IMG/VR virus record: IMGVR_UViG_2675903368_000015
Length of the DNA stretch: 12,331 bases
Direction: 5' to 3' (one strand)
DNA from: a virus
Taxonomy: Duplodnaviria; Heunggongvirae; Uroviricota; Caudoviricetes
Shown here: positions 1 to 12,331 of the stretch, piece by piece
Layout of the letters: each line of letters starts with the position of its first letter
Numbering within the stretch: the first letter of the stretch is position 1
Translations under genes and position numbers: made by a program
Notes under the pieces: model-generated
Database searches by the model: none
What the model saw: the letters and a program-made list of their open reading frames with translations, nothing else
What the model was told of the DNA's origin: nothing

Positions 1-276
1 GTGGCTTCTGTTTCTATCAGCTGTCCCTCCTGTTCAGCTACTGACGGGGTGGTGCGTAACGGCAAAAGCACCGCCGGACATCAGCGCTATCTCTGCTCTC
101 ACTGCCGTAAAACATGGCAACTGCAGTTCACTTACACCGCTTCTCAACCCGGTACGCACCAGAAAATCATTGATATGGCCATGAATGGCGTTGGATGCCG
201 GGCAACCGCCCGCATTATGGGCGTTGGCCTCAACACGATTTTCCGCCATTTAAAAAACTCAGGCCGCAGTCGGTAA
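1..276 (+). CDS. insA: IS1 InsA (transposition inhibitor, DNA-binding)
   Basis: 91-aa product [39 protein letters not shown]... with Cys-rich N-terminus and HTH region, ending HLKNSGRSR; GTG start, stop at 274..276. Confidence 0.9.
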
Positions 277-698
277 CCTCGCGCATACAGCCGGGCAGTG
301 ACGTCATCGTCTGCGCGGAAATGGACGAACAGTGGGGATACGTCGGGGCTAAATCGCGCCAGCGCTGGCTGTTTTACGCGTATGACAGGCTCCGGAAGAC
401 GGTTGTTGCGCACGTATTCGGTGAACGCACTCTGGCCACACTGGAGCGTCTTCTAAGCCTGCTGTCGGCCTTTGAGGTCGTGGTATGGATGACGGATGGC
501 TGGCCGCTGTATGAATCCCGCCTGAAGGGAAAGCTGCACGTAATCAGCAAGCGTTACACTCAGCGAATTGAGCGGCATAACCTGAATCTGAGACAACATC
601 TGGCAAGGCTGGGACGGAAGTCACTGTCGTTCTCAAAATCGGTGGAGCTGCATGACAAGGTCATCGGGCATTATCTGAACATAAAACACTATCAGTAA
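195..698 (+). CDS. insB: IS1 insB reading frame; the transposase is made as the InsAB' fusion by -1 frameshifting from insA
   Basis: 167-aa ORF in the -1 frame relative to insA, overlapping its 3' end; sequence ...[28 protein letters not shown]...[15 protein letters not shown] matches IS1 InsB. Confidence 0.85.
252..258 (+). promoter_or_regulatory. IS1 programmed -1 ribosomal frameshift heptamer A-AAA-AAC
   Basis: Sequence ttaaaaaactc; in the insA frame the codons are TTA AAA AAC, so the heptamer at 252..258 sits exactly where the insB frame overlaps. This is the known IS1 recoding signal. Confidence 0.8.
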
Positions 699-798
699 GT
701 TGGAGTCATTACCCAACAGTTTTATCAGGACCTACGATATATTATATAACAACAAGCCGCCCATTACCCAATATGAGGGTATTAGCGGCAATGTAAAA

Positions 799-1293
799 TC
801 AGAACAGTCCTTTAACTGAACTGGCCACGCTGTTAAGGGATGATGTGACCTTATCTTTGAAGCCGGACAGCATATCACTGAACGATGAGGATTGCAGACG
901 CTCCCGCAAATCCTCATCACAGCGTTCAAGGGTCAGTGAAAATTCTATCTTTTTCGCCTTACCGTAGCGATCAAACTCGGAACGGGTCGTATTCGTTTCA
1001 GTCAGTACATACATGCCGTAAATCTGCCCGACACCATCAATCAGAGGCCAGGGGCGTCCTGTATATGCCTGTGTGGTCAGCAACGAAAGCGACACTTCGC
1101 CACCTGTAATTTCAGGATAAAGCACGCCGGAAAGCACGATGCGATCATCACCTGCGCCGATATACTGCCAGCTTGCTGAACGGTTAACGCGTTCATTTTT
1201 CACATGCCGCCAGCTTTTGTTTTGCTGTAACTGCTGATGCGGCAATGTGCGCAGCTCAAAAACAAACATGCCGTAGATCATCATCATGGCCAT
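799..1293 (-). CDS. U: P2 gpU-like tail protein
   Basis: 164-aa product with ...SWRHVKNERVNRSASWQYIGAGDDRIVLSGVLYPEITGG...TGRPWPLIDGVG... resembling P2 gpU as I recall it; lies directly downstream of the tape measure gene on the same strand, as U does in P2. Confidence 0.75.
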   Translation of the reverse strand: MAMMMIYGMFVFELRTLPHQQLQQNKSWRHVKNERVNRSASWQYIGAGDDRIVLSGVLYPEITGGEVSLSLLTTQAYTGRPWPLIDGVGQIYGMYVLTETNTTRSEFDRYGKAKKIEFSLTLERCDEDLRERLQSSSFSDMLSGFKDKVTSSLNSVASSVKGLF

Positions 1294-1299
1294 GACTCC

Positions 1300-4116
1300 T
1301 CAATCTTTATCGTAAAAACTGCCACGTCCGGCACGAGCACGCCGTTCCACCTCTGCCCTGACCATTTCACCGACCAGTTTCGCCAGTTCGCGGGGATTCT
1401 GCGTAACAACGTTATGCAGATGAACATGAATTTCACCGCCAAATCCGGAGACAACAGGCTCCCGGTTACGGGAAGTTGCAGGAACTGATGCCACTGGCGA
1501 TCGTATGGCCTCCGCCACCGGGCGGGAGCTGGCCGCAACAACAGGGACCAGCGCCGGAGGCAGCAGAGCCGGGACCACGGGTGTGATGTTGATTGCGGAA
1601 GCAGGCTTACTGACCTGCGCAATCTTCCGCTCCTGCCACTCCCCACGAACAGCAAGTGCGCGGGGCAGGTTCTTAAAGACAATATCGCCGGGGCCAATAC
1701 GTTTTTTTGTCTCATCAACCAGCTTACCTGTGTTATCAGCAATTTTGCTGAGTCTGCGTAGCGTGCCGGTATTGCTGTCTGTGAGCGGTTTGTTGTCTTT
1801 GGGTTTATCGCCTCCGGTGCCATTGCCATTTTCCGCAGACTTCGGCGGATTGATTTTCGCAATGTCTCCCTGAAACAGAGCAACCTTGTCCTGAAGAATG
1901 GCCGCACGCTGTGCGTCTTCGATTTTCTTTCTCGCCCTTTCCGCTTCATCCGGAAGCACACCGAGTTTTTCAAGTATCCACGCCAGCGTATCCAGCAACA
2001 TTTTTGCAGGCGTCAGAACAAGCTGTAGCGCGCCACCAAGAACGTTACCGAATATCTCGCCAGCACTGGTACATTTATCCAGCGTTTCCTTGCTGGACTC
2101 CATCGGTGACAGCAGCGATTTAAACCAGTTAAACACCTGGCTGATCCCGCTTCCGATTGCGTCAAAAACAGGACCAAACCGTTCAAAGGTTTCACGCAAC
2201 GGGGTCAGCCTTTCCATAATCCCGCCGAACACCCCGGCAAAAAATGCCCTGATGGGATCCCAGTATTTCCAGATAAGAACGGCAGCTCCGGCAAGCGCAG
2301 CCACGATAAGACCAACCGGACTGAACAGCGCCCCGATAGCGCCTCCCAGCAAAGAAACGGAACCCGTCACCATTCCCCACAGCGCAGGCAACACCCTGAC
2401 GACATTCATTGACCGGGTAAGAATGTCAAAACCAAGACGCAGGGTGGCCAGCTTCCCGTAAAGCCCCCCAATAACCAGCGACAACGAGCCAATCGTTGCA
2501 GTCATTGCCAGCAACGCACCGCCTGCTATCAGTAGCTGGCGCGTCAGTACCGGATGGGCCTGCGCCAGCGAGGTGATTTTTTCAAGCACCCGCGTGAGCC
2601 ACTGCGTGACAGAACGCAGCGGACCGTCAACCAGATCACTGATGCGAATACGAAGACCTTCCCATGCGCTATCGAGATTTTTCAGGTCCCCATCAAGATT
2701 ATCGGCCATTACTTTTGCGACGCGATCGGCCTCTCCCCTTGCCCCCTGCAATTCTCTGGTCAGTTTTTGCAGCTCTCCTGAACCAGCCGCCGCAACAAGC
2801 GTCTGCAAACCAACGAACGCCTCTTCTCCGGCGATGTCCTTGAAGAAGGAAACCTGGTCCACCTGTCCGTATTTTTGTGTCGCCTTATAGAGATCAAGCA
2901 GCACATCCTCCATCGGGCGCATTTTGCCTCTGGCGTCAGCAACTGACACTCCCAGCTCTTTCAGCGCATCAGCCGCAGCTTTTGGCGGTGATGCAAGGCG
3001 GGACAGACTTGCGCGCATGGCCGTACCAGCATCGCTTCCGCGAAGACCATTATTGGCAAGCATCCCGGCCATGGCTGCCGCTTCTTCAAGACTGATACCA
3101 AGTTTTGCGGCAACCGGACCGGTATACTTCATGGTTTCGCCCAGCGCGCGTAAATCAGTATTGGTCCGGGTGAATGCCGCTGTCAGCGTATCGCCAACCC
3201 GGTCCATTTGATCGGCTGTCAGGTTGAACTGTGTGAGGATATTGGAGCCTATATCAGCCGTCTCGCCGAGTTCGACGCCACCTGCCAGCGCCATATTAAG
3301 AACACCGGGCAATGCGGCCTGAATGGCCTGCGGAGTAAAACCAGCCATTGCCAGAAAGCTCTGCCCACTGGCGGCATCACTCGCAGTAAACTGTGTTTCA
3401 GAGCCAAGTTTTAACGCCTGCTCACGCAGCGCCTTAAACTGCGGGCTGTTTTTGTCGATTCGCGTCAGTGCCTGAACGCGGGACATCTCTTTGCCGAACC
3501 CGATCGCAGGCTGCAAAAAACGCCCGGCAGCATAGCCGCCCGCCGCTGCCGCACCAATTGCCAGTGCACCACCTGTTTTCAGTTTTCCCGCTGTTTCCTG
3601 CGCGCGCGAATACCGCTCACGCGCCCGCGTTACACGCGCAAGCGCCTGCCGTTCGCGTTCAAGCTGGTTGTTGTACTGTTCGGTGCGTCTGATGGCCTGC
3701 TGGATGGTGTTATCGCTGCCTGTCAGGGAAATGCCGTGGCGTTTCAGCTCTCCGCCAAGCTCCCGCATTTTTTGAATTTCCCGTGTGCGCGATTCATTCA
3801 GGCGTTCAAGCCGGGTGCTTAACTGCTGCATCAGCTTTTGTTGTTTTTCGCTGAGCACTGTACCCGTGCGTTGTAACTGATTAAGGGCGTTAAGCTGGCG
3901 TCGTGCTTTCACGATGCCCGCATCCGCTTTACTGACAGCGTCACGGGCGCGCTCAAATGAACGCGCCTGACGCTCGAGATTTTTGAGCGCCCCCTGCGTT
4001 CGCTGGATGGAGTCACCAAACTGCCCCATCAGGCGGCGGGCGTTTTCGGCAGGCCGGGTCAGCCTGTCAACGGCGCTGAAAGCGACCCGGATATCAAGAG
4101 TCTTCATTATCTGCAT
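1300..4116 (-). CDS. T: Tail tape measure protein (P2 gpT-like)
   Basis: 938-aa ORF with a long coiled-coil-rich N-terminal part (many Q/R/E/L heptad-like stretches), a Gly/Ala-rich hydrophobic central segment, and position between the E/E' chaperone pair and U. Confidence 0.85.
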   Translation of the reverse strand: MQIMKTLDIRVAFSAVDRLTRPAENARRLMGQFGDSIQRTQGALKNLERQARSFERARDAVSKADAGIVKARRQLNALNQLQRTGTVLSEKQQKLMQQLSTRLERLNESRTREIQKMRELGGELKRHGISLTGSDNTIQQAIRRTEQYNNQLERERQALARVTRARERYSRAQETAGKLKTGGALAIGAAAAGGYAAGRFLQPAIGFGKEMSRVQALTRIDKNSPQFKALREQALKLGSETQFTASDAASGQSFLAMAGFTPQAIQAALPGVLNMALAGGVELGETADIGSNILTQFNLTADQMDRVGDTLTAAFTRTNTDLRALGETMKYTGPVAAKLGISLEEAAAMAGMLANNGLRGSDAGTAMRASLSRLASPPKAAADALKELGVSVADARGKMRPMEDVLLDLYKATQKYGQVDQVSFFKDIAGEEAFVGLQTLVAAAGSGELQKLTRELQGARGEADRVAKVMADNLDGDLKNLDSAWEGLRIRISDLVDGPLRSVTQWLTRVLEKITSLAQAHPVLTRQLLIAGGALLAMTATIGSLSLVIGGLYGKLATLRLGFDILTRSMNVVRVLPALWGMVTGSVSLLGGAIGALFSPVGLIVAALAGAAVLIWKYWDPIRAFFAGVFGGIMERLTPLRETFERFGPVFDAIGSGISQVFNWFKSLLSPMESSKETLDKCTSAGEIFGNVLGGALQLVLTPAKMLLDTLAWILEKLGVLPDEAERARKKIEDAQRAAILQDKVALFQGDIAKINPPKSAENGNGTGGDKPKDNKPLTDSNTGTLRRLSKIADNTGKLVDETKKRIGPGDIVFKNLPRALAVRGEWQERKIAQVSKPASAINITPVVPALLPPALVPVVAASSRPVAEAIRSPVASVPATSRNREPVVSGFGGEIHVHLHNVVTQNPRELAKLVGEMVRAEVERRARAGRGSFYDKD

Positions 4117-4360
4117 TCCCGCTGCGAAGTGCCGCCCGCTCGCGCCAGCTAACCACTTCGCCGGGCGTCATCATGAAGATTTCGGCGGGCGACCAGTTAA
4201 AAATGGCGGCAATATCCGCCACCAGATCTTCGATGTGCTCAAAGCACACCAGGGTGATTACGCTGCCGTCTCCTGCACGCTCTTCGCGCCAGAGTCTGGC
4301 TCGCTCATAAAATTTACAGCCACAGCGCACAACTGAATAAAATCGCGTGACGACATTTTT
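4094..4360 (-). CDS. E' extension: -1 frame segment expected to be translated as an E+E' fusion after frameshifting near the end of E
   Basis: The -1 frame is closed by a TAA at 4361..4363 and is open from 4360 down to the stop at 4094..4096, overlapping the first 22 nt of T. The opening coincides with an A7 run on the coding strand (plus T7 at 4356..4362). Same architecture as P2 E/E+E' and lambda G/GT. Confidence 0.55.
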   Translation of the reverse strand, partial: KNVVTRFYSVVRCGCKFYERARLWREERAGDGSVITLVCFEHIEDLVADIAAIFNWSPAEIFMMTPGEVVSWRERAALRSGNADNEDS

Positions 4361-4632
4361 TTAATCATCACTTCATCCAGTCGTGGCGAGGTCACGCGAG
4401 GCAACAGCGTGAACATGGTATCCGCTTTCAGATTCAGCACATCAGACAGCGACAGACCACGCAGGGATCCAGCCTGCTCAATAGCCCCGGTGATCTCCAC
4501 ATACGTGATTTTTTCGCCACCACGCTCAATTGGTCGGGTCAGTTTTACGCCACGTTCGACAGCCATATCCTCACCTGCCGTCACATCATCCGCCACGGTG
4601 TTATTCCGGGTTTCAGTATCGATGTCTTTCAT
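4258..4632 (-). CDS. E: Tail assembly chaperone (P2 gpE-like)
   Basis: 124-aa ORF between the tube gene and the tape measure gene; strong RBS (AAGGAGA) 6 nt upstream of the ATG at 4632; a -1 frame ORF overlaps its 3' end. Confidence 0.7.
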   Translation of the reverse strand: MKDIDTETRNNTVADDVTAGEDMAVERGVKLTRPIERGGEKITYVEITGAIEQAGSLRGLSLSDVLNLKADTMFTLLPRVTSPRLDEVMIKKMSSRDFIQLCAVAVNFMSEPDSGAKSVQETAA

Positions 4633-4687
4633 CAGTTGTCTCCTTTTCAGTCAGAGGCGACGCACTGCGCCGCCTGCATATTACTTA

Positions 4688-5200
4688 TCAGCCAAGCCCA
4701 AGCGCGGAACGGATACGGTCAGGCACAATGTCCTTGCCGTCCTTCCGGTAGATGTGGTTCAACAGGTCGATTTCCCACAGCGGGCGATCGTTAACGCTCA
4801 GCTTGTAGTAGGTGTTTTTGACAGCGTAAGTGTGTGATGTGGCTTCGCCCTGTTTGGCTTCCCCCATATCAATTTCCGTCACACGTCCGCGCATCTCGAT
4901 TTCATACAGATCGCTTTCTGCATCGGTGTAGTATTCACCCGCAAAACGCAGCAGCGTGCCGTCAATCGTGCCGCCATATTTAAGGAACAGCGCACGAACA
5001 GCTCCCCCCATAACAAAACTCGCATCAAGCGCGGAGTCGTCCAGACCGAGATCAATACTTACCGCCCCCATCATGCCACCACCACGATAGCTGTCGGTTT
5101 TGCGCGTCAGTTTGGGCGGCGTGACGGATGTCACTTTACCCACTTCGTTTTCACCATCCACAAACAACGTAAAAAAGCGAAGATGTTTTGGTACAGCCAT
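4688..5200 (-). CDS. FII: Contractile tail tube protein (P2 gpFII-like)
   Basis: 170-aa product; motifs ...PKLTRK...YRGGGMMG...DLGLDD...MRGR..EID.GE.KQGE... resemble P2 FII. The start ATG overlaps the FI stop as TGATG, with a GGGAGGTG RBS inside the FI 3' end. Confidence 0.85.
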   Translation of the reverse strand: MAVPKHLRFFTLFVDGENEVGKVTSVTPPKLTRKTDSYRGGGMMGAVSIDLGLDDSALDASFVMGGAVRALFLKYGGTIDGTLLRFAGEYYTDAESDLYEIEMRGRVTEIDMGEAKQGEATSHTYAVKNTYYKLSVNDRPLWEIDLLNHIYRKDGKDIVPDRIRSALGLG

Positions 5201-6384
5201 CAGGCACCTCCCAGCACCGCAAATGCGGGACCAAAGAATTCATCAGTAAACGTCTGGTAAAGCTCCATGTCTTCCAGTGGCGGAACGGGCGTATATTTGT
5301 AGCGAATACGCACACGCCCCTGACGTAAATCCGTGGTGCCGTTATCCACCACGTCATACCAGCACTCCGCGCCAATCAGTTTCCCGGCAGTAACCAGCGA
5401 ATCCAGTTTTGCCCTGATGGCACTGATAACATCCTTCACGTTCGCAGGCGTCAGTGGACTGTCGATGGTTTCAAACTGCGCTTCCGCAATTGAATCAGCC
5501 AGCACCTGTGCGGTTCGGGTATACACCTCAAAGATGTAGGCGTTCGTTTCCGGTGTGCGGTTGCCCCAGAAGCGGAACCCGTTGCGACGAATAATGGTCG
5601 TGATTTCTTTGTTGTTGAGGCTGTTGGCATCGCTGTCTTCGGCCTGCAACGACCAGAACACATGCCTCGACATCCCCAGCACATTTTTAACCGGAACGTT
5701 GGACAGTGATTTGTGCCACCCCTGCTCATGGTCAATGTACGCACGAAGGCCGCACGCATAGGCAGGCGCGGGGAACGTTTCGTTTTTGCCACTTTTCGGG
5801 TTGTAGGCGATGAAGTCCGGCCATAAGAGCATCACCTCACGTTCGTTGAATTTCTGGCGATAGGTAATCGCCTCAGCCATCGTGTTACAGCCGTGACATG
5901 AGGCATACACAAACGCGCGCAGTTTACCTGCAATCACGCACAGGGATTTTGTTACAGCCTCCGTGTCCAGCTCCGGCGCGGCCAGAATACGCGGACGGTA
6001 TCCGATGCTTTCATCCTGCTCTGCAACAAGCAGCGCATACATCCCCGTATAGCTGCCGTCATCCTCAGAACCACCGATAACCAGTTGATCCTGCGTCTTT
6101 CCGTCTTCTTCTTTGTGTTCAGCCACGCGAACGACGATCACCTTTGTGCTCACCTGGTCTGCGATGGCCTTAAGCGCACGATAAAGCGTCCCCGTTGTTC
6201 CGCATTTTCCCAGCACGTCATTGACGCGGGTCAGCAATGTGGGCTTGTTCAGCGGGAACAGCTTCGCGTCCGCATCATCCGCCGTTGCCACGATACCGAT
6301 AACGCTGGAATCAACATCGTTAATCGCTGTTACCAGGTCGGTATTTTCCGTAACACGGGCACCATGAAAACGAGTTTCACTCAT
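5200..6384 (-). CDS. FI: Contractile tail sheath protein (P2 gpFI-like)
   Basis: 394-aa product; motifs ...FPLNKP...KLRAF...WPDF...EQGWHK.LSNV...IRR.GFRFWGNRT...YTRTAQV...YTPVPPLE... resemble P2 FI. Confidence 0.9.
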   Translation of the reverse strand: MSETRFHGARVTENTDLVTAINDVDSSVIGIVATADDADAKLFPLNKPTLLTRVNDVLGKCGTTGTLYRALKAIADQVSTKVIVVRVAEHKEEDGKTQDQLVIGGSEDDGSYTGMYALLVAEQDESIGYRPRILAAPELDTEAVTKSLCVIAGKLRAFVYASCHGCNTMAEAITYRQKFNEREVMLLWPDFIAYNPKSGKNETFPAPAYACGLRAYIDHEQGWHKSLSNVPVKNVLGMSRHVFWSLQAEDSDANSLNNKEITTIIRRNGFRFWGNRTPETNAYIFEVYTRTAQVLADSIAEAQFETIDSPLTPANVKDVISAIRAKLDSLVTAGKLIGAECWYDVVDNGTTDLRQGRVRIRYKYTPVPPLEDMELYQTFTDEFFGPAFAVLGGA

Positions 6385-6541
6385 AGCTTCAGCCCCTTGT
6401 ATCCGTTAAATGATTCAGCAACAATCATCACCCACCACGCGCGTAATCTCACCCCTGCGCTATTCTCCCGCCACGGCGACAACAAAAAGCAGTAACCCCC
6501 TCCGCACGCACATGCGACCATGCCGCACAGGGAGGGAACAG

Positions 6542-7651
6542 ATGACCGACACCACCATGCAATTGCTCAGTCAGGGCACAGACCCCGTGAAAATGCCGGA
6601 TTTTGATATTCTCGCCGAGGGTAAAACGCTGTCCGGCGTGGCAGAACGCCTGATGAGCCTGTCACTGACCGACAACCGGGGATTTGAGGCGGACCAGCTC
6701 ACCATCACGCTGGATGATGCCGATGACCAGTTGCAGCTACCGCCACGGGGCGCGCGTCTGACGGTTCTCATTGGCTGGAAAGGGGAACCGCTGACAGAAA
6801 AAGGCACTTACATTGTTGATGAAATCGCTCACGAAGGACCGCCGGACAGGCTGACTGTTTCAGCCAGAAGCGCAGATTTTCGGGATGAATTTAATGTTAA
6901 ACGTGAGGCGTCCTGGCATGATGTGACCGTTGAACGTGTGGTATCCGCCATCGCTCATCGGTACAGCCTGAAACCGCAAATCAGCGAAATGCTGATGGAT
7001 ATCGAAATCGACCACGCCGACCAGACTGAAGAAAGCGACATGTCCTTCCTTACGCGCATGGCGGAAATGCTGGGCGCAATCACCACGGTAAAAAGCGGTA
7101 ATCTGTTATTCATCATGCCCGGCGGTGGCGTGAACGCACAGGGCCAGCCGTTGCCATCGTTCGCCATCACACGCAGCAGCGGCGATCGCCATCAGTTCCG
7201 CATTGCTGACCGCGAGGCGTATACGGGGGTACGCGCTTACTGGCTTGATCTTAATTACGGGAAAAAGAAAAAAGTCAGCGTGAAACGCCGCAAACCGCCA
7301 AAACCCAAAAAGGAGAAAAGCAGCAGCCGTGAAGGTGATTATATGGAAGGCGCGGAAGGCAATGTGTTTGTGTTACGCAAGACTTATCAGAACGAGCAGG
7401 CAGCAAGACGCGCAGCGGCGGCAAAGTGGCAGCAGCTACAACGCGGAGCCGCATTATTTTCCATCACGCTGGTGCGTGGACGTGCAGAACTCTACCCCGA
7501 AATGCATGGCACGGTAACAGGATTTAAAAGCGAGATTGATAATCAGGACTGGATTATTGCGAAAGCCGAGCACACCATTGATAACAGCGGCTTTACCACA
7601 CAGCTTGAGCTTGAGGCAAAAATCCCGGAATGGATAGCAGAAACAGAGTGA
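6542..7651 (+). CDS. D: P2 gpD-like tail/baseplate protein (phage late control gene D family)
   Basis: 369 aa from the ATG at 6542, which has a GGAGGG RBS 5 nt upstream (the track ORF extends in frame to 6410 without an obvious RBS). Motifs ...LSLTDNRGFEADQLTITLDDADDQLQLP.RGA...GW.GE...DEI.H.G.PD.L...ARSADFR...ESWHD... and a Lys-rich linker before the C-terminal ...LQRG...FSI.L.RGRA.L.PE....GFK..ID.QDW.I...H...NSGFTT.LELE are typical of this family. Confidence 0.8.
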   Translation: MTDTTMQLLSQGTDPVKMPDFDILAEGKTLSGVAERLMSLSLTDNRGFEADQLTITLDDADDQLQLPPRGARLTVLIGWKGEPLTEKGTYIVDEIAHEGPPDRLTVSARSADFRDEFNVKREASWHDVTVERVVSAIAHRYSLKPQISEMLMDIEIDHADQTEESDMSFLTRMAEMLGAITTVKSGNLLFIMPGGGVNAQGQPLPSFAITRSSGDRHQFRIADREAYTGVRAYWLDLNYGKKKKVSVKRRKPPKPKKEKSSSREGDYMEGAEGNVFVLRKTYQNEQAARRAAAAKWQQLQRGAALFSITLVRGRAELYPEMHGTVTGFKSEIDNQDWIIAKAEHTIDNSGFTTQLELEAKIPEWIAETE

Positions 7652-7719
7652 GCAACTTAGACATATTAGCTCAAACTTAAACTGGCAAGTTTACAGTATA
7701 GAATTAAACATAAACGACG

Positions 7720-7748
7720 GTCCGCTCCGTGTCAGAAGCGGACTTTGT
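7720..7748. terminator. Candidate terminator hairpin between the convergent D and 340-aa genes
   Basis: 7-bp stem gtccgct/agcggac with a 10-nt loop, followed by tttgt on the plus strand; weak U tract, so modest confidence. Confidence 0.3.
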
Positions 7749-7771
7749 CATCCCTATGTAAGGTTGATTGC

Positions 7772-8794
7772 TTAATACGCATTTAATTTAAATTTGTATT
7801 TGCCTTCTATGTAATGGATAAATTCAATTATGCTTTTTTCTATCGCATCTAATATATGAATATATCCATCCCGATTTAAGGTCCTATCCAACTCAAAGTG
7901 ATGAACTATCCCATGTCTATATTGTATGATTTCAGAAATTCGATTCTCAAGAAAATCAACTGATTTTCCAATTCTTTTTTTCTTATAAAGAATCGCTCTC
8001 ACATCTATATCCAGCCACTCTTTATATGCTTTGTTTAGGTGGGTTAAGTTTTGAAAAGTGTAATTTCTTGCAATAACACTTTCTATTGAAATATTTCCTT
8101 TCTCTATCTCAAGCAGAATATCAAAATCAACTTTTTGCTTATACGATGTTCTTTTTGCTATTGCGAAAGGATCGTACTTTATAAGTATTTGAAAAGCTCT
8201 AGAGAAAAAGTATTCAAACATAGCAACCGCAAAAGGTACTAATCCATTATATATAACTCTACTGGGATCCATACATTGCATGTAATCAAAGTATTCGGAT
8301 AAACCGCCATCTTCCGGTAGGTTTAATTTAATAGAAGGTTCAGGTAAGGCATGTTTAACAGCGGAAATCTCATGATGGACATGATTAAATATTGAAGAAA
8401 TGCCACGACTGATCGGACTACTAGAATCCTTCCATAGAGGAGCGTACCTATTTTTCCCATAATCACCTATAAGTGTTCCACCAAAAAGACTCCTTGCGCC
8501 TTTTAGAACATCATTAAGCATTTTTACATCATGCCAACTAGCGCTATATAAATTACGCACATGCAATGCCCATTTATTACCAGATATGTGTAATTCGTCA
8601 TTTGAAACAGGATATATATCAGCCGAAACTCCATCTGTAGATTTGAAGTCCGTATCATCAAACCAAGAGTAATTCAACGTTCCTTGGGGCCATTCCCTCA
8701 AATGTTTACACCTTTTAAAACCTAAATTTTCAAGGTAATTTTTAAGTTCGTTTCTAGTTGCTTTTTTAGGGTACAGCGTTATATCTCTTCCCAT
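7772..8794 (-). CDS. Hypothetical protein, 340 aa, AT-rich inserted gene between D and ogr; function unknown
   Basis: Long uninterrupted ORF on the strand opposite D and ogr; AGGTG RBS about 8 nt upstream of the ATG at 8794; base composition visibly AT-rich compared with the flanking tail genes. No family recognised by eye; contains RHGIVHH near the C-terminus. Confidence 0.75.
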   Translation of the reverse strand: MGRDITLYPKKATRNELKNYLENLGFKRCKHLREWPQGTLNYSWFDDTDFKSTDGVSADIYPVSNDELHISGNKWALHVRNLYSASWHDVKMLNDVLKGARSLFGGTLIGDYGKNRYAPLWKDSSSPISRGISSIFNHVHHEISAVKHALPEPSIKLNLPEDGGLSEYFDYMQCMDPSRVIYNGLVPFAVAMFEYFFSRAFQILIKYDPFAIAKRTSYKQKVDFDILLEIEKGNISIESVIARNYTFQNLTHLNKAYKEWLDIDVRAILYKKKRIGKSVDFLENRISEIIQYRHGIVHHFELDRTLNRDGYIHILDAIEKSIIEFIHYIEGKYKFKLNAY

Positions 8795-8926
8795 GCTTTA
8801 TTCACCTGATATACAATATTTTAAATTTTAACTATTATGAACGTATGAATTTTCACATTGGATGTATGGAAGTTCAACAACTATTGAAAGTTCAATTTTC
8901 ACTCTTCGCACAGAGCGAGCTGTTAG

Positions 8927-8955
8927 TTGGAATTAGGGATCGTACAATCTAGAAT
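8927..8955 (+). promoter_or_regulatory. Candidate sigma70 promoter for ogr (TTGGAA-N17-TAGAAT)
   Basis: -35-like TTGGAA at 8927..8932, 17-nt spacer, -10-like TAGAAT at 8950..8955, about 30 nt upstream of the ogr start. Confidence 0.35.
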
Positions 8956-8985
8956 AGCGGCAACACCACGTTAAGGGAGGTCGCT

Positions 8986-9246
8986 ATGTTCCGTTGTCCG
9001 CTTTGTGGCGCATCTGCCCGTATCCGCACAAGTCGTCCGGAAAATGATTCAAACACCGTGCGGCAAAAGTATTACCAGTGTAACAATCTGGAATGCGGCG
9101 TATGCTTCTCAACACTGGAAGCTTTCCATAAATTCACATCGAAACACGCCTCCGGCGTTCACTCTTCAGAAGGTATCCCGTGGCATGAGCTACCAGCTTC
9201 ACACAGGGGAAACAATCAGATGAGTTTGCCTTTACCTCAGAATTAA
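8986..9246 (+). CDS. ogr: Ogr/Delta-family zinc-finger late transcription activator
   Basis: 86-aa product MFRCPLCGASARIRTSRPENDSNTVRQKYYQCNNLECGVCF... with the Cys-X2-Cys ... Cys-X4-Cys pattern and overall similarity to P2 Ogr (MFHCPLC...ARTSR...YHQCQN..C...F...); AAGGGAGG RBS 5 nt upstream. Confidence 0.8.
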   Translation: MFRCPLCGASARIRTSRPENDSNTVRQKYYQCNNLECGVCFSTLEAFHKFTSKHASGVHSSEGIPWHELPASHRGNNQMSLPLPQN

Positions 9247-9436
9247 CAAGCAGAATTGCCGGAGTAACAAAAAAGCGATAGATTACGCGCGGGTGCCTTT
9301 CGGCTGATGGTCGGAGGGAATACCCGAAGGCCAGATGTGGAAAGGCCCCGGAAAACACTTTTGTTTAACCGAGGCCCTAACCGTCTACCCTAAGCAAGTG
9401 AAAGGTTAGCGCCTCTCCGGAAAAGGAGCAAGTGCT

Positions 9437-9577
9437 ATGTCGCAAAAATCGCTTACAGCCATCACGTTCTGCGTGACGGTAATCCTCATCATCTGGATGT
9501 TGCACGGTTCGCTGTGCGAAATACGGATGAGTTTCTGGGGAGCGGAGTTTGCGGCGTTCTTACAGTGTAAGCAGTAA
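9437..9577 (+). CDS. Hok/Gef-family type I toxin-like small membrane protein (46 aa), not in the supplied ORF track
   Basis: Hand-translated: MSQKSLTAITFCVTVILIIWMLHGSLCEIRMSFWGAEFAAFLQCKQ. One hydrophobic helix followed by SLCEIR and AAF, as in plasmid R1 Hok (...[27 protein letters not shown]). AAGGAG RBS 8 nt upstream. Confidence 0.6.
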   Translation: MSQKSLTAITFCVTVILIIWMLHGSLCEIRMSFWGAEFAAFLQCKQ

Positions 9578-9586
9578 GGAAACCGC

Positions 9587-9608
9587 GACGGGGGAGTAAT
9601 CCCCCGTC
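9587..9608 (+). other. Perfect 9-bp stem-loop (gacggggga gtaa tcccccgtc) just 3' of the hok-like ORF
   Basis: Perfect inverted repeat with a 4-nt loop and no following U tract; could be a 3' mRNA fold-back or stability element as in hok mRNAs, or a Rho-dependent stop. Confidence 0.4.
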
Positions 9609-9658
9609 AATCGGTTGCCAGGGTAAGGTCGATAAGGCACCCTATCTCACGGCTCTAA

Positions 9659-9694
9659 ATGCAAAAATTCCATGAAACTGTGGGATTTTTGCAT
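9659..9694. repeat. Perfect 10-bp inverted repeat ATGCAAAAAT-N16-ATTTTTGCAT
   Basis: Arms at 9659..9668 and 9685..9694 are exact reverse complements; lies in the intergenic region upstream of the two-gene cassette. Confidence 0.5.
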
Positions 9695-9749
9695 CACTAC
9701 TGATACAGATCTGCCCTTCTATATGTCTCACTCTATACCAGCTAATCAA

Positions 9750-9778
9750 TTGACACTTATCAATAAAAAAAATCTGAT
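9750..9778 (+). promoter_or_regulatory. Weak candidate promoter for the downstream cassette (TTGACA-N17-TCTGAT)
   Basis: Perfect -35 hexamer TTGACA at 9750..9755, but the best -10 at 17-nt spacing (TCTGAT) is poor; AT-rich context with an A8 tract. Confidence 0.2.
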
Positions 9779-9837
9779 AAAATCAAAATGTTTTGTAACA
9801 AATATCAACTCGTATTGATCCAAAGGAGGCGGATTAC

Positions 9838-10170
9838 ATGGCATTAATCAAATGTCCTGAATGCCAGAAAGAGGTGAGCGATTCAGCATTGTATTGCCCT
9901 GCTTGCGGTAAACAAATAAAAAAACTTAAGCGTTCATTTTTTGGAAAGCTCATTAAGTGGATATTTATATTATTTAATATTTTTATGATCTATACGCTTT
10001 TAGTTGGACTGGGAGGCACTAGTGAAATAATAAATAATGCTACATCCGATGCCGAAAAAGCCGGTGCAGTTATTGGTACAGGCTTAGGTTTAATTACCAT
10101 TGGAAGTTTATGGGTTATTGGCGATATCATTATCGGAATTTTAGTATTTCTTACTAAACCAAAAGGATAA
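9838..10170 (+). CDS. Small membrane protein with N-terminal zinc-ribbon (CPEC...CPAC) and two predicted transmembrane helices
   Basis: 110-aa product; N-terminal CPECQKEVSDSALYCPACGK, then two long hydrophobic segments (LIKWIFILFNIFMIYTLLVGLG and AVIGTGLGLITIGSLWVIGDIIIGILVFL); AAAGGAGG RBS 8 nt upstream; AT-rich. Confidence 0.7.
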   Translation: MALIKCPECQKEVSDSALYCPACGKQIKKLKRSFFGKLIKWIFILFNIFMIYTLLVGLGGTSEIINNATSDAEKAGAVIGTGLGLITIGSLWVIGDIIIGILVFLTKPKG

Positions 10171-10174
10171 CAAA

Positions 10175-11068
10175 ATGAAAAATATAATTTTTTCTATAGG
10201 TGCATCATTTATATCAATTAGTGTACTGCCTGTTCACGCAGCAACTGAACATAATAACTTCAATGCAGTACTCCAGTGCCGAGCAATAGAAAATAATAAA
10301 GACAGACTTTCTTGTTACGATAAGTCAATACAACCGACTCGAACGAAAGTTGCTGAAAAATTCGAAAGCAGAGATCAATGCCCTGATGAGAAAGATGATG
10401 ACAGACGTTTATCTTGTTATGATCGTTTTTTTTCTCCAACATTTACTCCATCTGTAAACTCAAAATCTAAAACGGAAAAGCCAGTAACAACAGAGGCTCA
10501 GCAACCAAATCTTTCTGAGATATCTAAATGCCGAGCAGAAAATGATAAAGAAGCCAGACTAAACTGCTACGATAAACTATTCCCACAGGATAAAGCTGTT
10601 CAAGCTGAATCAAAATTAGAGAAAGCCACAGATGTAGGAAAATGGCACACATCCATTACTACATCGCCAATTGATGATTCGAAAAATGTAATTTTATCGT
10701 TAGAAAGTGATGATTATATCAGAACTCCATTTGGAGAAGCGGTTACTCCCACTCTGTTTATAGCTTGCCGAGAAAAGAAAACCGAAGTATTTCTTAGTTG
10801 GGATGTATATTTAGGCCTTGAACAAACCAGCATGCTTTATCGTCTTGATAAACAGAAAGCAGTTGAGCGAAACTGGCTAGTATCTACAGATACAAAGGCT
10901 GTTTTTTATAAAGGTAATGACATTGATTTCATCCGAAAACTAGCCAACTCAAACAAAATGTATACAAAAATAACTCCTTATAATGAGAGCCCTGTAAGTG
11001 CAACTTTCAATTTAAACGGCCTGTCAAACGCGCTAAAACCACTTCAAGCTGCTTGTAACTGGAAATAG
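10175..11068 (+). CDS. Secreted protein with three tandem Cys-pair repeats and a C-terminal domain of unknown function
   Basis: 297-aa product; start is 4 nt after the upstream stop, with an AAAAGGA RBS (operon-like); N-terminal signal peptide MKNIIFSIGASFISISVLPVHA with AXA-type cleavage site and no lipobox; three repeats of C-x9-RL-x-CYD (CRAIENNKDRLSCYD, CPDEKDDDRRLSCYD, CRAENDKEARLNCYD); C-terminal Cys pair (IACREK ... AACNWK). Confidence 0.75.
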   Translation: MKNIIFSIGASFISISVLPVHAATEHNNFNAVLQCRAIENNKDRLSCYDKSIQPTRTKVAEKFESRDQCPDEKDDDRRLSCYDRFFSPTFTPSVNSKSKTEKPVTTEAQQPNLSEISKCRAENDKEARLNCYDKLFPQDKAVQAESKLEKATDVGKWHTSITTSPIDDSKNVILSLESDDYIRTPFGEAVTPTLFIACREKKTEVFLSWDVYLGLEQTSMLYRLDKQKAVERNWLVSTDTKAVFYKGNDIDFIRKLANSNKMYTKITPYNESPVSATFNLNGLSNALKPLQAACNWK

Positions 11069-11095
11069 CATAAATCATGTGGCTTAGCCACAATC

Positions 11096-11139
11096 ACAGA
11101 TAACACAAAGCCCGTGAAAACGGGCTTTGTGTTATCTGT
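11096..11139. repeat. Perfect 19-bp inverted repeat (acagataacacaaagcccg / cgggctttgtgttatctgt) with a 6-nt loop; possible bidirectional terminator or protein-binding site
   Basis: Arms at 11096..11114 and 11121..11139 are exact reverse complements; no U tract on either side. Immediately preceded by a second small palindrome GTGGCTtAGCCAC (11079..11091). Confidence 0.5.
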
Positions 11140-11279
11140 AACTCGAAAATGTGGTCACTACGTGGACACGTGCTGATATAAATCCTTTTATATCAATAAA
11201 TTAAATCATCATTTTTTTCATCAACAAGGATTTTCACGTTTGTGTTACCTGTATGAGACGAGAGTTAACCAGACAAGTG

Positions 11280-11288
11280 TGCCATAAT
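11280..11288 (+). promoter_or_regulatory. Candidate extended -10 element (TGcCATAAT) for flk
   Basis: TG at 11280..11281 and CATAAT at 11283..11288, about 47 nt upstream of the flk ATG; no convincing -35. Confidence 0.3.
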
Positions 11289-11335
11289 CTCGCGGCCAGG
11301 CATACTTGCGAAGATTTCAGGTATAAGGATACGTA

Positions 11336-12331
11336 ATGATACAACCTATTTCCGGTCCTCCTCCTGGGCAACCACCAGGTCAGGGAGATAACCTGCCGTC
11401 TGGCGCAGGCAATCAGCCTTTATCCAGTCAGCAACGTACTTCGCTGGAAAGCTTAATGACGAAAGTGACCTCACTGACGCAACAACAAAGAGCAGAACTG
11501 TGGGCGGGTATCAGGCACGATATTGGTCTGTCGGGAGATTCACCGCTGCTTTCGCATCACTTCCCTGCCGCTGAGCATAATCTGGCGCAACGTCTGTTGG
11601 CCGCGCAAAAAAGCCATTCTGCCCGCCAGCTTTTAGCGCAATTAGGGGAGTATTTACGTCTGGGGAATAATCGTCAGGCGGTCACGGATTATATCCGTCA
11701 TAACTTTGGTCAGACGCCGCTGAATCAGCTCTCACCGGAGCAATTAAAAACCATTCTCACCCTGTTGCAGGAAGGGAAGATGGTTATTCCGCAACCACAG
11801 CAGCGCGAGGCGACCGACCGTCCTTTATTACCGGCGGAGCACAATGCGCTCAAACAGCTGGTGACCAAACTTGCGGCAGCAACGGGGGAACCCAGCAAAC
11901 AGATCTGGCAATCGATGCTGGAACTTTCCGGGGTGAAAGATGGCGAGTTAATTCCAGCGAAACTGTTTAACCATCTGGTGACCTGGCTACAGGCGCGTCA
12001 GACGCTAAGCCAGCAAAATACGCCGACACTGGAATCACTACAGATGGCGCTAAAACAACCTTTAGATGCCAGTGAACTGGCGGCGTTATCGGCATATATC
12101 CAGCAAAAATATGGCCTTTCTGCGCAATCATCGCTTTCTTCTGCCCAGGCCGAGGATATTCTTAACCAGCTTTATCAACGGCGGGTTAAAGGGATTGAGC
12201 CGCGTGATATGCAACCGCTGCTTAATCCTTTTCCACCGATGATGGACACGTTGCAAAATATGGCAACGCGTCCCGCGCTGTGGATACTGTTAGTCGCGAT
12301 TATCCTGATTCTGGTCTGGCTGGTTCGTTAA
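11336..12331 (+). CDS. flk: Flagellar regulator Flk (C-terminally membrane-anchored)
   Basis: 331-aa product beginning MIQPISGPPPGQPPGQGDN..., Gln-rich, ending in a hydrophobic anchor RPALWILLVAIILILVWLVR; matches my recollection of E. coli Flk; AAGGA RBS 7 nt upstream. Confidence 0.7.
   Translation: MIQPISGPPPGQPPGQGDNLPSGAGNQPLSSQQRTSLESLMTKVTSLTQQQRAELWAGIRHDIGLSGDSPLLSHHFPAAEHNLAQRLLAAQKSHSARQLLAQLGEYLRLGNNRQAVTDYIRHNFGQTPLNQLSPEQLKTILTLLQEGKMVIPQPQQREATDRPLLPAEHNALKQLVTKLAAATGEPSKQIWQSMLELSGVKDGELIPAKLFNHLVTWLQARQTLSQQNTPTLESLQMALKQPLDASELAALSAYIQQKYGLSAQSSLSSAQAEDILNQLYQRRVKGIEPRDMQPLLNPFPPMMDTLQNMATRPALWILLVAIILILVWLVR

Follow-up and report, generated by a model that had tools for sequence, protein, structure and literature searches.

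An IS1-marked rearrangement probably orphaned the right end of a P2-like prophage beside flk in a strain of Escherichia coli

The window, by which we mean the whole stretch of 12,331 nucleotides that was analysed, is 100% identical to contig CYCR01000002.1 of the E. coli assembly GCA_001284745.1. The window opens inside an IS1 element, whose first 55 bp are supplied by the contig, and runs through a block of P2-type tail genes into chromosomal DNA ending in flk. The features are the following, with positions counted from the first letter of the window.

Directly left of the window: first 55 bp of IS1, read from contig CYCR01000002.1
1..713, plus strand: IS1, element positions 56-768 (sequence identity, ORFs, Pfam, terminal repeats)
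1..276, plus strand: insA ORF, its GTG start being IS1 element position 56
195..698, plus strand: insB' frame, ORF intact
250-258, plus strand: A6C -1 frameshift motif TTAAAAAAC, intact
691..713, plus strand: right terminal inverted repeat of IS1, ending ...AAGTTGGAGTCATTACC
713..714, no strand: breakpoint between the IS1 right end and prophage DNA (alignment to uninterrupted relatives)
714..798: leftover 85 bp of a 96-bp AT-rich spacer between the convergent GT9 and U genes, 37.6% GC
799..1287 (or to 1293), minus strand: gpU tail protein, 162 aa, intact (Pfam PF06995 Phage_P2_GpU, E=5.5e-39)
1300..4107, minus strand: gpT tape measure, 935 aa, intact; the exact sequence occurs on only 9 contigs
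4094..4249, minus strand: GpE-family E' segment (Pfam, annotation of relatives)
4258..4632, minus strand: tail assembly chaperone E (Pfam, annotation of relatives)
4688..5200, minus strand: tail tube FII (Pfam)
5200..6384, minus strand: tail sheath FI (Pfam)
6385..6541: divergent FI/D intergenic region, 157 bp, native to the lineage
6542..7651, plus strand: gpD, 369 aa; the ORF is open upstream to 6410
7772..8794, minus strand: low-GC (33.5%) cargo gene, 340 aa, with a weak RiboL-PSP-HEPN match (E=2.5e-4, below the Pfam cut-off)
8986..9246, plus strand: ogr/Delta-like late-gene activator (annotation of relatives)
9437..9577, plus strand: hok/gef-family toxin gene at the extreme right end of the prophage (annotation of relatives)
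9838..10170, plus strand: zinc-ribbon gene, non-phage
10175..11068, plus strand: TagO/VasI-like gene, non-phage
11336..12331, plus strand: flk, non-phage

In the contig the IS1 element measures 768 bp from end to end. It possesses imperfect terminal repeats of about 23 bp (GGTGATGCTGCCAACTTACTGAT and GGTAATGACTCCAACTTACTGAT, matching at 19 of 23 positions), overlapping insA and insB' frames, the A6C site, and a 232-amino acid InsAB' fusion product (contig gene call) in which Pfam recognizes the InsA zinc ribbon, HTH_Tnp_IS1 and DDE_Tnp_IS1 domains. The element is complete and, to judge by its sequence, apparently functional. Its nucleotide identity to the IS1A copy of E. coli H1 is 96.5%.

IS1 ends at 713 and the stop codon of gpU occupies 799-801, leaving a gap of 85 bp (714..798), as an earlier note on this DNA had measured it. 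In relatives without the interruption, homology to the window begins exactly at 714. The site there reads TAA-AGTAGAAACCT/CAACAGTTTT or, with a longer right side, TAA-AGTAGAAACCT/CAACAGTTTTATC, where TAA is the GT9 stop codon and the slash the breakpoint. Measured on these relatives the IS1 end thus sits 11 bp beyond the GT9 stop codon, in the spacer, and at this position the coding sequence of neither GT9 nor U is damaged. The nine bases on each side of IS1 (left ...AGAAAACAC, right CAACAGTTT...) are unrelated to each other, each flank being single-copy at its own uninterrupted site, and there is no 8-9-bp target-site duplication at the element. The earlier note had pointed to the left end of IS1 and its duplication as the things to look for; the former is present in the contig and the latter is missing. 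The lack of a duplication indicates that IS1 marks a rearrangement which occurred during or after transposition, rather than a simple insertion, and does not affect the identity of the element as IS1.

The joint between U and IS1 is not peculiar to one assembly, since it is also present in the separate Logan assembly of ERR137824 (the presumed read set of the GCA_001284745.1 strain), which is 100% identical over 684..12331 and stops 30 nt into the IS1 end. The exact IS1/U junction was absent from 5,426 complete E. coli genomes, and had no match in the species-representative genome collection, in which the source strain is evidently not included. Among the complete genomes IS1 lies near U only in the group of ETEC strain E1739, at another spot and at another integration site. 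A scan for promoters and terminators around the junction revealed nothing over background that is relevant to the breakpoint.

The gene products U, T, E/E', FII, FI and D, together with ogr, place the segment in the P2 family (Pfam, and PGAP names in relatives). The annotation of gene D is inconsistent: the ORF starting at 6410 specifies 413 aa, gene callers start it at 6542 (369 aa), and in some genomes the PGAP annotation of D is limited to a "VgrG/Pvc8 family" protein of 266 aa, accompanied by a spurious pseudogene. The FI..U operon and D are divergent here (window 5200-7651; P88 24399-26841), while in P2 they form one operon. No canonical P2 late-promoter dyad of the Ogr type (TGT-N12-ACA) was found in the FI/D region, and how each of D and FI is driven from late promoters is not obvious; the sole match to the dyad in the window falls inside IS1 and is expected by chance.

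The position between D and ogr, here filled by the HEPN-like cargo gene, is empty in some relatives and in others occupied by unrelated genes of 478, 221 or 195 aa; it has the look of an accessory site of variable content, possibly one for defence genes. Neither the HEPN-like gene nor GT9, the zinc-ribbon protein or the TagO-like protein had a match in PADLOC. The spot just downstream of U (714-798; L002, L010, L011, L008, L022) is a cargo-exchange site as well. In the window lineage it carries GT9, a low-GC (33%) gene for a family-9 glycosyltransferase; in P88, 500465-2 and L008, a DNA invertase with alternative fibre cassettes; and in the E1739 group, a fragment of a WcaB-like acetyltransferase. 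Homology between lineages stops 7 bp past the U stop codon, at window position 792.

At the other end, homology to a phage copy integrated at a different site stops at about 9650. Between the prophage end and flk stands the pair formed by the zinc-ribbon gene and the TagO/VasI-like ("type VI secretion-associated") gene, neither of which is present in K-12, where the pdxB-flk gap is only 98 bp. No further T6SS genes were found near the TagO/VasI-like gene in the window. In other E. coli the locus is a P2-family prophage that sits between pdxB and flk. Coverage of 80% or more of the window was seen in at least 215 of the 5,426 complete E. coli genomes.

The opposite orientation of the U-to-FI genes had been regarded in the earlier note as an inverted tail block and as part of the IS1 process. 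This proved incorrect, the order being native to intact, IS1-free prophages and to phage P88. Intact copies read ...R S V W J I H G, GT9, then U-T-E'-E-FII-FI on the opposite strand, followed by D, ogr and hok. Strain A8 contains an intact prophage of this order which is the sole match to the query in its genome, so that no IS1 was detected there, and the same opposite-strand order was seen in several draft genomes. It also occurs, at 91-97% identity, in P88 and P884B11 (both Xuanwuvirus, P88 in the family Peduoviridae), 500465-2 (Gemsvirus), Citrobacter phage phiSM and others; in all, 11 phage records cover at least 80% of 714-9300 with identities of 91-97%. Since the U..FI block lies opposite to D and ogr in copies devoid of IS1, its orientation is a trait of the lineage and unrelated to the element. 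The canonical one-strand P2 order was found in a separate prophage of strain H1. This prophage (L026 14664-16693) carries a retron St85 effector and reverse transcriptase between its replication genes and its portal gene.

In every assembly which encodes an identical tape-measure protein, GT9 adjoins U and IS1 is missing. Over the shared stretch the divergence of these assemblies ranges from 0 in 7-8 kb up to 19 in 11.6 kb, and 4 substitutions in 11,618 bp separate the window from one intact relative (L015). That such near-identical relatives possess the whole prophage and no IS1 makes the IS1 event recent and specific to the strain. The retained genes are equal in length to those of the intact relatives; their intactness is a consequence of this recency and not evidence of selection.

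The statement that nothing phage-like lies beyond IS1 in the window was trivially true, the window beginning inside the element. The contig extends further, and what it holds left of IS1 is not GT9 but an AT-rich region about 820 bp upstream of cydA, the uninterrupted form of which reads GTTAGAAAACAC/TGGACACTC. Past this point the order is cydA, cydB, ybgT, ybgE, ybgC, tolQRAB and pal, on the strand opposite to flk. The prophage does, as had been proposed, end at IS1 on its U side. In K-12 cydA (at 771,458) and flk (at 2,437,950) are both on the plus strand, approximately 1.67 Mb apart, and in H1 the two genes are likewise co-oriented. We therefore have a duplication-free IS joining distant loci which are co-oriented in the references and inverted here, the pattern that marks an inversion. 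The dif site was located by exact match at 1,590,750 in K-12 and at 15,748 in H1. The distances of the two breakpoints to dif, as computed on these two maps and not on that of the source strain itself, are 820 and 847 kb (K-12) and 961 and 861 kb (H1). Both IS1 joints are in AT-rich DNA, for which IS1 has a target preference.

The most economical reading is an inversion of about 1.7 Mb, roughly symmetric about dif. An inversion centred on dif keeps the replichores in balance and is of a type that is usually tolerated. We infer this event from the joint in hand, the reciprocal junction not being among the sequences retrieved. On the whole we think it likely that an IS1-marked rearrangement, comprising the inversion of about 1.7 Mb and a probable loss of the left 25 kb or so, orphaned the right end of the P2-like prophage. 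The prophage, of the Xuanwuvirus/Gemsvirus type, was integrated between pdxB and flk; some 1.7 Mb of the chromosome would have been inverted, either through two inversely oriented copies of IS1 or by one-step intramolecular transposition of IS1; and the left ~25 kb (int through GT9) would additionally have been lost through IS1-adjacent deletion. What remained beside flk would be the orphaned right end, U-T-E'-E-FII-FI, D, the cargo gene, ogr and hok. IS1-IS1 recombination and one-step replicative transposition are inseparable here because both leave identical flanks. The reciprocal joints expected would read ...AAGTAGAAACCTCAACAGTTT/GGTGATGCTGCC (GT9 side to IS1 left end) and GGAGTCATTACC/AGAAAACACTGGACACTC (IS1 right end to sucD side). 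The junction of the cydA-upstream region with IS1 was not present in any of the 5,426 complete E. coli genomes, nor was a single-site intermediate, with IS1 at just one of the two sites, found among the complete genomes or the relatives recovered. Large inversions in E. coli come mainly from recombination between IS copies, those that are nearly symmetric being tolerated (PMC4173774).

IS1 has truncated related prophages elsewhere. In H1 (L001 8487-10121) the order is pdxB-int'-IS1-H'-G-GT9-U..., with IS1A flanked by a truncated integrase gene on one side and by the 3' end of the fibre gene H on the other; about 25 kb were removed here in a plain IS1-associated deletion that spared G, GT9, U..FI, D, ogr and hok. 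In ETEC E1739 and seven sister genomes (L022 8442-17012) the order is int...IS1-acetyltransferase fragment-U...hok at the tRNA-Leu/pgsA site, where IS1 lies about 400 bp past U and exactly U through hok is retained. A different kind of remnant, carried by many E. coli genomes (among them L031, L032, L035, L036), arose by an internal deletion that fuses the capsid gene to tail gene I (324 aa, with both Pfam domains); the head-completion, lysis and baseplate genes are gone, and H, G, GT9 and U..FI are kept. The hok/gef gene is retained in every remnant examined and could bias which deletions are survivable. H1 carries a second P2-like prophage, a potential donor of baseplate in trans. It is conceivable, if improbable, that the retention of U to hok in three IS1 truncations is non-random, either through anchoring by hok or because another P2-like prophage supplies its baseplate genes in trans. 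In the first case hok/gef would make deletions reaching hok lethal and would anchor the sheath-tube-D-ogr genes in the chromosome.

No complete phage genome is contiguous with the segment in the window, from which the integrase, replication, head, lysis, baseplate and fibre genes are absent. In intact relatives V, W, J and I (baseplate/spike), H and G (fibres), R, S, X, holin and endolysin are all located left of U, and in the nearest relatives the capsid, terminase and portal genes are contiguous with the tail genes. To call what is left a near-complete tail module, as the earlier note did, was an overstatement, since V/W/J/I, H/G, R/S and X are all on the missing side. Arguing from P2 biology, the remnant, with no attL/int partner in the correct orientation, should be unable to excise, replicate or package. 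The core of the earlier proposal, a dead remnant left by an IS1-associated rearrangement, holds, and the element is presumably non-inducible.

As regards the junction, the earlier wording, IS1-associated deletion or rearrangement, stands in its second half only: a rearrangement agrees with the missing duplication and with a partner locus some 1.7 Mb off, and a simple deletion does not agree with the inverted flank. A pure IS1-adjacent deletion without inversion, from an original IS1 site to the GT9/U spacer, as that note suggested, would invoke a mechanism which clearly acted in H1 (int'-IS1-H') and in the E1739 group, adjacent deletions by IS1 being a classical phenomenon. A deletion, however, leaves the orientation of the flanks unchanged, whereas the DNA past IS1 is cydA...pal, inverted, and approximately 1.67 Mb would have to go, terminus included, an interval that contains many essential genes. 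Flank orientation contradicts this reading, barring a mis-joined contig, and it was dropped as having next to no probability. A mis-join would imply that a simple IS1 insertion with its duplication lies between GT9 and U, that a second IS1 lies upstream of cydA, and that the flanks of the two were wrongly connected during assembly. The identity of the far flank depends on a single draft contig from an IS1-rich lineage, and the Logan assembly breaks at the IS1 end as repeats predict. The contig, on the other hand, contains no Ns; a random mis-join that mimicked a dif-centred inversion in the right orientation has, by rough estimate, a chance of ~1-2%; and look-ups of G, H and I, encoded nearby, did not bring up GCA_001284745.1. 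We regard such an artefact as quite unlikely.

Protein look-ups suggest that the left ~25 kb (int through GT9) has probably gone from assembly GCA_001284745.1. The accession lists for the exact T, HEPN-like and Flk proteins include this assembly (CTU57586, CTU57673, CTU57757); those for the exact I and H of the closest intact relative, which are short enough to be complete, contain no CTU57xxx accession; and in the alphabetical lists of W, V, S and endolysin CTU36xxx is followed directly by CTV, with no entry from this assembly. Searches with I, G and H, covering the displayed places and longest contigs, returned relatives and never this assembly, which was also not among the 24 longest-contig blocks shown of the 1,944 carrying GT9. 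Such look-ups leave "similar places" unshown, and draft assemblies often break at the fibre gene; what they say on the missing phage genes, for which the earlier note had advocated a search of the rest of the genome, is suggestive rather than decisive. Were inversion the only event, the left part (int...GT9) would be intact at the other end of the inverted segment, on the sucD side, and the prophage merely split. One inversion predicts exactly such a split, the right half is as few as 4 SNPs from intact relatives, which leaves little time for a second event, and the assembly may be among the places not displayed; but the I and H lists without accessions from this assembly, set against the T, HEPN-like and Flk lists which have them, and the W, V, S and endolysin lists to the same effect, make a surviving left half a minority prospect. 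The earlier comparison with domesticated tailocin-like elements, in which a head-less tail module is kept under selection and makes tail-like particles, has in its favour that sheath, tube, tape measure, U, D and the activator ogr are all intact and that three independent IS1 truncations retain the same U-to-hok segment. Yet the segment is devoid of baseplate, spike, fibre, tail-completion and lysis genes; only one strain shows the event, and its closest relatives (as few as 4 SNPs away) hold complete prophages; no fixed, conserved head-less form was found; and intactness is expected from recency alone. Gene content and lack of conservation led us to drop the tailocin reading, to which we attach very little probability.

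The rearrangement preferred here, inversion with probable loss of the left end, is a case of prophage decay driven by an IS, ordinary in kind and limited to one E. coli strain, and events of this kind are already known. The particular joint, between the cydA-upstream region and the GT9-U spacer, was not found among 5,426 complete genomes. For correct annotation, the pdxB/flk prophage of the source strain should be recorded as a dead remnant of the right end, and a large inversion centred on the terminus is probably present in the strain. A tail operon on the opposite strand is normal for Xuanwuvirus-type P2-like phages and no sign of rearrangement or domestication. The locus is one more case of IS1 eroding prophages in IS1-rich E. 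coli, and has little importance outside correct annotation.

Among known phages, P88 and 500465-2 are collinear with the window from 792 to about 9650 at 93-97% identity, the strands of U-T-E'-E-FII-FI relative to D/ogr/hok being alike. These are complete phages, P88 being mitomycin-C-inducible and plaque-forming (PMC5285337), while the window has IS1 in place of everything left of U. P88 further differs in having a DNA invertase and alternative fibre cassettes at the position of GT9, and no HEPN-like gene between D and ogr. Canonical P2 possesses the same families and the same FI..U order, but there H G...FI FII E E' T U D ogr are on one strand, whereas throughout the lineage of the window the FI..U block runs opposite to H/G and D/ogr. 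R-type pyocins and other tailocins likewise consist of a contractile sheath, tube and tape measure of P2 ancestry with no head genes nearby; their loci, however, have a full baseplate, fibres, chaperones, a lysis cassette, their own regulators and conservation across strains, a description which the window does not fit. The remnants of H1 and the E1739 group resemble the window in that IS1 bounds a segment keeping U through hok, but they arose by plain deletion where the prophage had originally integrated, and in them IS1 still adjoins the integrase gene, whereas the IS1 of the window is a different variant in the opposite orientation, joined to a distant, inverted locus. From the IS-mediated inversions of E. 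coli, such as the IS1 and IS150 events of the long-term evolution experiment (PMC4173774), the present case shows no difference in kind: the duplication-free IS joint, the inverted flank, the symmetry about the terminus, the AT-rich targets and the probable adjacent loss are shared.

What the first reader, a model, noticed from the sequence alone, without database searches (positions are those of the whole stretch)
4354..4363. Candidate programmed -1 frameshift site for the E/E' tail assembly chaperone pair at an A7 run
The E frame reads ATT AAA AAA ATG across a run of seven A on the coding strand (plus T7 at 4356..4362). The -1 frame has a TAA at 4361..4363 and is then open for 88 codons to a stop at 4094..4096, just inside the T gene. 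This is the conserved arrangement of tail assembly chaperones (P2 E/E+E', lambda G/GT), where a minority of ribosomes slip to make a C-terminally extended product needed for tape-measure assembly. The codon alignment is not a textbook X-XXY-YYZ heptamer, so the exact slip mechanism is uncertain.
Basis: partly seen in the sequence, partly recalled or inferred. Interest (0 to 1): 0.4.

Follow-up and report, generated by a model that had tools for sequence, protein, structure and literature searches.

The report

Summary
The sequence facts are correct. On the minus strand, gene E (4632..4258) reads ATT AAA AAA ATG across an A7 run (4362..4356). The -1 frame has TAA at 4363..4361, then runs 88 codons to TGA at 4096..4094, and carries a Phage_P2_GpE domain.

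The window is a P88-like (Xuanwuvirus) prophage tail operon, so an E/E' -1 frameshift is expected. The A7 run is not the conserved site:
- The mapped P2 site (GG T TTT TTG) aligns with window AAT TTT ATG (4314..4306).
- All 158 usable related loci carry an in-frame X_XXY_YYZ heptamer there, mostly T_TTT_TTG.
- P88-clade relatives have a -1-frame TGA between the A7 run and that site.
- More distant relatives have no A run.
- Amino-acid conservation switches from the 0 frame to the -1 frame at the heptamer.

In the window clade TTG became ATG. The overlapping A_AAT_TTT (4315..4309) remains and is the only canonical heptamer in the overlap; its motif class was measured as efficient in E. coli. 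The predicted products are E (124 aa) and E+E' (179 aa). This is a known mechanism with a minor site variant, and public records mis-annotate E' as a separate gene. Nothing was tested experimentally.

The parts
4258..4632 (-). Gene E: tail assembly chaperone, 0 frame, 124 aa (ATG 4632, TAA 4260..4258).
   Evidence: ORF and translation. phrog_103 'tail protein' E=1e-36. Pfam Phage_TAC_7 is weak (20.6 bits, cutoff 25) over residues 29-109. 35% identity to the P2 E+E' product over the fusion alignment.
4309..4315 (-). Proposed slippery heptamer A_AAT_TTT. The 0-frame codons are AAT (Asn107) in the P site and TTT (Phe108) in the A site; after a -1 slip they re-pair to AAA and TTT. This is the best-supported -1 frameshift site.
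   Evidence: It is the only in-frame X_XXY_YYZ heptamer in the E/E' overlap. It overlaps the position homologous to the mapped P2 T_TTT_TTG. An in-frame heptamer occurs at this spot in 158/158 related loci. A_AA.U_UU.U falls within the H_HH.U_UU.Y class, which was listed among the most efficient in E. coli (PMC4066793). Exact 80-mer in 513 E. coli genomes; one known exception among the 599 window-type genomes.
4306..4312 (-). Exact positional homologue of the P2 T_TTT_TTG heptamer. Here it reads T_TTT_ATG: the ancestral TTG (Leu) has become ATG (Met), which breaks the T6G motif.
   Evidence: Alignments A1 and A2. Only the window clade (9 of 135 distinct sequences) has ATG; outgroups have TTG, TTA, TTC or TTT.
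4094..4360 (-). -1 frame ORF (E'), 88 sense codons plus TGA 4096..4094. The part predicted to be translated is 4309..4097 (71 codons), as the C-terminal extension of E+E'.
   Evidence: Translations. -1-frame amino-acid conservation begins at the heptamer. phrog_1756 matches fusion residues 104-177, E=1.8e-38.
4115..4222 (-). Phage_P2_GpE domain (PF06528) within E', residues 47-82 of the -1 ORF.
   Evidence: Pfam 46.3 bits against a cutoff of 23, E=2.9e-12.
4356..4362 (-). At most it is a weak, clade-specific secondary slip-prone tetramer (A_AAA).
   Evidence: Present. Not a heptamer. Not enriched over chance. Absent from relatives, or followed there by a -1 stop. No downstream structure (z=+1.48).
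4247..4249 (-). GTG used by public annotations as the start of a free-standing 51-aa 'GpE family phage tail protein'. Probably an annotation artefact.
   Evidence: Annotated so in NC_049391, PV340564, PP925824, KP063541 and RefSeq E. coli genomes. The nearest SD-like AGGAG (4274..4270) is 20 nt upstream. The Klebsiella relative has no start codon there. -1-frame conservation extends upstream of it.
1300..4116 (-). Gene T, tape measure protein (938 aa from ATG 4116; public records start at ATG 4107). It overlaps the end of E'.
   Evidence: Pfam PhageMin_Tail 1.6e-56; annotations.
4688..5200 (-). Tail tube gene (FII-like), immediately upstream of E.
   Evidence: Pfam Phage_tube 2.1e-45.

Best explanation
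The window carries the FI-FII-E-E'-T-U tail operon of a P88-like (Xuanwuvirus, Peduoviridae) prophage on the minus strand.

Most ribosomes translating E stop at TAA 4260..4258 and make the 124-aa tail assembly chaperone. A minority slip back one base when tRNA-Asn (AAU, 4314..4312) sits in the P site and tRNA-Phe (UUU, 4311..4309) in the A site of the heptamer A_AAU_UUU (4315..4309). They re-pair to AAA and UUU, then read UAU GAG CGA... in the -1 frame to TGA 4096..4094. The product is a 179-aa E+E' fusion (...CAVAVNF|YERARLW...) whose C-terminus is the GpE domain.

By analogy with P2 E/E+E' and lambda G/GT, the E parts coat the tape measure protein. The rarer E' extension recruits the tail tube protein, so the slip frequency sets the ratio of the two products.

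Shown here: the gene order, the domains, homology of the site to the mapped P2 site, family-wide conservation of a heptamer at that spot, and the switch of selective constraint at that spot.

Inferred: that slippage occurs in this clade at A_AAU_UUU after the ancestral T_TTT_TTG was lost, how efficient it is, and the protein functions.
For: (1) Context. Sheath, tube, E, E', tape measure and U lie in P2 order. The region is 99.3% identical to Xuanwuvirus P88_4B11 and Citrobacter phage Shae_phiSM.

(2) The -1 ORF carries Phage_P2_GpE at 46 bits.

(3) The P2 record marks the -1 shift at GG T TTT TTG TCG. In the protein alignment, P2 'GFL' aligns with window 'NF(M)'.

(4) All 158 loci with a normal-length E (relatives plus the window itself) have an in-frame X_XXY_YYZ heptamer in the E/E' overlap: T_TTT_TTG in 111, TTTTTT[A/C/T] in 11, only C_CCT_TTC in 20, only A_AAT_TTT in 16 (the window clade).

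(5) In 135 distinct sequences the codon before Phe always ends in T. In 37 of them the last -1-frame stop lies 5 or fewer codons upstream. In L117 it abuts the heptamer directly (GGT TAA TTT TTT G).

(6) Constraint switches at the site, window against P88:
- A7 run to heptamer: 2/15 amino-acid changes in the 0 frame, 10/14 in the -1 frame.
- Heptamer to E stop: 8/16 in the 0 frame, 3/15 in the -1 frame.
The same pattern holds against L117.

(7) A_AAT_TTT is the only canonical heptamer in the overlap. R_RR.U_UU.Y and H_HH.U_UU.Y motifs are among the most efficient -1 shifters measured in E. coli, whereas the A_AA.A tetramer is the weakest of the six active tetramers (PMC4066793).

(8) The ATG variant is not decay. 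The exact 80-mer is in 513 complete E. coli genomes and near-exact in 599. It is also in phiSM, reported as a fully functional plaque-forming phage (PMC6456863; record OR565851).

(9) P2 E' lacks its own ribosome binding site and is made as a fusion through the T6G sequence (as summarised in PMC3931495).
Against: - No experiment exists on this phage or clade.
- The ancestral T6G motif is broken here (T_TTT_ATG), so use of the upstream register A_AAT_TTT is inferred, not observed.
- The P-site re-pairing AAU to AAA gives a wobble mismatch.
- No conserved stimulatory RNA structure lies downstream. The window hairpin scores only z=-1.7, and RNAalifold finds 0 pairs across the subfamily.
- No upstream SD-like stimulator was seen.
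- In this clade alone the -1 frame is open back to the A7 run, so a contribution from that run cannot be excluded by sequence.
- One genome of 599 (2015C-3108) carries AAC instead of AAT, which destroys the heptamer. It is a singleton and could be a dead prophage.
Confidence: 0.8

Rival explanations
1. One reading: the -1 slip occurs on the A7 run (4362..4356) by tRNA-Lys slippage. The resulting E+E' fusion would have 16 residues between the run and the heptamer read in the -1 frame (NVVTRFYSVVRCGCKF).
For: In the window clade the -1 frame is open from just after TAA 4363..4361. A_AAA is a measurable though weak slippery tetramer in E. coli. The T6G heptamer used by relatives is broken here. 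One natural variant lacks A_AAT_TTT but keeps the A7 run.
Against: - The register is T_AAA_AAA, not a heptamer.
- P88-clade relatives keep the A7 run but have a -1-frame TGA six codons later.
- L117/118 (CTT AAG CGC), the Klebsiella relative (AAC GAA) and the Enterobacter relative (AAT GAA) have no run.
- An A6+ run accessible to the -1 frame occurs only in the window clade, 9 of 135 distinct sequences.
- Between the run and the heptamer the 0 frame is conserved (2/15 changes) and the -1 frame is not (10/14).
- A slip here would replace the last ~16 residues of the region matched by Phage_TAC_7 (residues 29-109) and phrog_103.
- The sequence downstream folds worse than shuffles (z=+1.48).
- A7 runs are at chance frequency.
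Confidence: 0.07
2. Database model: E' is a separate 51-aa gene started at GTG 4249 ('GpE family phage tail protein'), with no frameshift.
For: It is annotated this way in GenBank and RefSeq phage records and in about 1370 RefSeq E. coli genomes.
Against: - There is no SD at a usable distance; AGGAG is 20 nt upstream.
- The Klebsiella relative has no start codon at that position, and its annotators called no gene there.
- P2 E' has no ribosome binding site and was shown to be made as a fusion (PMC3931495).
- -1-frame amino-acid conservation begins at the heptamer, 19 codons upstream of the GTG.
- phrog_1756 aligns from fusion residue 104.
- The invariant in-frame heptamer across 158 loci would have no explanation.
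Confidence: 0.04
3. Loss of function: the TTG to ATG change killed the frameshift site, and the window-clade prophages no longer make E+E' (defective tails). Alternatively the extension is supplied by transcriptional slippage on the A7/T7 run.
For: The canonical T6G is broken. This particular copy has an IS1 inserted just after gene U. Homopolymer runs of A are known substrates for RNA polymerase slippage (PMC4066793).
Against: - The identical sequence is present in 513-599 complete E. coli genomes with E, E' and T intact.
- It is also in phiSM, which forms plaques.
- E' remains under purifying selection in this clade against P88 (3/53 amino-acid changes from 12 nt differences).
- To my knowledge, efficient transcriptional slippage normally needs runs of about 9 or more bases; seven is short.
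Confidence: 0.04

Closest known systems
Bacteriophage P2 E / E+E' programmed -1 frameshift (Christie et al. 2002, J Bacteriol 184:6522; annotated in NC_001895)
   Same: Same gene order (FI, FII, E, E', T, U). E and E' are homologous: the fusion is 35% identical to the P2 product and carries the Phage_P2_GpE domain. The -1 ORF has no start of its own and overlaps the 3' end of E and the 5' end of T. The slip site is at the homologous x-Phe-Leu position.
   Different: P2 uses T_TTT_TTG. The window has T_TTT_ATG at that position, so it must use the overlapping A_AAT_TTT one codon upstream. E is longer (124 against 91 aa), with an N-terminal extension and a 16-residue tail after the site. The E/E' overlap is 100 nt here, against 34 nt counted and 37 nt quoted for P2 in PMC3931495. 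The short hairpin 3' of the P2 site is absent.
Escherichia phage P88 and other Xuanwuvirus members (closest sister clade)
   Same: 87-90% nucleotide identity across E/E'. Same A7 run, same AAT TTT codons, same E'.
   Different: P88 keeps A_AAT_TTT_TTG, so both registers are available, and has a -1-frame TGA between the A7 run and the site. The window clade has ATG and no such stop.
Lambda G/GT tail assembly chaperone frameshift (Levin et al. 1993; Xu, Hendrix, Duda 2004, 2013, 2014)
   Same: Same logic and position. [quoted passage not shown] A fixed low ratio of extended product is needed for tail assembly (PMC5009743).
   Different: No sequence similarity. The lambda slip site is G_GGA_AAG. 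Efficiency is ~3-4% in lambda against 2- to 3-fold higher in P2-like phages.
Klebsiella Reipivirus-type E/E' (e.g. ST16-OXA48phi5.4)
   Same: A second lineage in which the T6 run is interrupted (CCT TTC TTG), while a canonical heptamer one codon upstream (C_CCT_TTC) remains. This parallels the window's A_AAT_TTT.
   Different: Different heptamer. E is shorter (105 aa). About 52% identity to the window fusion.
IS1 insA-insB' A_AAA_AAC and dnaX A_AAA_AAG frameshifts (A-run -1 frameshift sites)
   Same: An IS1 copy with its TT A_AAA_AAC motif lies in this same window at 252..258.
   Different: Those sites are in the X_XXZ_ZZN register and are conserved. The A7 run in E is in the T_AAA_AAA register and is not conserved as a usable site.

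Membership tests
P2-type E/E+E' tail assembly chaperone -1 frameshift | Located between the tail tube gene and the tape measure gene of a contractile-tail operon. | tested here: met
   Tube 5200..4688, E 4632..4258, E' to 4094, T from 4116/4107.
P2-type E/E+E' tail assembly chaperone -1 frameshift | The upstream ORF is homologous to P2 gpE (tail assembly chaperone family). | tested here: met
   phrog_103 E=1e-36. It aligns with P2 E through the conserved AG(S/T)LRG...R(V/M)T(S/A)P...D(F/L) blocks. Pfam Phage_TAC_7 alone is below its cutoff (20.6 against 25 bits).
P2-type E/E+E' tail assembly chaperone -1 frameshift | The -1 frame extension carries the GpE (E') domain. | tested here: met
   PF06528 at 46.3 bits against a cutoff of 23; phrog_1756 1.8e-38.
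P2-type E/E+E' tail assembly chaperone -1 frameshift | E' has no translation start of its own and overlaps the 3' end of E in the -1 frame. | tested here: met
   100-nt overlap. The only candidate start, GTG 4249, lacks an SD, is not conserved, and lies downstream of the onset of -1-frame conservation.
P2-type E/E+E' tail assembly chaperone -1 frameshift | T6G (T_TTT_TTG) slippery sequence at the x-Phe-Leu position. | tested here: not met
   The window reads T_TTT_ATG at 4312..4306. 111 of 158 loci have T_TTT_TTG.
P2-type E/E+E' tail assembly chaperone -1 frameshift | Some canonical in-frame X_XXY_YYZ heptamer at the homologous spot within the overlap. | tested here: met
   A_AAT_TTT at 4315..4309, overlapping the P2-homologous heptamer by 4 nt. 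158/158 loci have such a heptamer.
P2-type E/E+E' tail assembly chaperone -1 frameshift | Purifying selection switches from the 0 frame to the -1 frame at the slip site. | tested here: met
   Amino-acid changes, 0 frame against -1 frame: 2/15 against 10/14 upstream of the heptamer, 8/16 against 3/15 downstream.
P2-type E/E+E' tail assembly chaperone -1 frameshift | The fusion protein is demonstrated and is essential for tail assembly. | not testable with these tools
   Shown for P2 only (annotation; literature summary).
   The 0 frame is AT T_AAA_AAA ATG; only the tetramer A_AAA fits.
   There is a TGA six codons downstream in the P88 clade, and no A run in L117, the Klebsiella or the Enterobacter relatives.
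   The fold of 4355..4290 is weaker than shuffles (z=+1.48). No SD-like sequence is read upstream.

The most novel reading that the evidence does not exclude
In the window clade (about 600 complete E. coli genomes) the ancestral T_TTT_TTG site was lost through TTG to ATG, and frameshifting was rescued by a change of slip site. The modest version is a one-codon move to A_AAU_UUU. The bolder version is that the A7 run, newly connected to E' by loss of the intervening -1 stop, now contributes. That would give two E+E' isoforms, or a relocated site, and so a natural example of a programmed frameshift site migrating within a gene.
Probability: 0.1. Interest if true: 0.4.

Novelty: new member of a known kind. 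Interest (0 to 1): 0.22.

Why it matters
It matters mainly for annotation. This prophage family is in about a quarter of complete E. coli genomes (1370 of 5426). Its E' is recorded everywhere as a free-standing 51-aa 'GpE family' gene, with no frameshift. The correct model is a 179-aa E+E' fusion, join(4632..4309, 4309..4094) on the minus strand.

There is also a small mechanistic point. Two lineages that lost the T6G motif (the window clade and Klebsiella Reipivirus) both keep a canonical heptamer one codon upstream. This suggests selection acts on having some efficient heptamer at that spot rather than on T6G itself. The finding opens no long-standing question.

Tried and rejected
- Downstream stimulatory RNA. 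Folds of the sequence 3' of the heptamer (z=-1.7, not conserved in P88) and 3' of the A7 run (z=+1.48) show nothing convincing. RNAalifold on 13 diverse subfamily members found 0 pairs. The strong hairpin GUGUGCUUUGAGCACAU (about 4249..4233) starts about 60 nt beyond the heptamer, too far to stimulate slippage there, and is absent from the Klebsiella and Enterobacter relatives.
- Within-clade polymorphism as a way to separate the A7 run from the heptamer. The clade is too uniform: 513 of 599 genomes have the identical 80-mer. The variants seen were one synonymous GCT to GCA and one singleton AAT to AAC.
- NCBIfam gave no hit for E or for the fusion.
- A sequence search of the PDB gave no relative.
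- The Christie 2002 paper could not be read. The P2 site was taken from the NC_001895 annotation and from the summary in PMC3931495.
- Transcriptional slippage was considered and rated unlikely, because the run is only 7 bases and is not conserved.
- Structure prediction was not run. It would not discriminate between the two sites better than the frame-specific conservation already does.

Full report
**What is there**

On the minus strand the window carries a contractile-tail operon:
- sheath, 6384..5200
- tube, 5200..4688
- a 124-aa ORF, 4632..4258 (E)
- tape measure, 4116..1300 (T)
- gpU, 1293..799

The E frame reads ATG ATT AAA AAA ATG TCG across an A7 run at 4362..4356. A7 runs are not unusual in this window: 9 matches against 5.3 +/- 3.1 expected.

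**Identity**

The region is 99.3% identical to Xuanwuvirus P88_4B11 and to Citrobacter phage Shae_phiSM. It is 87-90% identical to phage P88 and its close relatives, all Peduoviridae (P2-like).
- E matches phrog_103 (1e-36) and, weakly, Pfam Phage_TAC_7.
- The -1 ORF carries Phage_P2_GpE (46 bits, cutoff 23) at its residues 47-82.
- Public records either omit E' or call it a separate 51-aa gene from GTG 4249. None models a frameshift.

**Where the P2 site maps**

The P2 record marks the experimentally established -1 shift at GG T TTT TTG TCG. PMC3931495 summarises it as the conserved T6G slippery sequence of P2-like phages and notes that E' lacks a ribosome binding site. In an alignment of conceptual E+E' fusions, P2 'G-F-L' aligns with window 'N-F-(M)'. 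That is AAT TTT ATG at 4314..4306, 16 codons downstream of the A7 run.

**Comparative test**

I collected 160 related loci from bacterial genomes and IMG/VR. Among the 158 loci scored (these plus the phage records and the window itself) that have a normal-length E, every one has an in-frame X_XXY_YYZ heptamer in the E/E' overlap at this x-Phe-Leu spot:

| Heptamer in the overlap | Loci |
|---|---|
| T_TTT_TTG | 111 |
| TTTTTT[A/C/T] | 11 |
| only C_CCT_TTC (Klebsiella Reipivirus type, CCT TTC TTG) | 20 |
| only A_AAT_TTT (window clade, AAT TTT ATG) | 16 |

Among 135 distinct sequences:
- The codon before Phe ends in T in all 135.
- The last -1-frame stop lies 5 or fewer codons upstream of the Phe codon in 37. 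In L117 it abuts the heptamer directly (GGT TAA TTT TTT G).
- An A6+ run that the -1 frame can reach exists only in the window clade.

P88, PhiR44_2 and Chuche keep the A7 run but have a -1-frame TGA six codons after it. L117, the Klebsiella and the Enterobacter relatives have no A run.

**Selection signature**

The table counts amino-acid changes in each frame, window against P88.

| Segment | 0 frame | -1 frame |
|---|---|---|
| A7 run to heptamer | 2/15 | 10/14 |
| Heptamer to E stop | 8/16 | 3/15 |
| E stop to E' stop | 9/53 | 3/53 |

The same pattern holds against L117. Coding constraint therefore changes frame at the heptamer, not at the A7 run. That the -1 frame is open back to the A7 run in the window clade follows from two substitutions that are synonymous in the 0 frame (CGC GAT here, CGT GAC in P88).

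**Mechanism in this clade**

The window clade has lost T6G (TTG became ATG; derived, since all outgroups have TTG, TTA, TTC or TTT). It retains GTA AAT TTT, so A_AAT_TTT (4315..4309) is the only canonical heptamer in the overlap.

Systematic measurements in E. coli place H_HH.U_UU.Y motifs, and specifically the R_RR.U_UU.Y exceptions, among the efficient -1 shifters. The tetramer hierarchy there is A_AA.G >> U_UU.C > U_UU.U > C_CC.U = C_CC.C > A_AA.A, so A_AA.A is the weakest active tetramer (PMC4066793).

The predicted event has these steps:
1. tRNA-Asn (P site) and tRNA-Phe (A site) slip back one base.
2. Base 4309 is read twice.
3. The product is a 179-aa fusion, ...AVNF|YERARLW...NEDS.

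No stimulatory RNA structure is evident or conserved.

The variant is clearly viable. The exact 80-mer is in 513 complete E. coli genomes (599 near-exact). The same sequence is in phiSM, reported as a functional plaque-forming phage (PMC6456863).

One genome (2015C-3108) has AAC in place of AAT. It is a singleton that would make a natural test case.

**Function**

This is inferred by homology with P2 and by analogy with lambda G/GT (PMC5009743). E and the E part of the fusion bind the tape measure protein. The E' extension recruits tube subunits. The slip frequency fixes the ratio of the two products.

**Verdict**

- The general interpretation (an E/E' -1 frameshift) is supported.
- The proposed site (the A7 run) is not supported; the best-supported site is A_AAT_TTT at 4315..4309.
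- This is a new member of a well-known kind with a minor site variant. Its main value is correcting a widespread annotation.
- No step has been tested experimentally in this clade.

Noticed in passing
window 1..~713 (+), motif at 252..258: An IS1 copy, cut by the window edge, lies directly 3' of gene U (insA 1..276; insB' 195..698, DDE_Tnp_IS1 3e-75). Its classic -1 frameshift motif TT A_AAA_AAC sits in the insA frame at 252..258, so the window does contain a genuine A-run frameshift site, just not in E.
   Followed up: partly
window 4247..4249 (-) and about 1370 RefSeq E. coli genomes: E' is annotated across databases as a free-standing 51-aa 'GpE family phage tail protein' starting at GTG 4249, with no SD and no frameshift modelled. 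This is a systematic annotation artefact for this prophage family.
   Followed up: yes
L173 (E. coli 2015C-3108, NZ_CP027307.1:1248353-1248552): It is the only one of 599 window-type genomes with the 80-mer carrying GTA AAC TTT ATG. The synonymous AAT to AAC change destroys the A_AAT_TTT heptamer and leaves only the A7 run as a slip-prone site. It may be a dead prophage, or a natural test of the site.
   Followed up: partly
L006, L026, L127-L148 (Klebsiella Reipivirus-type loci): A second lineage has an interrupted T run (CCT TTC TTG) but keeps the canonical heptamer C_CCT_TTC one codon upstream, parallel to the window clade.
   Followed up: partly
L010 2686..2700 (P2) and P2-type loci: A short hairpin (CGCCG AACU CGGUG; the CCGAnnnTCGG pattern) begins 1-4 nt 3' of the T6G heptamer in many P2-type relatives. 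It could be a stimulator, or simply reflect the conserved dual coding. It is absent in the Xuanwuvirus/Reipivirus subfamily.
   Followed up: no
window about 4233..4249 (-): A perfect 7-bp hairpin (extendable to 9 bp), GUGUGCU-UUG-AGCACAU, lies inside E' (coding VCFEHI). It is conserved in Xuanwuvirus but not in more distant relatives, and starts about 60 nt 3' of the heptamer, too far to be a frameshift stimulator.
   Followed up: partly
L091 (IMGVR_UViG_2526164662_000048): A relative with a one-base indel inside E' (the frame changes within ...HIED|LVADI...). This is either a pseudogene or a sequencing error.
   Followed up: no
PMC6456863 against OR565851.1 (L001): The phiSM paper describes its virions as siphovirus-like with non-contractile tails. 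The record named Shae_phiSM encodes a P2-type sheath, tube and E/E' that are identical to the window's E/E' and 99.3% identical over 3900..4900.
   Followed up: no
window 7772..8794 (-), 10175..11068 (+), 9838..10170 (+): Likely cargo genes next to the tail and Ogr module: a 340-aa ORF with a weak HEPN (RiboL-PSP) match, a VasI-like (type VI secretion) 297-aa ORF, and a zinc-ribbon protein. The gpD hub gene (6410..7651) is divergent from the sheath gene, and Ogr/Delta lies at 8986..9246.
   Followed up: no
L171 (E. coli CMZE046): A mosaic E gene: window-type N-terminal part with a P88-type 3' part (T6G plus the -1 TGA). This shows recombination between the two clades within E.
   Followed up: no

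Follow-up and report, generated by a model that had tools for sequence, protein, structure and literature searches.

A 340-amino-acid protein encoded between tail gene D and the late-gene activator gene ogr of a P2-like prophage is, with a probability that we put at roughly 0.6, a self-contained prophage-borne abortive-infection (or toxin-like) ribonuclease. Its gene, here called the cargo gene, lies in the window, the whole 12,331-nucleotide stretch of viral DNA that was analysed (IMG/VR record IMGVR_UViG_2675903368_000015). An abortive-infection defence gene is the most likely reading because the protein has a HEPN domain and because related prophages carry anti-phage genes at the same site. 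The relevant features of the window are the following.

6410..7651, plus strand: tail gene D, left flank of the hotspot (Pfam Phage_GPD; annotated by RefSeq in sister prophages as a 369-aa 'phage late control D family protein').
7652..7748, plus strand: conserved left cassette end, including the direct repeat CAACTTAGA at 7653-7661 (nhmmer, model built from the left ends of 18 different cassettes, E 8e-18; alignments).
7720..7743, no strand assigned: hairpin GTCCGCT-N10-AGCGGAC with a 9-bp stem, between D and the cargo gene (terminator scan).
7772..8794, minus strand: cargo gene, 340 aa, with an N-terminal alpha/beta domain and a C-terminal HEPN domain; stop codon at 7772-7774 (ORF list, translation, homologs, AlphaFold model).
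7796..8308, minus strand: all-helical HEPN domain, codons 163-333.
7898..7918, minus strand: Rx4H motif RHGIVHH, codons 293-299 (R293, H298), putative catalytic site (conservation in 52 sequences; weak alignment to 6m6w).
8420..8794, minus strand: N-terminal alpha/beta domain, codons 1-125, of no family, a putative sensor or regulatory domain.
8802..8807, minus strand: Shine-Dalgarno sequence AGGTGA, separated by 7 nt from the cargo ATG (read off the sequence).
8896..8953, plus strand: conserved right cassette end, closing with the second direct-repeat copy CAATCTAGA at 8945-8953 (nhmmer with a right-end model, E 1.8e-10).
8927..8955, plus strand: promoter-like site for ogr, TTGGAA, 17-nt spacer, TAGAAT (promoter scan; cassettes whose cargo is unrelated keep TTGGAG/TTGGAA in their right ends).
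8986..9246, plus strand: ogr late-gene activator, right flank of the hotspot (Pfam Ogr_Delta, E 5e-14; RefSeq annotation).

An earlier note on this DNA had taken D and ogr to be normally adjacent, and had read the roughly 1.3 kb that separates them here as horizontally acquired cargo. Both points held when examined in the prophage's own lineage. UTI89 has 42 bp between the stop codon of D and the ATG of ogr, and among about 1,460 E. coli genomes with this D/ogr pair most have the 1,543-1,545-bp span of an empty site. In the window, 1,318 nt replace 26 nt of the empty site, a net insertion of 1,292 bp that is precise, AT-rich and missing from most sister prophages. The true start of D is probably at 6542, which gives a protein of 369 aa. 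On the other side, the putative ogr promoter takes its -35 element from the right end of the cassette, and its -10 element straddles the junction.

The insertion holds one ORF longer than 47 aa, the remaining ORFs being short and unconserved. As the note described, this is a single long ORF on the opposite strand; it starts with ATG and has its own ribosome-binding site, read in the order 8807-8802. Its GC content is 0.34 against 0.53-0.54 for the tail genes, in keeping with the striking AT-richness noted earlier, and GC along positions 7600-9000 is 0.31-0.37 against 0.51-0.58 in the tail genes. The gene is convergent with D, and the hairpin that the note placed between them lies between the two stop codons. 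A promoter scan for the cargo gene gave no strong or convincing sigma-70 consensus.

The carrier belongs to a P2-like lineage rather than being P2 itself; RefSeq places NC_049343, which carries the cargo gene, in Peduoviridae, Gemsvirus. D and ogr of this lineage are on one strand and its FI-FII-E-T-U block is on the other. The description of the cargo as transcribed against the late genes is thus half true, since it opposes D and ogr yet runs with FI-U. A local IS1-mediated inversion as the source of this opposite orientation was considered and rejected, the same layout being present in UTI89, 94-3024 and all other sister prophages examined. The prophage of strain 94-3024 looks intact and lies at pdxB-flk. 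An IS1 copy, cut by the left edge of the window, lies about 100 bp from U, where an intact relative carries a GT9 gene and tail-fibre genes. The window contains no tRNA gene, and the prophage end is therefore not at a tRNA gene. Just downstream of ogr, the same prophage carries a hok/Gef killer gene.

The AlphaFold model of the cargo protein (pLDDT 95.5, pTM 0.89) contains a long helix, residues 127-149, that joins the N-terminal domain to the HEPN domain. Two traits of the HEPN superfamily are present in the C-terminal domain: it is predicted to be an all-alpha, up-down helical bundle, and it has an Rx4-6H motif with a polar residue after the arginine (R293-H294-G-I-V-H298). This is the RHGIVHH stretch that the note had singled out near the C-terminus, at residues 293-299 of the 340. 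Across 52 sequences, reaching down to 19% identity, only six residues never vary, R293 and H298 among them, and H294 is near-invariant, kept in at least 90% of them. Across the family E194, N183 and F247-Q248 are invariant together with the motif. This pattern points to R293 and H298 as the probable catalytic site.

Of the profile and structure searches that the note had proposed, the profiles led to PF18735 (HEPN_RiboL-PSP), and Foldseek against PDB and BFVD returned nothing at E ≤ 0.001. PF18735 is the best and sole Pfam match of the C-terminal domain. It scores the window protein at E 2.5e-4 (21.4 bits, under the gathering score of 28.4), matches 36 of the 52 relatives at E ≤ 0.01 (best 4.3e-10), and is precomputed on most of 120 close homologs. 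Judged by these profile scores, the family overlaps PF18735, with the window's own member under the cut-off. The endoRNase L-PSP fusion or ParB operon that Anantharaman et al. (2013) give for PF18735 is absent from the cargo protein and its neighbours. A profile search of PDB sequences gave chance-level matches only (syntaxin, E 0.27; HepN-family toxin, E 1.1), and in the weak alignment to the latter, 6m6w, the stretch lRHkiiH falls on its lRNiavH (Rx4H) stretch. Taken together, the PF18735 matches among relatives, the two invariant residues, the AlphaFold model and this motif-on-motif alignment support the assignment of the C-terminal half as a HEPN domain, which the note had guessed. The note's reading that the protein lacks a Walker A motif agrees with Pfam, which shows no P-loop family in it.

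The N-terminal domain has its own set of near-invariant residues, namely G55, S86, D89, N94, F104-G105-G106 and G113, and its 125 aa gave neither a family nor a convincing structural match. Domain swaps, in which the N-domain would accompany another effector or the HEPN domain another N-domain, were sought among partial hits. One of those checked (P0248) aligns over its full length and six others carry no Pfam domain except PF18735; nothing new was found, and these hits therefore hold no evidence of domain shuffling. For the whole protein, PADLOC-DB v2.0.0 gave no model at E ≤ 0.1, including PD-T4-2 (PD-T4-2_B), ApeA and AbiD/F/J/U/V, and NCBIfam and PHROG gave no family. No published description was found by accession, by the name RiboL-PSP-HEPN or in the DefensePredictor supplements. 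The claim that the system is undescribed is consistent with all of these sources, which are themselves incomplete.

In total, 295 homologs were identified, mostly of about 340 aa. Identity is 64-87%, with hardly any indels at this length, among sequences from Escherichia, Pantoea, Proteus, Shewanella, Aeromonas, Pseudomonas, Methylococcaceae and Halochromatium, and such near-constant length and high identity across genera argue for functional constraint. The gene is present in 65 of 5,426 complete E. coli genomes, in all 65 at the D-ogr junction. Other homologs occur in a P4-like AlpA/DUF927 element, adjoining a UvrD-helicase pair; in a lambdoid prophage, near a SIR2 gene; at the Z/fun-equivalent hotspot of another P2-like phage, at 81% identity; and, away from phages, in small islets on Aeromonas and Shewanella chromosomes. 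In every host examined, from five genera (E. coli, Aeromonas, Shewanella, Pseudomonas and Pantoea), the gene is richer in AT than its flanks, which also bears out its horizontal acquisition. No conserved partner gene was found in the nine contexts examined. In one IMG/VR copy (L018) a 1-nt deletion leaves an ORF of 295 aa, which shows that loss of the gene is possible.

Conserved flanks, variable content and empty sites make the D-ogr junction a genuine cargo hotspot of the P2-like lineage. Among 71 D-ogr loci on IMG/VR viral contigs, 43 are empty (about 60%) and 28 are filled, with at least 17 types of cargo, mostly single-gene and AT-rich. A spread sample of E. coli had different cargo at 11 of 40 D+ogr places. 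Known defence genes are found among the alternates, with matches to PifA (1e-64), PDC-S06 (2e-277) and PDC-S31 (5e-27), a PsyrT-like protein (9e-8), a GmrSD-like GmrSD_N+HNH protein and two PIN families (PIN_12 and PIN_4). An alpha/beta hydrolase represents non-defence cargo. The survey of P2-like prophages that the note had suggested thus matched its expectation of defence-type cargo, as sister prophages carry PifA, PDC-S06, PDC-S31, GmrSD-like and PIN genes at this very junction. We found no detailed account of the D-ogr site in the papers on P2 hotspots that we consulted. One passage of a 2024 preprint already mentions a third P2 hotspot 'between a tail protein and CI', and a survey in NAR 2026 (PMC13586616) speaks of hotspots 'within the tail genes' and near int/att.

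At least 18 unrelated D-ogr cargos have common conserved ends. The right end repeats the left end in inverted and shortened form, the right-end model matching the reverse complement of left ends from independent loci at E 0.003-0.016. The hairpin at 7720-7743 is terminator-like on both strands, forms the core of the conserved left end and recurs as a motif in other cassettes and hotspots. What is conserved is the sequence of the hairpin: covariation gave no support, with 74.8% of cells paired against 73.8% after shuffling and a covariation score of 0.163 against 0.170, and Rfam searches of the window and of a cassette end identified no RNA family. The same conserved ends occur on cassettes at the P2 Z/fun hotspot, CP4-like islands have the inner hairpin block of the left end next to variable DNA, and a 42-nt core is present in 2,835 of 5,426 complete E. 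coli genomes. Tentatively, the HEPN gene may be one cargo of a portable cassette family whose ends consist of a direct repeat of about 9 bp (CAACTTAGA) and imperfect inverted repeats with a hairpin; these ends might serve as the substrate of a trans-acting recombinase or transposase, or as universal recombination handles. We consider this possible, though doubtful. If true, it would explain how single-gene defence modules shuttle among unrelated mobile elements, and how defence modules move between elements is a question that the 2026 survey explicitly leaves open (PMC13586616). The common cassette ends offer a concrete sequence handle on the movement of defence genes between hotspots of different mobile elements.

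HEPN enzymes are metal-independent endoribonucleases, usually dimers with a composite active site. We infer for the cargo protein a ribonuclease activity, an activation triggered by infection, a sensor role of the N-domain and an anti-phage phenotype. The gene arrived as a 1.3-kb AT-rich cassette at D-ogr, where sister prophages hold other single-gene defence modules. Its C-terminal HEPN domain (approximately residues 163-333, with R293 and H298 as catalytic residues) would be the effector that cuts RNA. Through the helix 127-149, the N-terminal alpha/beta domain (residues 1-125) would hold the nuclease silent until a sign of infection, a phage protein or some other cue, is detected. The activated enzyme would then arrest translation and thereby stop the invading phage.

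Three other readings were weighed against this one. The protein could be the toxin of an addiction or toxin-antitoxin module that stabilises the prophage or the cassette, its unrecognised antitoxin being a small RNA, a tiny ORF or its own N-domain. In favour of such a module, the closest solved folds are HEPN toxins of HepT/MntA systems (7ae2, 5yep), the hok/Gef gene means that addiction functions exist in the element, and the cargo gene persists in a prophage whose tail-fibre side next to U has been replaced by the IS1 copy. The surroundings speak otherwise: neither an MNT (nucleotidyltransferase) gene nor another conserved neighbour occurs in the nine contexts, the small ORFs of the cassette (≤47 aa) are unconserved and no Rfam RNA was found. 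We judge this reading unlikely, and toxin-antitoxin and abortive-infection roles are in any case not mutually exclusive. The ribonuclease might instead serve the prophage in another way, by excluding satellites (P4) or rival P2-like phages, or by processing phage or host transcripts in lysogeny or induction. The cargo adjoins ogr, the late-gene activator mimicked by P4 delta, and P2 hotspots do hold non-defence cargo, such as the GT9 glycosyltransferase at the Z/fun position of the intact relative and the alpha/beta hydrolase at D-ogr. The homologs in Aeromonas and Shewanella chromosomal islets and in a P4-like element itself nevertheless argue against a P2-specific role, and excluding a satellite or a rival phage would still be defence; such a service seems to us quite improbable.

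Several points weigh against the abortive-infection reading: some HEPN domains belong to RNA-processing proteins without a defence role, or bind nucleotides and have no catalytic activity; the protein's own Pfam score lies under the gathering score; no PADLOC model matches it; its gene shows no convincing sigma-70 promoter; and one copy is truncated. A HEPN-like domain that only binds a ligand or acts as a scaffold, in a protein with an unrelated function or none that is selectable, would fit the Pfam score under threshold, the existence of a frameshifted copy and the many inactive HEPN domains tabulated by Anantharaman et al. (2013). It would sit poorly with an Rx4H motif that is invariant together with E194, N183 and F247-Q248, and with the very high sequence conservation across genera. 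Moreover, Anantharaman et al. list the Ribo L-PSP-HEPN family with a catalytic motif. This makes a non-catalytic domain very unlikely.

If the abortive-infection reading is true, the gene represents a compact (1 kb) single-protein HEPN system that is widespread in Gammaproteobacteria and their phages. Its sensor domain, which fits no known family, would bring a new trigger-recognition module into the HEPN defence repertoire, and might even amount to an infection sensor of a new kind. Testing the prediction should be simple, as it takes a single gene and two point mutants. Independently of the gene's function, D-ogr is documented here as a third cargo hotspot, mostly single-gene, of a common E. 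coli P2-like lineage, and its many occupants without a defence-model match make up a short list of further candidates.

Several known systems allow comparison. With the HEPN toxins of HepT/MntA (type VII; 5yep, 6m6w, 7ae2) the cargo protein shares a minimal HEPN RNase fold and an RxxxxH motif that aligns residue for residue, within an insignificant overall similarity (E 1.1); it differs in being 2.5 times longer, with an extra N-terminal domain, and in having no adjacent MNT antitoxin gene in nine contexts. The Ribo L-PSP-HEPN family has the Rx4-6H motif and is distantly related to AbiD and AbiF (Anantharaman et al. 2013). PD-T4-2_B is labelled a RiboL-PSP-HEPN protein, and deletion of PD-T4-2 from its native strain led to higher T4 plaquing (PMC9519451). 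DefensePredictor tested a one-protein GNAT system whose nearest known-defence match is the PD-T4-2_B RiboL-PSP-HEPN cluster, assayed with delta-HEPN and R258A variants. In contrast, the cargo protein falls under the Pfam gathering threshold, has no PADLOC match to PD-T4-2_B and comes without an endoRNase L-PSP fusion, a ParB operon or a GNAT partner or domain.

HepS, a single HEPN protein of prophage Gifsy-1 in Salmonella Typhimurium, recognises tail-tip proteins and cuts tRNAs in their anticodon loops (PMC13043305; PDB 9oik). Like HepS, the cargo gene is a lone HEPN gene on a prophage, without a partner. The two proteins have no detectable sequence homology, and their carriers differ, a lambdoid siphovirus for HepS and a P2-like myovirus here. 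HepS is further set apart by a known trigger, tail-tip protein J, and a known target, the anticodon loops of tRNAs. As to location, the P2 hotspots old/tin (A-Q) and Z/fun (G-FI) have reportedly been described by Rousset and by Vassallo in 2022, in the NAR 2026 survey (PMC13586616) and in the iLund4u preprint. D-ogr resembles them in holding variable, AT-rich, defence-rich cargo between conserved phage genes, and has in common with Z/fun both the cassette ends and a homolog of the cargo protein, at 81% identity. It differs in its position, in a cargo that is almost always a single gene and in being empty in about 60% of cases.

One AT-rich gene separates the tail gene D from ogr in this P2-like prophage, and its layout is as the earlier note had read it. 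The long opposite-strand ORF has a start ATG preceded at 7 nt by the ribosome-binding site AGGTGA, and converges with D across a hairpin whose stem is 9 bp; GC content is 0.31-0.37 across 7600-9000 vs 0.51-0.58 in the tail genes. The features of the window are as follows.

IS1 copy, transposase ORFs 1-276 and 195-698, cut by the window's left edge
799-1293, minus strand, tail gene U (ORF list and Pfam)
1300-4116, minus strand, tail gene T (ORF list and Pfam)
Between T and FII, minus strand, tail genes E/E' (ORF list and Pfam)
4688-5200, minus strand, tail gene FII (ORF list and Pfam)
5200-6384, minus strand, tail gene FI (ORF list and Pfam)
6410-7651, plus strand, ORF of D (Pfam Phage_GPD)
7720-7743, hairpin between the convergent stops of D and the cargo ORF
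7772-8794, minus strand, cargo ORF, 340 aa
8986-9246, plus strand, ogr (Pfam Ogr_Delta)
11336-12331, flk, last ORF of the window

D and ogr, which the note took to be adjacent in P2, are separated by only 42 bp from stop codon to start codon in the sister prophage of strain UTI89. Aligned with the empty site, the insertion runs from 7661/7662 to 8953/8954 and adds 1,292 bp net; it is flanked by an imperfect 9-bp direct repeat (left CAACTTAGA, right CAATCTAGA) that is single-copy in the empty site. When D, cargo and ogr were searched against 5,426 complete E. coli genomes, the D/ogr pair was present in 1,463, mostly with the span of the empty site (1,543-1,545 bp), and the cargo gene in only 65, always chromosomal and always at the D-ogr junction. 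The same cassette minus 1 nt occurs in an IMG/VR contig (L018 5868-6752, UViG_2711768071_000013), where the longest ORF is cut to 295 aa, probably a frameshifted pseudogene.

Homologs of the cargo protein numbered 295 among 5.8 billion proteins. The best 120 of these come from Pantoea, Proteus, Shewanella, Aeromonas, Pseudomonas, Methylococcaceae and Halochromatium, share 64-99% identity, are nearly all 338-345 aa long (a few partial sequences excepted), and mostly come with PF18735 as a precomputed assignment. Across 1.84 billion cluster representatives, an exhaustive HMMER scan gave 285 clusters at E <= 0.001, extending to ~20% identity with length and architecture unchanged. Only six positions are invariant in 52 full-length members (G55, D89, E194, F247, R293 and H298), and S86, N94, F104, G105, G106, G113, N183, Q248 and H294 are near-invariant. 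The RHGIVHH stretch, which the note had found compatible with a HEPN motif, occupies residues 293-299, so that R293-x4-H298 forms the Rx4-6H motif with the usual polar residue following the arginine. The Pfam model HEPN_RiboL-PSP covers residues 181-329 below its gathering score (E 2.5e-4), and matches 36/52 relatives, at best with E 4.3e-10. An AlphaFold2 model built from the 52-sequence alignment (pLDDT 95.5, pTM 0.89) comprises an alpha/beta domain (1-125), a long helix (127-149) and an all-helical domain (163-333). The sole PDB sequence match of the family profile, insignificant alone (E 1.1), is the HepN-family toxin 6m6w, in which the weak alignment sets the family's lRHkiiH on lRNiavH, also an Rx4H stretch.

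From these comparisons we take the C-terminal half to be a HEPN domain with its catalytic motif intact, very probably a catalytically competent one. The note could place the protein in no family by eye, and for the N-terminal half this stands: it matched no Pfam, NCBIfam, PHROG or PADLOC family, and its fold likenesses are generic only (ZipA C-domain, BamC N-domain, KA1, Med18/20, spermine synthase N-domain). We conclude that it is an unassigned domain fixed in this protein family; no sign of domain shuffling emerged among the relatives checked.

The gene is AT-rich relative to its flanks in five genera (GC 0.33-0.40 vs 0.44-0.59), which, together with the defined limits of the insertion, bears out its description as horizontally acquired cargo. 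It resides in a small chromosomal islet in Shewanella, in an AT-rich chromosomal islet of ~4 kb in Aeromonas, in an AlpA/DUF927 (P4-like) integrative element adjoining a UvrD-helicase gene pair in Pseudomonas, and in a lambdoid prophage with a SIR2 gene nearby in Pantoea. An 81%-identical homolog in another P2-like phage lies directly 3' of the tail-fibre and fibre-assembly genes, the equivalent of the Z/fun hotspot. Since no neighbour is conserved across the settings examined, the HEPN gene appears to work alone.

The survey of P2-like prophages suggested by the note revealed a cargo hotspot. From 80 IMG/VR contigs encoding this D protein, both anchors were located in 71; the junction was empty in 43 (24-26 nt) and held 0.9-3.5 kb of cargo in 28. 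Other cargo also filled 11/40 D-ogr places in a spread sample of E. coli genomes. The cargos of the 71 contigs (GC 0.32-0.42) are nearly always one gene, on either strand, and encode at least 17 different proteins. Some occupants match known or candidate defence genes or have domains of a defence type: PifA (E 1e-64), PDC-S06 (E 2e-277), PDC-S31/DUF2971 (E 5e-27), a GmrSD_N+HNH protein, a PsyrT-like protein in a two-gene cargo, and two different PIN-domain proteins. Other occupants were a DUF3800 protein, a SEC-C-motif protein, a ParA-like ATPase, an alpha/beta hydrolase and several proteins without family. Because the alternates include defence genes, the HEPN gene would stand among exchangeable defence cargo. 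No Pfam or PADLOC family was matched by the cargos of contigs L040, L042, L056, L015, L016 and L017 (465, 930, 478, 274, 221-229 and 201 aa), and such family-less single-gene cargos are candidates for further defence genes. In the portions of the literature covered, the old/tin and Z/fun hotspots are detailed and the D-ogr site appears in passing only; a 2026 NAR survey (PMC13586616) names positions 'within the tail genes' and others close to int/att as hotspots.

Although the cargos are unrelated, their flanks are conserved, as alignments and end models of the window and contigs L010-L017 and L035-L087 show. The left end (7652-7748) reads CAACTTAGA, TGYATTAGCTCAGAC, ~35 nt and CTGACAGTCCGCTYTGTGCCAGAAGCGGAC; the right end (8896-8953) reads GCGGACTGTCAGTTGGAGTCTGAGC, AGTA and CAACTTAGA, and is a shorter, imperfect inverted copy of the left (right-end HMM against the reverse complement of left ends at independent loci, E 0.003-0.016). 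The right end also provides ogr with a -35 element, TTGGAG/TTGGAA, 17 nt upstream of a junction-spanning TAGAAT. At the classical P2 Z/fun hotspot, the left-end model matches directly after gene G (E 1e-11 to 1e-13), with right-end-like sequence ahead of the FI promoter region. In CP4-like islands it matches by its inner hairpin block alone, 5' of a YeeP-like GTPase gene at the border of variable cargo (E 1e-7 to 1e-9), where right-end matches do not exceed chance. In each of three different mobile-element hotspots, a 42-nt motif with a 7-bp-stem hairpin, AACCTAATCTGACAGTCCGCTCTGTGCCAGAAGCGGACATTA, borders the variable cargo; it lies ~50 bp past gene G in L100/L104/L105 and 5' of the GTPase gene in L098, L099 and L101-L103. 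This motif occurs, always unannotated, at 4,719 places in 2,835/5,426 E. coli genomes; it matched no Rfam family, and no covariation was seen in the stem. On an unrelated contig, an 87%-identical HEPN homolog keeps the hairpin directly 3' of its stop codon. These ends may serve as handles for recombination, may bound a non-autonomous mobile cassette, or may be functional insulators (terminator plus ogr promoter) selected along with the cargo; they may also cast light on the movement of defence genes from one mobile element to another. Nilsson et al. (2004) may have described such ends already for Z/fun.

The prophage locus is flanked by pdxB and flk. At this locus strain 94-3024 has a complete late-gene set, intact-looking across the 20 kb examined, and strain H1 a remnant with a truncated integrase and IS1. 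The window's prophage may be truncated or rearranged on the U side, since IS1 stands ~100 bp from U, in the place taken by a GT9 glycosyltransferase gene and the tail-fibre genes in the intact relative. The FI-FII-E-T-U block (minus) is opposed to D and ogr (plus), which differs from the P2 gene order; it is so in all sister prophages examined (UTI89, 94-3024, 500465-2 and others), and is therefore a feature of the lineage and no local accident. A DNA invertase adjoins U in some of them. The mechanical ORF of D encodes 413 aa, with a probable start at 6542 that leaves ~157 bp between it and the divergent FI start; RefSeq records of sister prophages (L001, L009 and others) disagree on D, giving either a 369-aa 'late control D' protein or a 266-aa protein of the 'VgrG/Pvc8 family' accompanied by a small pseudogene. 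The 'phage' record NC_049343, in which the cargo gene is also present, is a predicted prophage with some host genes included.

Further genes accompany this lineage. The GT9 gene occupies the Z/fun-equivalent position after the fibre-assembly gene G (L107 13125-14303; L001 3873-5051), and is a candidate for lysogenic-conversion (LPS-modifying) cargo. Directly downstream of ogr, near the prophage end, lies a 46-aa Hok/Gef-family killer gene (~9437-9577) that is annotated in matching RefSeq loci; Rfam at gathering threshold gave no Sok-type RNA. Between the prophage end and flk is a second AT-rich block (9838-11068, GC ~0.36). Its products are a zinc-ribbon protein of 110 aa and a VasI/TagO-like protein of 297 aa, a type associated with type VI secretion; no further genes of that secretion system stand nearby. 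This block stands beside flk in 3/3 strains with the prophage at pdxB-flk and is absent where the same prophage type occupies serS.

Taken together, the observations of the earlier note are confirmed, and its interpretation is supported as far as computation reaches. We give a probability of about 0.6 to the cargo protein being a defence or abortive-infection RNase. The best-supported model would have the protein act alone as an abortive-infection RNase, with the HEPN domain as effector and the N-terminal domain as an auto-inhibitory sensor; its activity, trigger and phenotype are each inferred. The less likely rivals are an addiction toxin, another RNase serving the prophage, and a non-catalytic HEPN domain, the last improbable given the intact motif. 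The gene lends itself to clean and inexpensive experiments, and its hotspot is poorly described; no description of its protein was found in the sources covered.

HepS of the prophage Gifsy-1 is a proven precedent for single-protein, prophage-borne HEPN abortive infection: tail-tip proteins of siphoviruses activate this lone HEPN protein allosterically, and it cuts tRNAs in their anticodon loops (PMC13043305). The RiboL-PSP-HEPN subfamily is tied to defence in two ways, and T4 plaquing rose after deletion of PD-T4-2 in its native strain (PMC9519451). The cargo protein falls outside these RiboL-PSP-HEPN systems; a PADLOC search with it gave no match and its architecture differs. Single-gene, HEPN-based, prophage-borne defence is itself a known kind, among which the architecture of this protein is new.

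Follow-up and report, generated by a model that had tools for sequence, protein, structure and literature searches.

The DNA analysed here, a single stretch of 12,331 nucleotides that we refer to as the window, carries a short open reading frame downstream of the phage gene ogr that resembles genes for Hok toxins. In the textbook account of such genes, mok must be translated for hok to be expressed at all, and this translation is also the target of the antisense RNA Sok. This locus therefore raises the question of whether the frame belongs to a type I toxin-antitoxin module of the hok/sok kind and, if so, how that module might be switched on and off when no mok can be recognised beside it.

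The hok gene and its genomic setting

The two genes with which the analysis begins are the following.

8986-9246: ogr, matching Pfam Ogr_Delta at 52.4 bits; it precedes hok and is itself preceded by a gene for a 340-aa protein on the minus strand
9437..9577, plus strand: hok coding sequence, with an ATG start and a product of 46 aa, MSQKSLTAITFCVTVILIIWMLHGSLCEIRMSFWGAEFAAFLQCKQ, in which a hydrophobic helix is followed by GSLCEIR...AEFAAFLQCKQ

The original prediction placed a 46-codon frame with a good ribosome-binding site at 9437..9577, and the frame was present exactly there, with AAGGAG at 9423-9428, 8 nt ahead of the ATG. Its product had been described as Hok-like. A profile alignment bore this out: residues 7-44 matched Pfam HOK_GEF (PF01848) with E = 3.7e-07 and 30.1 bits, where the gathering score is 22. 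The scores against the NCBIfam models for the HokA equivalog (NF007290, 35.8 bits against a cut-off of 89) and the Hok subfamily (NF007279, 23.6 bits against a cut-off of 73) did not reach their cut-offs. Because both fell so far short, we assign the product to a separate subfamily rather than to HokA or the named Hok. A protein search returned 68 relatives, and all of those with a source name were called Hok/Gef family protein. The full-length relatives were 46 aa long and came from Escherichia, Shigella, Salmonella and Klebsiella, with 13 invariant columns that included C27 and the C-terminal AE.AA.LQCK. At the DNA level, 82 distinct related loci were compared, drawn from Escherichia, Salmonella, Citrobacter and Klebsiella, and 81 of them keep the 46-codon frame unbroken. 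Near-identical hok genes (74-100% peptide identity) were also observed on three contigs labelled Planococcaceae, Vagococcus and Xanthomonas pisi (L007, L008 and L011), for which enterobacterial contamination of the assemblies is the likeliest explanation.

The gene had been presented as missed. This holds for the list of open reading frames used at the time, but not for public records: RefSeq has WP_000078920.1, 'Hok/Gef family protein', at the matching position in E. coli IHE3034, and phage records in RefSeq label the gene 'MokW-like host killing'. The window peptide is also identical to entry 1628, in cluster 72, of a 2026 preprint (10.1101/2025.08.07.668861). The hok gene is thus not new, being already annotated in RefSeq and in many E. 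coli genomes and already catalogued. The preprint tested two cluster-72 representatives on induction, 72_1621, which differs from the window peptide by one residue, and 72_1589, which is of the Stx-phage type. Both were counted as toxic, and only three other homologues are named as non-toxic in the text (10.1101/2025.08.07.668861). By analogy with the one-residue variant, the toxicity of the window Hok is credibly established by proxy. The same study found hok to be enriched in prophages (10.1101/2025.08.07.668861).

The window is E. coli chromosome, and the 394 nt around hok were 100% identical in many complete genomes, for example that of IHE3034. Upstream of hok lie P2-type tail genes for gpU, the tape measure, the tail tube, the sheath and gpD; on the 3' side of the module there are a gene for a zinc-ribbon membrane protein, a TagO/VasI-like gene and flk. 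DNA related to the hok locus was found in ~1750 of 5426 complete E. coli genomes, and homology to more than 1000 E. coli genomes ends at 9650, which marks the limit of the conserved hok module. A Salmonella P2-like prophage has the identical order gpU-gpD-ogr-hok and adjoins host genes. Further copies of the module were found at lambdoid tail-fibre ends, as tandem pairs and in Stx phages. Since the copies occupy varied prophage sites, the module is best described as portable prophage cargo. We consider it probable, jointly with the mechanism proposed below, that a hok/sok-type module is carried here by an E. coli P2-like prophage, at its right end and beyond ogr. Possible roles for such cargo would include stabilisation of the prophage, help with lysis and exclusion of other phages.

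Two other features of the prophage were observed. An IS1 copy occupies the left edge of the window (1-770), with an InsA-like ORF at 1-276 and InsB at 195-698 (Pfam DDE_Tnp_IS1, 251 bits), and is separated by ~30 bp from where the tail gene gpU ends (799-1293, minus strand). IHE3034 carries an invertase gene at this place, together with part of a tail-fibre gene, so that in the strain of the window the prophage is disrupted at least at this point. The 340-aa gene between gpD and ogr (7772-8794, minus strand) is annotated as hypothetical. Its product gave a sub-threshold match to HEPN_RiboL-PSP (21.4 bits against a cut-off of 28.4), and the gene could be a second item of prophage cargo or a defence gene. 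PADLOC returned no match for Hok, for this neighbouring 340-aa protein or for the products of the flanking genes.

The predicted hok mRNA, its folds and the predicted antisense RNA

The elements of the predicted mRNA are listed here in order of position.

9256..9284, plus strand: candidate hok promoter, with -35 TTGCCG at 9256-9261, a 17-nt spacer and -10 TAGATT at 9279-9284
9291..9650, plus strand: predicted full-length hok mRNA of ~360 nt, its 5' end placed by leader homology and its 3' end approximate, just past fbi
9291..9305, plus strand: tac, the 5' end GGGTGCCTT followed by TCGGCT, with fbi as partner in the full-length RNA or ucb in the truncated RNA
9340..9349, plus strand: ucb-like box, GAAAGGCCCC, with which tac would pair instead once the 3' end is trimmed
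9407..9437, plus strand: hairpin predicted to sequester the hok ribosome site and start, formed by TAGCGC:GTGCTA (which includes the A of the ATG) and CTCC:GGAG
9587..9608, plus strand: 3' hairpin, GACGGGGGA-GUAA-UCCCCCGUC, a perfect 9-bp stem
9611..9625, plus strand: 3' segment whose partner is 9386-9401, where the 5' tail of Sok would meet its target; this pairing belongs to the full-length RNA only
9627..9642, plus strand: fbi, GGTCGA followed by AAGGCACCC, the 3' partner of tac
9639..9650, no strand assigned: ACCCTATCTCAC, the final 12 bp of the conserved hok module, overlapping fbi, where homology to other genomes ends

Comparison of the upstream leader with known hok loci, proposed together with the original prediction, gave a likeness. 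The 160 nt at 9291-9450 on the plus strand matched Rfam RF01794 over the full length of the model, at 51.9 bits and E = 1e-10, under the gathering score of 59. At gathering thresholds Rfam returned no match in the whole window, and the hok-leader match appeared in E-value mode only; matches to sR1, CsrC and a flavivirus stem-loop, with E from 0.1 to 7.5, were treated as chance. RF01794 bears the name 'sok' and matches the hok-sense strand; its consensus begins like the 5' end of hokC mRNA and runs to the hok AUG. Because the consensus reads in the hok sense, the family models the hok leader, not the antisense Sok.

As position 1 of the model aligns there, the 5' end of the mRNA was placed near 9291, 7 nt past the conserved TAGATT. 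This -10 element, TAGATT or TAGAAT, lies 6-7 nt upstream of GGGTGCC and is conserved in the relatives. The candidate promoter matches 8 of 12 consensus positions and was hence not listed by the scanner, whose limit is 9. The promoter and terminator scan of 9150-9800 returned no promoter, and its sole terminator-like site was the 9587-9608 hairpin, read on the minus strand. Both the hok and the sok promoter were placed by homology and conservation, not by consensus score. On the 3' side no U-rich terminator follows fbi, and the end of the mRNA is given as approximate. The unit had originally been taken to end at 9620; since fbi lies at 9627-9642, the functional unit runs to ~9650, and the module reaches 30 nt past those earlier coordinates.

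Folding of the RNA 9291-9650 gave -160.1 kcal/mol, compared to -118.9 ± 5.3 for shuffled sequences (z = -7.75). To this fold we compared relatives gathered from genomes and viral contigs, which amounted to 82 distinct loci, 51 of them aligned at <97% mutual identity; the scan of genome contigs supplied 7 loci only, and most of the diversity came from a pattern scan of viral contigs. Across the 51 relatives, 90.5% of the cells of the full-length fold were paired, compared to 39-44% when the 3' partners were slid by 1-3 columns, although the fold was derived from the window sequence and the percentage is inflated accordingly. Changes on both sides of a pair occurred in 202 cells, compared to 25-73 in the slid controls, and such compensatory changes are not explained by that bias.

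The fold-back of tac onto fbi defines hok mRNAs (PMC9841398). In the minimum-energy fold of the window RNA this closure comprised 15 bp, with GGGUGCCUU pairing with AAGGCACCC. The tac sequence GGGTGCCTT was found in 46/51 relatives, and the tac/fbi helix was 92.1% paired, with compensatory changes in 4 pairs and covariation at alignment columns 34-37. The helix between 9386-9401 and 9611-9625 was 80.7% paired and had compensatory changes in 7 of its 13 pairs. The 9407-9437 hairpin was 93.6% paired, and its changes were one-sided only. The perfect 9-bp stem-loop predicted at 9587..9608 was confirmed: a fold that included the flanks gave -23.6 kcal/mol (z = -5.16), and in the relatives the hairpin was 99.3% paired with compensatory changes in 5 of 9 pairs. 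It does lie past the hok frame, as had been noted, but it is an internal 3' hairpin of the mRNA, not the mRNA end. By analogy with R1 hok, it is likely to be the stop for 3' exonucleolytic trimming and hence the 3' end of the active, truncated mRNA.

The truncated RNA was modelled as 9291-9612, cut past the 3' hairpin. In its fold tac pairs with ucb, in a helix that was 94.6% paired in the relatives and had two pairs with compensatory changes. Columns 34-35 covary with both the ucb side and the fbi side, a three-way covariation. Together, the tac/fbi and tac/ucb helices show the covariation pattern expected of mutually exclusive pairings that are both under selection. The conserved 5' leader fold looked for after the original prediction is thus present among the 51 relatives, in both of its alternative forms and with compensatory changes. 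The truncated fold also pairs GAGGC/CUAACC (9371-9382) with GGUUAG/GCCUC (9404-9415). This helix was 95.4% paired, with one-sided changes only; that it frees the hok start is compatible with the model but not proven by covariation.

The predicted antisense gene consists of two elements.

9337..9395, minus strand: predicted Sok RNA of ~59 nt with approximate ends, in which an 18-nt 5' tail leads to a hairpin, GGCCUCGG...CCGGGGCC, with a short 3' tail that contains U after it
9403..9431, minus strand: candidate sok promoter, with -35 TTGCTC at 9431-9426, overlapping the hok ribosome site, a 17-nt spacer and -10 TAACCT at 9408-9403

The original prediction had not been able to locate the antisense gene from the sequence alone; homology to sokB and sokC together with conservation allowed a candidate to be placed, from ~9395 to 9337 on the minus strand. 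In K-12, the 5' ends of sokB and sokC lie 48-49 nt upstream of hok, and their promoters overlap the hok ribosome site. The candidate sok promoter in the window is laid out like that of sokB, and the start of Sok is therefore predicted at ~9395. This promoter matches 6 of 12 consensus positions and was not listed by the scanner. Among the relatives its -10 was TAACCT in 47/51 and TATCCT in 3/51, the spacer was 17 nt in 48/51 and the -35 was TTGCTC in 38/51.

The predicted Sok hairpin folded at -23.2 kcal/mol in the antisense direction (z = -2.77), compared to -16.3 in the sense direction, and its stem pairs were canonical in 395 of 407 cells when read as antisense, compared to 333 of 407 as sense. 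The pair 9348:9372 was canonical (G·U or G-C) on the antisense strand in all 51 relatives and on the sense strand in 7, with a C·A mismatch in the other 44/51. Such a difference between the strands suggests that a functional RNA is made from the minus strand. Opposite the Sok tail, positions 9377-9396 were hypervariable, with 32 variants among 51 sequences, as would be expected if paralogous copies avoid cross-talk. Two Salmonella enterica sequences (L019 2501-3131 and L020 2501-3135) contain tandem 46-aa hok loci ~490 bp apart; the Sok-tail targets of each pair differ, consistent with duplicated modules avoiding cross-talk.

In a partition-function model of the full-length RNA, the ribosome site and AUG were unpaired with a mean probability of 0.28; for the truncated RNA the value was 0.36, and it was 0.27 when 9337-9395 was blocked in this shorter form. 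Accessibility was higher in the truncated than in the full-length RNA in 39/50 relatives, and higher in the truncated than in the blocked RNA in 46/50, these sequences being related and not independent. The direction of the modelled change fits a relay within the RNA driven by Sok, but the effect is small, and the relay is put forward as plausible only.

Two observations concern the DNA at the end of the module. In E. coli AVS0282 (L141 1005-2512), a 1.5-kb insert lies precisely at the end of the hok module, at the equivalent of 9639-9650 in the window. It carries a gene for a RES-family NAD+ phosphorylase, has inverted-repeat ends of ~50 bp and stands between two direct copies of the 12 bp ACCCTATCTCAC. 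The insert resembles a small mobile element of the cargo type, for which these 12 bp, overlapping fbi, would serve as the site. In the window itself, an inverted repeat, AAUGCAAAAAUUCC...GGGAUUUUUGCAU (9655-9695), lies just beyond the conserved module and before the zinc-ribbon gene. It has no clear U tail on either strand, and it might end hok transcription at this particular insertion site.

Proposed control without mok

The region in which mok would be expected contains two further features.

9371..9382, plus strand: GAGGC followed by CTAACC, with GAGG at the place of the mok ribosome site of hokB and hokC and no start codon after it; the window has CCGAGGCCCTAACCGTC here
9391..9409, plus strand: stop codons in all three frames, TAA at 9391, TGA at 9399 and TAG at 9407

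An open frame overlapping hok but lacking a convincing start had been part of the original prediction, and this description was accurate: the frame is open at 9394-9570 and has no ATG, GTG or TTG before 9514, leaving no usable mok. Between the stop codons at 9391-9409 and position 9423 there is no ATG, GTG, TTG, CTG, ATT, ATC or ATA. The GAGG is retained in 44/51 relatives, almost none of which has a start codon within the next 16 nt. No frame starting with ATG, GTG or TTG reads into the hok ribosome site in 51 of the 82 distinct loci, and the others have scattered, inconsistent starts. The same scan recovered mokB and mokC as positive controls. Nothing fills the canonical mok start position across the subfamily, whose upstream ORFs show no conservation either. 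Frames from an ATG at -130 or -103, from a TTG at -46, a 24-codon ORF and a 3-codon GTG frame were considered as substitutes for mok and rejected, none of them being conserved. Hok loci without mok were not described in the literature searched. In all other respects the locus is standard, and its lack of mok is the single exception.

The reading of the locus as a type I toxin-antitoxin module of Hok type, made from the window alone, is supported by the family match, the leader and the covariation of the fold-back. We hold with good confidence that the locus is a hok/sok module with a switch between full-length and truncated RNA and with no mok. Transcription of both RNAs, the 3' trimming, the mode of action of Sok and the biological role are steps that we infer, and we propose that they would follow one another in this way. 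The weak promoter at 9256-9284 would give rise to an mRNA of ~360 nt, from 9291 to ~9650. In this full-length RNA, tac and fbi would be closed, the 9407-9437 hairpin would enclose the hok ribosome site and AUG, and 9611-9625 would mask the Sok contact region at 9386-9401. With the start and the Sok contact region both paired, ribosomes would not translate the RNA and Sok would not bind it. Both 3' partners would be lost as the RNA is slowly trimmed from its 3' end to the 9587-9608 hairpin. In the trimmed RNA, tac would pair with ucb and 9371-9382 with 9404-9415, which would loosen the hairpin over the hok start. Unstable Sok, made from ~9395 to 9337 on the minus strand, would then bind 9337-9395 and keep the toxin off for as long as Sok is made. 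Once the supply of Sok stops, the 46-aa Hok would be made and would damage the inner membrane.

As the locus has no mok, Sok cannot act here by blocking mok translation. Between the end of the predicted Sok duplex and the hok ribosome site downstream there are at least 27 nt. The duplex might be cleaved by an RNase III-type activity, or Sok might withdraw 9371-9382 and so let the sequestering hairpin form again; the two could also operate together. We propose, tentatively, that the hok loci of 'cluster 72', which encode 46 aa and occur in E. coli and Salmonella prophages, are a natural branch of hok/sok that lacks mok, in which Sok exerts its control through decay or an RNA relay, without translational coupling.

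The main rival explanation takes the absence of mok at face value: the locus would be a silenced relic that lost its mok start, in which Hok is never translated and which persists as a prophage passenger like several inactivated chromosomal hok loci of K-12. Reviews describe mok translation as absolutely required for hok expression. In R1, mutation of the mok start codon abolishes Hok synthesis and suppresses toxicity, and translation of mok up to the hok ribosome site is required (PMC9841398). The window offers no mok start, and stop codons end all three frames ahead of the hok ribosome site; the K-12 gene mokA, which adjoins IS150, is recorded as a pseudogene. A relic, however, would not be expected to keep its antidote and its switch. 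The antisense promoter and hairpin are conserved, the compensatory changes in the helices, including those with both tac partners, indicate selection on the regulatory switch, and the coding frame has stayed intact across four genera in all but one of the distinct loci. We therefore disfavour a gene silent for want of mok and regard it as unlikely.

A second alternative keeps the coupling and replaces mok: ribosomes that finish a short ORF just ahead of the hok ribosome site would open the hairpin, and initiation on this ORF would be the step that Sok blocks. The candidate runs from ATG 9335 to TAG 9409, and its 24 codons end 14 nt before the hok ribosome site, with the start at the edge of the predicted Sok duplex. 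The ORF is present with ATG in only 7 of the 82 distinct loci and with GTG in 4 more; the ATG is missing in Salmonella-type loci, and the frame ends ~45 nt earlier in the Stx-phage copies. The commonest ORF near the site is instead a 3-codon GTG frame without a ribosome site. A cryptic substitute for mok thus appears very unlikely. In a third reading the hok frame would be open by chance, in a spacer between genes, and the hairpin would be the ogr terminator. This would suit the shortness of the ORF and the place of the hairpin downstream of ogr, listed by the scanner as terminator-like on the minus strand only, but this reading is refuted by the Pfam match above threshold, the 68 Hok/Gef homologues, the leader match and the covariation in a conserved, structured RNA of ~360 nt, and the hairpin lies 340 nt past the ogr stop with no plus-strand U run after it.

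For genome annotation the result favouring a hok/sok module is an ordinary one, as this is one of many prophage copies of hok. Public records annotate the coding sequence only; the present mapping adds the predicted antisense gene, limits for the mRNA and the elements of the switch. The absence of mok is a modest and directly testable lead, and the value of the result is modest overall: an abundant and conserved mok-less subfamily offers a natural test of hok regulation without mok, against the textbook requirement.

Comparison with known systems

The locus in the window shares with R1 hok/sok (parB), hokB/sokB and hokC/sokC a small membrane toxin of the Hok/Gef family and a long structured mRNA. 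In common with R1 hok, hokB and hokC it has the tac/fbi closure, the alternative tac/ucb pairing and the 3' hairpin, and as in the R1 and K-12 loci its predicted Sok is antisense to the leader, with a candidate promoter overlapping the hok ribosome site. The motif CCGAGGCC occurs at the same place in the leader of the window locus and of the R1 and K-12 loci. In hokC it is followed by 7 nt and ATG, and in hokB by 5 nt and ATG, whereas in the window locus no ATG follows. The toxin is also shorter, at 46 aa compared to 49-52 aa in the R1 and K-12 systems. Cluster 72 of Escalera-Maurer et al. contains the same peptide, and that preprint deliberately left Mok, Sok and the mRNA elements unanalysed (10.1101/2025.08.07.668861).

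In tisB/istR-1 and similar type I systems the antitoxin pairs far upstream of the toxin start (PMC4147584), as it would here with a gap of at least 27 nt. With such a gap Sok must, by analogy with tisB/istR-1 (PMC4147584), act indirectly. The likeness is one of analogy only: there is no sequence relation, and IstR-1 is divergently encoded.

The hokW-sokW system of the Stx2 prophage Sp5 is likewise a prophage-borne hok/sok module (Takada et al. 2021, PMC8621323), and it helps lysis (PMC8621323). We considered whether the window locus is hokW and rejected this, as the primers and peptide in PMC8621323 show a paralogue of 51 aa. HokW begins MKQQKAM..., belongs to cluster 35 and is HokD-like. Because HokW is a different paralogue, the label 'MokW-like' in the phage records is a loose name only. 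Stx phages carry, separately from hokW, an 82%-identical copy of the window locus.

Follow-up and report, generated by a model that had tools for sequence, protein, structure and literature searches.

Moron and exclusion genes of temperate phages include P2 old, tin and fun, lambda rexAB, P22 sieA and HK97 gp15. Such genes are independently transcribed accessory units of atypical GC content that lie at a prophage edge, show a patchy presence among related phages and specify envelope-located products. The two-gene cassette described here resembles them in all of these respects (its independent transcription being putative and the location of its products predicted), but it has no sequence or fold relationship to them.

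Four groups of proteins are closest to the two products. The second product (protein 2) shares a C-terminal beta-sandwich, an N-terminal export signal and a C-terminal C-x-W motif with VasI/TagO (e.g., V. cholerae VCA0118). However, VasI/TagO has one C...RLxCYD hairpin and protein 2 has three, and the gene for protein 2 occupies a phage cargo slot together with that of a zinc-ribbon membrane partner and is never beside Tss genes. IalB (PF06776; PDB 3dtd, Bartonella henselae) differs in that it lacks the Cys-hairpin repeats, is not phage-borne and has an undefined function. The first product (protein 1) resembles DrpB, a two-transmembrane (TM) divisome protein of E. coli and multicopy Rcs activator, in size, in predicted N-in/C-in two-helix topology and in end motifs, although DrpB is encoded by a chromosomal core gene and the similarity is only marginally significant. 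Zinc-ribbon proteins with a TM2 domain (PF05154) likewise combine an N-terminal C4 ribbon with a two-helix membrane domain, but their membrane domain and that of protein 1 belong to different families.

Here, we analyze the cassette in a 12,331-nt stretch of DNA (the window) from IMG/VR virus record IMGVR_UViG_2675903368_000015. Our preferred reading, to which we assign a probability of about 0.45, is that the pair is a lysogenic-conversion moron of P2-like phages whose products may form an envelope unit protecting the lysogen against incoming attack.

Gene layout and position within the prophage

The features of the locus are collected in Table 1. The gene 1 stop codon (TAA, 10168-10170) is followed by caaa and then by the gene 2 ATG, leaving a 4-nt gap, and gene 2 has a ribosome-binding site of its own (AAGGA, 7 nt upstream of its ATG). 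GC contents of genes 1 and 2 are 0.342 and 0.364, lower than in the tail genes (0.545), in flk (0.519) and in the flanks (approximately 0.54). A reading made earlier from the sequence alone (the sequence-only reading) had described a tightly linked operon with two ribosome-binding sites and atypical, low GC content, and this description was accurate. Searches retrieved 92 homologs of gene 1 and 69 of gene 2. Compared with the copies in the functional Citrobacter phage PhiSM, dN/dS is 0.20 for gene 1 and 0.10 for gene 2; between genera, synonymous sites are saturated and pN is 0.15-0.31. Both genes are under purifying selection.

Table 1. Features of the locus and of its two products (nucleotide positions refer to the window; residue positions are marked as such)
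Feature	Position	Strand	Remarks
ogr/Delta-like late activator gene	8986-9246	+	Pfam Ogr_Delta, 52.4 bits; last core phage gene 5' of the cargo
hok/gef toxin gene	9437-9577	+	PHROG 251, E 2.5e-23; PGAP annotation
Putative sigma-70 promoter of the cassette	9750-9783	+	consensus match, read from sequence
Conserved element ATGTTTTGTAACAAAT	9788-9803	+	just 3' of the -10; palindrome TTTGTAACAAA at 9792-9802
Gene 1 Shine-Dalgarno, AAGGAGG	9823-9829	+	8 nt 5' of the ATG; read from sequence
Gene 1	9838-10170	+	110 aa; ORF list
Gene 1 product, C4 zinc ribbon	residues 4-26		predicted cytoplasmic; followed by a basic linker
Gene 1 product, TM1	residues ~38-60
Gene 1 product, conserved loop	residues ~61-78		SDAEKAGA; predicted periplasmic
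Gene 1 product, TM2	residues ~79-105		followed by the invariant T106-x-P108 tail
Gene 2	10175-11068	+	297 aa; ORF list
Gene 2 product, signal sequence	residues 1-22		predicted, Sec-type
Gene 2 product, helical-hairpin repeats	residues C35/C47, C69/C81, C119/C131		three, disulfide; followed by a linker
Gene 2 product, IalB/VasI beta-sandwich	residues ~150-297		with C198/C294
Perfect hairpin	11096-11139		19-bp stem; 3' of the gene 2 stop; self-inverted match
Repeat GTGGTCACTACGTGGACAC	11151-11169	+	resembles GTGGACACTGCGTGGACAC at the int-proximal end
attR core TTTTCATCAACAAGGATTTT	11215-11234		codons 2-8 of pdxB; prophage end

The cassette would be transcribed from its own sigma-70 promoter. 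This putative promoter consists of TTGACA (9750-9755) and an extended -10 element, TGATAAAAT (9775-9783), and was missed by a promoter scan because its spacer is 22 nt. The -10 core, C.GATA, is invariant in 10 loci from 8 genera, and in 9 of 10 loci across genera consensus matches occur in the same upstream order, i.e., a GC-rich terminator hairpin, a TTGTCA -35 element and GATAAAAT. The element ATGTTTTGTAACAAAT is near-identical in E. coli, Klebsiella, Raoultella and Enterobacter loci, whereas identity drops to about 67% in the coding DNA, and it is a possible operator or 5' leader candidate. Downstream of gene 2, the hairpin, which a terminator scan missed because it has no T-run, is probably a terminator or part of the attP arm. 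An Rfam scan of the whole window gave no match, and the window thus contains no annotated sok-like or leader RNA.

These signals bear on a possible role of the pair in the phage life cycle (lysis timing, division arrest, or genome delivery or release), with expression during infection rather than in lysogeny. The cassette adjoins the late activator gene ogr on the same strand, its small two-TM product is of a kind typical for holins and antiholins, and IalB-fold proteins occur in the virulent T4-like phages RB16 and KP15 and in Aeromonas phage 65.2. However, a putative terminator separates the cassette from ogr, the putative promoter is of sigma-70 type, the lysis cassette is far away, and the GC content is foreign. 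In addition, many P2-like phages lack the cassette, which argues against a core function. No Ogr-type TGT-N12-ACA box was found upstream of the cassette; this is a weak, uninformative test, since the pattern is also missing from the rest of the window's phage part, other phage promoters included. On balance, we consider a life-cycle role improbable.

The prophage, integrated at the first codons of pdxB, encloses the cassette, which is flanked by ogr/hok and attR. The same 20-mer as at 11215-11234 adjoins int and pdxB in the intact prophage of NZ_OX637961, and homology to K-12 resumes at 11215. The repeats GTGGTCACTACGTGGACAC and GTGGACACTGCGTGGACAC, one near each end of the prophage, agree at 17 of 19 bases and, by analogy with the P2-type attP organization, are probably integrase sites of the arm type. 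In the circular genome of PhiSM, the pair sits between ogr and int. Because the att core is duplicated and the pair occupies this position in PhiSM, we assign the cassette to the cargo of P2-like phages.

The order of genes in P2-like loci is ogr, hok (where present), the ribbon gene, the VasI-like gene and att. The hok gene between ogr and the cassette is confined to the E. coli lineage and is missing from the Klebsiella and Dickeya loci. Within the window, the neighbors of the cassette include Hok and a HEPN-like moron, a possible hint of a role in lysogeny or defense. The host att site at which the pair is found differs in Klebsiella, Dickeya and other E. coli. In a P2-like prophage of E. 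coli HS that lacks the cassette, attB follows ogr after 77 bp; in two further loci (L010 and L018), the slot between ogr and att holds alternative cargo. The cassette therefore shows three features by which a moron is recognized, i.e., a position between the att sites, patchy presence among close relatives and a GC content unlike that of the core genes.

The sequence-only reading had placed the pair between a prophage remnant and flk, as an operon gained independently of the prophage. The GC content of the cassette, sharply unlike that of the phage structural genes, would agree with such an origin. However, the att core lies 3' of the cassette, which places the cassette inside the prophage; the pair occurs in packaged or circular phage genomes and is standard cargo of P2-like phages, including the functional PhiSM, with which it travels to several att sites. 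Independent acquisition is, in our view, hardly tenable.

Predicted products of the two genes

Protein 1 contains the cysteines C6/C9/C20/C23 (CPEC...CPAC) and matches Pfam Zn_Ribbon_1 with 31.2 bits (GA 25) and PHROG 6586 with an E value of 7e-43. Hydrophobic stretches are located at residues ~38-60 and ~79-105, an acidic loop is present, and 9 K/R residues fall within the N-terminal 40 residues. In the AF2 model, the ribbon is joined to two long helices, and columns of the family alignment (A2) are on average 73% identical. The architecture proposed from the sequence, a CxxC...CxxC zinc ribbon followed by two TM helices, is thus supported by the Zn_Ribbon_1 score, hydropathy and the AF2 model. 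A Foldseek search of this model against PDB found nothing more specific than generic zinc knuckles and helical hairpins, none of them below E = 1, and protein 1 has no Pfam TM2 match. Zinc-binding anti-sigma factors (ZAS) were considered as relatives of protein 1, and this reading was dropped because the H-x3-C-x2-C motif is missing; residues 1-40 contain no His, the motif present is CPEC-x10-CPAC, and there is no Pfam zf-HC2 match.

Protein 2 has a single N-terminal hydrophobic segment that ends VHA|A. Its Cys pairs 35/47, 69/81 and 119/131 each occur with RL(S/N)CYD, and the fourth pair is 198/294. The beta-rich domain (residues ~150-297) is modeled by AF2 with pLDDT above 90. Residues 118-296 align to positions 1-184 of Pfam VasI (PF11319) with 89.6 bits (GA 26.5), and the extra Cys repeats match the start of the same model; further matches are to Pfam IalB (E 5e-4) and PHROG 1848 (E 2e-37). 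The C-terminal domain has the IalB fold. A PDB sequence search with the VasI-like profile returned chance-level matches only (E above 0.2). Gene 2 had been described from sequence as encoding a Sec-exported protein with three Cys-pair repeats and a C-terminal domain of approximately 150 aa, in agreement with hydropathy, the Cys pattern and the AF2 model, and a tentative association of RLxCYD with periplasmic or T6SS-associated proteins is borne out by the VasI match and by the PGAP name of protein 2, TagO. Export and topology of both proteins are predicted from hydropathy, charge bias, Cys pattern and the architecture of fusion proteins.

Distribution, pairing and genomic context

The pair was detected in 19 phage records, in 240 of 5426 complete E. 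coli genomes (approximately 4%) and in many genomes of Klebsiella, Enterobacter, Salmonella and plant pathogens; carriers include ST131, ETEC and C. rodentium. In IMG/VR, the ribbon gene is located directly upstream in 67 of 80 VasI-like loci, as counted after removal of short "VasI" matches on the ribbon gene, which are an artifact of the presence of fusion protein P0052 among the queries. A VasI-like gene lies downstream in 30 of 50 full-length viral ribbon loci, and both genes are present in 8 of 11 enterobacterial genome loci. These counts show that the two genes are co-conserved, and the pair is not a housekeeping one. Either gene also occurs singly: about 20 of the 50 viral ribbon loci have no VasI-like gene, and VasI-like genes without the ribbon gene account for 13 of the 80 viral loci and for all 24 non-enterobacterial genomic loci. 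Given these lone copies, the coupling is strong only inside P2-like phages.

Gene fusions link the two products. P0052, encoded at the same phage position, consists of the ribbon, a TM segment and the VasI domain. P0278 consists of the 2TM module, a third TM segment and a VasI domain that matches the C-terminal domain of protein 2 with an E value of 6e-19. In the same slot of another E. coli P2-like prophage, a different, PF05154-type ribbon gene adjoins the gene for a 250-aa VasI-like variant. Phage VasI-like copies carry between one and three Cys-hairpin repeats. The ribbon gene of other prophages is found directly 3' of a CI/LexA-like repressor gene, which may likewise hint at lysogeny or defense. 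A lineage of approximately 92% identity, which includes ETEC plasmid copies, has a frameshifted copy and has lost one Cys; outside active phages, the module is thus not needed.

A comparison with Bartonella IalB ("invasion-associated locus B") raises the possibility that the pair serves the lysogen in host interaction or virulence. Its carriers include the ST131, ETEC and C. rodentium strains named above, and gene 2 has been entered as "virulence" cargo (PMC6456863). However, IalB has no defined biochemical activity, protein 2 is predicted to be periplasmic rather than surface-exposed, and homologs are widespread in marine bacteria and in environmental or plant-associated Enterobacterales. We regard a virulence function as very unlikely.

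The names given to protein 2 raise the possibility that it is a genuine type VI secretion accessory (TagO/VasI) that is phage-borne and modifies or supports the host type VI system. Its Pfam VasI score is above the gathering score, PGAP names it TagO, the Vibrio T6SS has its canonical vasI between vasH and tssA, and ORF1 of PhiSM was classed as a T6SS factor, the gene 2 cargo of this phage being entered as a "T6SS VasI family protein" (PMC6456863). On the other hand, the match to TIGR03360 (75.9 bits) is below the equivalog cut-off of 124.2, and protein 2 is paired with a membrane protein of the phage rather than with a Tss protein. No T6SS genes occur in the window, which holds only phage genes, hok and flk, or in approximately 150 related loci, the P2-like ones having no Tss genes; 24 distant loci have no recurrent neighbors, and the Photobacterium homolog is an orphan adjoining an LprI gene. 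A T6SS context was rejected after neighbor clustering in 35 genomic loci and Pfam analysis of 117 neighbor ORFs, among whose leading families there was no T6SS family. The function of TagO itself is given as "unknown" in a 2026 review (PMC13584744). A role in type VI secretion is accordingly improbable.

Neighbors of distant VasI-like genes include R-M, Druantia, GmrSD, CARF and OLD-type genes rather than T6SS clusters, a possible hint of defense that comes without a random-locus baseline and from promiscuous PADLOC methylase models. In PADLOC-DB v2, neither protein had a match (E <= 0.1), and the same was true of the HEPN-like ORF and Hok. That the pair does not correspond to a described system, as thought initially, agrees with this result. 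A functional study of the pair was not found in the literature, and surveys of P2 defense hotspots do not mention ogr, VasI, TagO or the cargo slot between ogr and att.

Candidate functions of the pair

According to the moron reading, protein 1 would be an inner-membrane protein whose two-helix hairpin is DrpB-like and whose zinc ribbon faces the cytoplasm. Protein 2 would be a Sec-exported periplasmic protein with four disulfides, distributed over three Cys-hairpin repeats and an IalB/VasI beta-sandwich. The two may work together as a single envelope-spanning unit, in which binding or sensing would fall to the periplasmic protein, with the membrane protein as anchor or transducer. We infer that this unit, if expressed in the lysogen, could guard it against attack such as superinfection by a phage or injection by some other contractile device, perhaps by way of Rcs signaling of the DrpB kind. 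The sensor, exclusion or immunity function proposed from sequence is plausible in this light, and we know of no exclusion protein with this fold. Indirect pointers to exclusion are the predicted envelope location, the putative promoter of the cassette and the ribbon-gene homologs directly 3' of CI-like repressor genes.

The likeness of protein 1 to DrpB suggests an envelope-stress module instead. Protein 1 would then be a phage homolog of DrpB (YedR) that, as DrpB does when over-produced, switches on the Rcs phosphorelay for capsule and envelope repair via RcsC, or that acts on the divisome, the VasI-like protein would tune or trigger it, and any protection would be indirect, through capsule, rather than by direct exclusion. 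NCBIfam DrpB (NF038392) is the top and almost sole match of protein 1 (22.1 bits, E 1.4e-4) and also of four among six family members that lack the ribbon (18-24 bits). In hhalign comparisons of the protein 1 family with DrpB, three profiles gave probabilities of 15.8%, 46.6% and 39.5%, all full-length and collinear. DrpB is also the best non-family match among 8609 decoy ORFs (E 0.015). The motifs R-S-x-x-G-K...W-x-F and T-R/K-P-K/R are common to the ends of both proteins, and T89 of DrpB aligns with the near-invariant T106 of protein 1. Substitution of T89 was the only tested one to abolish Rcs activation by DrpB (PMC11709261).

The DrpB scores, however, are far under the 50-bit equivalog cut-off of the model and might be due to the way two-TM hairpins are composed. 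A zinc ribbon and a periplasmic partner are both lacking in DrpB, whose effect on Rcs is known from over-expression only. Moreover, the protein 1 family reaches beyond Enterobacterales, to organisms in which, to our knowledge, Rcs is not present. An Rcs or divisome role is therefore rather unlikely.

A more explicit proposal within the envelope-protection reading is that the VasI-fold protein recognizes or obstructs the tip of a contractile injection machine (a myophage tail, tailocin or T6SS spike) and that the DrpB-like protein relays the event inward, e.g., to RcsC and capsule. In this form the proposal is a long shot.

The current annotation of the pair, as a T6SS component and a "zinc ribbon protein", is misleading; a self-contained phage moron, with fusion support for a two-protein unit, corrects it. 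The pair is widespread, being present in about 4% of complete E. coli genomes and, in the C. rodentium infection model, in one or more inducible phages. Should none of the leads hold, it would be one more uncharacterized accessory pair. As it stands, the pair is a candidate for a new envelope-level function in lysogenic conversion or defense. If either the DrpB/Rcs or the contractile-injection lead is true, it would shed light on the role of TagO/VasI in T6SS loci and on signaling by DrpB-type hairpins. If the sensing of contractile tips is true, this would be the first function for the TagO/VasI family, also inside T6SS clusters, and would reveal a new class of envelope-level immunity common to phages and T6SS loci.

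Position and transcription of the cassette

The window is E. coli chromosomal DNA. Homology to K-12 restarts at 11215 with the reverse complement of the first pdxB codons and the pdxB-flk spacer, and the intact prophage in an ST131 genome has the order pdxB / int-C-cox ... portal-capsid-lysis-tail-D-HEPN-ogr-hok-ZnR-VasI / flk, where ZnR and VasI are genes 1 and 2. In that genome the 20-mer TTTTCATCAACAAGGATTTT is present at each prophage end. Since the window also carries this att core, beyond gene 2, the cassette is the last cargo before attR and lies inside the prophage, rather than between a prophage remnant and flk as the sequence-only reading had placed it.

Features of the window
Feature	Position	Strand	Remarks
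IS1 (InsA/InsB)	1-~768		abuts gpU end
P2-type tail genes gpU, T, E, FII, FI	gpU entry 799-1293	-	
gpD	6410-7651	+	listed ORF 413 aa
AT-rich ORF, 340 aa	7772-8794	-	GC 0.335; between gpD and ogr
ogr	8986-9246		
Hok/Gef-family toxin gene	9437-9577	+	PHROG 251 'MokW-like host killing', E 2.5e-23
Extended -10 TGATAAAAT	9775-9783		
Near-palindrome ATGTTTTGTAACAAAT	9788-9803		directly downstream of -10
Gene 1 (ribbon gene)	9838-10170	+	110 aa
Gene 2 (VasI-like)	10175-11068	+	297 aa
Perfect 19-bp hairpin	11096-11139		after gene 2
att core TTTTCATCAACAAGGATTTT	11215-11234		
flk	from 11336		

An alignment of the 120 nt preceding gene 1 in ten loci from eight genera revealed a conserved order. A GC-rich terminator hairpin and its T-run follow ogr; next come a -35 (TTGTCA) and a -10 (GATAAAAT, of which C..GATA never varies), then the near-palindrome, the RBS and the start codon. 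The window has a -10 of the extended type, with hok inserted upstream. The near-palindrome, which may be an operator for some regulator, is kept almost base for base in E. coli, Klebsiella, Raoultella and Enterobacter cassettes with diverged coding regions. Together, these elements predict that the pair is an independent transcription unit. The promoter layout, the hairpin, the foreign GC content and the fact that certain P2-like phages lack the pair (77 bp separate ogr from attB in E. coli HS) fit the definition of a moron, i.e., accessory phage cargo with its own transcription unit.

Several observations concern the surroundings. The IS1 element borders gpU, any prophage beyond it falls outside the window, and intact versions are known in other strains. 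The att core (11215-11237; 19998-20019 in comparison locus L052) corresponds to pdxB codons 2-8. The lysogen has TTA in place of the pdxB GTG start, and an in-frame TGA immediately precedes it; annotation of the gene therefore begins at Met9 (370 aa vs 378 aa in K-12), and the phage int end replaces its native promoter. The listed gpD start is ~42 codons upstream of that implied by homologues of 371-384 aa, and the true start is probably near 6536. The 340-aa ORF, labeled 'hypothetical' in ST131 and phage 500465-2, had a sub-threshold match to HEPN_RiboL-PSP (E 2.5e-4, 21.4 bits vs GA 28.4) and neither a PADLOC nor a PHROG match; it is a second AT-rich moron and may encode a HEPN-type defence protein. 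Insertion of hok between ogr and the cassette is limited to the E. coli lineage, Klebsiella and Dickeya loci being free of it, and an Rfam scan of the window gave no Sok-type antisense RNA.

Spread and constraint of the gene pair

The same pair is carried by 19 phage records and by 240 of 5426 complete E. coli genomes. It occupies the same post-ogr slot in Klebsiella, Dickeya, Raoultella, Brenneria and Salmonella, at different host att sites. In the circular genome of PhiSM, an inducible P2-like Citrobacter phage, it lies between ogr and int, adjoining attP; gene 2 was noticed earlier as cargo, with PhiSM ORF1 entered, without assay, as a 'T6SS VasI family protein' (Magaziner et al., PMC6456863).

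Homologues of the two genes numbered 69 and 92. Relative to PhiSM, dN/dS was 0.20 for gene 1 and 0.10 for gene 2; between genera, synonymous sites are saturated and pN is just 0.15-0.31. Both are genuine genes, maintained in phages by purifying selection. The copy on ETEC virulence plasmids is decaying: its VasI-like gene is frameshifted and has C47Y, the TM2 motif is lost, and conserved residues are gone from both genes. On plasmid NZ_CP025917 (locus L133, 8232-10248), the ogr-hok-ZnR-VasI fragment has no other phage genes and is near colicin Ia genes; the ~92%-identity matches listed, both chromosomal and plasmid, share its split annotation.

Properties of the two proteins

The features noted in the sequence-only reading were all recovered: a 4-nt intergenic gap, an RBS before each gene, low GC (0.342 and 0.364 vs 0.545 for tail genes and 0.519 for flk), a C4 ribbon and two hydrophobic helices in protein 1, and Cys-pair repeats and a C-terminal domain in protein 2.

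The protein 1 ribbon, CPEC-x10-CPAC, matches Pfam Zn_Ribbon_1 (31.2 bits). At 73% mean column identity, against 42% for protein 2, this protein is far better conserved. An exhaustive profile search found 334 cluster representatives of its family at E <= 1e-10, many of them ribbon-less two-TM proteins of 95-100 aa. Protein 1, and four of six relatives that lack the ribbon, matched the DrpB (YedR) model best, scoring 18-24 bits (cut-off 50); hhalign aligned the family with DrpB collinearly over the full length (40-47% probability), and DrpB was the best non-family match among 8609 decoy ORFs (E 0.015). Remote homology is plausible but unproven. Of the DrpB substitutions tested, only the one at T89 abolished Rcs activation (PMC11709261), and this residue aligns with T106 of protein 1, which is nearly invariant. 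Protein 1 might act like over-produced DrpB, turning on Rcs or divisome functions, with any protection being indirect; we consider this main rival rather unlikely.

Protein 2 starts with a hydrophobic segment for export. Three Cys-pair repeats follow, all carrying RL(S/N)CYD, and each is predicted to fold into a short helical hairpin that its Cys pair closes. The C-terminal domain, ~150 aa, is beta-rich (model pLDDT >90). Phage copies have one to three repeats, giving proteins of ~210, 250 and 297 aa. Together with the pair of C198 (invariant) and C294 (nearly so), the repeat Cys pairs make four disulfides probable. The protein matches Pfam VasI (PF11319) at 89.6 bits (GA 26.5) and is named TagO by PGAP, a family of unassigned function (PMC13584744), but scores only 75.9 bits with the T6SS equivalog model TIGR03360 (cut-off 124.2).

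This family membership is what would suggest a true T6SS accessory role. However, Tss genes occur neither in the window nor in related phage loci, and T6SS families are absent from the leading Pfam families of 117 neighbour ORFs. No neighbour family recurs across 24 non-enterobacterial genomic loci, where T6SS clusters would show their core genes repeatedly. These results argue against gene 2 being a T6SS gene. Neighbours of distant VasI-like genes include GmrSD, an OLD-type AAA_15 ATPase, RecD with TerB, Mrr/ResIII, type I/IIG R-M, DruH and CARF, which may point to variable or defence islands; the Photobacterium homologue is an orphan adjoining an LprI gene.

Coupling and proposed function

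Co-occurrence held up in P2-like phages, though linkage is not universal. A ribbon gene immediately precedes 67 of 80 VasI-like loci in IMG/VR (66 of the 67 with P2 markers), a VasI-like gene directly follows 30 of 50 full-length ribbon loci, and both are present in 8 of 11 enterobacterial genome loci; VasI-like orphans outside Enterobacterales had no ribbon partner. There are also two independent natural fusions: P0052, located like the pair directly after ogr (ribbon, one TM and VasI domain), and P0278 (two-TM module, cytoplasmic linker, third TM and a VasI domain 28% identical to that of protein 2 over 160 aa, E 6e-19). In the fusions, the third TM replaces the signal peptide, which independently supports protein 1 being N-in/loop-out/C-in and protein 2 being periplasmic. 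Synteny and fusions tie both genes together as a phage cargo unit with predicted envelope products, and indicate that they work together within P2-like phages.

A 250-aa VasI-like variant, encoded by a further P2-like prophage of E. coli, adjoins a different zinc-ribbon protein with a TM2 domain, an analogous partner. Elsewhere the ribbon gene is alone, directly follows a CI-like repressor gene (some prophages), or precedes exported Excalibur, SNase or small secreted proteins of no named family; fusions of the two-TM module to OB-fold (tRNA_anti-like) domains also occur. Family members preceding, or fused to, Excalibur, staphylococcal-nuclease and OB-fold domains include L086/L087 (6349-6606), L098 (6330-6779), P0224 and P0253. 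These partners may reflect a nucleic-acid theme in the periplasm.

We propose that the pair is expressed from the prophage and changes or guards the lysogen envelope, in the simplest form excluding superinfecting phages or other contractile injection devices; protein 2 would be the binding part and protein 1 its anchor or transducer. We give this reading a probability of about 0.45. Further rivals, all considered unlikely, are a role in the phage life cycle, the T6SS accessory role and, by analogy with IalB, a virulence role. Gene 2 belongs to a named, functionally blank family. In the literature we found no treatment of the two genes as a unit, and none of the cassette promoter, the fusion proteins, the setting outside T6SS clusters or the link to DrpB. 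The pair is widespread, and testing it would be cheap; we class it as a phage-borne, partner-coupled form of VasI/TagO.

Follow-up and report, generated by a model that had tools for sequence, protein, structure and literature searches.

The closest described relatives of the protein considered here are the VasI/TagO proteins, exemplified by V. cholerae VC_A0118 and by ECs_0222 of E. coli O157 Sakai. ECs_0222 is a cluster-encoded TagO whose gene sits between tssM/impL and clpV, and it contains one copy of an N-terminal motif (CRRESAALERLDCYD) within the same four-cysteine layout that we describe below for a prophage protein. Proteins that provide superinfection exclusion at the envelope include Glo of the P2-like vibriophage K139, Imm and Sp of T4 and Llp of T5. 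The function of TagO/VasI is entered as ‘Unknown’ in a 2026 review (PMC13584744). SDIC4B, which has a VasI-like fold and is found in Serratia defence islands, gives 10–200-fold phage protection on its own (bioRxiv 10.1101/2024.01.28.577318), and cytolethal distending toxin is one example of the virulence morons that P2-like phages are known to bring along (PMC9122126).

We analysed a 12,331-nt window of DNA (IMG/VR record IMGVR_UViG_2675903368_000015) that encodes a VasI-like protein with three repeats in its N-terminal region. The family itself is known (VasI/TagO); what is new is a VasI-like protein that is both multi-module and phage-borne.

The VasI-like gene is the terminal cargo gene of a P2-like prophage

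The window lies in an E. coli chromosome and includes the end of a prophage. It begins with a partial IS1 (positions ~1–730), followed by P2-type tail genes (gpU, tape measure, chaperone, tube and sheath) and gpD. Beyond gpD lie, in order, a 340-residue ORF with a weak HEPN match, ogr, hok/gef, a zinc-ribbon gene, the VasI-like gene and attR, with flk on the far side of attR from position 11336 onward. The VasI-like gene (10175–11068, plus strand) encodes an exported protein of 297 residues and is the last prophage gene before attR. E. coli genomes that lack the prophage match the window from 11215 onward only, and a genome carrying the prophage at another site matches it up to 11227. These limits place attR at approximately 11215–11227, where the genome comparison identifies the core ttttcatcaacaa as the approximate junction between prophage and host.

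The gene immediately upstream (9838–10170, plus strand) encodes a 110-residue protein whose N-terminal part is a zinc ribbon (CPEC...CPAC) and for which two membrane helices are predicted. The protein matches the Pfam Zn_Ribbon_1 model (E 1.8e-7) and, weakly, the NCBIfam DrpB model (E 1.4e-4). This partner gene ends 4 nt before the start codon of the VasI-like gene, so the two probably form one operon. A simple promoter scan upstream of 9838 gave no convincing sigma-70 site. On the 3′ side of the VasI-like stop codon, RNA folding of positions 11069–11160 yields −43.4 kcal/mol (z −9.2), a value to which belong a perfect 20-bp hairpin (11096–11139, plus strand) and a small 6-bp hairpin (11078–11092). 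The 20-bp hairpin may act as a transcription stop, though it has no U-tract.

The VasI-like gene is carried by 225–237 of 5,426 complete E. coli genomes (~4%), ST131 isolates among them, and proteins 99–100% identical to its product are encoded by Citrobacter phage Shae_phiSM, Escherichia phage PhiR44_2 and phage 500465-2. In the circular Shae_phiSM sequence (OR565851) the order is int, att, VasI-like gene, zinc-ribbon gene, ..., ogr. The gene is cargo (a moron) of a P2-like (Peduoviridae) prophage.

Three copies of a two-cysteine module precede the VasI/TagO C-terminal domain

The VasI-like protein scores 89.6 bits against the Pfam VasI model PF11319, well above the cutoff of 26.5 (E 2.6e-25). 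Three stretches of the protein match this model altogether, the best being residues 118–296 on model positions 1–184. The score against the NCBIfam VasI equivalog TIGR03360 is 75.9 bits, which lies below its cutoff of 124.2. RefSeq names the protein ‘T6SS-associated protein TagO’, and ECs_0222 is 26% identical to it over residues 113–296. Of its eight cysteines, six lie in the repeats; the C-terminal domain contributes C198 and C294. The VasI/TagO signature is therefore found here as three copies of the N-terminal motif together with C198 and C294, which align with the equivalents C146 and C241 of ECs_0222.

The N-terminus agrees with the first-pass annotation of a secreted protein. Read by eye, it is a Sec-type signal peptide, MKNIIFSIGASFISISVLPVHA (residues 1–22; 10175–10240, plus strand), in which Lys2 is followed by a hydrophobic core and a VHA-A site, and cleavage is predicted before ATEHNN. 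Downstream of it, module 1 (CRAIENNKDRLSCYD) spans residues 35–49 (10277–10321), module 2 (CPDEKDDDRRLSCYD) residues 69–83 (10379–10423) and module 3 (CRAENDKEARLNCYD) residues 119–133 (10529–10573), all on the plus strand. These three strings appear in the translation exactly as they had been listed in the first-pass annotation, and the unit length of 15 residues was also right. Some details of that description have to be revised. The first cysteine and the arginine are separated by eight residues, so that the motif is C-x8-RL-x-CYD rather than C-x9-RL-x-CYD. The units, which had been called evenly spaced, have their first cysteines at residues 35, 69 and 119, or 34 and 50 residues apart, and the spacers described as rich in Asp and Lys are in fact rich in Lys, Thr, Ser, Pro and Glu. 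A Lys or Arg follows CYD in all three units, as had been noted, while the aromatic residue said to come next occurs in unit 2 (RFF) and unit 3 (KLF) and is missing from unit 1 (KSI).

A search with the single repeat unit had been proposed as a check. Submitted on its own as a 32-mer, each unit matches the N-terminal end of PF11319: module 1 on model positions 1–22 (E 1.1e-3), module 2 on positions 1–22 (E 0.012) and module 3 on positions 1–23 (E 3.7e-4). The motif is thus the family's own N-terminal element, triplicated in this protein, and the repeats are genuine copies of one small, widespread two-cysteine module. It is module 3 that aligns with the lone motif of one-copy VasI proteins, including the T6SS-2 TagO ECs_0222. 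On these alignments, unit 3 corresponds to the one ancestral copy, to which the other two units have been added.

Copy number and genomic context vary among homologues

Among 92 homologues, the module is present once in 43 (~210 residues), twice in 19 (~250 residues) and three times in 29 (~297 residues). The C-terminal domain is 66–79% identical to that of the VasI-like protein in three-copy homologues, 55–66% in two-copy homologues and up to 74% in one-copy homologues. The overlap between these ranges implies that copy number shifts within closely related lineages, and copy numbers of 1, 2 or 3 are indeed found to differ between closely related prophage alleles.

Three-copy homologues in Klebsiella, two-copy homologues in E. 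coli and one-copy homologues in Klebsiella, Dickeya and Citrobacter all lie after ogr in P2-like prophages. A species-level genome scan places the gene likewise in Raoultella, Klebsiella, Pantoea, Brenneria and Salmonella, and the Enterobacterales P2-like prophages that carry it occupy at least four different chromosomal sites. Papers on P2 hotspots make no mention of ogr or of TagO/VasI. The same zinc-ribbon gene, with a product of 110–117 residues, lies upstream of the VasI-like gene at loci of Klebsiella, Dickeya, Citrobacter, Raoultella, Brenneria, Salmonella and Enterobacter. This partner accompanies only the Enterobacterales copies, and we reject it as a universal companion of the family.

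Relatives also occur in environmental Shewanella, Photobacterium and Pseudomonas and in MAGs, where the non-enteric one-copy proteins are encoded without P2 genes. At four of the seven non-enteric loci scanned, the immediate neighbours are defence genes: an Old/AriA/GajA-like ATPase with GmrSD, a PDC-S35 TIR protein, a RecD-like helicase with SngA, and CARF/Csx1. No T6SS genes are found among the neighbours at these seven loci or within 8 kb at one further locus. The prophage locus is not within a T6SS cluster, and neither is any other locus examined. Membership in such a cluster is accordingly rejected on the genomic context of all of these loci.

Predicted structure of the VasI-like protein

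The AlphaFold2 model, calculated from a 58-sequence alignment, has a mean pLDDT of 74. Residues 1–26 fall below 50. The modules are predicted at moderate pLDDT (~70–80). In units 1 and 3, a short helix ends at the first cysteine and is followed by a loop of 4–5 residues and then by a helix that contains RLxCYD (helices 29–35 and 41–51 in module 1; 113–120 and 125–135 in module 3). Only the second helix is predicted in unit 2 (residues 75–85), and the first is absent. The segments that connect these elements (residues 56–67, 88–110 and 139–151) have pLDDT values below 50, and the linkers between the modules are probably flexible or disordered.

The C-terminal domain (residues 155–297; 10637–11065, plus strand) is a predicted β-sandwich with pLDDT values of 82–96. 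It contains C198 (10766–10768, plus strand), which is invariant among homologues, and C294 (11054–11056, plus strand), which is more than 90% conserved. A Foldseek search matches the domain to Bartonella henselae IalB (3DTD; E 7.5e-7, TM ~0.63 on the target) as well as to several uncharacterised phage proteins in BFVD. Despite this likeness of fold, the protein scores 20.6 bits against the Pfam IalB model (PF06776), below the gathering cutoff of 22.1. PDB searches with the full VasI-like protein and with the motif profile returned no solved relative and no structure that contains the module.

The module occurs in other exported proteins

A module profile of 42 columns was built from 53 units and used in an exhaustive hmmsearch of 1.84 billion representative proteins, which returned 323 proteins at E≤1e-3. 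Individual proteins contain up to six matched stretches by HMMER and up to four motifs by regular expression. A word-index search of 5.8-billion proteins with the 42-residue motif profile gave 27 candidates and one match. The consensus of 190 distinct units is C-[AR]-[SA]-I-x-D-x3-R-L-A-C-Y-D-x-L-x-P-P, with R10 conserved in 97%, L11 in 99%, Y14 in 82% (Phe in 16%) and D15 in 95% of them. The first unit starts at a median position of residue 31, directly after the signal peptide, and tandem units are mostly spaced 18–19 or 25 residues apart.

The proteins that carry the module are diverse. A Pfam scan places it N-terminal to the barrel of a phospholipase A1/OMPLA (P0119), and Sel1-repeat proteins contain 2–4 modules, some together with pentapeptide repeats or TonB_C (P0097, P0099, P0106, P0114 and P0151). 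One VasI protein has four copies (P0103). Many further proteins of 170–230 residues consist of one or two copies, a Pro/Ala-rich linker and a C-terminal domain with no Pfam match. Judged by these profile matches, the module is mobile, occurring singly or in 2–4 tandem copies in unrelated exported proteins. Neither Pfam nor NCBIfam contains a separate model for it, and literature text searches for RLACYD, LACYD and similar strings returned nothing relevant.

Alternative explanations for the repeats and for the protein

The region is AT-rich and its spacers are of biased composition, features that would suit repeats arising by chance or as a low-complexity feature; a recent and functionless product of replication slippage is a related reading. 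However, not one C-x8-RL-x-CYD motif is produced in 200,000 shuffles of the VasI-like protein, and the core positions of the module are held at the levels given above across 190 units. This strong conservation in homologues is the opposite of the generic, unconserved feature that the first-pass annotation had named as its own refutation. Slippage is opposed by the DNA itself, in which Tandem Repeats Finder reports no tandem repeat and the units share only 25–32 of 45 nucleotides (56–72%; for units 1 and 3, 72% over 47 nt). In 29 homologues, drawn from Escherichia, Klebsiella, Raoultella, Enterobacter and Pantoea, all three units moreover occupy conserved positions and have conserved sequences. 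From the low identity between units, the absence of a reported DNA repeat and a three-unit layout common across genera, we conclude that the duplication is old and did not arise by slippage, as had been proposed at the outset. We reject low complexity and recent slippage alike, and the chance that either accounts for the repeats is negligible. The pairing of the cysteines is a finer question. With six evenly matched cysteines strung on flexible linkers, other pairings could form, as bridges between modules or between molecules (in oligomers or in links to a partner), or metal could be bound. It is also known that OMPLA, a carrier of the module in some species, acts as a dimer. We consider such arrangements improbable. 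No other cysteine is present in the mature part of 100 module proteins, 72 with one motif and 28 with two. The partner cysteine lies at identical spacing (C-x11-C) in 364 of 367 RLxCYD cores, variants missing only the second cysteine are absent from these 367, and even adjacent units only 18 residues apart keep two cysteines each. Exactly two extra cysteines, the equivalents of C198 and C294, are found in 82 of 89 VasI homologues. Metal binding is opposed by the presence of just two thiols in each unit, fewer than a typical Zn site has, and by the oxidising character of the periplasm. The cysteine counts are biased by the selection of the set, as both the profile and the regular expression select for the two cysteines, but one disulfide per module is a plausible and the simplest reading of them. 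The first-pass interpretation of the repeats is partly supported: export of the protein, the age of the duplication and the conservation of the motif are borne out, disulfide-stabilised hairpins are plausible, and binding of a ligand or of peptidoglycan would be a further possibility.

As to the protein as a whole, it could be a working TagO/VasI, that is, a periplasmic accessory of the host T6SS that is phage-borne by chance and whose extra modules would bring it into firmer contact with the cell wall or with the membrane complex of the T6SS. The PF11319 score above the gathering threshold, the RefSeq name TagO, and the 26% identity, shared motif and four-cysteine pattern that link it to cluster-encoded ECs_0222 all speak for this possibility. 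The genomic setting speaks against it, with Enterobacterales copies following ogr at four or more sites, no examined locus in a T6SS cluster, and non-enteric loci that have defence genes rather than T6SS genes as neighbours. The equivalog score is also below its cutoff, and what accompanies the protein is a zinc-ribbon membrane protein rather than one of the Tss proteins. On this evidence we judge a T6SS accessory role unlikely. A lysogenic-conversion factor for virulence or host interaction, similar to IalB and with modules that bind a host or bacterial surface component, would be in keeping with the Foldseek match to 3DTD and the sub-threshold Pfam IalB match, with the virulence morons of P2-like phages (PMC9122126), and with the many human isolates among the listed carrier strains. 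Here the fold match comes at 14–16% identity to a protein whose own mechanism is unclear, relatives sit beside defence genes in environmental bacteria and MAGs, and the export signal is for Sec only; a virulence role is distinctly unlikely.

Proposed role of the modules and of the prophage protein

The best explanation, to which we assign a probability of roughly 55%, is that the module is a stapled loop-helix tether carried on flexible linkers and that the prophage protein takes part in a conflict at the envelope. Each module would fold alone in the periplasm as a helix-loop-helix (or loop-plus-helix) element stapled by an intramodule disulfide between its first cysteine and Cys13, and could serve as a tether or adaptor to a common envelope component. 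Additional copies would add avidity or reach for the IalB-like C-terminal domain. The whole protein would then act for the prophage in defence or in the exclusion of superinfecting phages, and would not be a structural accessory of the T6SS. The envelope-conflict role is suggested by the cargo region, which also contains hok and a HEPN-like gene, by the defence-island neighbours of relatives and by the phage protection reported for SDIC4B. PADLOC-DB v2 contains no model that matches the VasI-like protein or its zinc-ribbon partner at E≤1.

A wider proposal is possible, although we hold it to be doubtful as a whole. The unit may be an autonomous periplasmic mini-domain, a disulfide-stapled loop-helix of ~15–20 residues that serves Gram-negative bacteria and their phages as a universal means of tethering to a single envelope component. 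The VasI-like proteins carried by phages and defence islands might then represent a new class of envelope anti-phage (superinfection-exclusion) factors with an evolutionary link to TagO/VasI.

Several points follow for the annotation and study of the family. The N-terminal motif of TagO/VasI appears to be a self-contained module of variable copy number that is also present in OMPLA and Sel1/TonB_C proteins, and these proteins provide a handle for finding its binding target. The examined enterobacterial homologues, many of which bear the name ‘TagO’, are cargo of P2-like prophages, and relatives in other bacteria are defence-island cargo; the annotation should therefore not count as evidence of a T6SS. 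VasI-like prophage proteins become candidates for phage exclusion at the level of the envelope, in line with the SDIC4B report. The by-products of the analysis are the recognition of an undescribed periplasmic mini-module and the assignment of the examined enterobacterial homologues, often annotated ‘TagO’, to prophage cargo, not to T6SS genes.

Comparison with known systems

OMPLA P0119 and the Sel1-TonB_C protein P0151 share with the prophage protein the C-x8-RL-x-CYD logic of the module. In this group the module usually starts ~31 residues from the N-terminus or forms tandem arrays at intervals of 18–25 residues, and the domains attached to it are unrelated to VasI (β-barrel lipase, Sel1, TonB_C and pentapeptide repeats). 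Tandem copies are tightly packed there, whereas the spacers of the prophage protein are 19 and 35 residues long. The resemblance to IalB (PF06776; 3DTD) is of another kind, a similar β-sandwich fold in the C-terminal domain to which the 3DTD match is confined, at an identity of only 14–16%.

Glo, Imm/Sp and Llp are likewise small exported or membrane proteins encoded by a prophage or a phage moron, and they act at the envelope against incoming phage. They are not known to be related in sequence or fold to the VasI-like protein.

The VasI/TagO proteins VC_A0118 and ECs_0222 correspond to the prophage protein throughout their architecture, which comprises a signal peptide, C-x8-RL-x-CYD, a linker and a β-sandwich with two conserved cysteines. 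They differ in having one copy of the motif instead of three and in being encoded within a T6SS cluster, whereas the VasI-like gene occupies the att-proximal end of a P2-like prophage, next to the gene for its zinc-ribbon membrane partner. The score of the prophage protein under the NCBIfam equivalog cutoff also sets it apart from them.

SDIC4B is associated with BrxR, whereas the VasI-like gene lies at the end of a P2 prophage, and nothing resembling brxR was noticed among the annotated genes of the window. According to its authors, SDIC4B has no BLAST-level identity to VasI, so that its link to VasI is one of fold only, whereas the prophage protein is a clear member of PF11319. What SDIC4B and the prophage protein have in common is a VasI-like fold, a location outside T6SS clusters and an occurrence in mobile or defence contexts in Enterobacteria.

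Other proteins that carry the two-cysteine module

Five of the proteins retrieved with the module profile (P0098, P0105, P0112, P0120 and P0141) form a separate family of exported proteins of 170–280 residues. They contain one or two copies of the C-x8-RL-x-CYD module, after which come a linker rich in Pro and Ala and a conserved C-terminal domain (~60 residues) with ...V.RIK or RIQ at its end. Among the members scanned, the only Pfam match was to positions 1–47 of the VasI model, a segment that corresponds to the module and a small part of the linker. A different arrangement is seen in P0108, a protein of 356 residues in which two related two-cysteine motifs, C-L-K-I-A-D-G-x-x-G-R-L-x-C-D-D and C-R-F-x-K-E-Q-D-x-R-L-A-C-Y-N, alternate three times and are separated by Pro-rich spacers. 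This alternation suggests that the two-cysteine module has diverged into subtypes.

The gene pair outside intact prophages

The zinc-ribbon and VasI-like genes are also paired in Enterobacter mori (locus L018) and, with the zinc-ribbon gene reduced to a two-TM remnant, in Izhakiella australiensis (L023). At neither locus do P2 tail genes, gpD or ogr occur within 10 kb of the pair, indicating that the pair can be maintained, or can move, without an intact prophage.

Two public records have annotation problems. In OR565851.1 (Citrobacter phage Shae_phiSM, L016), ‘tagO’ is the label of the zinc-ribbon gene (333 bp), ‘ogr’ is assigned to a 1.1-kb gene and the true VasI-like gene is called ‘hypothetical’, so the labels are displaced. 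NC_049343.1 (‘Escherichia phage 500465-2’, L015) is a prophage prediction that extends into flk, yfcJ, fabB and mnmC, which are genes of the host.

Other features of the window prophage

The left end of the window is a partial IS1 (1 to ~730; transposase ORF 195–698) that directly adjoins the P2-type gpU gene (799–1293, minus strand), at a place occupied by invertase or tail-fibre genes in related prophages. The exact IS1/gpU junction is absent from all 5,426 complete E. coli genomes compared; only one of these reaches a coverage of at least 80%, in two pieces and with 95.5% identity. The prophage of the window strain has probably been interrupted or truncated by IS1.

The gpD ORF as listed (6410–7651, plus strand) encodes 413 residues, versus 369–384 for relatives, and its match to Pfam Phage_GPD starts only at residue 113. 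The annotation of an ST131 genome gives gpD as a VgrG/Pvc8-family fragment of 800 bp; strains differ in the start codon of this gene or in whether it is intact. Between gpD and ogr, on the opposite strand, lies a 340-residue ORF (7772–8794, minus strand) with a sub-threshold Pfam match to HEPN_RiboL-PSP (E = 2.5e-4; 21.4 bits versus 28.4) and no match in PADLOC. It is possibly an abortive-infection or defence gene. Another P2-like prophage (L005) has an alpha/beta-hydrolase at this position, and the gpD–ogr interval appears to be a second slot for variable cargo.

After the stop codon of the VasI-like gene and before attR there is a perfect 20-bp inverted repeat (11096–11139) that lacks a U-tract. 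The surrounding segment (11069–11160), which also includes a 6-bp hairpin (11078–11092), folds with a free energy of −43.4 kcal/mol (z = −9.2). The 20-bp repeat may act as a terminator, may be a site within the att region to which a protein binds, or may represent a REP-like element.

Comparison with the two-copy prophage variant

A Hok/Gef-family toxin gene (9437–9577, plus strand; Pfam E = 3.7e-7) and, after it, a GC-rich hairpin (9586–9609) are located between ogr and the zinc-ribbon gene. The two-copy prophage variant of E. coli (L005–L007) has the same hok gene as the window prophage, but the zinc-ribbon protein is replaced by a TM2-domain protein and the VasI-like gene is inverted.

What the first reader, a model, noticed from the sequence alone, without database searches (positions are those of the whole stretch)
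11079..11139. Unusually long perfect palindrome (19-bp arms) between the cassette and flk
Immediately after the secreted-protein gene there is a small palindrome GTGGCTtAGCCAC followed by a perfect 19-bp inverted repeat with a 6-nt loop. A 19-bp perfect stem is longer than typical intrinsic terminators and has no U tract on either side. It could be a bidirectional transcription barrier or an RNA stability element, a recombination or attachment-related site marking the edge of the acquired DNA, or a regulator binding site. Its position at the boundary between AT-rich cargo and the core gene flk makes a boundary role plausible.
Basis: seen in the sequence. Interest (0 to 1): 0.4.

Follow-up and report, generated by a model that had tools for sequence, protein, structure and literature searches.

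The report
Two-way terminator beside prophage attachment site
The long palindrome is most likely an ordinary two-way transcription stop signal at the end of a P2-like prophage's cargo genes, just inside its attachment site, with an unusually long stem but no sign of a new kind of element.

Summary
The palindrome is real. It has 20-bp perfect arms (11096-11115 / 11120-11139) and a GAAA loop, far beyond chance. It is not at the prophage/host junction. The window is the right end of a P2-like (P88/phiSM-type) prophage inserted in the 5' end of pdxB. The att core is at 11215-11234, 75 bp further right. Prophage-free E. coli lack the palindrome. It starts 27 nt after the stop codon of a VasI-domain cargo gene and ends 10 nt before the Int arm-type repeats of the attP P arm. 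In the phage P2 reference genome this same slot holds the annotated 'rho-independent terminator for ogr transcript and F operon'. The inner GC stem GCCCGT-GAAA-ACGGGC is followed on both strands by TTTGTGTT, and the A-rich and T-rich tails pair to lengthen the stem, as in bidirectional terminators. Related phages with other cargo carry different terminator-like hairpins at the same spot. A diverged lineage keeps the stem through three double changes, and another has the loop inverted. Best reading: a bidirectional intrinsic terminator that insulates cargo/late genes from attP, int and host promoters. A sib-like or RNA-stabilising role for the extra stem length is not excluded. This is an ordinary element.

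The parts
10175..11068 (+). Cargo gene upstream of the hairpin. It encodes a 297-aa protein with a signal-peptide-like N-terminus and a VasI domain. RefSeq names it 'T6SS-associated protein TagO'. It is the last gene before attR.
   Evidence: ORF list. Pfam VasI PF11319 at E = 2.6e-25, residues 118-296. Translation. RefSeq annotation.
11078..11092 (.). Small palindrome TGTGGC-TTA-GCCACA. It is not conserved: it carries a mismatch in one lineage and is deleted in the P88/E07 lineage. On the - strand it is followed by TGATTTATGC, so it could be a weak back-up terminator.
11096..11139 (.). Perfect palindrome with 20-bp arms and a 4-nt loop (GAAA on the + strand, UUUC on the - strand). This is the finding.
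11110..11125 (.). Inner GC-rich stem-loop GCCCGT-GAAA-ACGGGC, which I take to be the functional terminator hairpin. The flanking AAA/TTT extend it to 9 bp.
   Evidence: TransTermHP-type hairpin score -10.4 on both strands.
11126..11139 (+). T-rich tail for rightward (cargo/late) transcripts: TTTGTGTTATCTGT. Predicted RNA 3' ends are near 11132-11134.
   Evidence: Tail score -4.33 against a threshold of -2.5. The 3'-end position is inferred.
11096..11109 (-). The same T-rich tail read on the - strand (complement of ACAGATAACACAAA), for leftward transcripts. Predicted RNA 3' ends are near 11103-11101.
   Evidence: Tail score -4.33. The 3'-end position is inferred.
11150..11168 (+). Int arm-type direct repeats of the attP P arm, TGTGGTCA and CGTGGACA. 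They match the P2-type consensus tgTGGaCa.
   Evidence: Alignment with the annotated P2 'Int P arm'. Consensus taken from PMC3448106.
11174..11207 (+). IHF-site homologue, TGATATAAATCCTTTTATATCAATAAATTAAATC. P2 has AGAAATAAATCCTTTTATTTCAATTTATTG at the matching position.
   Evidence: Homology to the P2 annotated IHF site. Binding was not tested.
11215..11234 (.). att core shared by attR, attL, attB and attP: TTTTCATCAACAAGGATTTT. This is the real prophage/host junction. It contains the 17-bp phiSM att site.
   Evidence: Four-way alignment. Empty-site comparison. PMC6456863.
11215..11238 (-). Orphaned first 24 nt of native pdxB (GTG start at 11238-11236), left at attR together with the native upstream region.
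   Evidence: J53 empty site. PMC6456863.
11336..12331 (+). flk, a host core gene.

Best explanation
The palindrome is a bidirectional Rho-independent (intrinsic) transcription terminator. It closes the cargo/late-gene side of a P2-like prophage immediately before the P arm of its attachment site. On either strand RNA polymerase transcribes the GC-rich inner hairpin GCCCGU-(GAAA or UUUC)-ACGGGC and then the U-rich run UUUGUGUU, where the transcript is released. The upstream A-rich run is the complement of the U-rich run, which any two-way terminator needs, so the two tails can pair. This makes the element read as a 20-bp perfect palindrome. In the lysogen (this window) it ends cargo and late (ogr/F-operon-type) transcripts before they reach attR, the pdxB-flk control region and flk. 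It should also stop leftward transcription from the orphaned native pdxB promoter region from running antisense into the prophage. In the circular phage it lies between the convergent cargo genes and the C-int operon, across attP from int. Shown here: the structure, its position, its conservation and covariation, its terminator-grade scores, and its positional equivalence to the annotated P2 terminator. Inferred: actual termination, the 3'-end positions, and read-in from the pdxB promoter. The released RNA would end in a stem of about 14-15 bp, which probably also protects it from 3' exonucleases (inferred).
For: (1) Context. The window is the right end of a Peduoviridae prophage with gpD, ogr, hok, a Zn-ribbon gene, a VasI gene, then flk. 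The att core lies at 11215-11234.
(2) Positional homology. In the P2 reference annotation the 'rho-independent terminator for ogr transcript and F operon' is followed 4 nt later by the Int P-arm site, the IHF site and the attP core. The alignment shows the window's Int repeats and IHF region are homologous to P2's, and the palindrome occupies the terminator slot. Phage 186 has tB in the same slot, plus a separate minus-strand 'predicted terminator of lysogenic operon' across attP from int.
(3) Scores. With TransTermHP-type scoring the inner hairpin and tail score -10.4 / -4.33 on both strands. These are the top candidates in the whole window on each strand. The annotated P2 terminator scores -12.7 / -5.30 (+) and -12.7 / -4.43 (-). 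Published thresholds are hairpin <= -2 and tail <= -2.5.
(4) The TransTermHP paper states that the A-tails and T-tails of bidirectional terminators hybridise and extend the apparent stem. PMC10325885 cites Chen et al. for A-tract/U-tract pairing in strong terminators.
(5) Related phages with the same P arm but other cargo (for example Chuche, com/methyltransferase) carry different AAAGCCCG...CGGGCTTT hairpins ending 8 nt before the same P-arm sequence (CTCGAAAATGTGG). All five types that include an intact hairpin score as terminators on the - strand, and four of the five on the + strand.
(6) Convergent layout in the free phage P88_4B11: VasI gene (+), hairpin, attP, int (-).
(7) The stem is maintained. 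The P88/E07 lineage differs at three pairs, each changed on both sides, and keeps GC stem + TTTTGTCAT.
(8) It sits 27 nt after the stop codon.
Against: No transcript 3' ends are available, so termination is not shown. The simple consensus scan did not call it, because it takes the full stem and finds no T run beyond it. The U tract is interrupted (UUUGUGUU), which is weaker than P2's UUUUUUGU. A plain two-way terminator needs only A-rich and T-rich tails, not perfect complementarity at the non-T positions. Yet the outer 11 bp are perfectly paired and two of the three double changes fall there, so something beyond termination maintains the long stem. That could be RNA function or DNA-level template switching. 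A second hairpin just downstream of int in the P' arm could end some int transcripts earlier.
Confidence: 0.7

Rival explanations
1. The element is a sib-like retroregulator or RNA-processing site. The full 20-24-bp helix, formed on the leftward (int-sense) transcript that crosses attP in the circular phage, would be an RNase III substrate, or else a 3' stabiliser, that sets int mRNA stability. Integration separates it from int, as with lambda sib/tI. Termination would be secondary.
For: The geometry matches lambda sib. The element lies across attP from int, about 276 nt beyond the int stop in the free phage, and integration moves it to the other prophage end. A 20-bp perfect helix is about two turns of dsRNA, the size E. 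coli RNase III acts on (established knowledge). The - strand helix is longer, 24 pairs including G-U. The two single-sided natural variants both give G-U on the - strand RNA but C-A mismatches on the + strand RNA. That is n = 2, with chance about 0.25. The outer stem covaries although termination does not need it.
Against: I know of no processive antitermination of the C-int operon in P2-type phages, and lambda's mechanism needs it. Related phages with other cargo have only 7-11-bp hairpins at this position, so a long helix is not a conserved requirement of this int/attP module. The hairpin travels with the cargo cassette, not with int. No RNase III data exist. My recollection is that P2 int is controlled by Int binding its own attP-containing mRNA (Yu et al. 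1994), but the paper is not held.
Confidence: 0.12
2. The extra stem length is a neutral by-product of DNA-level palindrome dynamics. Template switching or intrastrand recombination between the arms would homogenise them, with no function beyond an ordinary terminator or none at all.
For: FY10-type prophages carry identical arms with the loop inverted, TTTC instead of GAAA. About 17 genomes match this form at >= 99%. This needs an inversion between the arms rather than point mutations. The same process copies a change from one arm to the other and would produce 'compensatory' pairs without selection. All three double changes belong to a single lineage.
Against: This explains how perfection is kept, but not why a hairpin occupies this conserved slot in every related phage. 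Uncorrected single-sided changes do persist in large lineages, for example the ATCTAT form.
Confidence: 0.1
3. The element is a recombination, attachment or protein-binding site (an Int, Cox, IHF or Ogr operator, or an integron attC-like cassette site) that marks the edge of the acquired DNA.
For: It abuts the attP P arm (10 nt from the first Int repeat). It also lies exactly where homology between phages with different cargo resumes.
Against: The att core and the crossover lie 75 bp away. The arm-type consensus tgTGGaCa is not present in the palindrome. The P2 annotation places no protein site on its terminator. The sequence covaries rather than being conserved. AGATAAC/GTTATCT do not fit the attC RYYYAAC/GTTRRRY boxes, and attC sites are imperfect palindromes (direct reading plus established knowledge).
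Confidence: 0.04
4. The element is a dispersed repeat (REP/BIME-like element or MITE) that happens to lie here.
For: It is palindromic and extragenic.
Against: There is one locus per genome. The '2 places' per record are the two strands of the same palindrome. It is found in only 237 of 5,426 E. coli genomes. In every record listed or read, and where a feature was annotated, it lies after the VasI-domain gene. There is a single copy in the window and no Rfam family match.
Confidence: 0.02

Closest known systems
Phage P2 'rho-independent terminator for ogr transcript and F operon' (NC_001895 24265-24288)
   Same: It holds the same slot: after the last rightward gene and a few nt before the Int P-arm repeats, IHF site and attP core, with int convergent on the other side. 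It has the same build, with an A-rich run, a GC-rich stem, a 4-nt loop and a T-rich run. It scores as a terminator on both strands.
   Different: The P2 stem is 7-10 bp with an uninterrupted T6 run. Here the A and T tails are perfectly complementary, giving 20 bp, and the T run is interrupted. The sequences are not alignable apart from AAAGCCC...GGGCTT. Here the upstream gene is a cargo gene, not ogr.
Phage 186 tB terminator plus 'predicted terminator of lysogenic operon' at attP (NC_001317)
   Same: It terminates late/B-gene transcription just before the Int arm sites. A minus-strand terminator for the cI-int operon lies across the attP core from int. This covers both directions proposed here.
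   Different: In 186 these are two separate hairpins. Here one symmetric hairpin would serve both directions.
Bidirectional intrinsic terminators between convergent genes (TransTermHP description, PMC1852404; Ju et al. 2019 as cited in bioRxiv 10.1101/2022.10.23.513370)
   Same: They lie between convergent transcription units. [quoted passage not shown]
   Different: Typical E. coli terminator stems are 7-8 bp (PMC10325885). A 20-bp perfect stem is at the long extreme.
Lambda tI / sib retroregulatory site
   Same: It lies across attP from int and is separated from int by integration. It is a terminator hairpin that becomes a longer helix if read through (geometry; lambda facts from established knowledge).
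   Different: No antitermination system or RNase III dependence is known or tested here. The element travels with the cargo cassette, not with int.
Long-stem, antitermination-resistant terminators (TerR of pLS20, PMC10325885)
   Same: They are end-of-operon terminators whose stems of more than 14 bp are far longer than average.
   Different: TerR has a 15-bp stem followed by 10 U and acts against a defined antitermination system in Bacillus. No such system is linked to this locus.

Membership tests
Rho-independent (intrinsic) terminator | GC-rich stem-loop with a short loop | tested here: met
   The inner stem GCCCGT/ACGGGC has 5 G-C pairs of 6. AAA/TTT extend it to 9 bp. The loop is a GAAA tetraloop. 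Hairpin score is -10.4 against a threshold of -2.
Rho-independent (intrinsic) terminator | U-rich tract immediately 3' of the hairpin | tested here: met
   TTTGTGTT follows the inner stem. Tail score is -4.33 against a threshold of -2.5. The feature is not met if the whole 20-bp stem is taken as the hairpin: the consensus scan made no call.
Rho-independent (intrinsic) terminator | Lies just downstream of a coding region or at an operon end | tested here: met
   It starts 27 nt after the TAG of the last prophage gene. It occupies the same slot as the annotated P2 and 186 terminators.
Rho-independent (intrinsic) terminator | Transcripts end in the U tract; RNA polymerase releases without Rho | not testable with these tools
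   This needs Term-seq, 3'-RACE or in vitro transcription.
Bidirectional terminator | Hairpin plus T-rich tail on both strands (A-tail complementary to T-tail) | tested here: met
   Scores are identical on both strands, -10.4 / -4.33.
Bidirectional terminator | Sits between convergent transcription units | tested here: met
   In free phage P88_4B11 the VasI gene (+) and int/C (-) converge on it. In the lysogen the convergent partner would be the orphaned pdxB promoter region. That is inferred, from a weak 8/12 promoter match and from PMC6456863.
Lambda sib-type retroregulator | Located beyond attP from int, so that integration uncouples it from int | tested here: met
Lambda sib-type retroregulator | RNase III cleavage of the read-through helix, causing int mRNA decay | not testable with these tools
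   Only the helix length (20-24 bp) is compatible with this.
Lambda sib-type retroregulator | Antiterminated transcripts read through, while terminated ones are stable | not tested
   I know of no antitermination of the C-int operon in P2-type phages (my own knowledge).
att site component (core or Int arm-type site) | Core identical in attP, attB, attL and attR; arm sites match tgTGGaCa | tested here: not met
   The core is at 11215-11234 and the arm repeats at 11150-11168, both outside the palindrome.
REP / MITE dispersed repeat | Many copies per genome in unrelated intergenic contexts | tested here: not met
   One locus per genome, in 237 of 5,426 genomes. In every record listed or read, and where a feature was annotated, it lies after the VasI-domain gene.
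Integron attC site | Imperfect palindrome with RYYYAAC ... GTTRRRY boxes and extrahelical bases | tested here: not met
   By direct reading, AGATAAC/GTTATCT do not fit the boxes, and the stem is perfect. No integron integrase was seen in the features examined: the RefSeq table for the right ~20 kb of the prophage and family scans of five window ORFs.
Any Rfam RNA family | Covariance-model match at the gathering score | tested here: not met
   There were 0 matches in the whole window.

The most novel reading that the evidence does not exclude
The perfect 20-24-bp helix may be selected in its own right, beyond what termination needs. One option is a sib-like RNase III or stability switch on the int-sense (- strand) transcript, uncoupled from int by integration. 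Another is a 'hardened' long-stem barrier that stops read-through or antiterminated polymerases at the prophage edge. The three double changes, the G-U-only variants on the - strand and the inverted-loop form would then reflect selection for an orientation-independent long helix in a P2-type phage, for which I know of no described retroregulation of this kind.
Probability: 0.1. Interest if true: 0.45.

Novelty: new member of a known kind. Interest (0 to 1): 0.15.

Why it matters
The main value is a corrected annotation. The long palindrome is not a junction or attachment feature. The real junction is the 20-bp core inside the pdxB start, 75 bp further right. The 'missing U tract' is hidden inside the stem. 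This shows how simple terminator scans and readers can miss a two-way terminator whose tails pair. Practically, the element marks the end of the cargo ('moron') transcription unit. It is also the likely insulator between the prophage and the pdxB-flk control region. If the extra stem length proved functional, through RNase III or RNA stability, it would add a lambda-like layer to int control in P2-type phages. The present evidence does not require that.

Tried and rejected
- The Rfam scan of the whole window found nothing.
- The built-in terminator scan did not call the long hairpin, because it counts the full stem and then looks for T's. It called only the small palindrome on the - strand. 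I therefore re-scored with a TransTermHP-type scheme.
- The genome-contig scan with the VasI-domain protein returned one contig only, a 'Planococcaceae' MAG contig. Over the stretch read, from the end of the VasI gene into flk, it differs from the E. coli window at only two bases, and its encoded protein is 100% identical.
- The generic core GCCCGTGAAAACGGGC occurs in many unrelated viral contigs and is not diagnostic.
- I looked for the palindrome with a different attP or without the cargo gene and found none. Every hit listed or read carries the same P arm, and those with an annotated feature under the match lie after the VasI gene. The plasmid copy is a prophage remnant at a secondary site.
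- I considered attC-like, REP-like and att-site readings and rejected them (see the membership table).
- I tried to fetch Yu et al. 1994 on P2 int regulation, but it is not held. The literature search on sib gave nothing specific to P2-type phages.
- The phiSM paper describes the pdxB att site and pdxB rescue but does not mention any terminator.

Full report
**Observation**

The sequence at 11096-11139 is ACAGATAACACAAAGCCCGT-GAAA-ACGGGCTTTGTGTTATCTGT. It has two 20-nt arms that are 100% complementary, separated by 4 nt. The small palindrome TGTGGC-TTA-GCCACA lies at 11078-11092.

The long palindrome is unique in the window and is by far its longest inverted repeat. In 100 dinucleotide-preserving shuffles the longest perfect stem averaged 8.2 bp and reached at most 12 bp. 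The expected number of 20-bp stems is about 9e-8. Folded as RNA, 11060-11170 gives -49.3 kcal/mol on the + strand and -49.6 kcal/mol on the - strand, with z about -8.3 and -8.7.

**Where it lies**

The window matches E. coli IHE3034 exactly over the stretch queried (11040-11340). All 5,426 complete E. coli genomes share the last 126 bases before flk. Only 223 also share the sequence to the left, including the palindrome.

RefSeq annotation and my family scans show that the window is the right end of a P2-like (Peduoviridae) prophage. The genes are tail sheath, tube, tape measure, gpD, a 340-aa AT-rich ORF, ogr, hok/gef, a zinc-ribbon membrane protein, and a 297-aa signal-peptide protein with a VasI domain that RefSeq calls 'TagO'. 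After these come flk, yfcJ and fabB.

I aligned attR (window), attL (IHE3034), the empty site (J53) and attP of the free phage P88_4B11. The common core is TTTTCATCAACAAGGATTTT at window 11215-11234. This core lies inside the first codons of pdxB. A close relative, Citrobacter phage phiSM, has been shown experimentally to integrate at this 17-bp site, 6 bp into pdxB (PMC6456863).

The palindrome is therefore prophage DNA, 75 bp inside the junction. It is not a native flk-region element and not the junction itself.

**Anatomy around it**

The palindrome starts 27 nt after the TAG of the VasI-domain gene. Ten nt after it come two direct repeats, TGTGGTCA (11150-11157) and CGTGGACA (11161-11168). 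These match the P2-type Int arm-site consensus tgTGGaCa (PMC3448106). Next comes ATAAATCCTTTTATATCAAT, and then the core.

The curated P2 reference genome has exactly this order. It lists the 'rho-independent terminator for ogr transcript and F operon' (24265-24288), then 4 nt later 'Int, P arm', then 'IHF', 'attP core', 'Cox', and 'Int, P' arm' overlapping the 3' end of the convergent int gene. In the alignment, the Int repeats (P2 ATGTGGTCAATGTGTGGAC) and the IHF region (P2 AATAAATCCTTTTATTTCAAT) are conserved. The palindrome falls in the slot of the P2 terminator.

Phage 186 has the terminator tB in the same slot. It also has a separate minus-strand 'predicted terminator of lysogenic operon' across the attP core from int. 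In the free phage P88_4B11 the order is VasI gene (+), hairpin, attP, int (-), C (-), cox (+), so the hairpin lies between convergent units.

**The 'missing' U tract**

The element actually consists of a GC-rich inner hairpin, GCCCGT-GAAA-ACGGGC, followed by TTTGTGTTATCTGT. Because the arms are a perfect palindrome, the same is true on the other strand.

With the TransTermHP scheme (pair energies, tail score, and thresholds of hairpin <= -2 and tail <= -2.5; PMC1852404), the inner hairpin and tail score -10.4 / -4.33 on both strands. These are the best candidates in the whole window on each strand. The annotated P2 terminator scores -12.7 / -5.30 (+) and -12.7 / -4.43 (-).

[quoted passage not shown] Its authors discard such 'super-sequences' for that reason. 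PMC10325885 gives the average E. coli terminator stem as 7-8 bp. It cites Chen et al. for A-tract/U-tract pairing in strong terminators.

**Comparative evidence**

I anchored on the P-arm sequence CTCGAAAATGTGGTCA and recovered 57 viral contigs. The 70 nt upstream fall into a few hairpin types, apart from chance anchor hits:

- The window type, with this palindrome.
- The P88/E07 type.
- A Chuche type, after a com/methyltransferase cargo: GACAAAGCCCGCAATGTTGCGGGCTTACTC.
- Two further types: ATAAAGCCCGCATATTTTACGGGCTTTAAC and ACAAAGCCCGCAGCGTAAAAACTGCGGGCTTTTTC.

All of these hairpins end 8 nt before the same P-arm sequence, CTCGAAAATGTGG. All score as terminators on the - strand, and all but one on the + strand. 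So a terminator-like hairpin is a constant of this position, while its sequence changes with the cargo cassette. This is the expected pattern for a 'moron' that carries its own terminator.

In E. coli the palindrome occurs in 237 of 5,426 genomes, at one locus per genome. The '2 places' per record are the two strands of the same palindrome. In every record listed, the feature annotated under the match, where there is one, is the VasI-domain gene. The P arm alone occurs in 341 genomes (342 records). A plasmid copy (p120899_146) is a prophage remnant joined through a partial core to a topoisomerase pseudogene.

**Variation in the stem**

The P88/E07 lineage is about 88% identical in the flanks. 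Within the stem it differs at three pairs, and each is changed on both sides: A-T to G-C, C-G to A-T, and A-T to C-G. The GC core is kept and the tail becomes TTTTGTCAT.

On eight distinct variants, 97.5% of cells are paired and 3 pairs show double changes. Only 1 of 500 shuffles reached this, and none of the slid controls did. All three double changes belong to one lineage, so they are few events.

Four cells are unpaired, all in the outer third of the stem. The two transition variants (…ATCTAT in a large lineage, and ACAGAC in one contig) give C-A mismatches on the + strand RNA but G-U pairs on the - strand RNA. This is only n = 2, with chance about 0.25, so it is a hint and not evidence.

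FY10-type prophages have identical arms but the loop reads TTTC instead of GAAA, meaning the palindrome is inverted. About 17 genomes match that form at >= 99%. Such a flip implies exchange or template switching between the arms. That process can also copy a mutation from one arm to the other, so the 'compensatory' changes need not each reflect selection on RNA.

The small palindrome at 11078-11092 is mismatched in one lineage and deleted in the P88 lineage. It is not a conserved part of the element.

**Mechanism proposed**

This is a bidirectional intrinsic terminator and insulator.

- Rightward. Cargo transcripts and late (ogr/F-operon-type) transcripts form the inner hairpin. They are released in UUUGUGUU, with predicted ends near 11132-11134, before reaching attR, the pdxB-flk control region and flk.
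- Leftward, in the circular phage. The C-int transcript that has crossed attP meets the same hairpin and tail, with predicted ends near 11103-11101.
- Leftward, in the lysogen. Integration leaves the native pdxB start (GTG at 11238-11236) and its upstream control region at attR, pointing into the prophage. PMC6456863 reports this separation of pdxB from its native regulatory elements. I found a weak 8/12 promoter-like match, TTCGCA-17-GATTAT, at 11312-11284 on the - strand. The element would stop that transcription from running antisense through the cargo, ogr and tail genes.

After release, the RNA 3' end can pair with the A-rich run to give a stem of about 14-15 bp, which should protect it from 3' exonucleases.

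What is shown is the structure, position, conservation, scores and positional equivalence to annotated terminators. What is inferred is the termination itself, the 3'-end positions and the promoter read-in.

**Rivals**

- A sib-like or RNase III role for the full helix on the int-sense transcript. The geometry fits (across attP from int, uncoupled by integration), and so do the helix length and the - strand bias of variants. Against it, related phages with the same int/attP module make do with 7-11-bp hairpins. The hairpin travels with the cargo. I know of no antitermination for this operon. A further hairpin lies just after int in the P' arm. Probability about 0.12.
- Neutral perfection of the arms by template switching. 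This explains the perfect arms but not the conserved slot. Probability about 0.1.
- An att, recombination or protein-binding site. The core and arm sites lie elsewhere, and the stem covaries rather than conserving sequence. Probability about 0.04.
- A REP or MITE repeat. The element is single-copy and always in the same context. Probability about 0.02.

**Comparison with known elements, and novelty**

The element works like, and is positionally equivalent to, the P2 ogr/F-operon terminator and 186 tB. It has the two-way property that 186 achieves with a second hairpin. It meets the sequence-level criteria of an intrinsic and bidirectional terminator. The defining biochemical criterion, release of transcripts there, cannot be tested with these tools.

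The element has no Rfam family, and the phiSM paper does not mention any terminator. It is a new, long-stemmed instance of a well-known kind. The 20-bp perfect stem, the double changes and the loop inversion are mildly unusual details. The rest is ordinary.

**Verdict**

The 'bidirectional transcription barrier / RNA stability' option holds. The junction, attachment-site and regulator-site options do not.
- Interest is 0.15.
- Confidence in the terminator reading is 0.7.

Noticed in passing
L129 (E. coli FY10) 438-481, equivalent to window 11096-11139: The arms are the same 20 bp, but the loop is TTTC instead of GAAA on the + strand, so the whole palindrome is inverted. About 17 E. coli genomes match this form at >= 99%. 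This suggests exchange or template switching between the arms.
   Followed up: partly
window 11215-11238 and 11239-11335; attL in L125 2413-2460: The prophage cuts pdxB 6 bp after its start. The native start codon and upstream control region are left at attR, pointing into the prophage. RefSeq calls a TTG start in the phage P' arm, adding 7 aa to PdxB. This arrangement and the pdxB rescue are already described for phage phiSM (PMC6456863).
   Followed up: partly
L005 4268-4304 (P88_4B11 P' arm); L125 about 2553-2587: A second inverted repeat, GGGCAATACTGAA...TTCAGTATCGCCC, lies just downstream of the int stop, inside the P' arm. It has modest T-tails on both strands. It may end some int transcripts before attP.
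   Followed up: no
window 7772-8794 (- strand): A 340-aa ORF with 30-33% GC is inserted between gpD and ogr on the opposite strand. It has only a weak sub-threshold HEPN (RiboL-PSP) Pfam hit. It may be a defence-type moron.
   Followed up: no
window 9838-11068: The cargo pair is a zinc-ribbon membrane protein (110 aa) plus a signal-peptide protein with a C-terminal VasI domain (297 aa). RefSeq names the latter 'T6SS-associated protein TagO', although no T6SS genes are nearby. It falls below the NCBIfam VasI cutoff (75.9 vs 124.2 bits).
   Followed up: partly
L126 (DEQA01000038.1, 'Planococcaceae bacterium UBA3378' MAG contig): This 4.2-kb contig encodes a VasI-domain protein 100% identical to the window's. 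Its DNA through attR into flk differs from the window at only two bases over the stretch read. It is almost certainly contamination or mis-binning in the MAG.
   Followed up: no
L128 (plasmid p120899_146) 1011-3180: This is a prophage remnant: ogr, hok, Zn-ribbon gene, a split VasI gene, the same hairpin and the P arm. It is joined through a partial core (…CATCAACAAGGAT|C) to a topoisomerase pseudogene, which indicates integration at a secondary att site on a plasmid.
   Followed up: no
window 11180-11200 vs 11213-11233: An imperfect inverted repeat (76%) links the IHF-site region of the P arm (AAATCCTTTTATATCAATAAA) and the att core (TTTTTTCATCAACAAGGATTT). The same P-arm sequence occurs in P2, whose core is unrelated, so this is probably coincidental.
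   Followed up: partly
window 9586-9609 (- strand): A terminator-like hairpin, TGACGGGGGATTACTCCCCCGTCG, lies on the minus strand just downstream of the hok/gef gene. It may belong to the hok/sok-type antisense RNA system.
   Followed up: no
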